Of a DNA stretch of 39,803 nucleotides, positions 1 through 39,803 are shown piece by piece (position 1 is the stretch's first letter; every line of letters begins with the position of its first letter). Where the stretch lies: the NCBI GenBank assembly GCA_031414955.1, contig JANOQV010000301.1, forward strand, positions 1 to 39,803. Reading direction: 5' to 3'. The notes under the pieces were generated by a model that was not told where the DNA came from, searched no databases, and saw only the letters and a program-made list of their open reading frames with translations. This stretch comes from Pedosphaera sp. (GTDB lineage Bacteria; Verrucomicrobiota; Verrucomicrobiia; Limisphaerales; SIBH01). The position numbers and the translations under genes were made by a program.

Positions 1-120
1 TGGCCGAACGCGTCCCCAGCGGCATCCCCACCGCCCTTGCCGGCTTCACTGCCCAAGCCCTCGGCATCGCCGTGGTTAAAGTGAAAAATATCAAAGATTT
101 AGAGCCACTTCGTCCCGCTC

Positions 121-2928
<2,808 letters not shown>

Positions 2929-2961
2929 GTGGCCTGCCGGAGCCAGCCGCTCCGAGGCAGG

Positions 2962-3402
2962 TTTTTCGCCGACACGTTGGACAGCGACATTGAGGGCACA
3001 CTGTATTGGACCTAACCCGGCCCGTCCGGCGCTCTGCTCTACCCGGGCGGATTCTCGAACACCTTGTCCGCCGTCGGTTCGCGTTTCGTCGCGCCGCCGC
3101 TGAACACACCCGCGTTGAACATTACCAACGGAATGGGCGTGGTCATTTTGACCGGTGGCAATCTCACCAATATCGTCACCATTCCCATCACGCTCGGCGG
3201 GAACAACCGGATCGCTGGTAGCAACGGACTGGCGCTGACCATCTCCCGGATCAACGGCTCGGTCTCCGGCAGCTTCCTCGACCCGTCAACCTCGGCCCAG
3301 CGCACCGTCAAGGGCGTCGTCCTGCGCGACCAGAATTTCGGCGGCGGTGAATTTCTCGGCCCCGACCAGAGCGGCTCCATCACCATCGGCAACGCGCCGT
3401 AG
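2962..3402 (+). pseudogene. Truncated fragment of the C-terminal domain of a secreted protein, paralogous to the end of 10758..13424
   Basis: DIEGTLYWT*PG..YPGGFSN..VGSRFVAP..GSFLDP..RTVKGVVL..FLGP aligns by eye with DVAGTLWWIKPG..YAGGFSN..IGSRYVAP..GSFLDP..RTVRGTVL..FLGP; in-frame TAA at 3013-3015; no 5' part. Confidence 0.8.
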
Positions 3403-3529
3403 GGCCGAGGAGCAAACCTCGCCTCATCTCCGCTCGCTCGGTGCCGCCAAGGCAGAGCCGGTCCTGAGGCCTCCCCGCGTACTGGCCCGAGGCCTGGCAA
3501 GCTCCAACGTCCTCTCCTCGCGTGGTCGC

Positions 3530-3557
3530 GGCGCGCTGGGGACAGCGACGCCCTCCC
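3530..3557 (-). repeat. REP-like short palindrome (degenerate GTAG type)
   Basis: Minus strand GGGAGGGCGTCGCTGTCCCCAGCGCGCC forms a hairpin; GTAGGGC starts also occur at ~3399 and ~4007. Confidence 0.35.
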
Positions 3558-3724
3558 CAGCGTGGTTGGAACTGCGGGTCGGGCCAAAGATTTGACGCCC
3601 TGCTGTATCGAAGGCAAACAGTGTTCGTCTCGTTCCGGGCCAGATTTCTGATCTCCCTGGACCACCGCAGACGGGGGAACGAATGGCAGTCGATATGCTC
3701 ACTGGAGCGCAGCCATTGCTACCT

Positions 3725-4000
3725 ATGAAATTCTCAATCGAAGTCGGCACCAACGAGAAGCACCTCATCGAATTCAGTTTCAACCAACTGCTGGGCCGGG
3801 TGGTGCTCAAGGTGGACGGAGAAGTTGTGTTCAAGAAGGCGCGCTGGTTCTCCGAGCCGCTGCTGGATCGCTACGAGTTTGAAATCGGCCAGTTCGAACC
3901 CGTCCGTTTGCGCATCGAGAAGGAGCGCAAGCTGTTCGTCGGCTCCAAGTACCGCGTCTTTTTAGACCACCGCCTGGCGCAGCTTTATCAGGGCGTCTGA
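3725..4000 (+). CDS. Small hypothetical beta-rich protein
   Basis: Protein-like ORF MKFSIEVGTNEKH... with typical codon bias; alternative start 3683. Confidence 0.7.
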   Translation: MKFSIEVGTNEKHLIEFSFNQLLGRVVLKVDGEVVFKKARWFSEPLLDRYEFEIGQFEPVRLRIEKERKLFVGSKYRVFLDHRLAQLYQGV

Positions 4001-4285
4001 TCGGATGTAGGGCGCGGGGTCCGCTTGGGAAGCTCCAACAAGGAGTCGGATGCTCCTGGTGGAGACCCGCGTTTGCGCGGTCCCAAAGGGGAACCGTGTC
4101 TGTGGCGAAGACGCGGCCCTCCAGACGTCGGCGAGGCAGGGCCGGCTGTGCTCGGGTGCCAGTTCATGAAGACGGAGAGCTAAAGATTTGCCGCTGTTCT
4201 GCCGCCGAAGTCATCAGCCCCGAACGTGTGGTTTGGGGTCAAAGTGTTTTCACCGACACCAACGTACGCACAAATGAATAAAGCC

Positions 4286-5386
4286 ATGAAGAACTGGACC
4301 GGCAATCTTGGGCAGCTTGGCCGCGCGGCTTTGGTCGTGGCGATCCTCATTCCGACGGCCCACGCGGCCAGCACTCATTCCATCACCGCGGACGCGGACG
4401 CGTATGTTCGCTCTTCGTCCGAGAAGAAGAGCTTCGGCTTCGAGCATCAGATTGAACTGCGCATGGGCGGATCGGGCGCGACCGAGGGTTACTTGCAATT
4501 CCCGCTGCCGCAATACGCCGCCTATGCGGACAAAGTGGTGCTGCGCCTCTTTGCCCAGTTGGCCGATCCAGGCGCGATGAAGGCGCTCATTCGTTCCGTG
4601 GCGGCCGCGCAGTGGACCGAGTTGGAGTTAAACTGGCAGTCCCGGCCCGAGCACAGGGACACCATCGGTGCGCTCAATGTCGTGGGGCTTTCCGGGGCCT
4701 GGTACGAGGTTGAAGTCACGACTTGCGTGAAGGCCGCAGCGGCGGCCGGACAGCCCAGCCTCACGCTCGCCCTGGTGCCGGGCGAGGAATCAAAGAACCG
4801 CATCATTATTCACTCGCGGGAAAACGCGCAGAAGAAGCCGGAACTGGTTTTCTCGCGCCAACCCCTGAGCGCGAAGATCAGTTTCCTTCCCGCCACCGCG
4901 AGTCCGCCCGCCGGTTACCTCTCGGATCACGGTGAGGCTTTCGGCCCGCACACCAATGGATTCACCTACGGCTGGAGCGAGGACATCCGTGAGCACGTTC
5001 GCGATCGGAATGAGGCGCGTTACAAGAAGGACAAGTTCCCGCCGAACAAGACGCCGGATCGCCGCTACGATTTCACGGCCTACATGGACAACGAGAAGAT
5101 GAAGGCCCCGGTCCGTTGGGAGATGGGCCTGCCCAATGGCAGCTACAAGGTGCGCGTGGTGGCGGGTGACGCGCAGAAGTACGACAGCATCTTCGGCCTA
5201 ACGGTCGAACAGATTACCGTGATCAACGGTGTGCCGGACACGAATCGTCGCTGGCTGGAAGGGACCGCCACGGTCAACGTGGCCGATGGGCGCCTGAGCC
5301 TTGGCCACACGCCCATAGCCTCGAACAACAAGGTTTGCTTTATCGAGATCACGGAAGTGGAAAACTTGTTGGCACAACAACCATGA
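4286..5386 (+). CDS. Secreted protein with DNRLRE/CBM96-like domain and a C-terminal beta-sandwich (putative carbohydrate-binding)
   Basis: Signal peptide ending AHA; ADAYVRS..YLQFPL..LRLFA..W.E..LNW..P..HSREN..KPEL pattern; second domain GYLSDHGEAFG..YGW..WEMGLPNGSYKVRVVAGD; alternative start 4274. Confidence 0.75.
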   Translation: MKNWTGNLGQLGRAALVVAILIPTAHAASTHSITADADAYVRSSSEKKSFGFEHQIELRMGGSGATEGYLQFPLPQYAAYADKVVLRLFAQLADPGAMKALIRSVAAAQWTELELNWQSRPEHRDTIGALNVVGLSGAWYEVEVTTCVKAAAAAGQPSLTLALVPGEESKNRIIIHSRENAQKKPELVFSRQPLSAKISFLPATASPPAGYLSDHGEAFGPHTNGFTYGWSEDIREHVRDRNEARYKKDKFPPNKTPDRRYDFTAYMDNEKMKAPVRWEMGLPNGSYKVRVVAGDAQKYDSIFGLTVEQITVINGVPDTNRRWLEGTATVNVADGRLSLGHTPIASNNKVCFIEITEVENLLAQQP

Positions 5387-7521
5387 ACACCTTGGGCGAT
5401 TCCAGCGGGGCCACGCCATCGGCGGGCCAGATTGTCGGTGGCGGCCAGTACAGCCTGCATGTGCCGTTGAATGACACCGGCCTGCTCTGGCTCGGCCAGG
5501 ACGAGGAGCAGCAAAGGCTGGTCGTGCTCCGGTTTTTGCCGGCGGAGTTCCGGACGGACCCTCGCGCCGTGGAATTGCTCAAGTCACGCGTGCGGGCGGC
5601 GGTGGCGGTGGAACAGGAAAACGTGTGCCGGACATGGGCGTGGTACGACGCGGACGGAGTCGATCCGTTTATCGCCACCGAATACGTCGAAGGGAAATCT
5701 TTAATCAAGGCCAGCAGTGGCGGGGCCGGGCGCGGTCTCGCTTGGGAGACGCTCCAGCCTTTGGCGGCCAGCGTGGCGTGTGGTCTGGAGGCGCTGCATC
5801 GCGCCGGGGTGGTGCATCATGGCCTCCGGCCGGAGAACATTTTCGTGGGCGCGGATGCTCGGGTAAAACTGTTGAACACAGTCGTCAGCGGCACGCTTGG
5901 TCATCCTCTGTGCGTGCCCGGTGCTCTGCAGGAGCCGTTGAAGCTGCGCTGCTTCAGCCCTCAACAATTGTCCGGAAAGCCGGCCACGACGGCGGATGAT
6001 TTCTATGCCCTGGGCGCGACCTTGTTTGAGTTGCTCACGGGCACGCCGGTATTTGGCGACGCGAATACGGTGCTTCAGGATATTCAGTCCCAGGCTGCGC
6101 CGTCCTTGCCGGAGCGGCTAACCGCCGCCAGTGCCCCGCCGGTGCCGGAGAGTATCGTGCAATTCATCACCGCGTGTTTGAGCAAGGAAGCGGCGGAACG
6201 GCCCAGGACTCTGGAATGCCTGTTGCCGCGCGGGGAAATCGTTTTGCCCGTCCAACCGGCCTCTGTCGACCAGCCCGGGGCGAGGTCCGAGAAGAAAGTT
6301 ATCCCGCTGCCGTCCACCATCCAGACGGCGGAATTGCTTGGGCAGATGCCGGCCCGTTCCGATTTGGAACTGATTCGTCGCGCCCGTGACGCCCGTCCGC
6401 GGCGCAACCACGCCTGGGCCATTGCGGCCGCGCTGGCCTTGCTGCTCGGCCTCGGTGGTGCCTGGGCCTGGTCGCATTTCGGCAAACAAGCCGTGGTCGA
6501 ACAGCAACTGACCCAGGCGGTGCTGGATGTGTCCCGGCAGCGCGAGTTGGTGGTGCAGGTCGCCCGGCAGAAGGATGCGGAACTGGAACAGGAATCGTCG
6601 GCGCGAAAAAAGTTGGAGGCCGTAGCGCGCCAGGCCCGGGAAGCGGCCCGCCTCAGCGAAGCCAGACAAAAATCCGAGACCGAGGCTCGGGCGCGTCGCG
6701 AAGAGAGCGCGCTGTTGGCGGCGCTGGCCACAAAGTCCACGAACCCAGGTCTGACGGCGAAGGCGGTCGAGACAGTTCCCAGGAAGTTTGTCGGGCCGTC
6801 CGCGCCCTCCACTGACACCAACGGTTTTCTCGCGATCTTCAACGGCCGCGATTTGGCCGATTGGGCCGGGGACACGAATTTTTGGTCCGTCCGGGACGGG
6901 TTCATCACTGCGCTGGCCCGGGCGGATGCTCCCAAGCAGCGCCATTTGCTGACCTGGGCCAAGGGCGGAGTGGGAGACTTCGAAATGCACTTCACCTATC
7001 GCTTCCGAGTGTATCGCGGCAACAAATCGCCCAATGGCGGGGTGAACTATCGACTGACTGGCACGACGAATCTCACTTGCTACCAGTTTGATCTGGTCAC
7101 GAACGCCCGGGACAACGGCTCGGTCAATGATGATCGCCGCCGCAACCGGCTGGCAGGTTTCGGTGATTGCGTTACGGCGACGTCCTCAAACAAGCACGAG
7201 GTGGTGGCGAGCCTGGGCGACACGAACAAACTGGCCGGCGTCCGCCCGGAAGATTGGAACAAATGCGTCATCATCGCCAAAGGAGATCGGGTCACGCACT
7301 ACTTGAACGGCGAACTGGTCGCGGATGTGACCGATACCAGCAAGAGCAAGCGCCACCTGACCGGAGCCATCGCACTCGAGCTTTACACGCGCAATACGAA
7401 CAACGGCGCGACGTTTCTCCAGTTCAGTGATTTGAAACTCAAGCGCCTGGGCCCGGAACCAAAAGGATCGACGCCAGCGCTGGCCAGCACAGACCGCACG
7501 GGTGGAAGCACCGGGCGGTAA
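5383..7521 (+). CDS. Membrane-anchored Ser/Thr kinase-like protein (probable pseudokinase) with TM helix, coiled coil and DUF1080 domain
   Basis: EYVEGKSL, SPQQL, DDFYALGATLFELLTG; TM AWAIAAALALLLGLGGAW; IFNGRDLADW..WN....AKG..HYLNG; ATGA overlap with upstream gene. Confidence 0.85.
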   Translation: MNTLGDSSGATPSAGQIVGGGQYSLHVPLNDTGLLWLGQDEEQQRLVVLRFLPAEFRTDPRAVELLKSRVRAAVAVEQENVCRTWAWYDADGVDPFIATEYVEGKSLIKASSGGAGRGLAWETLQPLAASVACGLEALHRAGVVHHGLRPENIFVGADARVKLLNTVVSGTLGHPLCVPGALQEPLKLRCFSPQQLSGKPATTADDFYALGATLFELLTGTPVFGDANTVLQDIQSQAAPSLPERLTAASAPPVPESIVQFITACLSKEAAERPRTLECLLPRGEIVLPVQPASVDQPGARSEKKVIPLPSTIQTAELLGQMPARSDLELIRRARDARPRRNHAWAIAAALALLLGLGGAWAWSHFGKQAVVEQQLTQAVLDVSRQRELVVQVARQKDAELEQESSARKKLEAVARQAREAARLSEARQKSETEARARREESALLAALATKSTNPGLTAKAVETVPRKFVGPSAPSTDTNGFLAIFNGRDLADWAGDTNFWSVRDGFITALARADAPKQRHLLTWAKGGVGDFEMHFTYRFRVYRGNKSPNGGVNYRLTGTTNLTCYQFDLVTNARDNGSVNDDRRRNRLAGFGDCVTATSSNKHEVVASLGDTNKLAGVRPEDWNKCVIIAKGDRVTHYLNGELVADVTDTSKSKRHLTGAIALELYTRNTNNGATFLQFSDLKLKRLGPEPKGSTPALASTDRTGGSTGR

Positions 7522-7589
7522 ATCCAGCAACTCGACGAGAGGTGGAGTTGGTGAGTTGGAATTCGGTGGCGCGTGTTACGTCCTGACCG

Positions 7590-7982
7590 TCACCCCCCAT
7601 TACTTGGCGTAATATCCGAACCGCGCGCTGCGTTGGCCACCCCGCGCAGGGCGCGGAACTCGGCGAGTCGTCTTTCCACGCCCGACAAATCCGGTCCAGG
7701 GACGTGGGCGGGCAACACCACGAAAAACATCACGCCGCTCTGATGCGTGGTCGCGATGACTTGCCCGGCCTCGAAGACCCATTGTTGTCTTTCGGCCCCA
7801 CTGGCTCCGGCGGCCTCGGCAATGGGACCGAGCCGAGGCCAGAGTTCGTTGAGCAGCGGTTCTGAGAATGTTGTTTCCCAGCTTCGGGAGAAGACGGTTC
7901 CATCGGGATATCGCAGTCCGCACGCGGCCACGCCGTTTAGTTGGGCCGCCCGGCTGAACCAGCGGTTGATCAATTCGCTCAC
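7590..7982 (-). CDS. Hypothetical protein, possibly roadblock/LC7 (MglB)-like fold
   Basis: GTG start overlaps upstream stop (GTGA); ~130 aa with LNGVAACGLRYPDGT pattern; fold is inference. Confidence 0.6.
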   Translation of the reverse strand: MSELINRWFSRAAQLNGVAACGLRYPDGTVFSRSWETTFSEPLLNELWPRLGPIAEAAGASGAERQQWVFEAGQVIATTHQSGVMFFVVLPAHVPGPDLSGVERRLAEFRALRGVANAARGSDITPSNGG

Positions 7983-9019
7983 GGCTGCGCCTCCCGCGCG
8001 CGTTGCACCAGCACCAGGGACTCCGGCTGAAATTGCAGGGCGCATTCCGCCGCCCCACCCCGGGCCGAAAAGAGCCGGATCGCGCCCAGACCGGCTGCGG
8101 ACTTGAACCAGCACGAGTCCGCCAGCACTTGGGTCAGGCGCGCGATTACGGCCTCTTGTCCAGCCGGTTCACCCGCGAGCACTTGACCCTCCGCCGAGAC
8201 GGCGAGCAGTTTAGAAGGCGTGCGAAAGAGGGTGCGCTCCTGGTCGGTCAGGATGAGCGCGGGGAAGGTGGGCGCGAGCGGCTCCGGCTCAGGACGGGGC
8301 GCGGCCAAGGCGCGCTCGGTGGACTCGTCGCGCTTCTGGGCGGCTTCCATGAGCAACATCTCCCAGTTCTGTGTGATCGTCTTCTGTGCTGGCTCGGCAT
8401 AGGGCTTCAGCCGGAACTCGCCGTCTTGGAGATTGAGCAGGTGGTAGAAAGCCGGCTCGCCGGTGAGCGAGCCGACCACGGCATGGATTACGTTGCCGGT
8501 GCGGATGGTGATTTCCCCGGACTCACGTTTGGAAAAGACTTCCAGCACCGCTGAATTCCGTCGCAGACATTCGAGTTGGAGAATGTCTTGCAACTGCACG
8601 TTCTGCATCAGGCCGCTGAAGCCCTTGGAGCGTTCCAGCGCGAGCAGTTCGTGGAGGGTCAGGAAGAGGGTGTGAAATCCTTCCGAGGAAGTGGGCTTCT
8701 CCAGCAGCACCTCCAGACCTTCCTGCTTCATCGTCTGGTGCGTCTGCTCGCTCACATGCCCGGTGAGCATCACAATGGGCATGTTTGGGAAACGCCCGCG
8801 CGCCAGCCGGACAAACTGCGAACCGCTCATCACGGGCATGCGCTCGTCCACCACGATCATGTCGAACTCATGCTCCTTGAGGGCTGCGAGCGCCTCGGCC
8901 GGATTGTCGGCCATGATGACTTCCCAGACGCCCTGGCTGGCTTGCTGCATCAATTCTCCCGTCAGTTGGAGAAACGCGGCGTCATCGTCCACGAAGAGTA
9001 TCCGTTTGATTTCGCTCAT
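7979..9019 (-). CDS. Response regulator receiver domain + DUF4388 domain protein
   Basis: ILFVDDD, VVDERMPVMSG, MLTG, EKP; GFSGLMQNVQLQDILQLEC..G.I....G.VIHA..GEPAFYHLL..GEF. Confidence 0.9.
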   Translation of the reverse strand: MSEIKRILFVDDDAAFLQLTGELMQQASQGVWEVIMADNPAEALAALKEHEFDMIVVDERMPVMSGSQFVRLARGRFPNMPIVMLTGHVSEQTHQTMKQEGLEVLLEKPTSSEGFHTLFLTLHELLALERSKGFSGLMQNVQLQDILQLECLRRNSAVLEVFSKRESGEITIRTGNVIHAVVGSLTGEPAFYHLLNLQDGEFRLKPYAEPAQKTITQNWEMLLMEAAQKRDESTERALAAPRPEPEPLAPTFPALILTDQERTLFRTPSKLLAVSAEGQVLAGEPAGQEAVIARLTQVLADSCWFKSAAGLGAIRLFSARGGAAECALQFQPESLVLVQRAREAQP

Positions 9020-10503
9020 GGTGGGGCCGCTTCCGCCGGGGCCGACGACCGCCGGGCCAGTTCCGCTGCCGCCCGGGCGCGCAAGTGATCGGTGTTGATA
9101 AACGCCAGGCCGGAACGCACGGGTCTCGGATCGCTTGGCTCCACGGTAAATTGAAATTGGACGATATTTTGCAGGGCGGTGATTTGGGTCAGATCATCCG
9201 TGGTCATGAGCTTCGCCTGGTGCTCCACCAGTTTCGAAAGGGCTTGCAGGGCAGCGGCCGCGACCTCGCCATCTCGACTCGAGACGGTCAATGCTCGGGC
9301 CGCCGCGACATCACGGATCGAGCACAGAGCCTCGGTGATGGCCGCCAGGCGGGCTGGTTCGCCGTGGGTCGTTCTGAGGGCGGCCACGAGCGGGGCCACC
9401 GAGGCGTGGCCCCAGGTGGCGGCGGTCTGCCACTGCTCCAGTTCAATCGCGTGGGCCACGGCCTGGGCGGGGTTGCTCGGCACCCATTCCAAAGATTGCA
9501 GGGCGTGCGCGGCGGCCTGGCGCACCGCACGATTCGACGTGGACAGCAATTCTTGCAACGGCTGCAGCGCGCGGATGCTTTTCGTGGCCGCGAGGCACTG
9601 GATGGCTTGGGCTTGCGTGCTCGGCCTTGATTTACGGGCGGCCAGAATGAGCGCATCCACGGCGGCGGAGCCTAGCTTTGCGGCGGCTTCCCAGCGGCCC
9701 AGGGCCACGACATGGGCGGCGTGTTCAGCCTCGGTCGCGGCCGACCATCCGAACTGGGTCAATCCCACGGCAGCGAGACCGCGCACCGATTCGTCCGCGT
9801 CTTGCAGCGCGTCCACTAAAGCAGGCACCGCGCGAACATCTCCGGACTGTTGCAAGGCCCACGCCGCAGCTTCGCGCAACAAGGCGCTGTCCCCCCGCAA
9901 GGCGGTGTTCAGCGTGAGCATGGTTGCGACACCGCTCACCAACATCGTGCGCCGTACTTTGGTGCGTTGCAGGGTCTCGCTTACCTTCGTCGCGGACTCC
10001 GCCACGGCGGCCGAGGTCGAGTGGAGCGCCGCCTTGATGCCTGGCTCCGCTTGGGTCGCAGCGACGCTGACCATCCAATGTGGCGCGTGCGTCTGGAGCG
10101 ACGATAGGGCGAGTTCACGCATGGACGCCGAGTCATCCACCAGACATTTGATGACGGCCTGGAGCAAGGAATCGCAGTGGGCGGCTGCGGCCACCGGAAG
10201 GAGCAGAATTCGCAACTCGTGGTCTGGGGAGGAAGAAATGATTTCGGCCAGCGCGGCGTCCATGGCTGGGTTGCGCGTTGCGGCGAGCGTGAGAAATCCC
10301 TGCCCGGCGGCCGCCCGCACCCGGCTATTTTCATCGTGGGTGGCCCGCTGGAGGGCGGGGATGATTCTGGTGTCGGCCTGACGCAACGCCGTCTCAATCG
10401 CCTTCTCCCGGAGCAAGGCTTGGGGATGGGCGAGAGATTTCTCCAGCATTTCCCACGAAAGAATTGGGAGAGGCTGTGCTGGGTTGAGTTCGTCAGCTTC
10501 CAT
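9016..10503 (-). CDS. HEAT/PBS-lyase repeat protein
   Basis: Repeated LREAAAWAL, AVPALVDALQDADESVRGLAAVGL, VRQAAAHAL units; ATGA overlap with the regulator gene. Confidence 0.85.
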   Translation of the reverse strand: MEADELNPAQPLPILSWEMLEKSLAHPQALLREKAIETALRQADTRIIPALQRATHDENSRVRAAAGQGFLTLAATRNPAMDAALAEIISSSPDHELRILLLPVAAAAHCDSLLQAVIKCLVDDSASMRELALSSLQTHAPHWMVSVAATQAEPGIKAALHSTSAAVAESATKVSETLQRTKVRRTMLVSGVATMLTLNTALRGDSALLREAAAWALQQSGDVRAVPALVDALQDADESVRGLAAVGLTQFGWSAATEAEHAAHVVALGRWEAAAKLGSAAVDALILAARKSRPSTQAQAIQCLAATKSIRALQPLQELLSTSNRAVRQAAAHALQSLEWVPSNPAQAVAHAIELEQWQTAATWGHASVAPLVAALRTTHGEPARLAAITEALCSIRDVAAARALTVSSRDGEVAAAALQALSKLVEHQAKLMTTDDLTQITALQNIVQFQFTVEPSDPRPVRSGLAFINTDHLRARAAAELARRSSAPAEAAPP

Positions 10504-10757
10504 CCACCTTGAGCCTGCATCGGATCATTTTGAGATAAGGAATCGGTTTTTTTCACGAGCCACTTAAGGGAATACGATCCCTGAGTGCAGGCCCATTTCT
10601 TGCGCGATCTGGTTCCGGGTGCCTCGCAGGTCCGCGCCTGTTTGGCGTCCCGGCCTCCGGCGAAACTGTTGGACCATGCACCGGACCGCGTCAGGAAGGT
10701 GCGCCGAGGCCCGGCCGAAACTTGCGGACGGCCACTCTCTGCGGCACAGTCCGCGCC

Positions 10758-13424
10758 ATGTTCGACTCACGACGTTGTTCCACTCTGCTGGCCGGTTTGC
10801 TGGTTTTTGGTGCCGTGGTTTCAGTTCGCGCTCAAGTGCGCGGCAACGGTTACCTCGACACCGCTTTCACCGCGCCTTGTTTCGCCAATGCCGCGAGTAA
10901 CTTGCTGCCGCGCGCGCTGCTCGTATTGCCCGATGGGAAGACTCTGGTCGGCGGCCATTTTTCCGTCCCGTCCGCCTGTGCCAATGGGATCACTCGTCTG
11001 GGCACCAATGGCGTGACCGATGCTAGATTTGTCTCACCGCTGCTGGCCGGCAATTTTGTCACCTGCATCGGCACGCAATCAAGCGGCAGAATCATCATCG
11101 GCGGGTTCCTCAGCGCACCTGGGTCCAGTTTTCCCGTCGCCCGAATCGGCACCAATGGGCCTCTGGACCCCGCCTTCAGTGTTTACTCGGCGGCCCCGCT
11201 GGTGGCCAACGCTCTCGTCGTGCAGCCCAACGACAAAATCGTCGCGGTCGGGGTGGGCGCGAACTCGAACAGCTTCATCGCCCGGTTTCACGTCCATGGC
11301 TCGCTCGACACAAATTTCGCCAACGGCTTCACGAGCGGAACCAGCGCCAACGGGCGCGGCCTTTCTGCGGTGGCCTGGCAAAATTCCAAGATCATCGTGG
11401 GCGGTTCCTTCACCTTCTACTCCGACGGCGTGCTGGCCAGAAATCGCTACGGCCTGGCCTGGCTCGACGAGGCGGGCCGGCTCGATCCGCTCCTGGTCGG
11501 TCCCCTGACCAACGCCGACGTGCGGGCCATCTTGCTCCAACCCGATGGCAAGGTTCTGGTGGCGGGACAATTCGAAATCAATGGCCAGGCCAATCTCTGC
11601 CTCACGCGGTTGCACGACAATGGCAGTCGCGATCTCAGTTTCACCAGTCTGAACGGCCTCGGCACGGTTGGCTTGTCCCTGGCGCTGCAATCCGATGGGA
11701 AGATTCTGCTCGGCCATTCTTACGGCGTGATGCGCCTGACCACGAATGGCGCTGTGGATGCCAGCTTCGGCCCGCGGGATGCCTTCGGGTTTCTCGGCAC
11801 GGATGCCACCACGGCTACCGCGCTCGCCTTGAATCCCGGCGGACATCTGCTCGTGGCGGCAAGCCGCGTCGGGGCGAACACGACTCAGCGTCGCGGTGTG
11901 GCCCGCCTGTTTGCCGGCCTTCCGCCTCCGCCAGTGATCACTCATCAGCCCCAAGCGCAGACCGTCTTTGCCGGGACGAATGCGACCTTCTCCGTCATTG
12001 CCACCGGCGCTCCGCCCATTTTTTACAGGTGGCGCAAGAACGGCGTGTCTATTCCAGGTGCCACCAACTCCACCTTGGTCCTGTCCAACGTCCACTCGCC
12101 GGACACCGCCAACTACACCGTCCTCTGCGCCAACTCCGGCGGTGCCACCACGAGCCTGGTGGCCCGACTGACGGTGGAGTTCTTCACCAGCCCGCTGTTT
12201 ATCATCACCAATGGTCTGGGCGCGGTGTTGCCCAACTTGACAAGGAGTGAACTGGAAATCGGCCGCATCTACACCGTCACGGCCCGTCCAGTGGTTGGTA
12301 ATTTGTTTAGCAACTGGATGGGTGCCGTCACCTCGTCCGATCCGACGATCAGTTTTACCATGGAGTCAAATCTCACCCTGATCGTCAATTTCGTGCCCAG
12401 CCCCTTCCTGCCGATCCAAGGCTCGTATCGCGGGCTGTTCTTCGACACCAACGCCCTCGCCATCACGAATGCCCCCGGACACAACAGTGCCGGCGCGTTT
12501 TCGCTCCGACTCGACGGTAAGGGCGGATTCCAGGGCATCGTGAAACAGGGCGCGCGGCGGCGGAAGTTCACCGGCAAATTTTCCCTGGAACATGTGGCGC
12601 TGGTGGCGCTGCCGGCCACCACGCGCAATCCGGCGCTGACCCTCGCGCTGGAGATCGATGTCGCGAATGCCATTATCAGCGGCACGGTTTCCAACGCCAC
12701 GTTCAGTTCAGCCCTGTTCGCGCTGCGGGCACCCTTCTCCTCACGCACCAATCCTGCTCCCAACGTCGGAAGTTATCGCGCTGCCTTTCCCGGCGCGGAT
12801 GATCCGTCCCTTGCGCCTTTTGGCGATGGCTTCATGTCTTTTGTCGTCAGCACTTCGGGACGCATCTCCGGCCGGGGCACGGTGGCCGATGGTTCCGCCT
12901 TCACCCTGCTCACCACGGTGCTTTCCAATACTTACACTCCGGTTTACGTCTCGCTCTATCGCGGCGGCGGCTCGCTCTTTGGCTGGCTTACCGCGACCAA
13001 CGGCGAGGTCAACGACGTCGCGGGCACGCTCTGGTGGATCAAGCCCGGCACCGTGGGCGGATCGCGTTACGCGGGCGGTTTCTCGAATCAGATCGAAGTG
13101 ATCGGCTCGCGTTACGTCGCACCGGCGACCGGCACGCCTGCGCTCAACCTCAGCAACGACCTGGTCATCATTAGCGGAGGCGACTTGGCTGTGCCCTTCA
13201 CCAATTTCGTCACGCTCGGGGAGGACAACAAGATCCTCGGCGACAACTCGCTCTCGCTCACCCTGTCACTGCGCCAGGGTTCGTTGAGCGGATCGTTCCT
13301 CGACCCAATCACCGCCAGCAAGCGCACGGTGCGGGGAACGGTGCTGCAAAAACAGAACCAGGCCCGTGGATTCTTCCTCGGCCCGGTCCAGAGCGGCCGG
13401 GTGTGGATTGGCCCCTTGGATTAA
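10758..13424 (+). CDS. Secreted delta-60 repeat (DUF5122 beta-propeller) protein with Ig domain, B-repeat-like segment and uncharacterised C-terminal domain
   Basis: Signal peptide; repeated (Q/L)PDGK(I/V)LV.G and G.LD..F; PVITHQPQAQTV..F.V.A.G..Y.W.KNG; FSNW.G..F.M..NLTL..NF. Confidence 0.88.
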   Translation: MFDSRRCSTLLAGLLVFGAVVSVRAQVRGNGYLDTAFTAPCFANAASNLLPRALLVLPDGKTLVGGHFSVPSACANGITRLGTNGVTDARFVSPLLAGNFVTCIGTQSSGRIIIGGFLSAPGSSFPVARIGTNGPLDPAFSVYSAAPLVANALVVQPNDKIVAVGVGANSNSFIARFHVHGSLDTNFANGFTSGTSANGRGLSAVAWQNSKIIVGGSFTFYSDGVLARNRYGLAWLDEAGRLDPLLVGPLTNADVRAILLQPDGKVLVAGQFEINGQANLCLTRLHDNGSRDLSFTSLNGLGTVGLSLALQSDGKILLGHSYGVMRLTTNGAVDASFGPRDAFGFLGTDATTATALALNPGGHLLVAASRVGANTTQRRGVARLFAGLPPPPVITHQPQAQTVFAGTNATFSVIATGAPPIFYRWRKNGVSIPGATNSTLVLSNVHSPDTANYTVLCANSGGATTSLVARLTVEFFTSPLFIITNGLGAVLPNLTRSELEIGRIYTVTARPVVGNLFSNWMGAVTSSDPTISFTMESNLTLIVNFVPSPFLPIQGSYRGLFFDTNALAITNAPGHNSAGAFSLRLDGKGGFQGIVKQGARRRKFTGKFSLEHVALVALPATTRNPALTLALEIDVANAIISGTVSNATFSSALFALRAPFSSRTNPAPNVGSYRAAFPGADDPSLAPFGDGFMSFVVSTSGRISGRGTVADGSAFTLLTTVLSNTYTPVYVSLYRGGGSLFGWLTATNGEVNDVAGTLWWIKPGTVGGSRYAGGFSNQIEVIGSRYVAPATGTPALNLSNDLVIISGGDLAVPFTNFVTLGEDNKILGDNSLSLTLSLRQGSLSGSFLDPITASKRTVRGTVLQKQNQARGFFLGPVQSGRVWIGPLD

Positions 13425-13426
13425 GT

Positions 13427-13474
13427 CCAGCCCAGCCCCGATGGCCCGGCGGTTTTCCCCGGTGGCTGGGCTGG
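13427..13474 (+). terminator. Inverted repeat, possible terminator or mRNA-stabilising hairpin
   Basis: CCAGCCCAGCC (13427-13437) pairs with GGCTGGGCTGG (13464-13474) just after the stop; no strong U tract. Confidence 0.4.
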
Positions 13475-13520
13475 TTCGTGATCGTGGACAAGCGCAGGGC
13501 GTTTCGCTCATGCTCGGCCC

Positions 13521-14675
13521 ATGAAACACCTGACTCTGCTGGCGCTCGCCGCCACTGCGATCACCCTTCACGCGGCGGACAAGGACGGCTTCGTCCCCCT
13601 CTTCAACGGCCGCGACTTGACCGGCTGGACGAACATCAATTGCGCGCCGGAGACGTGGACGGTGCGGGAAGGCGCGATTCATTGCACCGGCCGGCCGGTG
13701 GGCGCGTTGCGTACGCTGCGGCACTACGAGAACTTCATCCTGGAGGCGGAGTGGCGGCATCTGAGCAGCGGGGGAAACTCCGGCATCTTCATGTGGGGCA
13801 CGCCGATTAGCGCGCCGGGGGTTCCGTTCCTGCGTGGCGTCGAGGTGCAGGTGCTGGACCACGGTTACGCCACGCAATACGAGAAAGCCAACGGCAAGAA
13901 GTCCGACTGGTTCACCACGCACGGCGACGTGTTTCCGATTCATGGTGCGACCATGAAACCGTTTGGCCCGCATCGCGGCGACCGCAGTTTCCCGACCGAG
14001 GAGCGGAGCAAGCCGTCGCCGGAGTGGAATCACTACCGCATCGTGGGATCGAACGGCGTGCTGCGCCTGAGCGTGAATGGCAAGGAGGTAAGCGGAGGCG
14101 AGGATTGCAATTATCGCCAGGGCTACCTCGCCTTGGAGAGTGAAGGCGCGCCGGTGGAGTTCCGCAATTTGCGCCTCAAGGAATTGCCCACAAGTCATCC
14201 GGCCGCGAACCTGATCGCCCCGCTCGATCCAGGCTGGGTACCGCTCTACAACGGAGCGGACTTGCGCGGTTGGCGCAACGCGGAGGCCGCGAAAGTGCGC
14301 TGGCAGGTGAACGGCTGGCAACTGGCCTTGAAGCCGGGTGGCGCGGCAACGAGGCACACCCTCTGGACGGAGGCCGAATTTGCCGACGCAGAGTTCACGC
14401 TCGATGTGAAGCCAGGCAAGGACTCCACCGGCGACAATGCTCCGACGCTCGTCCTGCGGGGTCGCGAAGGGCAGGGGACGGAACTCCAACTCTCGGAAGC
14501 TGCGGTGGAAAAATGGACGCGCGTGCGGATCCAGACCAAGGGTAATGAGGCCGTGGTATTCGTCGGCGACAAAGAGGTGCGACGGGTTCCGGTCGCGGCG
14601 GCCCGCGGCGGGTTGGGGTTGAAGGACTCGGGCGCGGGCCTCGAGTTCGGCAACCTGCATGTGCGGTCCTGGTAG
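13521..14675 (+). CDS. Secreted DUF1080 (3-keto-disaccharide hydrolase-like) protein, one full and one degenerate domain
   Basis: Signal peptide; GFVPLFNGRDLTGW, YENFILEAEW, NSGIF, EVQVLD, EWNHYRI, GYLALESEG..FRNL; second copy WVPLYNGADLRGW. Confidence 0.9.
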   Translation: MKHLTLLALAATAITLHAADKDGFVPLFNGRDLTGWTNINCAPETWTVREGAIHCTGRPVGALRTLRHYENFILEAEWRHLSSGGNSGIFMWGTPISAPGVPFLRGVEVQVLDHGYATQYEKANGKKSDWFTTHGDVFPIHGATMKPFGPHRGDRSFPTEERSKPSPEWNHYRIVGSNGVLRLSVNGKEVSGGEDCNYRQGYLALESEGAPVEFRNLRLKELPTSHPAANLIAPLDPGWVPLYNGADLRGWRNAEAAKVRWQVNGWQLALKPGGAATRHTLWTEAEFADAEFTLDVKPGKDSTGDNAPTLVLRGREGQGTELQLSEAAVEKWTRVRIQTKGNEAVVFVGDKEVRRVPVAAARGGLGLKDSGAGLEFGNLHVRSW

Positions 14676-14873
14676 ATCTGAACTTGGAACTCCGCCAGAA
14701 GCGCAAAAGCTGAATGCACTTTTATCAGCCCGGCTCTGCCGCGCGCGCTTTTCCGCCGCCCAAGCAAGCCCGCTGCAGAAGTTCGGATTGCGAGAACCCG
14801 GTTTGCCCCGCCTGGCCCGTCGGTATTTCCAGCAAAGGATTGCCTCGCCCTCAACCGGGGAATACACATCGAC

Positions 14874-16064
14874 ATGCGTGGGATGGCAAAGCAAGCCTGG
14901 CGGCTGATGGGTGCGATGACGCTCCTTTCCCTGCCAGCCTCGGCGCAGATTGATCCCTCGCGCCGGCAGCTTCTTCAACTCGGTTATGACGCGCCCTTTG
15001 TCGGACACGCGCCGCTGGCCGGATATGTTTTCTACTACCTGAACCATCCGGAGTTTTATCGCGATGATCTCACGATGCGCATGGCCATCGCGCCCGTGTA
15101 CTTCGATTCCGAACTGGGAGTGGCCCATGCCTTGGGACCGAACACCGATCTCGGCCTCGGCCTGGCCGGCGGCGGATTTGCCGACAGCTACAACGAGGTG
15201 CGGCAGGGTGTTTACCATGCCGATGAGTCCTTCGATGGACATGGTGGCAGCGCGTCCCTGAGCCTCTATCATCGATGCAACCCCAATCAACTCATCCCGC
15301 TCTACGCCGTCCTCCGAGGCGGGGCGCACTATTCGACCTACACCGACCGGGAAAGCACGGACGGACGGTTTGGTCTGCCGGAAGATCATACCTCAGCCAA
15401 TTTTCGCGTCGGGCTGCGGTTGGGGGGGAAGGAGCCGGTGCTGTTTCCCACCGTGGCCATGGAACTCTCAGTCTGGGCCGAATCATTAAACCGCAGCTCT
15501 TCCGGCCGCTATGGTTTCGACAACGATCGCGCGGTCCATGCCTCGGCCCAACTTTTCTACAGCCACGCTTACCTCGCCTACACTTTCGACCGTGGTGACT
15601 ATTTCGCCATTGGCCTGACGACAGGCACGAGCGTGAAGGCGGACCGGTTCAGCGCCTACCGCCTCGGCGGCGTGCTGCCATTGTCCGCTGAGTATCCGCT
15701 CGTCATTCCTGGTTACTATTTTCAGGAACTCAGCGCCGACCGCTTCATTCTCTTCAACGGACAGTATGCTCATTCCTTCGGTGAACAGAAACGGTGGCAA
15801 TTGACCGCGATGGCGGCGACGGCGGTGGTGAACTACATCGACGGCCACGAACAGCCCGGGCGCTGGCATTCGGGCGTGGGGGGCGGCATCGCCTATCAGT
15901 CGGAATCCGAGGTGTGGAAGGCCGGGCTGAACTACGGATTCGGCATCGACGCCCGGCGTGAAGGTGCCCGCGGCGCGCATGTCATCACCTTCGTGCTCCA
16001 GTTCGATCTCGAGAAATATCTGAACAAGCAGAGCAGCCGGCCGTTCCCGTGGGGATTCTTCTGA
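14874..16064 (+). CDS. Secreted hypothetical protein, probable outer-membrane beta-barrel
   Basis: Signal peptide ending ASA; alternating aromatic/Gly beta strands; VLQFDL near the C terminus; alternative start 14883. Confidence 0.7.
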   Translation: MRGMAKQAWRLMGAMTLLSLPASAQIDPSRRQLLQLGYDAPFVGHAPLAGYVFYYLNHPEFYRDDLTMRMAIAPVYFDSELGVAHALGPNTDLGLGLAGGGFADSYNEVRQGVYHADESFDGHGGSASLSLYHRCNPNQLIPLYAVLRGGAHYSTYTDRESTDGRFGLPEDHTSANFRVGLRLGGKEPVLFPTVAMELSVWAESLNRSSSGRYGFDNDRAVHASAQLFYSHAYLAYTFDRGDYFAIGLTTGTSVKADRFSAYRLGGVLPLSAEYPLVIPGYYFQELSADRFILFNGQYAHSFGEQKRWQLTAMAATAVVNYIDGHEQPGRWHSGVGGGIAYQSESEVWKAGLNYGFGIDARREGARGAHVITFVLQFDLEKYLNKQSSRPFPWGFF

Positions 16065-16070
16065 GCGACG

Positions 16071-16098
16071 GAACGCGGACCACCGAGTCCGCGAGTTC
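16071..16098. terminator. Hairpin between convergent genes (end of nuo operon)
   Basis: CGCGGAC (16074-80) / GTCCGCG (16087-93), extendable by GAA/TTC across a 2-nt bulge. Confidence 0.4.
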
Positions 16099-16104
16099 AT
16101 CGAA

Positions 16105-17637
16105 CTACCGCTGCGCCACCGCCGCGCCGGCCTCGCTCAACGCGTTCAACGATTGCGTGGCCTCCGTGCAGAGTTTGAGCAGCGGCTGCGGATAGAGGCC
16201 GATGAACAGGATGCCCGCCAGGCAGACCACCAACGCCAGCCTCGTGGGGAGCGGCACCGTAATCGACGACACGTCCGGCACATCCTTCGACCAGTAAATC
16301 GTACGGATGACACCGAAGTAGTAATAGAGCGAAACGACCACGCCGATGATGGCCACGCCCGCGAGCCAGTAGTAGCCGTGCAACCGCGGGCCTTCCTCGA
16401 CGATCGATTTGAGCAGGAGAAACTTCCCGAAGAAGCCAGCCAGCGGCGGAATGCCCGCGAGTGAAACCAGCGCCACGGTCATCGCGGCGGCGAGGAACGG
16501 CGAACGGCGGTTCAGTCCGGCCAACATCGTGATGTCGTCCGCGTCGGCTTTGCGCGACACGATGGAAATGACCGTGAACGCGGCGATGACCGTGAACAGA
16601 TAGCCCGCGAGGTAATAGAGGATCGCCGTGGAGCCAGCGCGCGTCGCCGCCGCCACGCCCATCAACAGATAGCCCGCGTGCGCGATGCTCGAGTAGCCAA
16701 GCAGGCGCTTGAGGTTCCGCTGCGGAATCGCGCAGAGGTTGCCGTAGAGAATCGTCAGCGCGGACAGCACGATGATGAATTTCTCCCAGTGCGCCGTCAC
16801 CGTCACGTCCGGGAATGCGGTGAAGAAAACGCGGAGCAGCAACACGATGCCGGCGGCCTTCGAGCCGACGGCCAGAAACGCCGTCGTGGGCGCAGGCGAA
16901 CCTTGATACACGTCCGGTGCCCAGATCTGGAACGGCACGGCGGCGATCTTGAACCCAAGCCCCGCCATGATGAGCAGCAGACCGGCAATGAGCGTCTTCG
17001 GCACTGCGTTGTGCTCAGTGACGTATTTCACATACTGCGCGAGCTCGTTGAAGTTCATCCCGTTGATCGCCTGATTCGCGATGACCGTCGTGGCCGTGCC
17101 ATAAACCAGCGCGATGCCGAAAACCGTGAAGCCCGTCGAGAGTCCGCCAATGACGAGATACTTCACGCCCGCCTCCAGTGATTGAACCTTGTTCCGCTGA
17201 AAACTGGTCAGCACGTAGAACGTGACCGTGATGAGTTCGAGTGAGACGAAGAGCAGCACAAAGTCGTTGGCCGACGAGGCGAACATCATGCCCGAGAGCG
17301 CGAACAGGATGAGCGAATAGTATTCCGAGATGCCGGCCTCAATGCGGTCGGCGAACTCAGCGGCCATGATCAGCACGAGCACGGCGGCGACGAGGAAGAA
17401 GCGTTTGAAGAACAGGGCCAGCGGATCGAGCACGTAGCTCTTGCCGGCTGCGAATTGCGCCTCGCCCAGATTCGCGAAGGAGCCAAGGAACGAGCCGGCA
17501 AAGATGCACGCGACGCTCAGCGCGGCGGCGTAGCCGAGCTGGCGCTTGTGCTGCGGCGCGGTCCACAGGTCGAGCAGCAGAGTGCCCAGTCCGGCCAGGA
17601 CCACCGCGATTTCCAGACTCATCAAGGATGCGTTCAT
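16105..17637 (-). CDS. nuoN: NADH-quinone oxidoreductase subunit N
   Basis: EAGVKYL, GLGFKIAAVPFQIWAPDVYQGSP, KRLLGYSSIAHAGY, SLAGIPPLAGFFGK; alternative TTG start 17646. Confidence 0.96.
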   Translation of the reverse strand: MNASLMSLEIAVVLAGLGTLLLDLWTAPQHKRQLGYAAALSVACIFAGSFLGSFANLGEAQFAAGKSYVLDPLALFFKRFFLVAAVLVLIMAAEFADRIEAGISEYYSLILFALSGMMFASSANDFVLLFVSLELITVTFYVLTSFQRNKVQSLEAGVKYLVIGGLSTGFTVFGIALVYGTATTVIANQAINGMNFNELAQYVKYVTEHNAVPKTLIAGLLLIMAGLGFKIAAVPFQIWAPDVYQGSPAPTTAFLAVGSKAAGIVLLLRVFFTAFPDVTVTAHWEKFIIVLSALTILYGNLCAIPQRNLKRLLGYSSIAHAGYLLMGVAAATRAGSTAILYYLAGYLFTVIAAFTVISIVSRKADADDITMLAGLNRRSPFLAAAMTVALVSLAGIPPLAGFFGKFLLLKSIVEEGPRLHGYYWLAGVAIIGVVVSLYYYFGVIRTIYWSKDVPDVSSITVPLPTRLALVVCLAGILFIGLYPQPLLKLCTEATQSLNALSEAGAAVAQR

Positions 17638-17638
17638 G

Positions 17639-18031
17639 TCATTCAATGCTCGTGACGTGCGGATACTTTCGGATGCGCCCGTCCGTGGTGACGACAGGAC
17701 AGTTGTTCAGCCGCGCGTGTGCCACGACCAGCCGGTCAATCGGATTGTCATGCAAGCCTTCCGGCAGGGAGTCTGCGGCCTCAATTAAAGACACGCCGAT
17801 GGGCACCACCGACCAATTGAACCGGGTAACGTGAAACTGAAACCACTCCGGCCACGGGCGATCCAATTGGAGCCGCTGCCGTCGGCAGGCGCAGGCGATT
17901 TCCCACGCGCTGACCGCCAGCACTTCCACTTCGGAGGAAGGATTCTCCAAATTGCGGCGCAACGATTCGCTCAACCGCTGCGGGGTGAGCGACAGAAAGA
18001 TGACAGCGCAGGTGTCGAGGACGAATTTCAC
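17639..18031 (-). CDS. vapC: PIN-domain (VapC-type) toxin
   Basis: VLDT..SAWEI..HDNPIDRLVVAHA..VVTTD; GTG start overlaps antitoxin stop. Confidence 0.9.
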   Translation of the reverse strand: MKFVLDTCAVIFLSLTPQRLSESLRRNLENPSSEVEVLAVSAWEIACACRRQRLQLDRPWPEWFQFHVTRFNWSVVPIGVSLIEAADSLPEGLHDNPIDRLVVAHARLNNCPVVTTDGRIRKYPHVTSIE

Positions 18032-18279
18032 GGGAAACTTTTGCCGGTGAGCATGTCCCAATCGCCTTGGGGAATCAGCGGCTCATCCACCGGGCCGAGA
18101 ATTTTCCCCGTGCCCGTGCCAGAGCCGAACTTGGCGCGGGTTTGTGTTCCGGCCACGGGCACGAGCTTCGCGACCGGCACGCTCTCCTTCATGACCACCA
18201 CTTCATCGCCGCGCTGCACGGCGGCGAGATGCTCGGCCAGGTGGCTTCCGAATTCAGCAATGGTCGCGGTCTTTGTCAT
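18028..18279 (-). CDS. Phd/YefM family antitoxin
   Basis: TIAEFGSHLAEHLAAVQRGDEVVVMK..PVAKLVP; directly upstream of the PIN gene. Confidence 0.88.
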   Translation of the reverse strand: MTKTATIAEFGSHLAEHLAAVQRGDEVVVMKESVPVAKLVPVAGTQTRAKFGSGTGTGKILGPVDEPLIPQGDWDMLTGKSFP

Positions 18280-18291
18280 GGCGGCACCGTA

Positions 18292-19836
18292 TCAGTCGCG
18301 CGGCGTGGCGGCGAGCGCGGGTTTGCTGGCGGCGTCAAGGGTTGCGGCTTTCGTTGGCGCGCTGGTCATCGCCACGATCTCCTTCACCGCAGGTTCAATC
18401 TTGTTCGTGAGCAAACGCGGCGCGATGCCGAAGACCAGCAGCGCCACGAGCAGCAGTGCGAAGGGCACTTTGCGCCACAGGCTTGCGTCACTAACCACCG
18501 GGAGATTTTCCGCCACGGGGCCGTGCAGGATATTCCGCACCGCGCGCAGCATGTAGATCGCCCCCACGACCAGCGCGCCCCACGCGGCGATGACCACCCA
18601 CGGAGAAAGTGTCTTCCACGCACCGAACATCACGAGCAGTTCGCCGGGGAAATTCGCGAAGCCGGGCAGGCCGCAGCCGGCCATCGCCGCCATGATCAGC
18701 GCGCTGCCGATGAAGGGCATCTTCTTGAGCAGTCCGCCGAGTTTGCTGATCTCCAGCGTGCCGGTTTGTTCGTTCAAGTAGCCGCTCAGGCCGAAACTCA
18801 GAGCCGCGAGCAGGCCATGCGCAATCATCACGAGCACCGTGCCGGTGATGCCGATGACGCTCAGGCTGGCGAGGCCGAGGAAGCAGAAACCCATGTGCGC
18901 CACGCTGGAATTGCCGAGCAGGAAATTAAAGTCGCGCTGCCGCATCGCCACCCAGCCGCAGTAAAGGATGTTGCCCAGCGCGAGCCACGCGATGAGATGC
19001 AGGTGAGCTTTGGCGACATCGGGTGCGAACGGAATCGCGATGCGGATGAGTCCGTAGAGTCCGAACTTCTTCAACACACCGGCATGCAGCATCGCTGTCG
19101 CGGCGGGCGCGGAGCCGTAGCCCAGCGGTGCCCAAGTGTGGAATGGGAACAGCGAGACCAAAATGCCGAAGCCAAAGAGCAGCAGCGGAAAGATGAACTT
19201 CTGTGATGCGACGGACAGCGGCGTGGTTTTCAAGAACGCCGTGAGTTGCACGATGTCGAACGTGCGCAGGCCGGACTGGAGATAGAGCGCGATGAGTCCG
19301 ACCAGCGCGATGAGCGCGCCCACGCTGAGATACATCGTGATCTGGAAGGTCGCGTAATTCTTCTGCTCCCCGCGTCCCCAGACGCCGATCATGATGAACG
19401 TCGGCACCAGCGCGAGTTCGTGGAACGCGTAGAAGAAGAACAGGTTGAGCGACGCGAACGCGCCGAGGATGCCACCCACCATCACGAGCAGCAGCAGGTA
19501 AAACATCTTGGCCTGCTTCTCGATGCGGTGCGAAACGCACGTCGCCGCGAACGCGACAATCGCGCCCATGAGCAGCAGGCCCACGTTGATGCCGTCCACG
19601 CCGACGTGATAGCTGATGCCGAGCGATTCCACCCACGGAGTCTTTTGCAGAAACTTGTAGCCATTCGTCGCCGTCGCGCTGTCGAACTTCGCGAACATCA
19701 CCACAGCCAGAATCATCGACACCAACGTGCTGCCCAACGCCACGAGGCGGATGACGAAGCGGTAGTCGCGCGGAATCAACGCGACGATCAGCGCTCCAAG
19801 GAAAGGGACGAGGATGATGTAGGTGAGGAGTGACAT
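18292..19836 (-). CDS. nuoM: NADH-quinone oxidoreductase subunit M
   Basis: YHVGVDG, FHELALVP, FPFHTWAP, LKKFGLYG, SSVAHMG, GLPGFANFPGE. Confidence 0.96.
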   Translation of the reverse strand: MSLLTYIILVPFLGALIVALIPRDYRFVIRLVALGSTLVSMILAVVMFAKFDSATATNGYKFLQKTPWVESLGISYHVGVDGINVGLLLMGAIVAFAATCVSHRIEKQAKMFYLLLLVMVGGILGAFASLNLFFFYAFHELALVPTFIMIGVWGRGEQKNYATFQITMYLSVGALIALVGLIALYLQSGLRTFDIVQLTAFLKTTPLSVASQKFIFPLLLFGFGILVSLFPFHTWAPLGYGSAPAATAMLHAGVLKKFGLYGLIRIAIPFAPDVAKAHLHLIAWLALGNILYCGWVAMRQRDFNFLLGNSSVAHMGFCFLGLASLSVIGITGTVLVMIAHGLLAALSFGLSGYLNEQTGTLEISKLGGLLKKMPFIGSALIMAAMAGCGLPGFANFPGELLVMFGAWKTLSPWVVIAAWGALVVGAIYMLRAVRNILHGPVAENLPVVSDASLWRKVPFALLLVALLVFGIAPRLLTNKIEPAVKEIVAMTSAPTKAATLDAASKPALAATPRD

Positions 19837-19839
19837 CGT

Positions 19840-20220
19840 TTAAGTGGCGGCGAGCTTTTGGATCGTGGCCTGCAAAAAATCGCGCGCGGCCTTTATGGTT
19901 TGCTTGGCTTCCTCATCGGTGACTGGCATGTCCGACTCGTAGTCGCCGGTCTGGCGCAAATTTTGCGCGTCAATCAGCGCGCGATGATGCGCCGGAGCCA
20001 TCTGCGCCGTGCGCGCGAACTCGACCCCGAACGCGCTGATCACGGCCTTGTGCGAGGAAAACGCCTGGCCGCGCTCCAGCAGCAAGGCTTCAGCAGCGTA
20101 AAACATCGCGTAGTAGGCGCGCGACGCCGCGAAGTCCGTATAGCCTTCCCGCAGCAATAGTTCGGATGCCGAGAGGCTTTTCTGGGCCTTGTTGATGAGG
20201 GCTTGCAGTTCCGGCTTCAC
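19840..20220 (-). CDS. HEPN domain protein (UPF0332-like)
   Basis: SRAYYAMFYAAEALL..SSHKAVISAF..LRQTGDY; GTGA overlap with MNT gene. Confidence 0.88.
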   Translation of the reverse strand: MKPELQALINKAQKSLSASELLLREGYTDFAASRAYYAMFYAAEALLLERGQAFSSHKAVISAFGVEFARTAQMAPAHHRALIDAQNLRQTGDYESDMPVTDEEAKQTIKAARDFLQATIQKLAAT

Positions 20221-20546
20221 AGCGGCACCGCCTCCCGTCGGACGTTGAGCAAGAATGGGCTGATGCCCTTTTTGAACCGTTCCTCAGACATGAACACACG
20301 AGAGATCACGGTCGCATGTTTGAGGCACAGATCGGAAATCGCCTCGGAGGTGCGCTCGCTCAACTTGTCCCTCTTCTCCTCGTCCCGCACCAGCACCAGC
20401 ACATCAATGTCTGAATCCGGCGTCTGCTCGCCGCGCGCGCAGGAGCCGTAGAGGTACGCGCCGACGAAATCGCCGCCCAGGCAGCGCACCAAGGCCGCGC
20501 GCACTTCGGGCAGAATCGTTTTCAAATCGTCAACGGTTCCGTTCAT
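20217..20546 (-). CDS. Minimal nucleotidyltransferase (MNT), putative antitoxin
   Basis: LYGSCARGEQTPDSDIDVLV (GSx10DxD); ATGA overlap with nuoL stop. Confidence 0.9.
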   Translation of the reverse strand: MNGTVDDLKTILPEVRAALVRCLGGDFVGAYLYGSCARGEQTPDSDIDVLVLVRDEEKRDKLSERTSEAISDLCLKHATVISRVFMSEERFKKGISPFLLNVRREAVPL

Positions 20547-22468
20547 CGCAAAACAAGAATCAGCACCAGCGCCACGCCGAGGGCGAAGAGGAACGCATAG
20601 GTCTGGAGATTGCCGGTCTGCACCAGGCGCAGGGCGCGGCCGAAGATTTCGGTCGTGCCGTGCGCGCCGCGCACGCCCAGGCCGGCGATGATCCAGCGGT
20701 CGAACCAGTCGGCCAGTTTGGAGAGCGCTTCGTGGGTAATGGAGATCAGCCCGGCGTAAAGTTCATCGAAGTAGAAGCGGTTGCGCATGGCGCGGGAGAG
20801 CCAGCCGAGTTTTTCGACGAGCGGATCTTTGGTCGCGTTCCAGTAGCACGCGGCGGCGAGACTGATGCCGACGAGCGCGGCGAGAATGCCAAACATTGCG
20901 GCGAGCAGGTTGTGACCGAAGGGTTGGAGCAGCGATTCAATCCAGCCCCCGTGATGACCTGCGGCGGACGGGAACATCTTGCCGACAAACACATCGATGC
21001 CGATGAAGCCGCCGATGACGGAGAACACGGCGAGAATGATGAGCGGCGTGGTCATCACCTTGGGCGATTCGTGGGCGTGGCCGGCTGCGTCGCTCTTGGC
21101 CGGGCCGAAGAAGACCACGAACAACAATCGGAACATGTAGAACGCCGTGAGTGCGGCGACGAAGACGGCGACGGCGAAAAGCACGGGCTTGTGTTCAGCG
21201 GCTTGCGCGAGAATGGAATCCTTCGAGTAGAAACCGGCCAGCGGCCAGATGCCGGCCAGCGCCAGCGTGCCGAGCAGGAACGTCTTCCACGTCACCGGCA
21301 GCTTGTGCCGGAGCGCGCCCATCTTCCAGATGTCCTGCTCGTGGTGCATGGCGTGAATCACGGAGCCGGCACCAAGGAACAACAGCGCCTTGAAGAACGC
21401 GTGCGTCGTGAGGTGGAACATCGCGGGCGTGGGGCCGGCGAGGCCGACGGACATGACCATGTAGCCGAGTTGCGAAAGCGTGGAGTAGGCGAGGATGCGC
21501 TTGATGTCGTTCTGTTGCACCGCGATGAGCGCGGCGAGCAGCGCGGTGAAGCCGCCAATCCACGCGATGACATCGAGCGCAGTCCAGCCGTTCATGAAGG
21601 CAATCGCCTCGGGCCAGACGGTGCTGGAGCCGAAGATGAAGAAAACGCGGCAGAGCATGTAAACGCCCGCCGCCACCATGGTCGCGGCGTGGATGAGCGC
21701 GGAGACGGGCGTCGGGCCTTCCATCGCGTCCGGCAGCCAGACGTGGAGCGGGAACTGTGCGGACTTGCCCATCGCGCCGCAGAAGATCAGGAGCGCAGCC
21801 ACATTCGCCCACACGCCGAAGGCATCGGGCTTGTTGGCGAGGAACTGTTTCAGCGCATCGAAGTTCACCGCGCCATTCGCCATGGCCCAGATCATGATGA
21901 TGCCGAGCAGGAAGCCGAAGTCGCCGAGGCGATTCGTGATGAACGCCTTCTTCGCCGCGTCGCCTGCGGAAGGCTTTTCGTACCAGAAGCCAATGAGCAG
22001 GTAGCTGGAGACGCCGACCAGTTCCCAGAAGATGAACATCATCACGAAGTTGTTCGCGAGGACGATGCCGAGCATCGAGAAGGTGAACAGGCTCAAGCAG
22101 GCGAAGAAGCGCGAGAAGCCCGGGTCTTCGTGCATGTAGCCGTAGGAGTAGATGTGAATCATCAACCCGACGCCTGTGACGACGAGGAGCATCATCAGGC
22201 TGAGCGCGTCAATGCGCAGGCCGATGTCGAGCTTCAGCTCGGTGCCGATGGTCAGCCAGTTGAACGGAGTCGTCTCAATGCCTTTCGCCAGATCGATACC
22301 CTGCAAGCCAAAGAGCAACACCAGCGTAATGACAAAGCCCGCACCAATGGCCCCGATGGAAATGAGCGCGCTGACGTTCTTCGCGCGCTGCGTGAACAGC
22401 GTGATGACGCCCGCCGCCGCGAGCGGCAGCAGCAGGACCAGCCAGGCCAAATTTTCCGGGTTGTCCAT
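20543..22468 (-). CDS. nuoL: NADH-quinone oxidoreductase subunit L
   Basis: WELVGVSSYLLIGFW, GKSAQFPLHVWLPDAMEGPTPVSALIHAATMV, THAFFKALLFL. Confidence 0.97.
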   Translation of the reverse strand: MDNPENLAWLVLLLPLAAAGVITLFTQRAKNVSALISIGAIGAGFVITLVLLFGLQGIDLAKGIETTPFNWLTIGTELKLDIGLRIDALSLMMLLVVTGVGLMIHIYSYGYMHEDPGFSRFFACLSLFTFSMLGIVLANNFVMMFIFWELVGVSSYLLIGFWYEKPSAGDAAKKAFITNRLGDFGFLLGIIMIWAMANGAVNFDALKQFLANKPDAFGVWANVAALLIFCGAMGKSAQFPLHVWLPDAMEGPTPVSALIHAATMVAAGVYMLCRVFFIFGSSTVWPEAIAFMNGWTALDVIAWIGGFTALLAALIAVQQNDIKRILAYSTLSQLGYMVMSVGLAGPTPAMFHLTTHAFFKALLFLGAGSVIHAMHHEQDIWKMGALRHKLPVTWKTFLLGTLALAGIWPLAGFYSKDSILAQAAEHKPVLFAVAVFVAALTAFYMFRLLFVVFFGPAKSDAAGHAHESPKVMTTPLIILAVFSVIGGFIGIDVFVGKMFPSAAGHHGGWIESLLQPFGHNLLAAMFGILAALVGISLAAACYWNATKDPLVEKLGWLSRAMRNRFYFDELYAGLISITHEALSKLADWFDRWIIAGLGVRGAHGTTEIFGRALRLVQTGNLQTYAFLFALGVALVLILVLR

Positions 22469-22773
22469 TACAGTTTCATCGAGGTCAGGTCTTCAGTGTG
22501 CGCGGACTGGCGCTTGCGATAGAGCGCGACAATCAGCGCGAGGCCGACGGCAACTTCCGCCGCCGCCACGGTGATGATGAAGAAGACCATGATCTGACCG
22601 TTCAGATTGTTGTTGAAACGGGAGAAGGCAACGAGCGCGAGGTTCGAGGCGTTGAGCATGAGTTCGAGGCCCATGTACATCACCAGCAGGTTGCGCCGCA
22701 GAATGACGCCGAGCACGCCGAGCGAGAACAGCACGGCGCTGACGACGAGATAATGTTCGAGGGTGACGTGCAT
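22468..22773 (-). CDS. nuoK: NADH-quinone oxidoreductase subunit K
   Basis: [23 protein letters not shown]. Confidence 0.96.
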
Positions 22774-22776
22774 TTT

Positions 22777-23247
22777 TTATTTGGCCACAAAGAACGCAGA
22801 GAACACAGAGAGCACAGAAAGGAAAGGCAGCCAGCAGGCCAGTTTGTTCATCATGCCTTCCTCGGACGCGCTACCGTTGTTGAAGATGAACTTCCTGATT
22901 TGGAAGCGGTAGGAGCCGAAATTGATCAGCAGGCCGTGTTCGATGCGCGAGGCTTTAAGGTAGCCGAGCGTTTGGGCAACGTGCTCGTCCGCAATGGTCT
23001 TGGCTGCCTTCAGTTCCAGGATCAGGCAGTTGTCCACCAGCAGATCGGCGAAGTATTCACCGATGACGGTGCCATCCTCATCGTGAACTTTGAGCGGATG
23101 CTGCTGCTTCACATCGAAGCCGGCCTTCCGCAGCCGGTTCACCAGCGCGTTCTCATAAACTTTCTCCAAGTGCCCGTTGCCATGATAGACATGAATGTCG
23201 TAGGCCGTCTGCCTCACTACCGCGCTCAGTTCGTTAATCGTTTTCAT
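22777..23247 (-). CDS. GxxExxY protein (PD-(D/E)XK nuclease-like family)
   Basis: GHLEKVYENAL, ADLLVD..ILELKA, QTLGYLKA..GLLINFG; AAGGAG RBS upstream. Confidence 0.92.
   Translation of the reverse strand: MKTINELSAVVRQTAYDIHVYHGNGHLEKVYENALVNRLRKAGFDVKQQHPLKVHDEDGTVIGEYFADLLVDNCLILELKAAKTIADEHVAQTLGYLKASRIEHGLLINFGSYRFQIRKFIFNNGSASEEGMMNKLACWLPFLSVLSVFSAFFVAK
22784..22819 (+). repeat. Left arm of inverted 9-mer tandem repeat flanking the GxxExxY gene
   Basis: GCCACAAAG AACGCAGAG AACACAGAG AGCACAGAA. Confidence 0.85.
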
Positions 23248-23262
23248 GGTCGTTTCTCCTTT

Positions 23263-23289
23263 CTCTGTGTTCTTTGTGTTCTCTGTGGC
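23263..23289 (-). repeat. Right arm of inverted 9-mer tandem repeat flanking the GxxExxY gene
   Basis: Minus strand GCCACAGAG AACACAAAG AACACAGAG, beginning inside the nuoJ TAG stop. Confidence 0.85.
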
Positions 23290-23789
23290 TATTTCAATTC
23301 TTTCTTGCTCAGGAGAATCACGCCGACCATGGCGACGAGCAGCAGCACGGAGACGATTTCAAAGGGCAGCAGGTAGTTGGTGAACAGTTCCGTGCCGAGA
23401 TTCTTGGTCGCGCCTTCGAGCGTCGGCGTCTTGCCGGTGCCGATGCCGGAGAACCAAATTGTTTTGATGAGAATGCCCGCGATGGCCAGTACGGCGACGA
23501 GACCCGTGGCGATGCCGAAAGTGTTGAAGCGCCGCCGCTCCTCTTCCTTGATGTCGAGCAGCATAATCACGAACAGGAACAGCACCATGACCGCGCCGGC
23601 ATAGACGAGGATTTGCACCGCCGCGATGAAGAAGGCGTGCAGCGTCACGAACAGCCCGGCCAGCGCGCCCATCGTGAGCACGAGGAACATCGCGCTCGTG
23701 ACCGGGTTGCGGCTGAACGGATTGGCGACGACCATCAGGCCGAAGACCAGCGTCAGCAACGCGAAGAAGTAGAAGAAGAGGTCTTGCAT
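23289..23789 (-). CDS. nuoJ: NADH-quinone oxidoreductase subunit J
   Basis: RNPVTSAMFL, QILVYAGAVMVLFLFVIMLL, YLLPFEIVSVLLLVAMVG; start MQDLFF. Confidence 0.96.
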   Translation of the reverse strand: MQDLFFYFFALLTLVFGLMVVANPFSRNPVTSAMFLVLTMGALAGLFVTLHAFFIAAVQILVYAGAVMVLFLFVIMLLDIKEEERRRFNTFGIATGLVAVLAIAGILIKTIWFSGIGTGKTPTLEGATKNLGTELFTNYLLPFEIVSVLLLVAMVGVILLSKKELK

Positions 23790-23794
23790 GGCGG

Positions 23795-23953
23795 TTACGA
23801 TGCGCCTCCGACGAAACACCAAACACCAAACACCAAACACCAGAGAAACACCAAGCTCCAAACACCAACGACCGCATGAGCGCGCGACACACCGGTTGGA
23901 GCTTGGTGTTTGGAGCTTATCTGATGTTTGGTGTTTGGTGTTTGGTGCTTCAT
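23795..23953 (-). other. Putative 52-aa relay ORF spanning hairpin copy 1
   Basis: MKHQTPNTKH...FVGGAS*; start overlaps the stop of MEVLE* (23950-23967), which itself overlaps the nuoI stop; ends 5 nt before nuoJ ATG. Confidence 0.45.
23813..23952. repeat. ~140-bp palindromic heptamer-repeat element (MITE/IVS-like), copy 1
   Basis: (ACCAAAC)3 ACCAGAGAAAC ACCAAGC TCCAAAC ACCAA - 27-nt spacer - near-perfect inverted arm. Confidence 0.9.
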
Positions 23954-23966
23954 TCCAAGACTTCCA

Positions 23967-24539
23967 TCACGGCTTGACGGGAAACGCCTCCTGCTCCTTC
24001 GCTTCCTCCGCCTTGTGCTTCCACTTCTGAATGCCGGGGCTGACACCGCCGAGGGAGAGGAGCTTTTCCTTGTCGTAAATCATCTCGGCGCGAGTGAGGC
24101 CGGTGAGCGAATAATCCTTCTGCAAGAAGATCGCTTCCTCCGGGCAAACTTCCTGGCAGAAGCCGCAGAAGATGCAGCGGAGCATATTGATCTCGAACTC
24201 CTTCGGCATCTTCTCCGCATTGGTGCGGTCGGCGATTTCACCCGCAGGGCCGGGTGGCACGATGCGAATGGCCTTGGGCGGGCAGACGAATTCGCAGAGC
24301 TGGCACGAGACGCACTTGGTGTCGCTGTCCTGATCTTTCACGAGGTAGGGCGCGCCACGATAGCCCGCGCCCACGTTCCACTTGTGCTCGGGATAGAAGC
24401 CGTCCGAGGTTTCCTTCGCCGCCGTGTTCCCGCGAAAGAGCGTGTTGACGAAATGCTTCGAAGTCACCTTGATGCCGCCCGCAATCGCCGGCAGATACAG
24501 GCGCTCCCAGAAGCTCAGTTTTTTGCGTGGAACAATCAT
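23967..24539 (-). CDS. nuoI: NADH-quinone oxidoreductase subunit I
   Basis: Two 4Fe-4S motifs CVSCQLCEFVCP and CIFCGFCQEVCP; start MIVPRK overlaps nuoH stop (ATGA). Confidence 0.95.
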   Translation of the reverse strand: MIVPRKKLSFWERLYLPAIAGGIKVTSKHFVNTLFRGNTAAKETSDGFYPEHKWNVGAGYRGAPYLVKDQDSDTKCVSCQLCEFVCPPKAIRIVPPGPAGEIADRTNAEKMPKEFEINMLRCIFCGFCQEVCPEEAIFLQKDYSLTGLTRAEMIYDKEKLLSLGGVSPGIQKWKHKAEEAKEQEAFPVKP

Positions 24540-25672
24540 TTGGTTGACGTGATGGCCCACAGCACGATGGCCGTGATCAAGATGTTCGCCAGCGCGACCG
24601 GGATGAAACGGCGCCAGCCCAAATCCATGAGTTGGTCGTAGCGGAAGCGCGGCAACATCCAGCGGACCCAGATCATCACGCCCATCAGCGCCAGCATCTT
24701 GCCAATGAAGATCGCGATATGCGCGAGGCCCATGCCGATGCTCGACGCCGGATCGGAGAACGTGCCGAACGGCAGCGTCCAGCCGCCGAGGAAGAGCGTC
24801 ACGATCATGGAACAGCCGGCGATCATGGCCGCGTATTCGCCGAGGAAAAACAGGCCAAAGCGCATCGAGCTGTATTCGGTGTGATAGCCGCCCACGAGTT
24901 CGGTCTCGGACTCCGGCAAGTCGAACGGCAGTCGGTTTGTTTCCGCAAAGACGGCGACGAGGAAAATCACGAAGGCGATCGGCTGCTTGAAGATCATCCA
25001 GTCGAACAGGCTTTGCGACTGGTAGGCCACCATCCGGCTCAAATTTAGCCCACTGGTTCCAGCGAGGAAGTCCTGCCATGTCTTGCTCAGTTTCCCGGTG
25101 AAGCCATCGTCACCCACGAGCATGAACAGCGGCACGACGGAGAGGCCCATGGCGATCTCGTAGGAAATCATCTGCGCGCTGGAGCGGATGCCGCCGAGGA
25201 AGGGAAACTTGGAGTTCGATGCGTAGCCCGCCAGCACGATGCCATAGACCGCGAGCGACACGATGCCGAAGGTGTAGAGGATGCCCACGTTCAGGTCGGC
25301 GATGAGCATCTTCTGCGCGCCCATGAGTGAGCCAAAGGGGATGACCGCGAGCGTCAAGATCGACGGTGCCATCGCCACCGCAGGCGCGAGCCAGAAGTAA
25401 ACCTTGCGCACATGGCCGGGCGTGAAGTCCTCCTTCATGAACAGCTTCAGGCCGTCGGCGATGGGCTGGAAGATGCCGAGGCTGACGAGCCAGGGGCCGA
25501 GGACGGGAATCTTCGGCACGAAGGGCAGGGCGGTGCGATTGGGACCGACGCGGTCCTGAATCCACGCCGAAATTTTCCGCTCCGCCAGCACCGCGTAGGC
25601 GACAAAAGTCATCAGCACGGCGAAGACGCCGACGATCTTGACTGCGCTGAAAATGATAAAGGTCGAGTCCAT
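24536..25672 (-). CDS. nuoH: NADH-quinone oxidoreductase subunit H
   Basis: ERKISAWIQDRVGPNR, QPIADGLKL, AETNRLPFDLPESETELVGGYHTEYS, PRFRYDQLM. Confidence 0.97.
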   Translation of the reverse strand: MDSTFIIFSAVKIVGVFAVLMTFVAYAVLAERKISAWIQDRVGPNRTALPFVPKIPVLGPWLVSLGIFQPIADGLKLFMKEDFTPGHVRKVYFWLAPAVAMAPSILTLAVIPFGSLMGAQKMLIADLNVGILYTFGIVSLAVYGIVLAGYASNSKFPFLGGIRSSAQMISYEIAMGLSVVPLFMLVGDDGFTGKLSKTWQDFLAGTSGLNLSRMVAYQSQSLFDWMIFKQPIAFVIFLVAVFAETNRLPFDLPESETELVGGYHTEYSSMRFGLFFLGEYAAMIAGCSMIVTLFLGGWTLPFGTFSDPASSIGMGLAHIAIFIGKMLALMGVMIWVRWMLPRFRYDQLMDLGWRRFIPVALANILITAIVLWAITSTK

Positions 25673-25676
25673 CGCG

Positions 25677-27377
25677 TCAGATTTGCACCGTCACGCCGGT
25701 GTCGCCGAGGGCGGCCCACGTCAGGCCATTGAACGCAGTTACTTCCTTCGCCATCTGGTTGAACAATCCTTCGATGCTCACGAAGCCATTCTGGCCGGTG
25801 ACGTTGTGGACCAGCTCGTGCAGGAATTCCCACTCAGGCCGGGCATCGCCCTTAGGCTCCACGGCCTTCGTGAAGCGCTGCACCCGGCCTTTGACGTTCA
25901 CGAACGACCCGCGCTTCTCGGCATGAGCGCAGCCGGGCAACAGGTAATGCGCGGCCTCGGTCGTCTTGTTCGGCAAGATGTCGCTGACGATGAGCGTGTC
26001 GAGCTTGGCCAGCAGGTCGGTGCCGATGCCGCGCTTGGTTACGTCTTCGCCGAAGACAATGAGCGTCTTGATTTTCCCAGCGCGAATGCCGTCGGCAATC
26101 TTCGACAGGTTGATGCCGATCTCGGTGAAGGAGATTCCAATAAGCCGTGAGCCGGTGGTGTTGGGATTGCGGTCTGCGCTGAGCAGCAACTTGTCACCTT
26201 CGGCGATGCGCGGGACGGAATCCGTCATCGCGTCGAGCCGGGTCGCGAGCTTCTTGAGCAGGAACAGTTCTTCGTTGGTCTGGCGCGCCGAAGCGACGAT
26301 GGCAACAGAGCCTTGCGGCGCGCGCGCCAGCTTCTCAGAAATTTCCTTGATGACCGAACTCCAAGTGACGCCCTCCCCGACCCGAGACTTTGGACCTTGG
26401 ACCTTGGACAAACGCTTCTCGCTCCCAATCCACTTGTAGTTCAGTCGGCCCGCGTCGCACATCCAGCAGCCATTGACGGCGTCGTTCTCGCGCGGTTCGT
26501 AGCGATAGACTTTGTCTTCGCGAGAACCGACGACCACGTTGCAGCCGGTGCCGCAGCTCGTGCAGAGGCTCTTGGTTTCCTTGAGGAACCACACGCGCAT
26601 CTGAAAGCGAAAATCCTTCGAAGTGAGCGCACCCACTGGACAGATGTCCACGGTGTTGAGCGTGTAGTTGTTGTCGAACGGCTGGCCGGGGAACGCGGAG
26701 ATGGTGTTGTAGCTGCCGCGATTCACGATGCCGAGCGCGTCGTCGCCCACCACGTCCTTCGTGAAGCGGATGCAGCGTGTGCAAAGAACGCAACGCTCCG
26801 CGTCGAGCACGATGCGCGGCCCGAGGTCGATGCGCTTGGGCTTGTGAACCTTCGCCTCCACGAAGCGGCTCTCTGCCTGGCCGTAATCGACCGAGTATTC
26901 CTGGAGCTTGCATTCGCCGGCTTGATCGCAAATCGGGCAGTCGAGCGGATGATTGATGAGCAGCGATTCCAGCACGCCCTCGCGCATCTGCTTCACGCCC
27001 GGCGTGGCCGTGTAAATTTCCATGCCCGGCGAAATCGGCGTGGCGCAGGCGATGGCGGGGCGGGGCGACTTGGCGATCTTGGGCGAGCCGTCCTCGTTGA
27101 GCATCGGCTTGCGGTCCGGTCCCATCGCGGGCGTGCCGAACTCGACGAGGCACATGCGGCAATTGCCCGCAACCGGCAGCTTCGGATGATAGCAATAGTG
27201 CGGCACGTCCACCTTCGCGAGGTTCGTGGCCTGGATCATCGTGGTTGCCACCGGCTTGCCTGTGATTGGATCAGGCATGGTCTTCGGCACGGCGATGGCC
27301 TTGCCATCCACCTTCACGGTGATGGTCTCGACCGCCGGCGCGGCGGGCTTTGCTTCAATTGTCGCTGCGTTCGACAT
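25677..27377 (-). CDS. nuoG: NADH-quinone oxidoreductase subunit G (short form, ~566 aa)
   Basis: CYHPKL..GNCRMCLVE, NHPLDCPICDQAGECKLQ, CVLCTRCIRF, CTSCGTGC; start MSNAAT 1 nt after nuoF stop. Confidence 0.95.
   Translation of the reverse strand: MSNAATIEAKPAAPAVETITVKVDGKAIAVPKTMPDPITGKPVATTMIQATNLAKVDVPHYCYHPKLPVAGNCRMCLVEFGTPAMGPDRKPMLNEDGSPKIAKSPRPAIACATPISPGMEIYTATPGVKQMREGVLESLLINHPLDCPICDQAGECKLQEYSVDYGQAESRFVEAKVHKPKRIDLGPRIVLDAERCVLCTRCIRFTKDVVGDDALGIVNRGSYNTISAFPGQPFDNNYTLNTVDICPVGALTSKDFRFQMRVWFLKETKSLCTSCGTGCNVVVGSREDKVYRYEPRENDAVNGCWMCDAGRLNYKWIGSEKRLSKVQGPKSRVGEGVTWSSVIKEISEKLARAPQGSVAIVASARQTNEELFLLKKLATRLDAMTDSVPRIAEGDKLLLSADRNPNTTGSRLIGISFTEIGINLSKIADGIRAGKIKTLIVFGEDVTKRGIGTDLLAKLDTLIVSDILPNKTTEAAHYLLPGCAHAEKRGSFVNVKGRVQRFTKAVEPKGDARPEWEFLHELVHNVTGQNGFVSIEGLFNQMAKEVTAFNGLTWAALGDTGVTVQI
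26379..26409 (+). repeat. Period-7 tandem repeat in frame inside nuoG
   Basis: GACCCGA GACTTTG GACCTTG GACCTTG GAC; encodes SKVQGPKSRV on the minus strand. Confidence 0.7.
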
Positions 27378-27378
27378 G

Positions 27379-28779
27379 TTAATTCTTTGGGGCGGCTCCA
27401 CTCCGGCGCGCCTCGTCGGCCGCACCCTTGGCGATGAACTCGTCCTTAAACTTCCCGATGAAACTTTGCACCGGCCACGAGCAGGCTTCGCCGAAAGCGC
27501 AGATGGTGCGGCCGCCGGGAATGTTGTTCGCGATGCCGAGCAGGTAATCCGCGTCGGTCTTGCGGCCTTCACCATGTGAGAGACGATGGAGCGCCTTCGA
27601 CATCCAGAGCGAACCTTCACGGCAGGGCGTGCATTGGCCGCAGCTCTCGTGGGCGTAAAACTCGCTGATGTTCGCGAGCGCCTCGACGATATCGACCGAG
27701 TCGTCCATCACGATGATGGCGCTGGAGCCGGACATGGAGCCGGCGGCCGCGAGCGAGTCGAAGTCGTAGGGCAGATCGAGCATGTCGGTTTCGACCTCGG
27801 TCATGTTGCCATCTGCGCCCTTCTTCTTGAGCTTAAATTTCTCGCCGGCCTTGAAGACCTTCGCGGAAGAGCCGCCGGGAATGACGGCCTTCAACTTGCG
27901 ACCATCGCGCAGTCCGCCGCCGAAGTCTTGATGGAAAATCAATTCACCAATCGTGACCTTGCCGACTTCGATTTCGTAGTAGCCCGGTTTCTTGACCAAG
28001 CCGCTCAGACTCACGATGCGCGTGCCGGTGTTGTTCGGCGTGCCGAGCTTGGCGAACGCGCCCGCGCCCATCTCCACGATGTGCTTCACGTTGCAGAGGG
28101 TCTCGACGTTGTTGACGATCGTCGGGCACATCCACAGACCGAGGATGGCCGGGAAATAAGGCGGCTTGATGCGCGGATAAGGCCGCTTGCCTTCGAGTGA
28201 TTCGATCAGGCCCGTCTCTTCGCCGCAGATGTAAGCGCCCGCGCCGCGATGAACGTGAATCTCCAAATCGTAGCCGCTGCCAAGGATGTTCTTGCCGAGA
28301 AAGCCCTTCGCCCTCGCTTCCTTCAAAGCGCGATTCAGAATGCGGGCGCCCTCGGGCATTTCCCCGCGGATGTAGATGTAGGCCAGCTTCACGTCGTTCG
28401 CGAAGCAGGAGATGATCATCCCTTCAATCAACTGGTGCGGATCCTTGTGGATGATCTGCCGGTCCTTGAACGTGCCCGGCTCGGATTCGTCCGCATTGCA
28501 GATGAGGTAAATGGGCTTGCCGCTGCGGCGATCCACAAACGACCACTTCAGTCCGCACGAGAAACCCGCGCCGCCGCGCCCACGCAGCCCGGACGCTTTG
28601 ACGTCTTCGCGGATGACTTCCTGTGGGGAAAGTTTTTTGCCGTCTGGCAAATCCTTCGGCGCGGTGGCGAGCGCCTTCTTCAACGTCTCATAGCCGCCGT
28701 GGCGCAGGTAGCACTCGAGGTCGTTCGAGTACCCGGCGGCGTCGGCGTGCTTGAGAATGAGGCGGAATTGCTCGGGCAT
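27379..28779 (-). CDS. nuoF: NADH-quinone oxidoreductase subunit F
   Basis: SGLRGRGGAGF, NADESEPGTFKDR, GAGAYICGEETGLIESLEG, ESCGQCTPCREG. Confidence 0.97.
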   Translation of the reverse strand: MPEQFRLILKHADAAGYSNDLECYLRHGGYETLKKALATAPKDLPDGKKLSPQEVIREDVKASGLRGRGGAGFSCGLKWSFVDRRSGKPIYLICNADESEPGTFKDRQIIHKDPHQLIEGMIISCFANDVKLAYIYIRGEMPEGARILNRALKEARAKGFLGKNILGSGYDLEIHVHRGAGAYICGEETGLIESLEGKRPYPRIKPPYFPAILGLWMCPTIVNNVETLCNVKHIVEMGAGAFAKLGTPNNTGTRIVSLSGLVKKPGYYEIEVGKVTIGELIFHQDFGGGLRDGRKLKAVIPGGSSAKVFKAGEKFKLKKKGADGNMTEVETDMLDLPYDFDSLAAAGSMSGSSAIIVMDDSVDIVEALANISEFYAHESCGQCTPCREGSLWMSKALHRLSHGEGRKTDADYLLGIANNIPGGRTICAFGEACSWPVQSFIGKFKDEFIAKGAADEARRSGAAPKN

Positions 28780-28788
28780 ATCAGCTTC

Positions 28789-28816
28789 TTGACTCGGGGA
28801 TGAAACTCACTACCTT
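28789..28816 (+). promoter_or_regulatory. Putative sigma70 promoter for tRNA-Gln
   Basis: TTGACT-N16-TACCTT, ending 16 nt before the tRNA. Confidence 0.5.
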
Positions 28817-28832
28817 CTCGCGCCTCCGGCAC

Positions 28833-28906
28833 TGCCCGATGGTGTAACGGTAGCACAAGTGACTCTGAATCACTTTGTCATGGTTCAAATCCATGTCGGG
28901 CAGCCA
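28833..28906 (+). tRNA. tRNA-Gln (anticodon CTG)
   Basis: Acceptor TGCCCGA/TCGGGCA with U1-A72, discriminator G, encoded CCA; anticodon arm AGTGA-CTCTGAA-TCACT; T arm CATGG-TTCAAAT-CCATG. Confidence 0.96.
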
Positions 28907-28908
28907 AT

Positions 28909-29364
28909 TCATTTCCCACCCCGCTTGATCACTGCGTAGCGCTGGCGAATCAATTCCAAGTGCAGCAAATCTTTCGGGCGACCGATGGCGCGCTTGCTTT
29001 GCTCGATCAATTCGAGAGGCAACACGGCGACTTTGATTCCGTGCCATTCCATCCAAACCGCCTTTGAGAAAACGTGCTTGAAGGCCGAAAGGCCGGTCAC
29101 TTCATAAACAAAATTCACCATGGTTCCGTCGGCCAGTTCTACGACCGTGTTGCGCACCATCTGGGCGCCCTGCCGCACAGCAAGGTTGATCGCGCGCATA
29201 TAGTTGCGTGGCGACAGATCGATCCACAGATCCACATCAACTGTGGACCCTGGAACGCCTTGGAGATTCGCGGCTGACATGCCAATCACTTGGAACCGGA
29301 TCTTTTCACCGTCGAGCGCCCCCACAAGCCGAGCGAACGGAGATAATTCACGTTCATTTGCCAC
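28909..29364 (-). CDS. Nucleotidyltransferase-like protein (AbiEii/MenT/DUF6036-like), putative toxin
   Basis: VIGMSAANLQGVPGSTVDVDLW and SKRAIGRPKD motifs; GTG start 29364 preferred, ATG 29502 possible. Confidence 0.8.
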   Translation of the reverse strand: MANERELSPFARLVGALDGEKIRFQVIGMSAANLQGVPGSTVDVDLWIDLSPRNYMRAINLAVRQGAQMVRNTVVELADGTMVNFVYEVTGLSAFKHVFSKAVWMEWHGIKVAVLPLELIEQSKRAIGRPKDLLHLELIRQRYAVIKRGGK

Positions 29365-29483
29365 CGTTCGTCCGGCGTTGCGGCCGCGAACCGGGCGAAC
29401 AGGATTATTTCGTGCTCGTCGAGGCCGGGCATGCCCTTGAGTTTTCGATACACCTTTGGCCAATCTTTGAGCGTCGTTTTCAT
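29286..29483 (-). CDS. Small protein upstream of and overlapping the nucleotidyltransferase, putative antitoxin
   Basis: 65 aa MKTTLKDWPKVY..AATPDERWQMN; TPxER motif and position fit small partners of such NTases (inference). Confidence 0.6.
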   Translation of the reverse strand: MKTTLKDWPKVYRKLKGMPGLDEHEIILFARFAAATPDERWQMNVNYLRSLGLWGRSTVKRSGSK

Positions 29484-29508
29484 TTTTGCGCTTGGGTGCC
29501 ATGACGGG

Positions 29509-30045
29509 TCATTTGCACTTCGCCAAGATCTCATCCGCCGTGGCCTGCGAGACTCCTTCGTAGAAATCCTCGTTGCACATCATGACCGGGGCGGTGCCGC
29601 AGCTCGCGAGGCATTCGACAAACTCGACCGTGTATTTGCCGTCCTTCGTGGTCTGCAGGCCGTGCGCGTGCGAATCCAATTCCAGGCGCGAGCAAAAGTG
29701 TTTGTGCAGTTCGCCGGAGCCGCCCAGCGCGCAGCTCAGCGTGCGGCAGACTTTGAAGTGATGCTTCCCGACCGGCGCGCGTTGCAGCATCGGGTAGAAA
29801 GTCACGATCTCGTAGATGTTGATCGGCGACAGGCCCAGCTTCTTCGCTGCCCAGGTCACGGCCTCTTGCGGAATCCAGCCGTGCGCTTCCTGGATGGCGT
29901 GGAGCACCATGAGCGAGGCGGCGCGCTGCTTGTCTTCCGGGTAATGCGTGAGCAACTCGGCGACTTCCGCTTCGAGCGCGGGCGTGGTTTTCCACGTCGC
30001 GTCGGAGCGAAGGGCGTTCGGGATGGGATCGAAGTGTTCGTTCAT
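29509..30045 (-). CDS. nuoE: NADH-quinone oxidoreductase subunit E
   Basis: VTFYPM, VCRTLSCAL, VECLASCGTAPVM; start MNEHFD. Confidence 0.95.
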   Translation of the reverse strand: MNEHFDPIPNALRSDATWKTTPALEAEVAELLTHYPEDKQRAASLMVLHAIQEAHGWIPQEAVTWAAKKLGLSPINIYEIVTFYPMLQRAPVGKHHFKVCRTLSCALGGSGELHKHFCSRLELDSHAHGLQTTKDGKYTVEFVECLASCGTAPVMMCNEDFYEGVSQATADEILAKCK

Positions 30046-30197
30046 GCGCGTTGAAAAAGATCCAAGATCCAAGACCCAAGATCCAGAGAAGCTCCAAACA
30101 CCAAGCACCAAGCAATCCACGAGCGCTCAGGGCGCAGGTTGGAGCTTGGAACCTGGAATTTCTCTGGAGCTTGGAGCTTGGGGCTTGGTGTTTTCAT
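30042..30197 (-). other. Putative 51-aa relay ORF spanning hairpin copy 2
   Basis: MKTPSPKLQAPEKFQVPSSNLRPERSWIAWCLVFGASLDLGSWILDLFQRA*; ATGA overlap with both the nuoD stop and the nuoE start. Confidence 0.5.
30052..30196. repeat. ~145-bp palindromic heptamer-repeat element (MITE/IVS-like), copy 2
   Basis: TGAAAAAGA (TCCAAGA)2 CCCAAGA TCCAGAGAAGC TCCAAAC ACCAAGC ACCAA - 27-nt spacer - inverted arm ending TTTTCA. Confidence 0.9.
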
Positions 30198-31501
30198 CGA
30201 TCACACTCTCCCATCACAAAATCAATCGAGCCGAGGATGCTCACCACGTCACTCATCATGTGGCCGGGCAGAACATGGGACATGATGCTCAGGTTCACGA
30301 ATGAGGGCGCGCGGATCTTCATTCGATAGGGCGTGCCGCCGCCGCGCGAGTTGATGTAGAAACCCAGCTCGCCCTTGGGATTCTCCGCGCCGAAATAAAT
30401 TTCTCCGGGTGGCGCATTCACGCCCTGCGTCACGTTGATGAACTGGTGAATCAGTTCTTCCATGCTCGTCAGCACTTTGTTCTTCGAGGGCAAAGTGATC
30501 TTGCCGTCAGCGATGTTCACCGGCTCCTTGCCTTCGTTGTCGGGGCCGCCGGGAATGCGGTCGAGGCACTGGCGCACGATCCGCACACTTTGGCGCATCT
30601 CTTCCATGCGGACGAGGTAGCGATCGTAGCAATCACCCACCGAGCCGAGCGGTACGTCGAAATCCAGATCCTTGTAAACCAGATATGGGTTGGCCTTGCG
30701 CACGTCGTAATCAACGCCGCTGCCGCGCAGGTTCGGGCCGGTCAGGCCGTAATCAATCGCGTCTTCCTTGGAAATGATTCCAACATCCTTCGTGCGGTCC
30801 ACAAAGATGCGGTTGCGCGTGAGCAGCGTCTCCGTGTCGGCGATGGTGACGAGCACGCCATCGCAGAATTTACGCACCGCCGCAATCCATCCCGGCGGCG
30901 TGTCGCGCGAGACACCGCCGATGCGCGTGTAGCTCGTGGTGAACCGTGCCCCGGTCAGCGCCTCGAACAAATTGTAGAGCTTCTCACGTTCCGTGAACGT
31001 GTGCATGAACACGGTCAGCGCGCCCACGTCCATGGCGAAGCAGCCCACGCCCAGCAGATGCGCCGAAATGCGGGCCAGTTCGCAGCAGAGGACGCGGATG
31101 TATTGGCATCGGGGCGTGAGCTTCGTATCAATGCCCATCAGCTTCTCGACCGCCAGGGCGTAGGCCACGTTGCTGGCGAGGGGCGCGAGATAATCCAGTC
31201 GATCCGTGTAGGGGATGAACTGGGTGTAAGTCATGTTCTCGGCGATTTTCTCATCGCCACGGTGCAGATAACCCACGTCTGGAATGGCCTTGGTGATGAT
31301 CTCGCCATCCATCTCCAGCACGATGCGCAACACGCCATGCGTGGACGGATGCGACGGCCCCATGTTGAGGACCATCTTCTCGCCTTCCATCTCCGAGGCG
31401 TGAGTGGTGAGTTGGGCTTCCGTTTCGCCCAAGTTCTTCGCATCCGCCGCGGCAATTCGCGAAGGCGTGTCACGAAATGTGATTTCTTGAGTCGTGGCCA
31501 T
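30194..31501 (-). CDS. nuoD: NADH-quinone oxidoreductase subunit D
   Basis: NMGPSHPSTHGVLR, GYLHRG.EK, DRLDY, ENPKGELG, DFVMGECDR. Confidence 0.97.
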   Translation of the reverse strand: MATTQEITFRDTPSRIAAADAKNLGETEAQLTTHASEMEGEKMVLNMGPSHPSTHGVLRIVLEMDGEIITKAIPDVGYLHRGDEKIAENMTYTQFIPYTDRLDYLAPLASNVAYALAVEKLMGIDTKLTPRCQYIRVLCCELARISAHLLGVGCFAMDVGALTVFMHTFTEREKLYNLFEALTGARFTTSYTRIGGVSRDTPPGWIAAVRKFCDGVLVTIADTETLLTRNRIFVDRTKDVGIISKEDAIDYGLTGPNLRGSGVDYDVRKANPYLVYKDLDFDVPLGSVGDCYDRYLVRMEEMRQSVRIVRQCLDRIPGGPDNEGKEPVNIADGKITLPSKNKVLTSMEELIHQFINVTQGVNAPPGEIYFGAENPKGELGFYINSRGGGTPYRMKIRAPSFVNLSIMSHVLPGHMMSDVVSILGSIDFVMGECDR

Positions 31502-32080
31502 TTACTTGTCTGGAGTCCGCACGCGCGGCTCGCGGTTCAAAGCGCCGTTGCCGCCGGCGATGGTGACAAACGGCCCGCCTTCGAGCGGCGCAGTTTTGGT
31601 AAAAGCTACATCCGGCATCTCCGACGGCTTGCCCGCGAGCGGAAAATCTTTGCGCAGCGGAAAGTAAGGATAGCCGTCCCACATCAGGATACGGCGAAGG
31701 TCGGGATGCCCGCGAAAACGCACACCCATCATGTCGTAGATTTCGCGCTCGTGCCAGTCCGCCGTGCGCCAGACCGTGCTGATGGTCGGCAGTTCGGACT
31801 TCTCCTCGCTCACGCTGGTCTTGAGGCGCAGATGCGTCTTCTGCTCCATCTGGTAAAGCTCATAAACCAGCGTCCAGCGCGGGTCTTCGCCGTAATTGTC
31901 GATTCCGGTGATGTCCGTGAGCATGTTGAAGTCGAGCGACTTCTTTGCGAACGCGCAGACGTCGGCGATGCGCTCCGCATCAGCGACGAGCAGCGTGATC
32001 TCGCCGCGAAACTCCACCGGTTCGGAGAGCAAGTCACCGAACTTGGCTTTGAGTTGTTGGGCAAGATCGAGGGCAGCCAT
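31502..32080 (-). CDS. nuoC: NADH-quinone oxidoreductase subunit C
   Basis: ADWHEREIYDMMGV.F.GHPDLRRILM..PLRKDFP; start MAALD. Confidence 0.95.
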   Translation of the reverse strand: MAALDLAQQLKAKFGDLLSEPVEFRGEITLLVADAERIADVCAFAKKSLDFNMLTDITGIDNYGEDPRWTLVYELYQMEQKTHLRLKTSVSEEKSELPTISTVWRTADWHEREIYDMMGVRFRGHPDLRRILMWDGYPYFPLRKDFPLAGKPSEMPDVAFTKTAPLEGGPFVTIAGGNGALNREPRVRTPDK

Positions 32081-32091
32081 TTTGAAAGTGA

Positions 32092-32610
32092 TTAGGCGAC
32101 CTTGCGCTTCATCCCGATGGCCGATTCCCCTGCGACCTTCTGTTGCATCTTCACCAGCGCATCGAGTAGCGCCTCTGGACGCGGTGGACAGCCCGCGATG
32201 TAAACATCCACCGGGATGATGTTGTCCACGCCTTGCAGCACCGCGTAACTGCGATACATGCCGCCGGTCGAGGCACAAGCGCCCATGGCAATGACCCACT
32301 TCGGCTCAGCCATCTGGTCGTAAATGCGCTTCACCGCCATAGCCATTTTGTAGGTCACCGTGCCAGCCACGATCATCACGTCCGATTGGCGGGGGGAAAA
32401 GCGCATGACCTCGGCGCCAAAGCGCGCGATGTCGAACCGGCTTGCGCCCGCCGCCATCAGTTCGATGGCGCAACAGGCCAAACCCATGGGCATCGGCCAG
32501 AGCGAGTTGCTGCGAAACCAATTCAGGGCCGCATCGACACGGGTGATGACGATTTCGCCCTCGATTTTCGAGTTATAGCCGAACTCTGTTGTTGTGGCGG
32601 TGTCTTGCAT
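32092..32610 (-). CDS. nuoB: NADH-quinone oxidoreductase subunit B
   Basis: [41 protein letters not shown]; start MQDT preferred. Confidence 0.97.
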
Positions 32611-32651
32611 ACGCGCGCTTGGTATCCGCACGATTCTTTTCCGTGGGCAGC

Positions 32652-32680
32652 ACCGTACTCAGCGGCGAAATTCGCGGCAA
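32652..32680 (-). promoter_or_regulatory. Putative sigma70 promoter of the nuo operon
   Basis: Minus strand TTGCCG-N17-TACGGT. Confidence 0.45.
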
Positions 32681-32685
32681 GTCGA

Positions 32686-32705
32686 TTTGTGATTTTTTTC
32701 ACAAA
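32686..32705. promoter_or_regulatory. Palindromic operator, Rex-like or CRP-like
   Basis: TTTGTGA-TTTTTT-TCACAAA; one mismatch to Rex consensus TTGTGAAnnnnTTCACAA and full match to CRP core TGTGA-N6-TCACA. Confidence 0.7.
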
Positions 32706-32814
32706 GTCGCCAGTCTTCCTCGCGACGGACGTGAAGAGACTCCGACCAAAACACTCGCGGAGAGAATTATGGCTGCTGTTTTTTCGACTGCTACGGGCGA
32801 ATGAGGAGACGCCT

Positions 32815-33738
32815 TCAGAGGTCTTCAGCCGTAAACGTCGCCACAATGGGCCGGTGGTCCGAACCGATTCCCCAATTGGGAATCTTGAGGATGAAGGTTT
32901 CCTTGCTCACCCATTCCTTGGCCATGCCGTTACTCAGCAGGATGTAATCGATGCGTCGGTAGGTGTCTTCCTTGCCATAGTAATGTGTCCAGGTGATCCG
33001 CGGTGCGGGGTAACGAGGATTGTTGTTCGGCATGTCGTCGCCGTTCTGCTCGGCGGGGCGGGTGTCGTGGAGCGCGTGCTTGCGTCCGGCGGCCACGATG
33101 GTGCGCAACGGTTTGGAGTCGCGCACGTCGTTCATGTCGCCGGCGACGATGAGGTTGGCGTTCGGGCGTTTTGTGAGAATGGCCTCCACCTTCTCGCGCA
33201 GCATCGCCGCTTCCTCATCGCGCAGTTCCTGCTCGTCGGCGTCAAACTGCGTGAGCTTGGATTTCAAGTGCGCGGTCAACAGCGTGAAGGCGTAGCGGTC
33301 GATCACGCGAATATCCACTTCGACGAAACCGCGCTTCACATGATGCTGCTTGTTGAAGAGCACGAAGGAGTCGTTCGTGTGCGGCCGCCGCGCGACGATG
33401 GGGAACTTGCTCAGCACGGCGACGTGGATGTTTGTGTCCGAGGCGCTGATGTGTTCCCAGAAGGGGAAGTCCCAGCCCTCGCCCTTCAAGCTCGCGCGCA
33501 ATTCCATCAAGGCATTCGTGTTCCCGAATTCTTGCAGGGCGATCACATCCGCCTTCGTGGCGCGGATGCTTTCGCGGACTTTCGCCTTGGCTGCGTCTGA
33601 CTTGGCTGGGCGTGTGCCGCTCGCTGCATCGAGGTAATTTTGCACGTTGTAAGTAGCCACGCGGAAAGTCTCAGCGGCGGGGGATGCCAACGCGGTGCAG
33701 AGCAGCAAGGCGGTAAAAATGCGCGCGCGGGTTGGCAT
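32815..33738 (-). CDS. Secreted endonuclease/exonuclease/phosphatase family protein
   Basis: Signal peptide; VATYNV, DVIALQE, AHLKS, VAGDMND, RIDYIL, SDHRP. Confidence 0.92.
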   Translation of the reverse strand: MPTRARIFTALLLCTALASPAAETFRVATYNVQNYLDAASGTRPAKSDAAKAKVRESIRATKADVIALQEFGNTNALMELRASLKGEGWDFPFWEHISASDTNIHVAVLSKFPIVARRPHTNDSFVLFNKQHHVKRGFVEVDIRVIDRYAFTLLTAHLKSKLTQFDADEQELRDEEAAMLREKVEAILTKRPNANLIVAGDMNDVRDSKPLRTIVAAGRKHALHDTRPAEQNGDDMPNNNPRYPAPRITWTHYYGKEDTYRRIDYILLSNGMAKEWVSKETFILKIPNWGIGSDHRPIVATFTAEDL

Positions 33739-33878
33739 GGCGCAATTGATAGCAGTCCACGCCTAAAACGGAAGCGTGCATTTGCTGCGTGGCGGCGGCG
33801 GGTCGGTGCCGTTCCGCCGGATCAATGATTGTCATGCGCGTTCGGTTCCACTACGGTCGGCCTCAATTCACCCGAACT

Positions 33879-36800
33879 ATGAAACGTCTTTGTCTCGCCC
33901 TTGTGCTGCTTGGTGTCATTTGCGTCACACGCGCCGACACCACGCTGGTCTTCAACGAAATCATGTACCATCCGCGAGCGGTGGGGACGACGAACGAGGC
34001 CCAACACGAGTGGGTGGAACTCTACAATCAGATGGCCGTCGATCTGGACGTGTCGAACTGGCGGGTGAGCGGCGAGATTGAGTTCACCTTCCCCAACGGC
34101 ACGCGCATTCCGGGCAAGGGTTTTATCGTGCTGGCCCGCGACGCGGCCACGCTCATCACCGAGACCGGCCTGACCAATGTGATCGGCTACACCGGCCTGA
34201 GTGTGACCAACAACCGTCTGGGCAATGGCGGCGGCACGCTACAGTTGCGCAATAATGCCGGGCGGCTCATGGACGAGGTGGACTACGGCACCGAAGGGGA
34301 CTGGCCGGTCTCCCCCGACGGCAGCGGCTACACACTGGCCAAGCGTGACCGTGATTTCGGCAGTGCCAGCCCGGCTAATTGGCGGGCCAGCGCGCAGTTC
34401 GGTGGCTCGCCGGGCGCGGAGAATTTTGCCCAGCCCTCGAATGTGCGGTTGCTCGCCGTGGACGCCTCGTGGAAGTATGACGACACCGGCACCGATCTGG
34501 GCACGACCTGGCGTGACGTGGCTTTCAATGACCTGGCTTGGTCCTCGCGTTTCCACCTGACCAACCGTTCCATTCCCTCCTTGTTCAACACGGGCGTGGG
34601 CGCGGGCGGCGCGGTGCAGGCCAGCGGCCAGCCCGACCCGCATTACATTTTTACCGCCGCCGCCCAGGGCCAGGTCGGGGCGCAGGCCACGAACATCAAT
34701 AACAATGGCGCCTGGGTGGGCAATAATCTGGTCTCCAGTTGGATCGGCGTGGCCGACGGTGCGGGCAACATTGCCTTCGGTGCCTTCAACTACCTCACCG
34801 GTTTTTCGCTCGATGGTTTCATCCTGAGCACGGTGCAGATCAATATGGTTGTGGCCGTGGACAACACGATTGATGACGTGCGGCTCAATGGCGTCAGCAA
34901 GGCCATCAGCTACGGCGCCTTTGCCACCTTCAGTTCGGCTTTCCCCATCACCGGCTTCGCCAGCGGCACGAACACGCTGGAGTTCCTGACCAGCAACGCG
35001 GGTGCCGCCGCAAATCCAGGCGGGGTCCGGGTGGAGTTCACCAGCAGCGGTCTGAGTCTGAACACCAACACCCCGCTCGCCGCGGGTCGGAGCACTTACT
35101 ATTTCCGCCGGCACTTCACCTTCAACGCCAACCCTCAATACGCCTTGCTCACACTTAATCCCGTGCTGGCGGACGGTGCGGTCTTCTACCTGAACGGCGT
35201 CGAGGTTTACCGCCAGAACATGCCGGTCGGCGATCCCGCCTACGGCACGGCCGCCAACACCAACGCGAACATTCATTACGCCGGGCCGGTCGCGATCTCG
35301 GCGGCCAGCCTGCTGCCGGGCGACAACGTGCTGGCGGTGGAAGTTCACCAGGCGGCGGGCAGTCCGGATGGTCCGGTGCTCGGCGCGGAACTGCTTTACT
35401 CGGGGCTGGCGGAGCCGGCGGTCACGGTGACCTTCAACGAATTCAATGGCACCACCAACACCCCCTTCTGGATCGAGCTGTACAATTACGGGTCGAATTC
35501 CTACTCGCTCTCCAACCACGTCATCGCCCTCGACACCAGTTCGGGCAACACGAACTACTTCGACGGCCAGTATGTGTTTCCCGCGAACACCGTGCTGGCG
35601 GCGGGCGGCTTCCTCGCGGTGAGCAACTCCACGCTCGGTTTTGCCCTCTCCTCGGGCGACAAGCTGCTTTTCCTGGGCAGCACCTCGGGCGTGCCGGTGC
35701 TGGACGCGCTGGTTTTGAAGAAAGGGCCGAGGGCTCGCTTCCCGGATGGCGCCGGCGAGTGGCTCGTGCCGTCCGCGCCCACGCCGGGGACGAACAACGA
35801 GTTCTCTTTCCGCAATGAAATCGTGTTCAACGAGATCATGTACCACCACAAGGCCTTTCCGCCCGTGACCACGAACATTCCGCCCAAGGAAAATCCCGAG
35901 GCCTGGATCGAACTCTACAATCGCGGCACCGGCACGGTGAGTCTGGCGGGCTGGGAACTGGATGGCGGGGTGCGATACAATTTCCCCTCGAACGCCACCC
36001 TGGCCGCGGGCGCTTATCTTCTCCTCGCGGATGACAAGGCCGCGCTGCAGGCCGCCTACCCTGGTCTGACCATCCTGGGGAATCTCAATGGGCGGCTCTC
36101 GCACAGCCACGAGGAGTTGGTCTTGCGCGACCCTTCCGGCAATCCGGCGGATCGCGTGCATTATTACGACTCCGGCCGCTGGCCGCGTTTCGCCGATGGC
36201 GGCGGTTCCTCCCTCGAACTGCGCGATGCGAATGCCGACAACGCCAAGGCCGAGGCCTGGGCCGCGAGCGACGAATCGGGCCAGGCGGGCTGGGTAAGTT
36301 ACTCCTACCGCCTCGTGGCCAATCCCAGTGTGACGGCCAGTCCGGACGCGCAATGGCGCGACTTCGTCCTGGGATTGCTGGCCGATGGCGAATGCTACGT
36401 GGATGACCTGAGCGTGATTCAATCTCCTGGCACACCCGGCGCGATTGAGTTCCTGAGCAATGGCAACTTCGAGAGCGGCATGACCGGCTGGCGCGCGGTG
36501 GGCAACCATCGCCTCAGTCGCGTGGACATTGATCCGGCCAATCCCTCCAACCACGCGTTGCATGTCATCGCCCGCGGCCCGCAGGAGCACATGCACAACC
36601 ACATCGAACTGACCTTGCCCAACAATCGCAGCCTCACCAACGGACAAACCTACGAGGTCTCATTCCGCGCGCGCTGGATCGCCGGCAATCATCTGCTCAA
36701 CACCCGCGGCTACTTCAACCGCATCGCTCGCACCACGCCCCTGGCCTACCCGCAGAACAACGGCACGCCGGGTGGAGTCAATTCGCGCTACGTGGCGAAC

Positions 36801-39800
36801 CTCGGGCCGACTTATGCCCGGTTCCAGCATTCGCCCGTGGTGCCCGCCGTCAGCCAGGCGGCGACGATTTCCGTCGAGGCCCAGGATCCGAATGGCGTCG
36901 CCTCGGCCGCGCTCTTTTATTCCGTGGCCGGCGGGGCGTGGGTGAGCAATGCCATGACTTTGCAGAATGGTCTCTACACCGGAACCGTGCCCGGCCAGGC
37001 CGCCGCGTCGCTGGTGCAATTCTACGTGCGCGCCGTGGACGGGTTGGGCGCAGTCTCGACCTACCCGGCGCGGGGCAGCAACTCGGCCGCGCTTTACCGC
37101 GTGCTCGACGGCGCGGCCAATCTCGCGAGCCTGCACAACATCCGCATCCTGATGTCGCCGGCCAACGTATCGCTCCTGCACGCGAGCACCAATGTGATGA
37201 GCAACGAGGTGCTGCCCTGCACGGTGATCTACGACGAGCGCCTGGTGTACTACGACATGGGTGCCCGCCTGAAGAGCAGCGAGCGCGGACGCCCCTCCTC
37301 GGCCCGGGTTGGCTTTCACCTCGAGTTCCAGCCCGACGAGCTTTTCCGCGGCGTGCATCCGGTCATGCTCATTGATCGTTCGAACGGCGGCAGCCGCCCG
37401 GCCAATGAGGAGATCATCCTGCGCCACGTCATGCTGCATGCGGGCGTGCCGGCGGTGAATCCCGACCTGGTGCGCGTGCTCTCCCCGCAGGTCGCCGAGT
37501 ACGGCACGGCCATCCTGGCCCCACGTTTCGAGGATGAATTCGCCGGGGCCCAGTTTTCCGACGGGGGCGAAGGGGCGTTCTACGAACTGGAACTGATTTA
37601 CTACCCGCTCACGGCGGACGCGGGCGGCTACAAGATTCCGAACAGCGACAGCGTGCAAGGCTTGGACTACCAGAACCTCGGCGGCGAAAAAGAGCCGTAC
37701 CGCTACAACTTCATCAAGAAGAACCACCGTGACGCGGACGACTATTCGCAGTTCATCACCTTCGCCAAAATGTTCAGCCTGGGCGGGGCGCAACTCCAAC
37801 TCGAGACCAGTCAGACCATGGACATCAACGAGTGGATGAAAGCCTACGGAGCGGTGAGTCTTTGCGGCGTGGGCGACATGTATTCGTTTAGCGGGACCCC
37901 GCACAACTTCATGACCTACATCCGGGCCGACGATCAAAAGTCGCTCTATCTGCCGTGGGACATGGATTTCTCTTTCGCCAACCCCAACAACTCGGCGCTG
38001 GTGGGCGGTGCCAACCTGGGCAACGTCGTCAACCTCACGCCCAATTTGCGCTGCCTGTACGCGCACATTCTGGACCACGTTGACTCGACCTTTAACCCCG
38101 CCTACCTGACGTATTGGATCAATCACTACGGCGCCCTCGCCGGTCAGAATTATTCCGCCGACATCGCCTACGTTCAGGCGCGCGGCGATTTCGCCAAAAG
38201 CACCATTAGCGGCGCGGGTGGCAACACGGCTTTCAGCGTCAGCAGCGCGAGCGCCATCACCAATGGCAGCGGCCTGGTCACGCTCACCGGCACCGCGCCG
38301 GTCTGGGTCAAGACCATCACCATCAATGGCGTGGAGTATCCGGTCACCTGGACCTCCATCTCCGCCTGGTCCATCACCCTCCCGGTCAACACCTACAGCA
38401 ACCACCTGAACATCGAGGGCTGGACCTTGAATGACACGCTCACCAACACCGCCACGCGCCAGGTCTTCTACACCAACGCCGCGCCCGACCCGGCCGGCTC
38501 CGTGGTCTTCAACGAGATCATGTACAACCCGTATTTGCCGGACACCGCCTATGTCGAGTTGTTCAATACCTCCTCCAACGCGAGTTTCAGTCTGGGCGGC
38601 TGGCGCATCAACGGTTTGGATTTCACCTTTCCGCCCGGCGCATTCATCACCAATCGCCAGTACGTAATCGTGGCCGCCAATCCCGCCGCCTACGTCGGAG
38701 CTTATGGCGTGAATGCTGGTGCGCCCCTCGGCTTGTTCCCCTCGGGCAACTTGCAAAACAATGGCGAGACCCTCTCGCTCCTCCGTCCCGGCGCGACCAC
38801 GAACGACCCCATGATCGTCGTGGACCGGGTGCGCTACGATTCCGCCGCGCCGTGGTCCACCAATGCCAACGGCACCGGCTCGTCGTTGCAACTCATCGAC
38901 CCTCGCCAGGAAAACGCCCGCGTGGCCAATTGGTGGAGTTCGTATGTCCCGGCGGTTTTCTCCGGCGGCGTTTCCACTCCGGCTTCGACCAACGCTGGCT
39001 GGCGTTTCATCAGCGTCACGGGCATCGCCGGTCCTGGCTCGGGTGGCAACCAGATGCGGCTCGTGATCAATCTCGGCAATGGTGAAATCAACGGGGCCAC
39101 CGTGGTCATCGATGACCTCTGGGTCGTGGTGGGAACCAACGCCACCGTGGGCACGAACTTCGTGCGCAACGGCGACTTCGAAACTGGGCCGCTGCTTGAT
39201 GCCGTGCCCGTGACCAACAGTTGGCACATTGGCACCAACTACACCAACACCCTCATCGTGAGCGATCCTGTGCATGGTGGCGGTGGCGCACTCAAGATTG
39301 ACTGCCTGACTTTCGGCAATTCACAGCCGCGCGTCATTTCACAATTACTTTCACCCGCGCCGCTGACCAATGCGGTGCATACGCTGAGTTTCTGGTTCAA
39401 CGCCACCAACACGGCCACCAACCTCACGGTGAAGATTCTTAACAGCGGTCCGCTCAACGTGACGACCAACGTGCAGGTCACCATCACGCCGTCGAATTAC
39501 GTGCCGCCGCTCTTGGTGAGTCTGCCGACGAATTCTCTTTCCCCCGGCGTGGCCAATCAGAACGTGACCAACCTGGTGCTGCCGCCGCTCTGGATCAACG
39601 AGGTGCTGGCCGAGAATGTGACCGGGCTGCTCGACAGCTACGGCGAGCGCGAACCCTGGATTGAGTTGTACAACTCCACGACCAACGTGGTCGCGCTCGA
39701 AGGGCTGTATCTTTCCGACACCGCGACCAATCTCACGGCGTGGGCTTTCCCGCCCGGCGCGAGCCTCGGGCCGACGCAGTTCTTAATCGTCTTTTGCGAC

Positions 39801-39803
39801 GGC
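33879..39803 (+). CDS. Very large secreted lamin-tail-domain / CotH kinase family protein, 3' end beyond window
   Basis: Absent from the ORF track because it has no stop; frame checked at several points and at the window end; MKRLCLALVLL signal peptide; about five (F/I)NE..(W/Y)(V/I)EL(Y/F)N LTD units; NGNFE/NGDFE CBM-like units; CotH-like HNFMTY..PWDMD. Confidence 0.9.
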   Translation, partial: MKRLCLALVLLGVICVTRADTTLVFNEIMYHPRAVGTTNEAQHEWVELYNQMAVDLDVSNWRVSGEIEFTFPNGTRIPGKGFIVLARDAATLITETGLTNVIGYTGLSVTNNRLGNGGGTLQLRNNAGRLMDEVDYGTEGDWPVSPDGSGYTLAKRDRDFGSASPANWRASAQFGGSPGAENFAQPSNVRLLAVDASWKYDDTGTDLGTTWRDVAFNDLAWSSRFHLTNRSIPSLFNTGVGAGGAVQASGQPDPHYIFTAAAQGQVGAQATNINNNGAWVGNNLVSSWIGVADGAGNIAFGAFNYLTGFSLDGFILSTVQINMVVAVDNTIDDVRLNGVSKAISYGAFATFSSAFPITGFASGTNTLEFLTSNAGAAANPGGVRVEFTSSGLSLNTNTPLAAGRSTYYFRRHFTFNANPQYALLTLNPVLADGAVFYLNGVEVYRQNMPVGDPAYGTAANTNANIHYAGPVAISAASLLPGDNVLAVEVHQAAGSPDGPVLGAELLYSGLAEPAVTVTFNEFNGTTNTPFWIELYNYGSNSYSLSNHVIALDTSSGNTNYFDGQYVFPANTVLAAGGFLAVSNSTLGFALSSGDKLLFLGSTSGVPVLDALVLKKGPRARFPDGAGEWLVPSAPTPGTNNEFSFRNEIVFNEIMYHHKAFPPVTTNIPPKENPEAWIELYNRGTGTVSLAGWELDGGVRYNFPSNATLAAGAYLLLADDKAALQAAYPGLTILGNLNGRLSHSHEELVLRDPSGNPADRVHYYDSGRWPRFADGGGSSLELRDANADNAKAEAWAASDESGQAGWVSYSYRLVANPSVTASPDAQWRDFVLGLLADGECYVDDLSVIQSPGTPGAIEFLSNGNFESGMTGWRAVGNHRLSRVDIDPANPSNHALHVIARGPQEHMHNHIELTLPNNRSLTNGQTYEVSFRARWIAGNHLLNTRGYFNRIARTTPLAYPQNNGTPGGVNSRYVANLGPTYARFQHSPVVPAVSQAATISVEAQDPNGVASAALFYSVAGGAWVSNAMTLQNGLYTGTVPGQAAASLVQFYVRAVDGLGAVSTYPARGSNSAALYRVLDGAANLASLHNIRILMSPANVSLLHASTNVMSNEVLPCTVIYDERLVYYDMGARLKSSERGRPSSARVGFHLEFQPDELFRGVHPVMLIDRSNGGSRPANEEIILRHVMLHAGVPAVNPDLVRVLSPQVAEYGTAILAPRFEDEFAGAQFSDGGEGAFYELELIYYPLTADAGGYKIPNSDSVQGLDYQNLGGEKEPYRYNFIKKNHRDADDYSQFITFAKMFSLGGAQLQLETSQTMDINEWMKAYGAVSLCGVGDMYSFSGTPHNFMTYIRADDQKSLYLPWDMDFSFANPNNSALVGGANLGNVVNLTPNLRCLYAHILDHVDSTFNPAYLTYWINHYGALAGQNYSADIAYVQARGDFAKSTISGAGGNTAFSVSSASAITNGSGLVTLTGTAPVWVKTITINGVEYPVTWTSISAWSITLPVNTYSNHLNIEGWTLNDTLTNTATRQVFYTNAAPDPAGSVVFNEIMYNPYLPDTAYVELFNTSSNASFSLGGWRINGLDFTFPPGAFITNRQYVIVAANPAAYVGAYGVNAGAPLGLFPSGNLQNNGETLSLLRPGATTNDPMIVVDRVRYDSAAPWSTNANGTGSSLQLIDPRQENARVANWWSSYVPAVFSGGVSTPASTNAGWRFISVTGIAGPGSGGNQMRLVINLGNGEINGATVVIDDLWVVVGTNATVGTNFVRNGDFETGPLLDAVPVTNSWHIGTNYTNTLIVSDPVHGGGGALKIDCLTFGNSQPRVISQLLSPAPLTNAVHTLSFWFNATNTATNLTVKILNSGPLNVTTNVQVTITPSNYVPPLLVSLPTNSLSPGVANQNVTNLVLPPLWINEVLAENVTGLLDSYGEREPWIELYNSTTNVVALEGLYLSDTATNLTAWAFPPGASLGPTQFLIVFCDG

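Follow-up and report, generated by a model that had tools for sequence, protein, structure and literature searches.

Short open reading frames across inserts in the nuo operon of Pedosphaera sp.: probable translational relays

The nuo operon of Pedosphaera sp. (GCA_031414955.1) carries hairpins, small gene pairs and a tRNA gene between its subunit genes. How does translation pass from one nuo gene to the next across such inserts? The first-pass annotation of the window (39,803 nt, contig JANOQV010000301.1) described mini-ORFs that begin at the stop of one gene and end at the start of the next. The mini-ORFs and their phasing are confirmed here, and comparisons within the genome and with relatives indicate that they are probably translational relays maintained by selection. 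The tendency is strong; it is not an absolute rule. The features of the region are:

30194–31501, minus strand: nuoD (NCBIfam), terminal ATGA
30042–30197, minus strand: candidate relay ORF 1, 51 aa, −4 overlap with nuoD and with nuoE
30057–30193, unstranded: heptamer-repeat hairpin 2, CCAAG-type family, MFE −70.2 kcal/mol, z −5.05
29509–30045, minus strand: nuoE (NCBIfam)
29480–29512, minus strand: 10-aa ORF from the nuoE stop to the start of the 65-aa ORF, overlapping both neighbours by ATGA
29286–29483, minus strand: 65-aa ORF, putative antitoxin-like partner, lies inside the long nucleotidyltransferase ORF in a different frame
28909–29502, minus strand: 197-aa ORF, nucleotidyltransferase-like (DUF2204/DUF6036/AbiEii look-alikes), ATG 6 nt past the nuoE stop
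28781–28912, minus strand: candidate relay ORF 3, 43 aa, read antisense to tRNA-Gln, stop 1 nt ahead of nuoF
28833–28906, plus strand: tRNA-Gln(CTG), position common to the order
28789–28816, plus strand: candidate tRNA promoter, TTGACT, 16 nt, TACCTT, 8/12 consensus
27379–28779, minus strand: nuoF (NCBIfam)
23967–24539, minus strand: nuoI (NCBIfam)
23950–23967, minus strand: 5-aa ORF, overlaps nuoI by TGATG and relay ORF 4 by ATGA
23795–23953, minus strand: candidate relay ORF 4, 52 aa, stop 5 nt ahead of nuoJ
23813–23951, unstranded: heptamer-repeat hairpin 1, 57-nt arms, MFE −104.9 kcal/mol, z −10.23
23289–23789, minus strand: nuoJ (NCBIfam)
22777–23289, minus strand: region of the GxxExxY gene (22777–23247), flanked by 40-nt inverted repeats, stop 3 nt before nuoK
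19840–20546, minus strand: nucleotidyltransferase (MNT)–HEPN pair in the nuoL/nuoM gap, spacings −4, −4, +3
17639–18279, minus strand: Phd-like/PIN pair in the nuoM/nuoN gap, spacings +12, −4, +1

At the nuoD–nuoE junction, the ATG of the 51-aa ORF overlaps the nuoD TGA, and its own TGA overlaps the nuoE ATG (30045). The 10-aa ORF leads from nuoE into the 65-aa ORF, the 43-aa ORF connects the nucleotidyltransferase with nuoF, and the 5-aa and 52-aa ORFs follow each other between nuoI and nuoJ. Both hairpins are supported against 200 shuffles. That every insertion is bridged holds for these four sites; just beyond them, the 41 nt between nuoJ and the GxxExxY gene contain no start codon. An AAGGAG run precedes the ATG of the GxxExxY gene by 8 nt. 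The weakest item is the 10-aa ORF, because the nucleotidyltransferase ATG continues the chain without it. It exists as a separate ORF in four of the eight loci having this cassette. The 65-aa ORF has no Pfam or NCBIfam match, and no integrase was found among 25 ORFs scanned around the operon.

Hairpins across the genome

The genome-wide check that the annotation had called for was made with frame-shift controls, which leave both ends of the insert unchanged. The phasing exceeds chance, here and in relatives. Among 38 heptamer hairpins with co-directional neighbours and an ATG at the upstream stop, the native frame bridges 28 and the shifted frames 2 and 1; early stops number 1 in the native frame versus 13 and 11. 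If any entry start codon is allowed, 36 of 54 tight elements are bridged (4 and 5 in shifted frames), and a stricter hairpin set is bridged throughout (23/23, versus 1 and 1). Expectations for gaps come from a three-frame null, which replaced frame-shift P values judged too generous. Strong-hairpin gaps are bridged in 36 of 109 cases with 14.9 expected (P = 1.6 × 10^−12), gaps without hairpins in 51 of 876 with 40.9 expected. Gaps of 25–59 nt have a weak excess only (12/59; controls 6 and 8). Gene starts in this genome are the calls of our own caller.

Orientation fits this picture. An entry ATG is present at 62 of 109 co-directional ends versus 6 of 52 convergent ends. The 103 short paired elements comprise 83 co-directional, 11 divergent and 1 convergent, with 8 at contig ends; the background of 100–400 nt gaps is 1036 co-directional, 363 divergent and 202 convergent. 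The exits of the 37 bridged cases listed all fall between −4 and +5, although the test permitted +16: 24 are at −4 and 13 at 0 to +5.

The proposal that inserts are retained only when they relay survives as a preference for a frame that stays open and is coupled to both neighbours, which comparative tests support; the strict rule fails, as many inserts are unbridged. Tight hairpins lack an entry ATG in 24 of 62 cases and any start codon near the upstream stop in 8 of 62. Non-heptamer families are bridged less often (9/15 tight, 8/21 loose). Inserts longer than 300 nt are chained in 61 of 79 cases, a descriptive count with a wide window and no control.

The tRNA gene between nuoE and nuoF

The sequence crossed by the 43-aa ORF was initially taken for an antisense tRNA. 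It is rather a functional-looking tRNA-Gln(CTG) gene, full-length (Rfam RF00005, 64 bits, positions 1–71 of 71) and conserved; of the 54 tRNAs called in this assembly, no other has its anticodon. TTGACT/TACCTT is likely its promoter: the putative −35 word is kept in most relatives, and a promoter scan of the region returned nothing above threshold, this candidate included.

The tRNA lies at the E/F junction in 56 loci, at the same place across the order. In 37 of 43 loci, against 8 and 4 in the controls, an ORF starting at the nuoE stop spans the tRNA gene; counted by distinct layouts, 26 of 32 have such an ORF. In seven loci the usual frame is closed by tRNA variants, and all seven use an alternative one. 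In the present genome, relay ORF 3 is the only stop-free frame antisense to the tRNA. Outside the genus, the exit is loosely phased; over 51 loci, the stop is at most 16 nt from nuoF in 29, at most 5 nt in 20, and farther than 16 nt in 22. Across the order, stops in the tRNA–nuoF spacer are not significantly avoided: 21 of 74 are in frame (p = 0.22).

The far better retention of tRNA entry and crossing than of tight exit is what would be expected if selection favoured translation as a cover for the RNA, preventing Rho loading, cleavage of the long stems by RNase III, or pairing of tRNA transcripts with the exactly complementary mRNA. The downstream gene would then initiate afresh, and the exit phase would merely avoid overrunning its start. 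Rho and RNase III are encoded in the genome, and the hairpin stems are long. The tight hairpin exits argue against coverage, as does the antisense tRNA stretch, which is not unusually stable (z −1.31). We consider coverage unlikely. It overlaps with the relay model; coverage may apply to the tRNA and reinitiation to the hairpins.

Filled and empty junctions in relatives

The nuo operons of relatives carry hairpin inserts of several unrelated repeat families, of which 20 of 28 are bridged (9.1 expected) and 8 fail; P values for relatives are overstated because relatives are not independent. From 709 Verrucomicrobial junctions, 130 with uncertain starts or ends were left out, and loci of Gemmatimonadota and Bacteroidota, where starts are mostly unreliable, were left uncounted. 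Filled and empty alleles are evidence of mobility of the hairpin inserts. Within the genus, nuoD/nuoE is empty in 9 of 11 loci and filled in 2, and nuoG/nuoH is empty in 7 and filled in 4. In the empty D/E alleles, the nuoD ATGA directly overlaps the nuoE start. Host-side changes track the phasing: nuoG ends with ATC-TGA in 7/7 empty alleles and with ATA-TGA, which creates an ATG, in 4/4 filled alleles. ATA accounts for 1.3% of Ile codons. The ATA alleles may go back to one event, since three of the four also carry a preceding CAG.

Such alleles bear on a simpler explanation. Insertion at a native ATGA would duplicate four bases and, with stop-poor heptamers, one third of the inserts would bridge by chance and free of selection. 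ATGA flanks the insert at both ends at D/E here, fitting a duplicated ATGA of the empty site; I/J and G/H do not fit. ATGA starts 41% of genes, and 13 of 36 bridged elements have −4 overlaps at both ends. The other 23 require at least one end that duplication does not supply, and the collapse from 28 bridged elements to 2 and 1 in controls occurs with unchanged ends. Frame covariation is seen at the tRNA, which was not inserted recently. The by-product explanation is largely refuted by the frame-shift controls for hairpins and tRNA, and we regard it as very unlikely.

Bridging is also independent of insert length. The 36 bridged elements have 26 different lengths, entry offsets vary from −4 to +13 and exit offsets from −4 to +5, and the relay frame is free relative to the element's own landmarks (12/9/6 and 17/7/7). 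The phase is set per site and not intrinsic to one fixed element. This variability speaks against mobile elements that bring start, stop and frame with them in a fixed phase, a design described for MIRUs (mycobacterial interspersed repetitive units), with bridging as the mode of insertion and not a later filter. Many elements do open with similar A-rich words following ATG, and one four-helix-bundle gene of this genome (C241) begins with the same heptamer arm directly past the upstream stop. Of 22 ends of copies lying between divergent genes, only 6 have an ATG at the arm, and no mobilising enzyme was identified. Element-level design is hardly probable. A function of the peptides themselves is rejected with near certainty: peptides of the heptamer family are alike in being polar in the first half and hydrophobic in the second, but each of the three frames is in use, equivalent junctions have unrelated peptides encoded by unrelated repeat families and by a tRNA, sequences are not conserved, and none matches Pfam or NCBIfam. 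The first-pass view that the open frame is selected and the peptide sequence immaterial is well supported by the comparative tests.

Ribosome relay and related systems

SD-like words precede 11.6% of starts in this genome, against a background of 11.9%, and are not enriched; the 16S rRNA, and with it the anti-SD, is missing from the assembly. Verrucomicrobia are described as SD-scarce (PMC10783764), and coupling in E. coli drops by 80–100% at 38 nt (PMC10666635). Downstream operon genes without Shine–Dalgarno sites would rely on ribosomes handed on from the preceding gene. A long hairpin, or a reversed tRNA gene with its promoter, would break this hand-over and leave structured RNA untranslated. 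Such an insert would mostly persist if there is a start codon at the upstream stop, a stop-free frame runs across and its end meets the downstream start. Ribosomes would terminate, reinitiate, translate through the structure and reinitiate at the next gene. The relays would in this way melt the hairpins and relieve polarity.

MIRUs were reportedly described by Supply et al. in 1997. MIRUs as a rule insert at start codons with −4 spacing and come in few fixed lengths. The elements here resemble MIRUs as repeats between co-directional genes (83 of the 103 short paired elements) that contain a sense ORF coupled to the next start (the 36 of 54 above); the likeness is one of layout. Unlike MIRUs, they belong to several unrelated hairpin families, vary in length and mostly have at least one end other than −4. 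Each site has its own phase, a host tRNA gene is bridged likewise, and host codons change with the insert. Ribosome relay across inserted repeats is the published reading of MIRUs (PMC12548453). Short ORFs of integron attC and attI1 sites (ORF-11, attC ORFs) were shown experimentally to relieve a stem-loop barrier and to favour downstream translation by termination–reinitiation, with peptide sequence of little importance (PMC8876359). In contrast to integrons, neither an integrase nor a cassette array surrounds the operon; the inserts occupy a housekeeping operon and dozens of genome sites. Operons for heteromeric complexes, complex I among them, are enriched in termination–reinitiation at −4/−1 overlaps (PMC10666635). 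The spacings are the same as here, but there they concern ordinary gene pairs, whereas here an additional throw-away ORF restores coupling.

Genes for four-helix-bundle (PF05635) and GxxExxY (TIGR04256) proteins are flanked by similar inverted arms of 7–9-nt units and lie between operon genes in this genome and the family. The bridged hairpins carry no gene; the gene-bearing versions often have, by eye, SD-like runs and unbridged single arms. A search for CCAAG hairpins with gene cargo gave one partial case, and four long pairs checked included no four-helix-bundle element. In the open-access literature searched, no paper treated these elements, a general relay rule, a bridged tRNA or host-side changes tracking inserts.

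The principle is known from MIRUs and integron attC ORFs, and the present data suggest that it is far more general. Scanning versus adjacent stop–start is still debated in the coupling literature (PMC10666635, PMC12548453). The junctions offer natural, many-fold replicated evidence that reinitiation requires a stop adjoining a start, with no simple scanning over 100–200 nt of structured RNA. The tRNA junction extends the logic beyond mobile repeats to a resident essential gene. Relays would account for the many inserts in core operons of this lineage without loss of expression, and predict translated yet meaningless small ORFs that would mislead catalogues of small proteins. More tentatively, unbroken ribosome traffic along operons could be a genome-wide constraint in the SD-scarce Pedosphaerales/Limisphaerales. 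It would maintain dozens of throw-away peptides per genome, one of them antisense to an essential tRNA gene, where nuoE–tRNA spacing would have co-varied with the tRNA sequence to keep the frame open. Flanking genes would alter codons for an entry ATG, and the same filter may decide which repeats, toxin–antitoxin pairs and nuclease genes lodge in core operons.

Probable relay frames in the nuo operon

The minus strand of the window carries a nuoB-N operon. The closest named relatives are Verrucomicrobiota, including Pedosphaera and Limisphaerales. Six junctions hold inserts:

D/E: hairpin
E/F: block of two ORFs and one tRNA
I/J: hairpin
J/K: 22777-23289, minus strand, GxxExxY gene with 40-nt inverted repeats on both sides
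L/M: nucleotidyltransferase-HEPN pair
M/N: Phd-like/PIN pair

The four relay ORFs of the first-pass annotation, mini-ORFs leading from an upstream stop across an insert to the next start, were all found with the lengths and junctions it gave. Both nuo hairpins are far more stable than shuffled sequences (z -5.05 and -10.23). One short gap, the 41 nt ahead of the GxxExxY gene, has no bridge; this gene has its own AAGGAG. Its ORF continues across the right arm to a stop 3 nt ahead of nuoK. Locus L034 has a similar J/K insert. Within nuoG, a short in-frame heptamer-like run repeats GTCCAA-type words (26400-26380, minus strand).

Hairpin bridging in the genome and in relatives

Chance bridging could approach one in three, because the empty D/E junction of the genus already is an ATGA overlap, 41% of genes begin with ATGA and the heptamer repeats are poor in stops. 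The frame control left insert ends unchanged and placed a one-base frame shift mid-insert. A codon and start model of our own called 4671 genes and recovered most nuo starts. In co-directional gaps of 60-300 nt, bridging from an ATG was seen in 36/109 gaps with strong hairpins (14.9 expected, P 1.6e-12) and in 51/876 hairpin-free gaps (40.9 expected, P 0.024). When any start codon was admitted, hairpin-free gaps of this class gave 121 bridges where 115 were expected, which is not significant (P 0.24).

The CCAAG-type heptamer family of the nuo hairpins has 107 paired copies in the genome. The 103 short ones lie between co-directional (83), divergent (11) or convergent genes (1) or at contig ends (8). 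Of 85 co-directional copies analysed, 62 are near both genes. For these tight copies the downstream start was forced past the right arm and an entry ATG was allowed between -4 and +16 relative to the upstream stop; 24 lack an entry ATG and 8 any start codon. The remaining 38 comprise 28 bridges, 6 overruns, 3 fusions and 1 early stop, and their shifted frames gave 2 and 1 bridges with 13 and 11 early stops. A stricter set of 32 copies was bridged in 23/23 cases, with a null nearer one half because in-frame fusions were left out. Bridging is weaker in other hairpin families (tight, 9/15, controls 0 and 4; loose, 8/21, controls 2 and 3). On contig C241 (near 17870-18530), a CCAAG heptamer arm forms the opening of a four-helix-bundle gene directly after the upstream stop, and a complete hairpin of this family follows the gene; this arrangement may connect elements that bear genes with empty ones.

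From 709 Verrucomicrobial nuo junctions in genomes of the order, 579 with starts fixed by homology were kept; they hold 123 inserts of 60-300 nt. After removal of near-duplicates, bridges span 20/28 hairpin inserts (9.1 expected), which belong to several unrelated repeat families, 22/37 tRNA inserts (10.0 expected, any start codon) and 27/53 other inserts (12.4 expected), small real genes among them; P values of these comparisons are inflated by kinship. At G/H of the genus, nuoG ends in ATC-TGA in 7/7 empty alleles and in ATA-TGA in 4/4 filled ones. The entry ATG stems from this synonymous ATC to ATA change, and ATA makes up 1.3% of Ile codons in this genome. A common origin of the filled alleles is possible, since 3/4 share one further change.

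Nuo junctions are insert hot spots in the order, with inserts >300 nt at 79/579 (loci L031-L131). In 61/79, ORFs follow one another closely without a break, as judged with a wide window and no control. Short-unit repeat inserts are also present at D/E and E/F in another phylum, Gemmatimonadota (L132, L134, L139, L142, L147), where five seem bridged in the native frame, with low-confidence starts.

The antisense tRNA and the E/F cassette

At E/F, 56 loci hold a backwards tRNA. That of the window, a full-length Rfam match, is tRNA-Gln(CTG), the sole gene for this anticodon among 54 tRNAs called. With a likely promoter it occupies 28789-28906 on the plus strand, and its transcription would run against the operon. 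As the gene opposes the operon, the tRNA has an exact antisense copy within the nuo mRNA.

The antisense strand usually has one frame without stops. Where the tRNA is at most 160 nt from the nuoE stop, an ORF from that stop crosses it in 37/43 loci (controls 8 and 4), in 30 of 43 with ATG starts only (controls 7 and 3) and in 26/32 distinct layouts. Seven loci carry a tRNA sequence in which the usual frame is closed and only one other is open; that frame is used in 7/7. On the NuoF tree (53 rows), six of these loci fall into two supported clades and the seventh is absent; with an uncertain root, this indicates at least one frame switch and probably more. The exit is more loosely phased than the entry: it lies within 5 nt of nuoF in 20/51 loci (controls 0 and 3) and within 16 nt in 29/51 (controls 3 and 15). 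Across the order, stop avoidance in the tRNA-nuoF spacer did not reach significance (p 0.22). Within the genus, 8/9 loci leave a gap of 1 or 2 nt to nuoF, and the ninth has an extra gene inserted there. At locus L048, which lacks the nucleotidyltransferase, a homologue of the small ORF starts on the nuoE stop and continues in frame over the antisense tRNA, making a single ORF of 125 aa.

By eye, the E/F cassette was recognised in 8 loci. The small ORF is accessed by a separate mini-ORF in 4/8 and an in-frame GTG extension in 2/8, and in 2/8 it is not accessed at all. The nucleotidyltransferase frame has an ATG at -4 to +11 of the nuoE stop in 8/8, one with an internal frameshift. The 10-aa ORF, proposed as the link after nuoE, exists as described, but the chain to nuoF can do without it, because the nucleotidyltransferase frame opens by the nuoE stop with its own ATG. 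It may only load the small gene, a putative antitoxin. The enzyme name is likewise putative, based on look-alikes with DUF2204, DUF6036 and AbiEii. The conserved 65-aa ORF (29286-29483, minus strand) lies in a different frame within the first 70 codons of the nucleotidyltransferase-like ORF (28909-29502, minus strand); this long form is open, at 185 aa or more, in 87 of 120 listed homologues.

Probable reinitiation and rival readings

The elements show phasing, frame specificity, independence of the peptide and covariation on the host side. SD-like words are not enriched ahead of starts in this genome (11.6% of 3964, background 11.9%), and some Verrucomicrobia are described among SD-scarce bacteria (PMC10783764). 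In E. coli, coupling is reported to drop by 80-100% at 38 nt (PMC10666635); by analogy, the genes on either side of a 150-nt hairpin should lose their coupling if no ORF bridges it. Judged by sequence comparison, the relay phasing is real and selected, and from it we infer translation. The relay ORF would be translated, stems unwound and ribosomes reinitiated, to the benefit of the operon. Such a relay by termination-reinitiation is probable, with the sequence evidence pointing to it most strongly for hairpins, well for tRNA entry and weakly for the 10-aa ORF.

Translation coverage against Rho or RNase as main driver is unlikely overall and most plausible for the tRNA. Rho and RNase III are both encoded in this genome; of two rho-like genes (contigs C142 and C242), one scores above and one below the family cut-off. 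A by-product of duplication has a small share of the probability; a -4 overlap at both ends occurs in only 13 of 36 bridged copies. Small shares also fall to a fixed element design and to a function of the peptide itself.

Relative to element landmarks, the relay frames of the 36 bridged copies are spread 12/9/6 on the left, where 9 are unscored, and 17/7/7 on the right, where 5 are, and lengths number 26. Among copies flanked by divergent genes, 6/22 ends carry an ATG. What is kept, site by site, is therefore the open frame with its phase and not the peptide.

The relay has known counterparts. MIRUs are described as elements that insert at start codons and carry a coupled ORF (PMC12548453), and short ORFs as relieving attC stem-loops by termination-reinitiation (PMC8876359). 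The system here probably works like both, a likeness of function that need not extend to MIRU family membership. Literature searches found no published account of an antisense, backwards tRNA bridged by an ORF. The trick itself is known, and its broad variant here is new.
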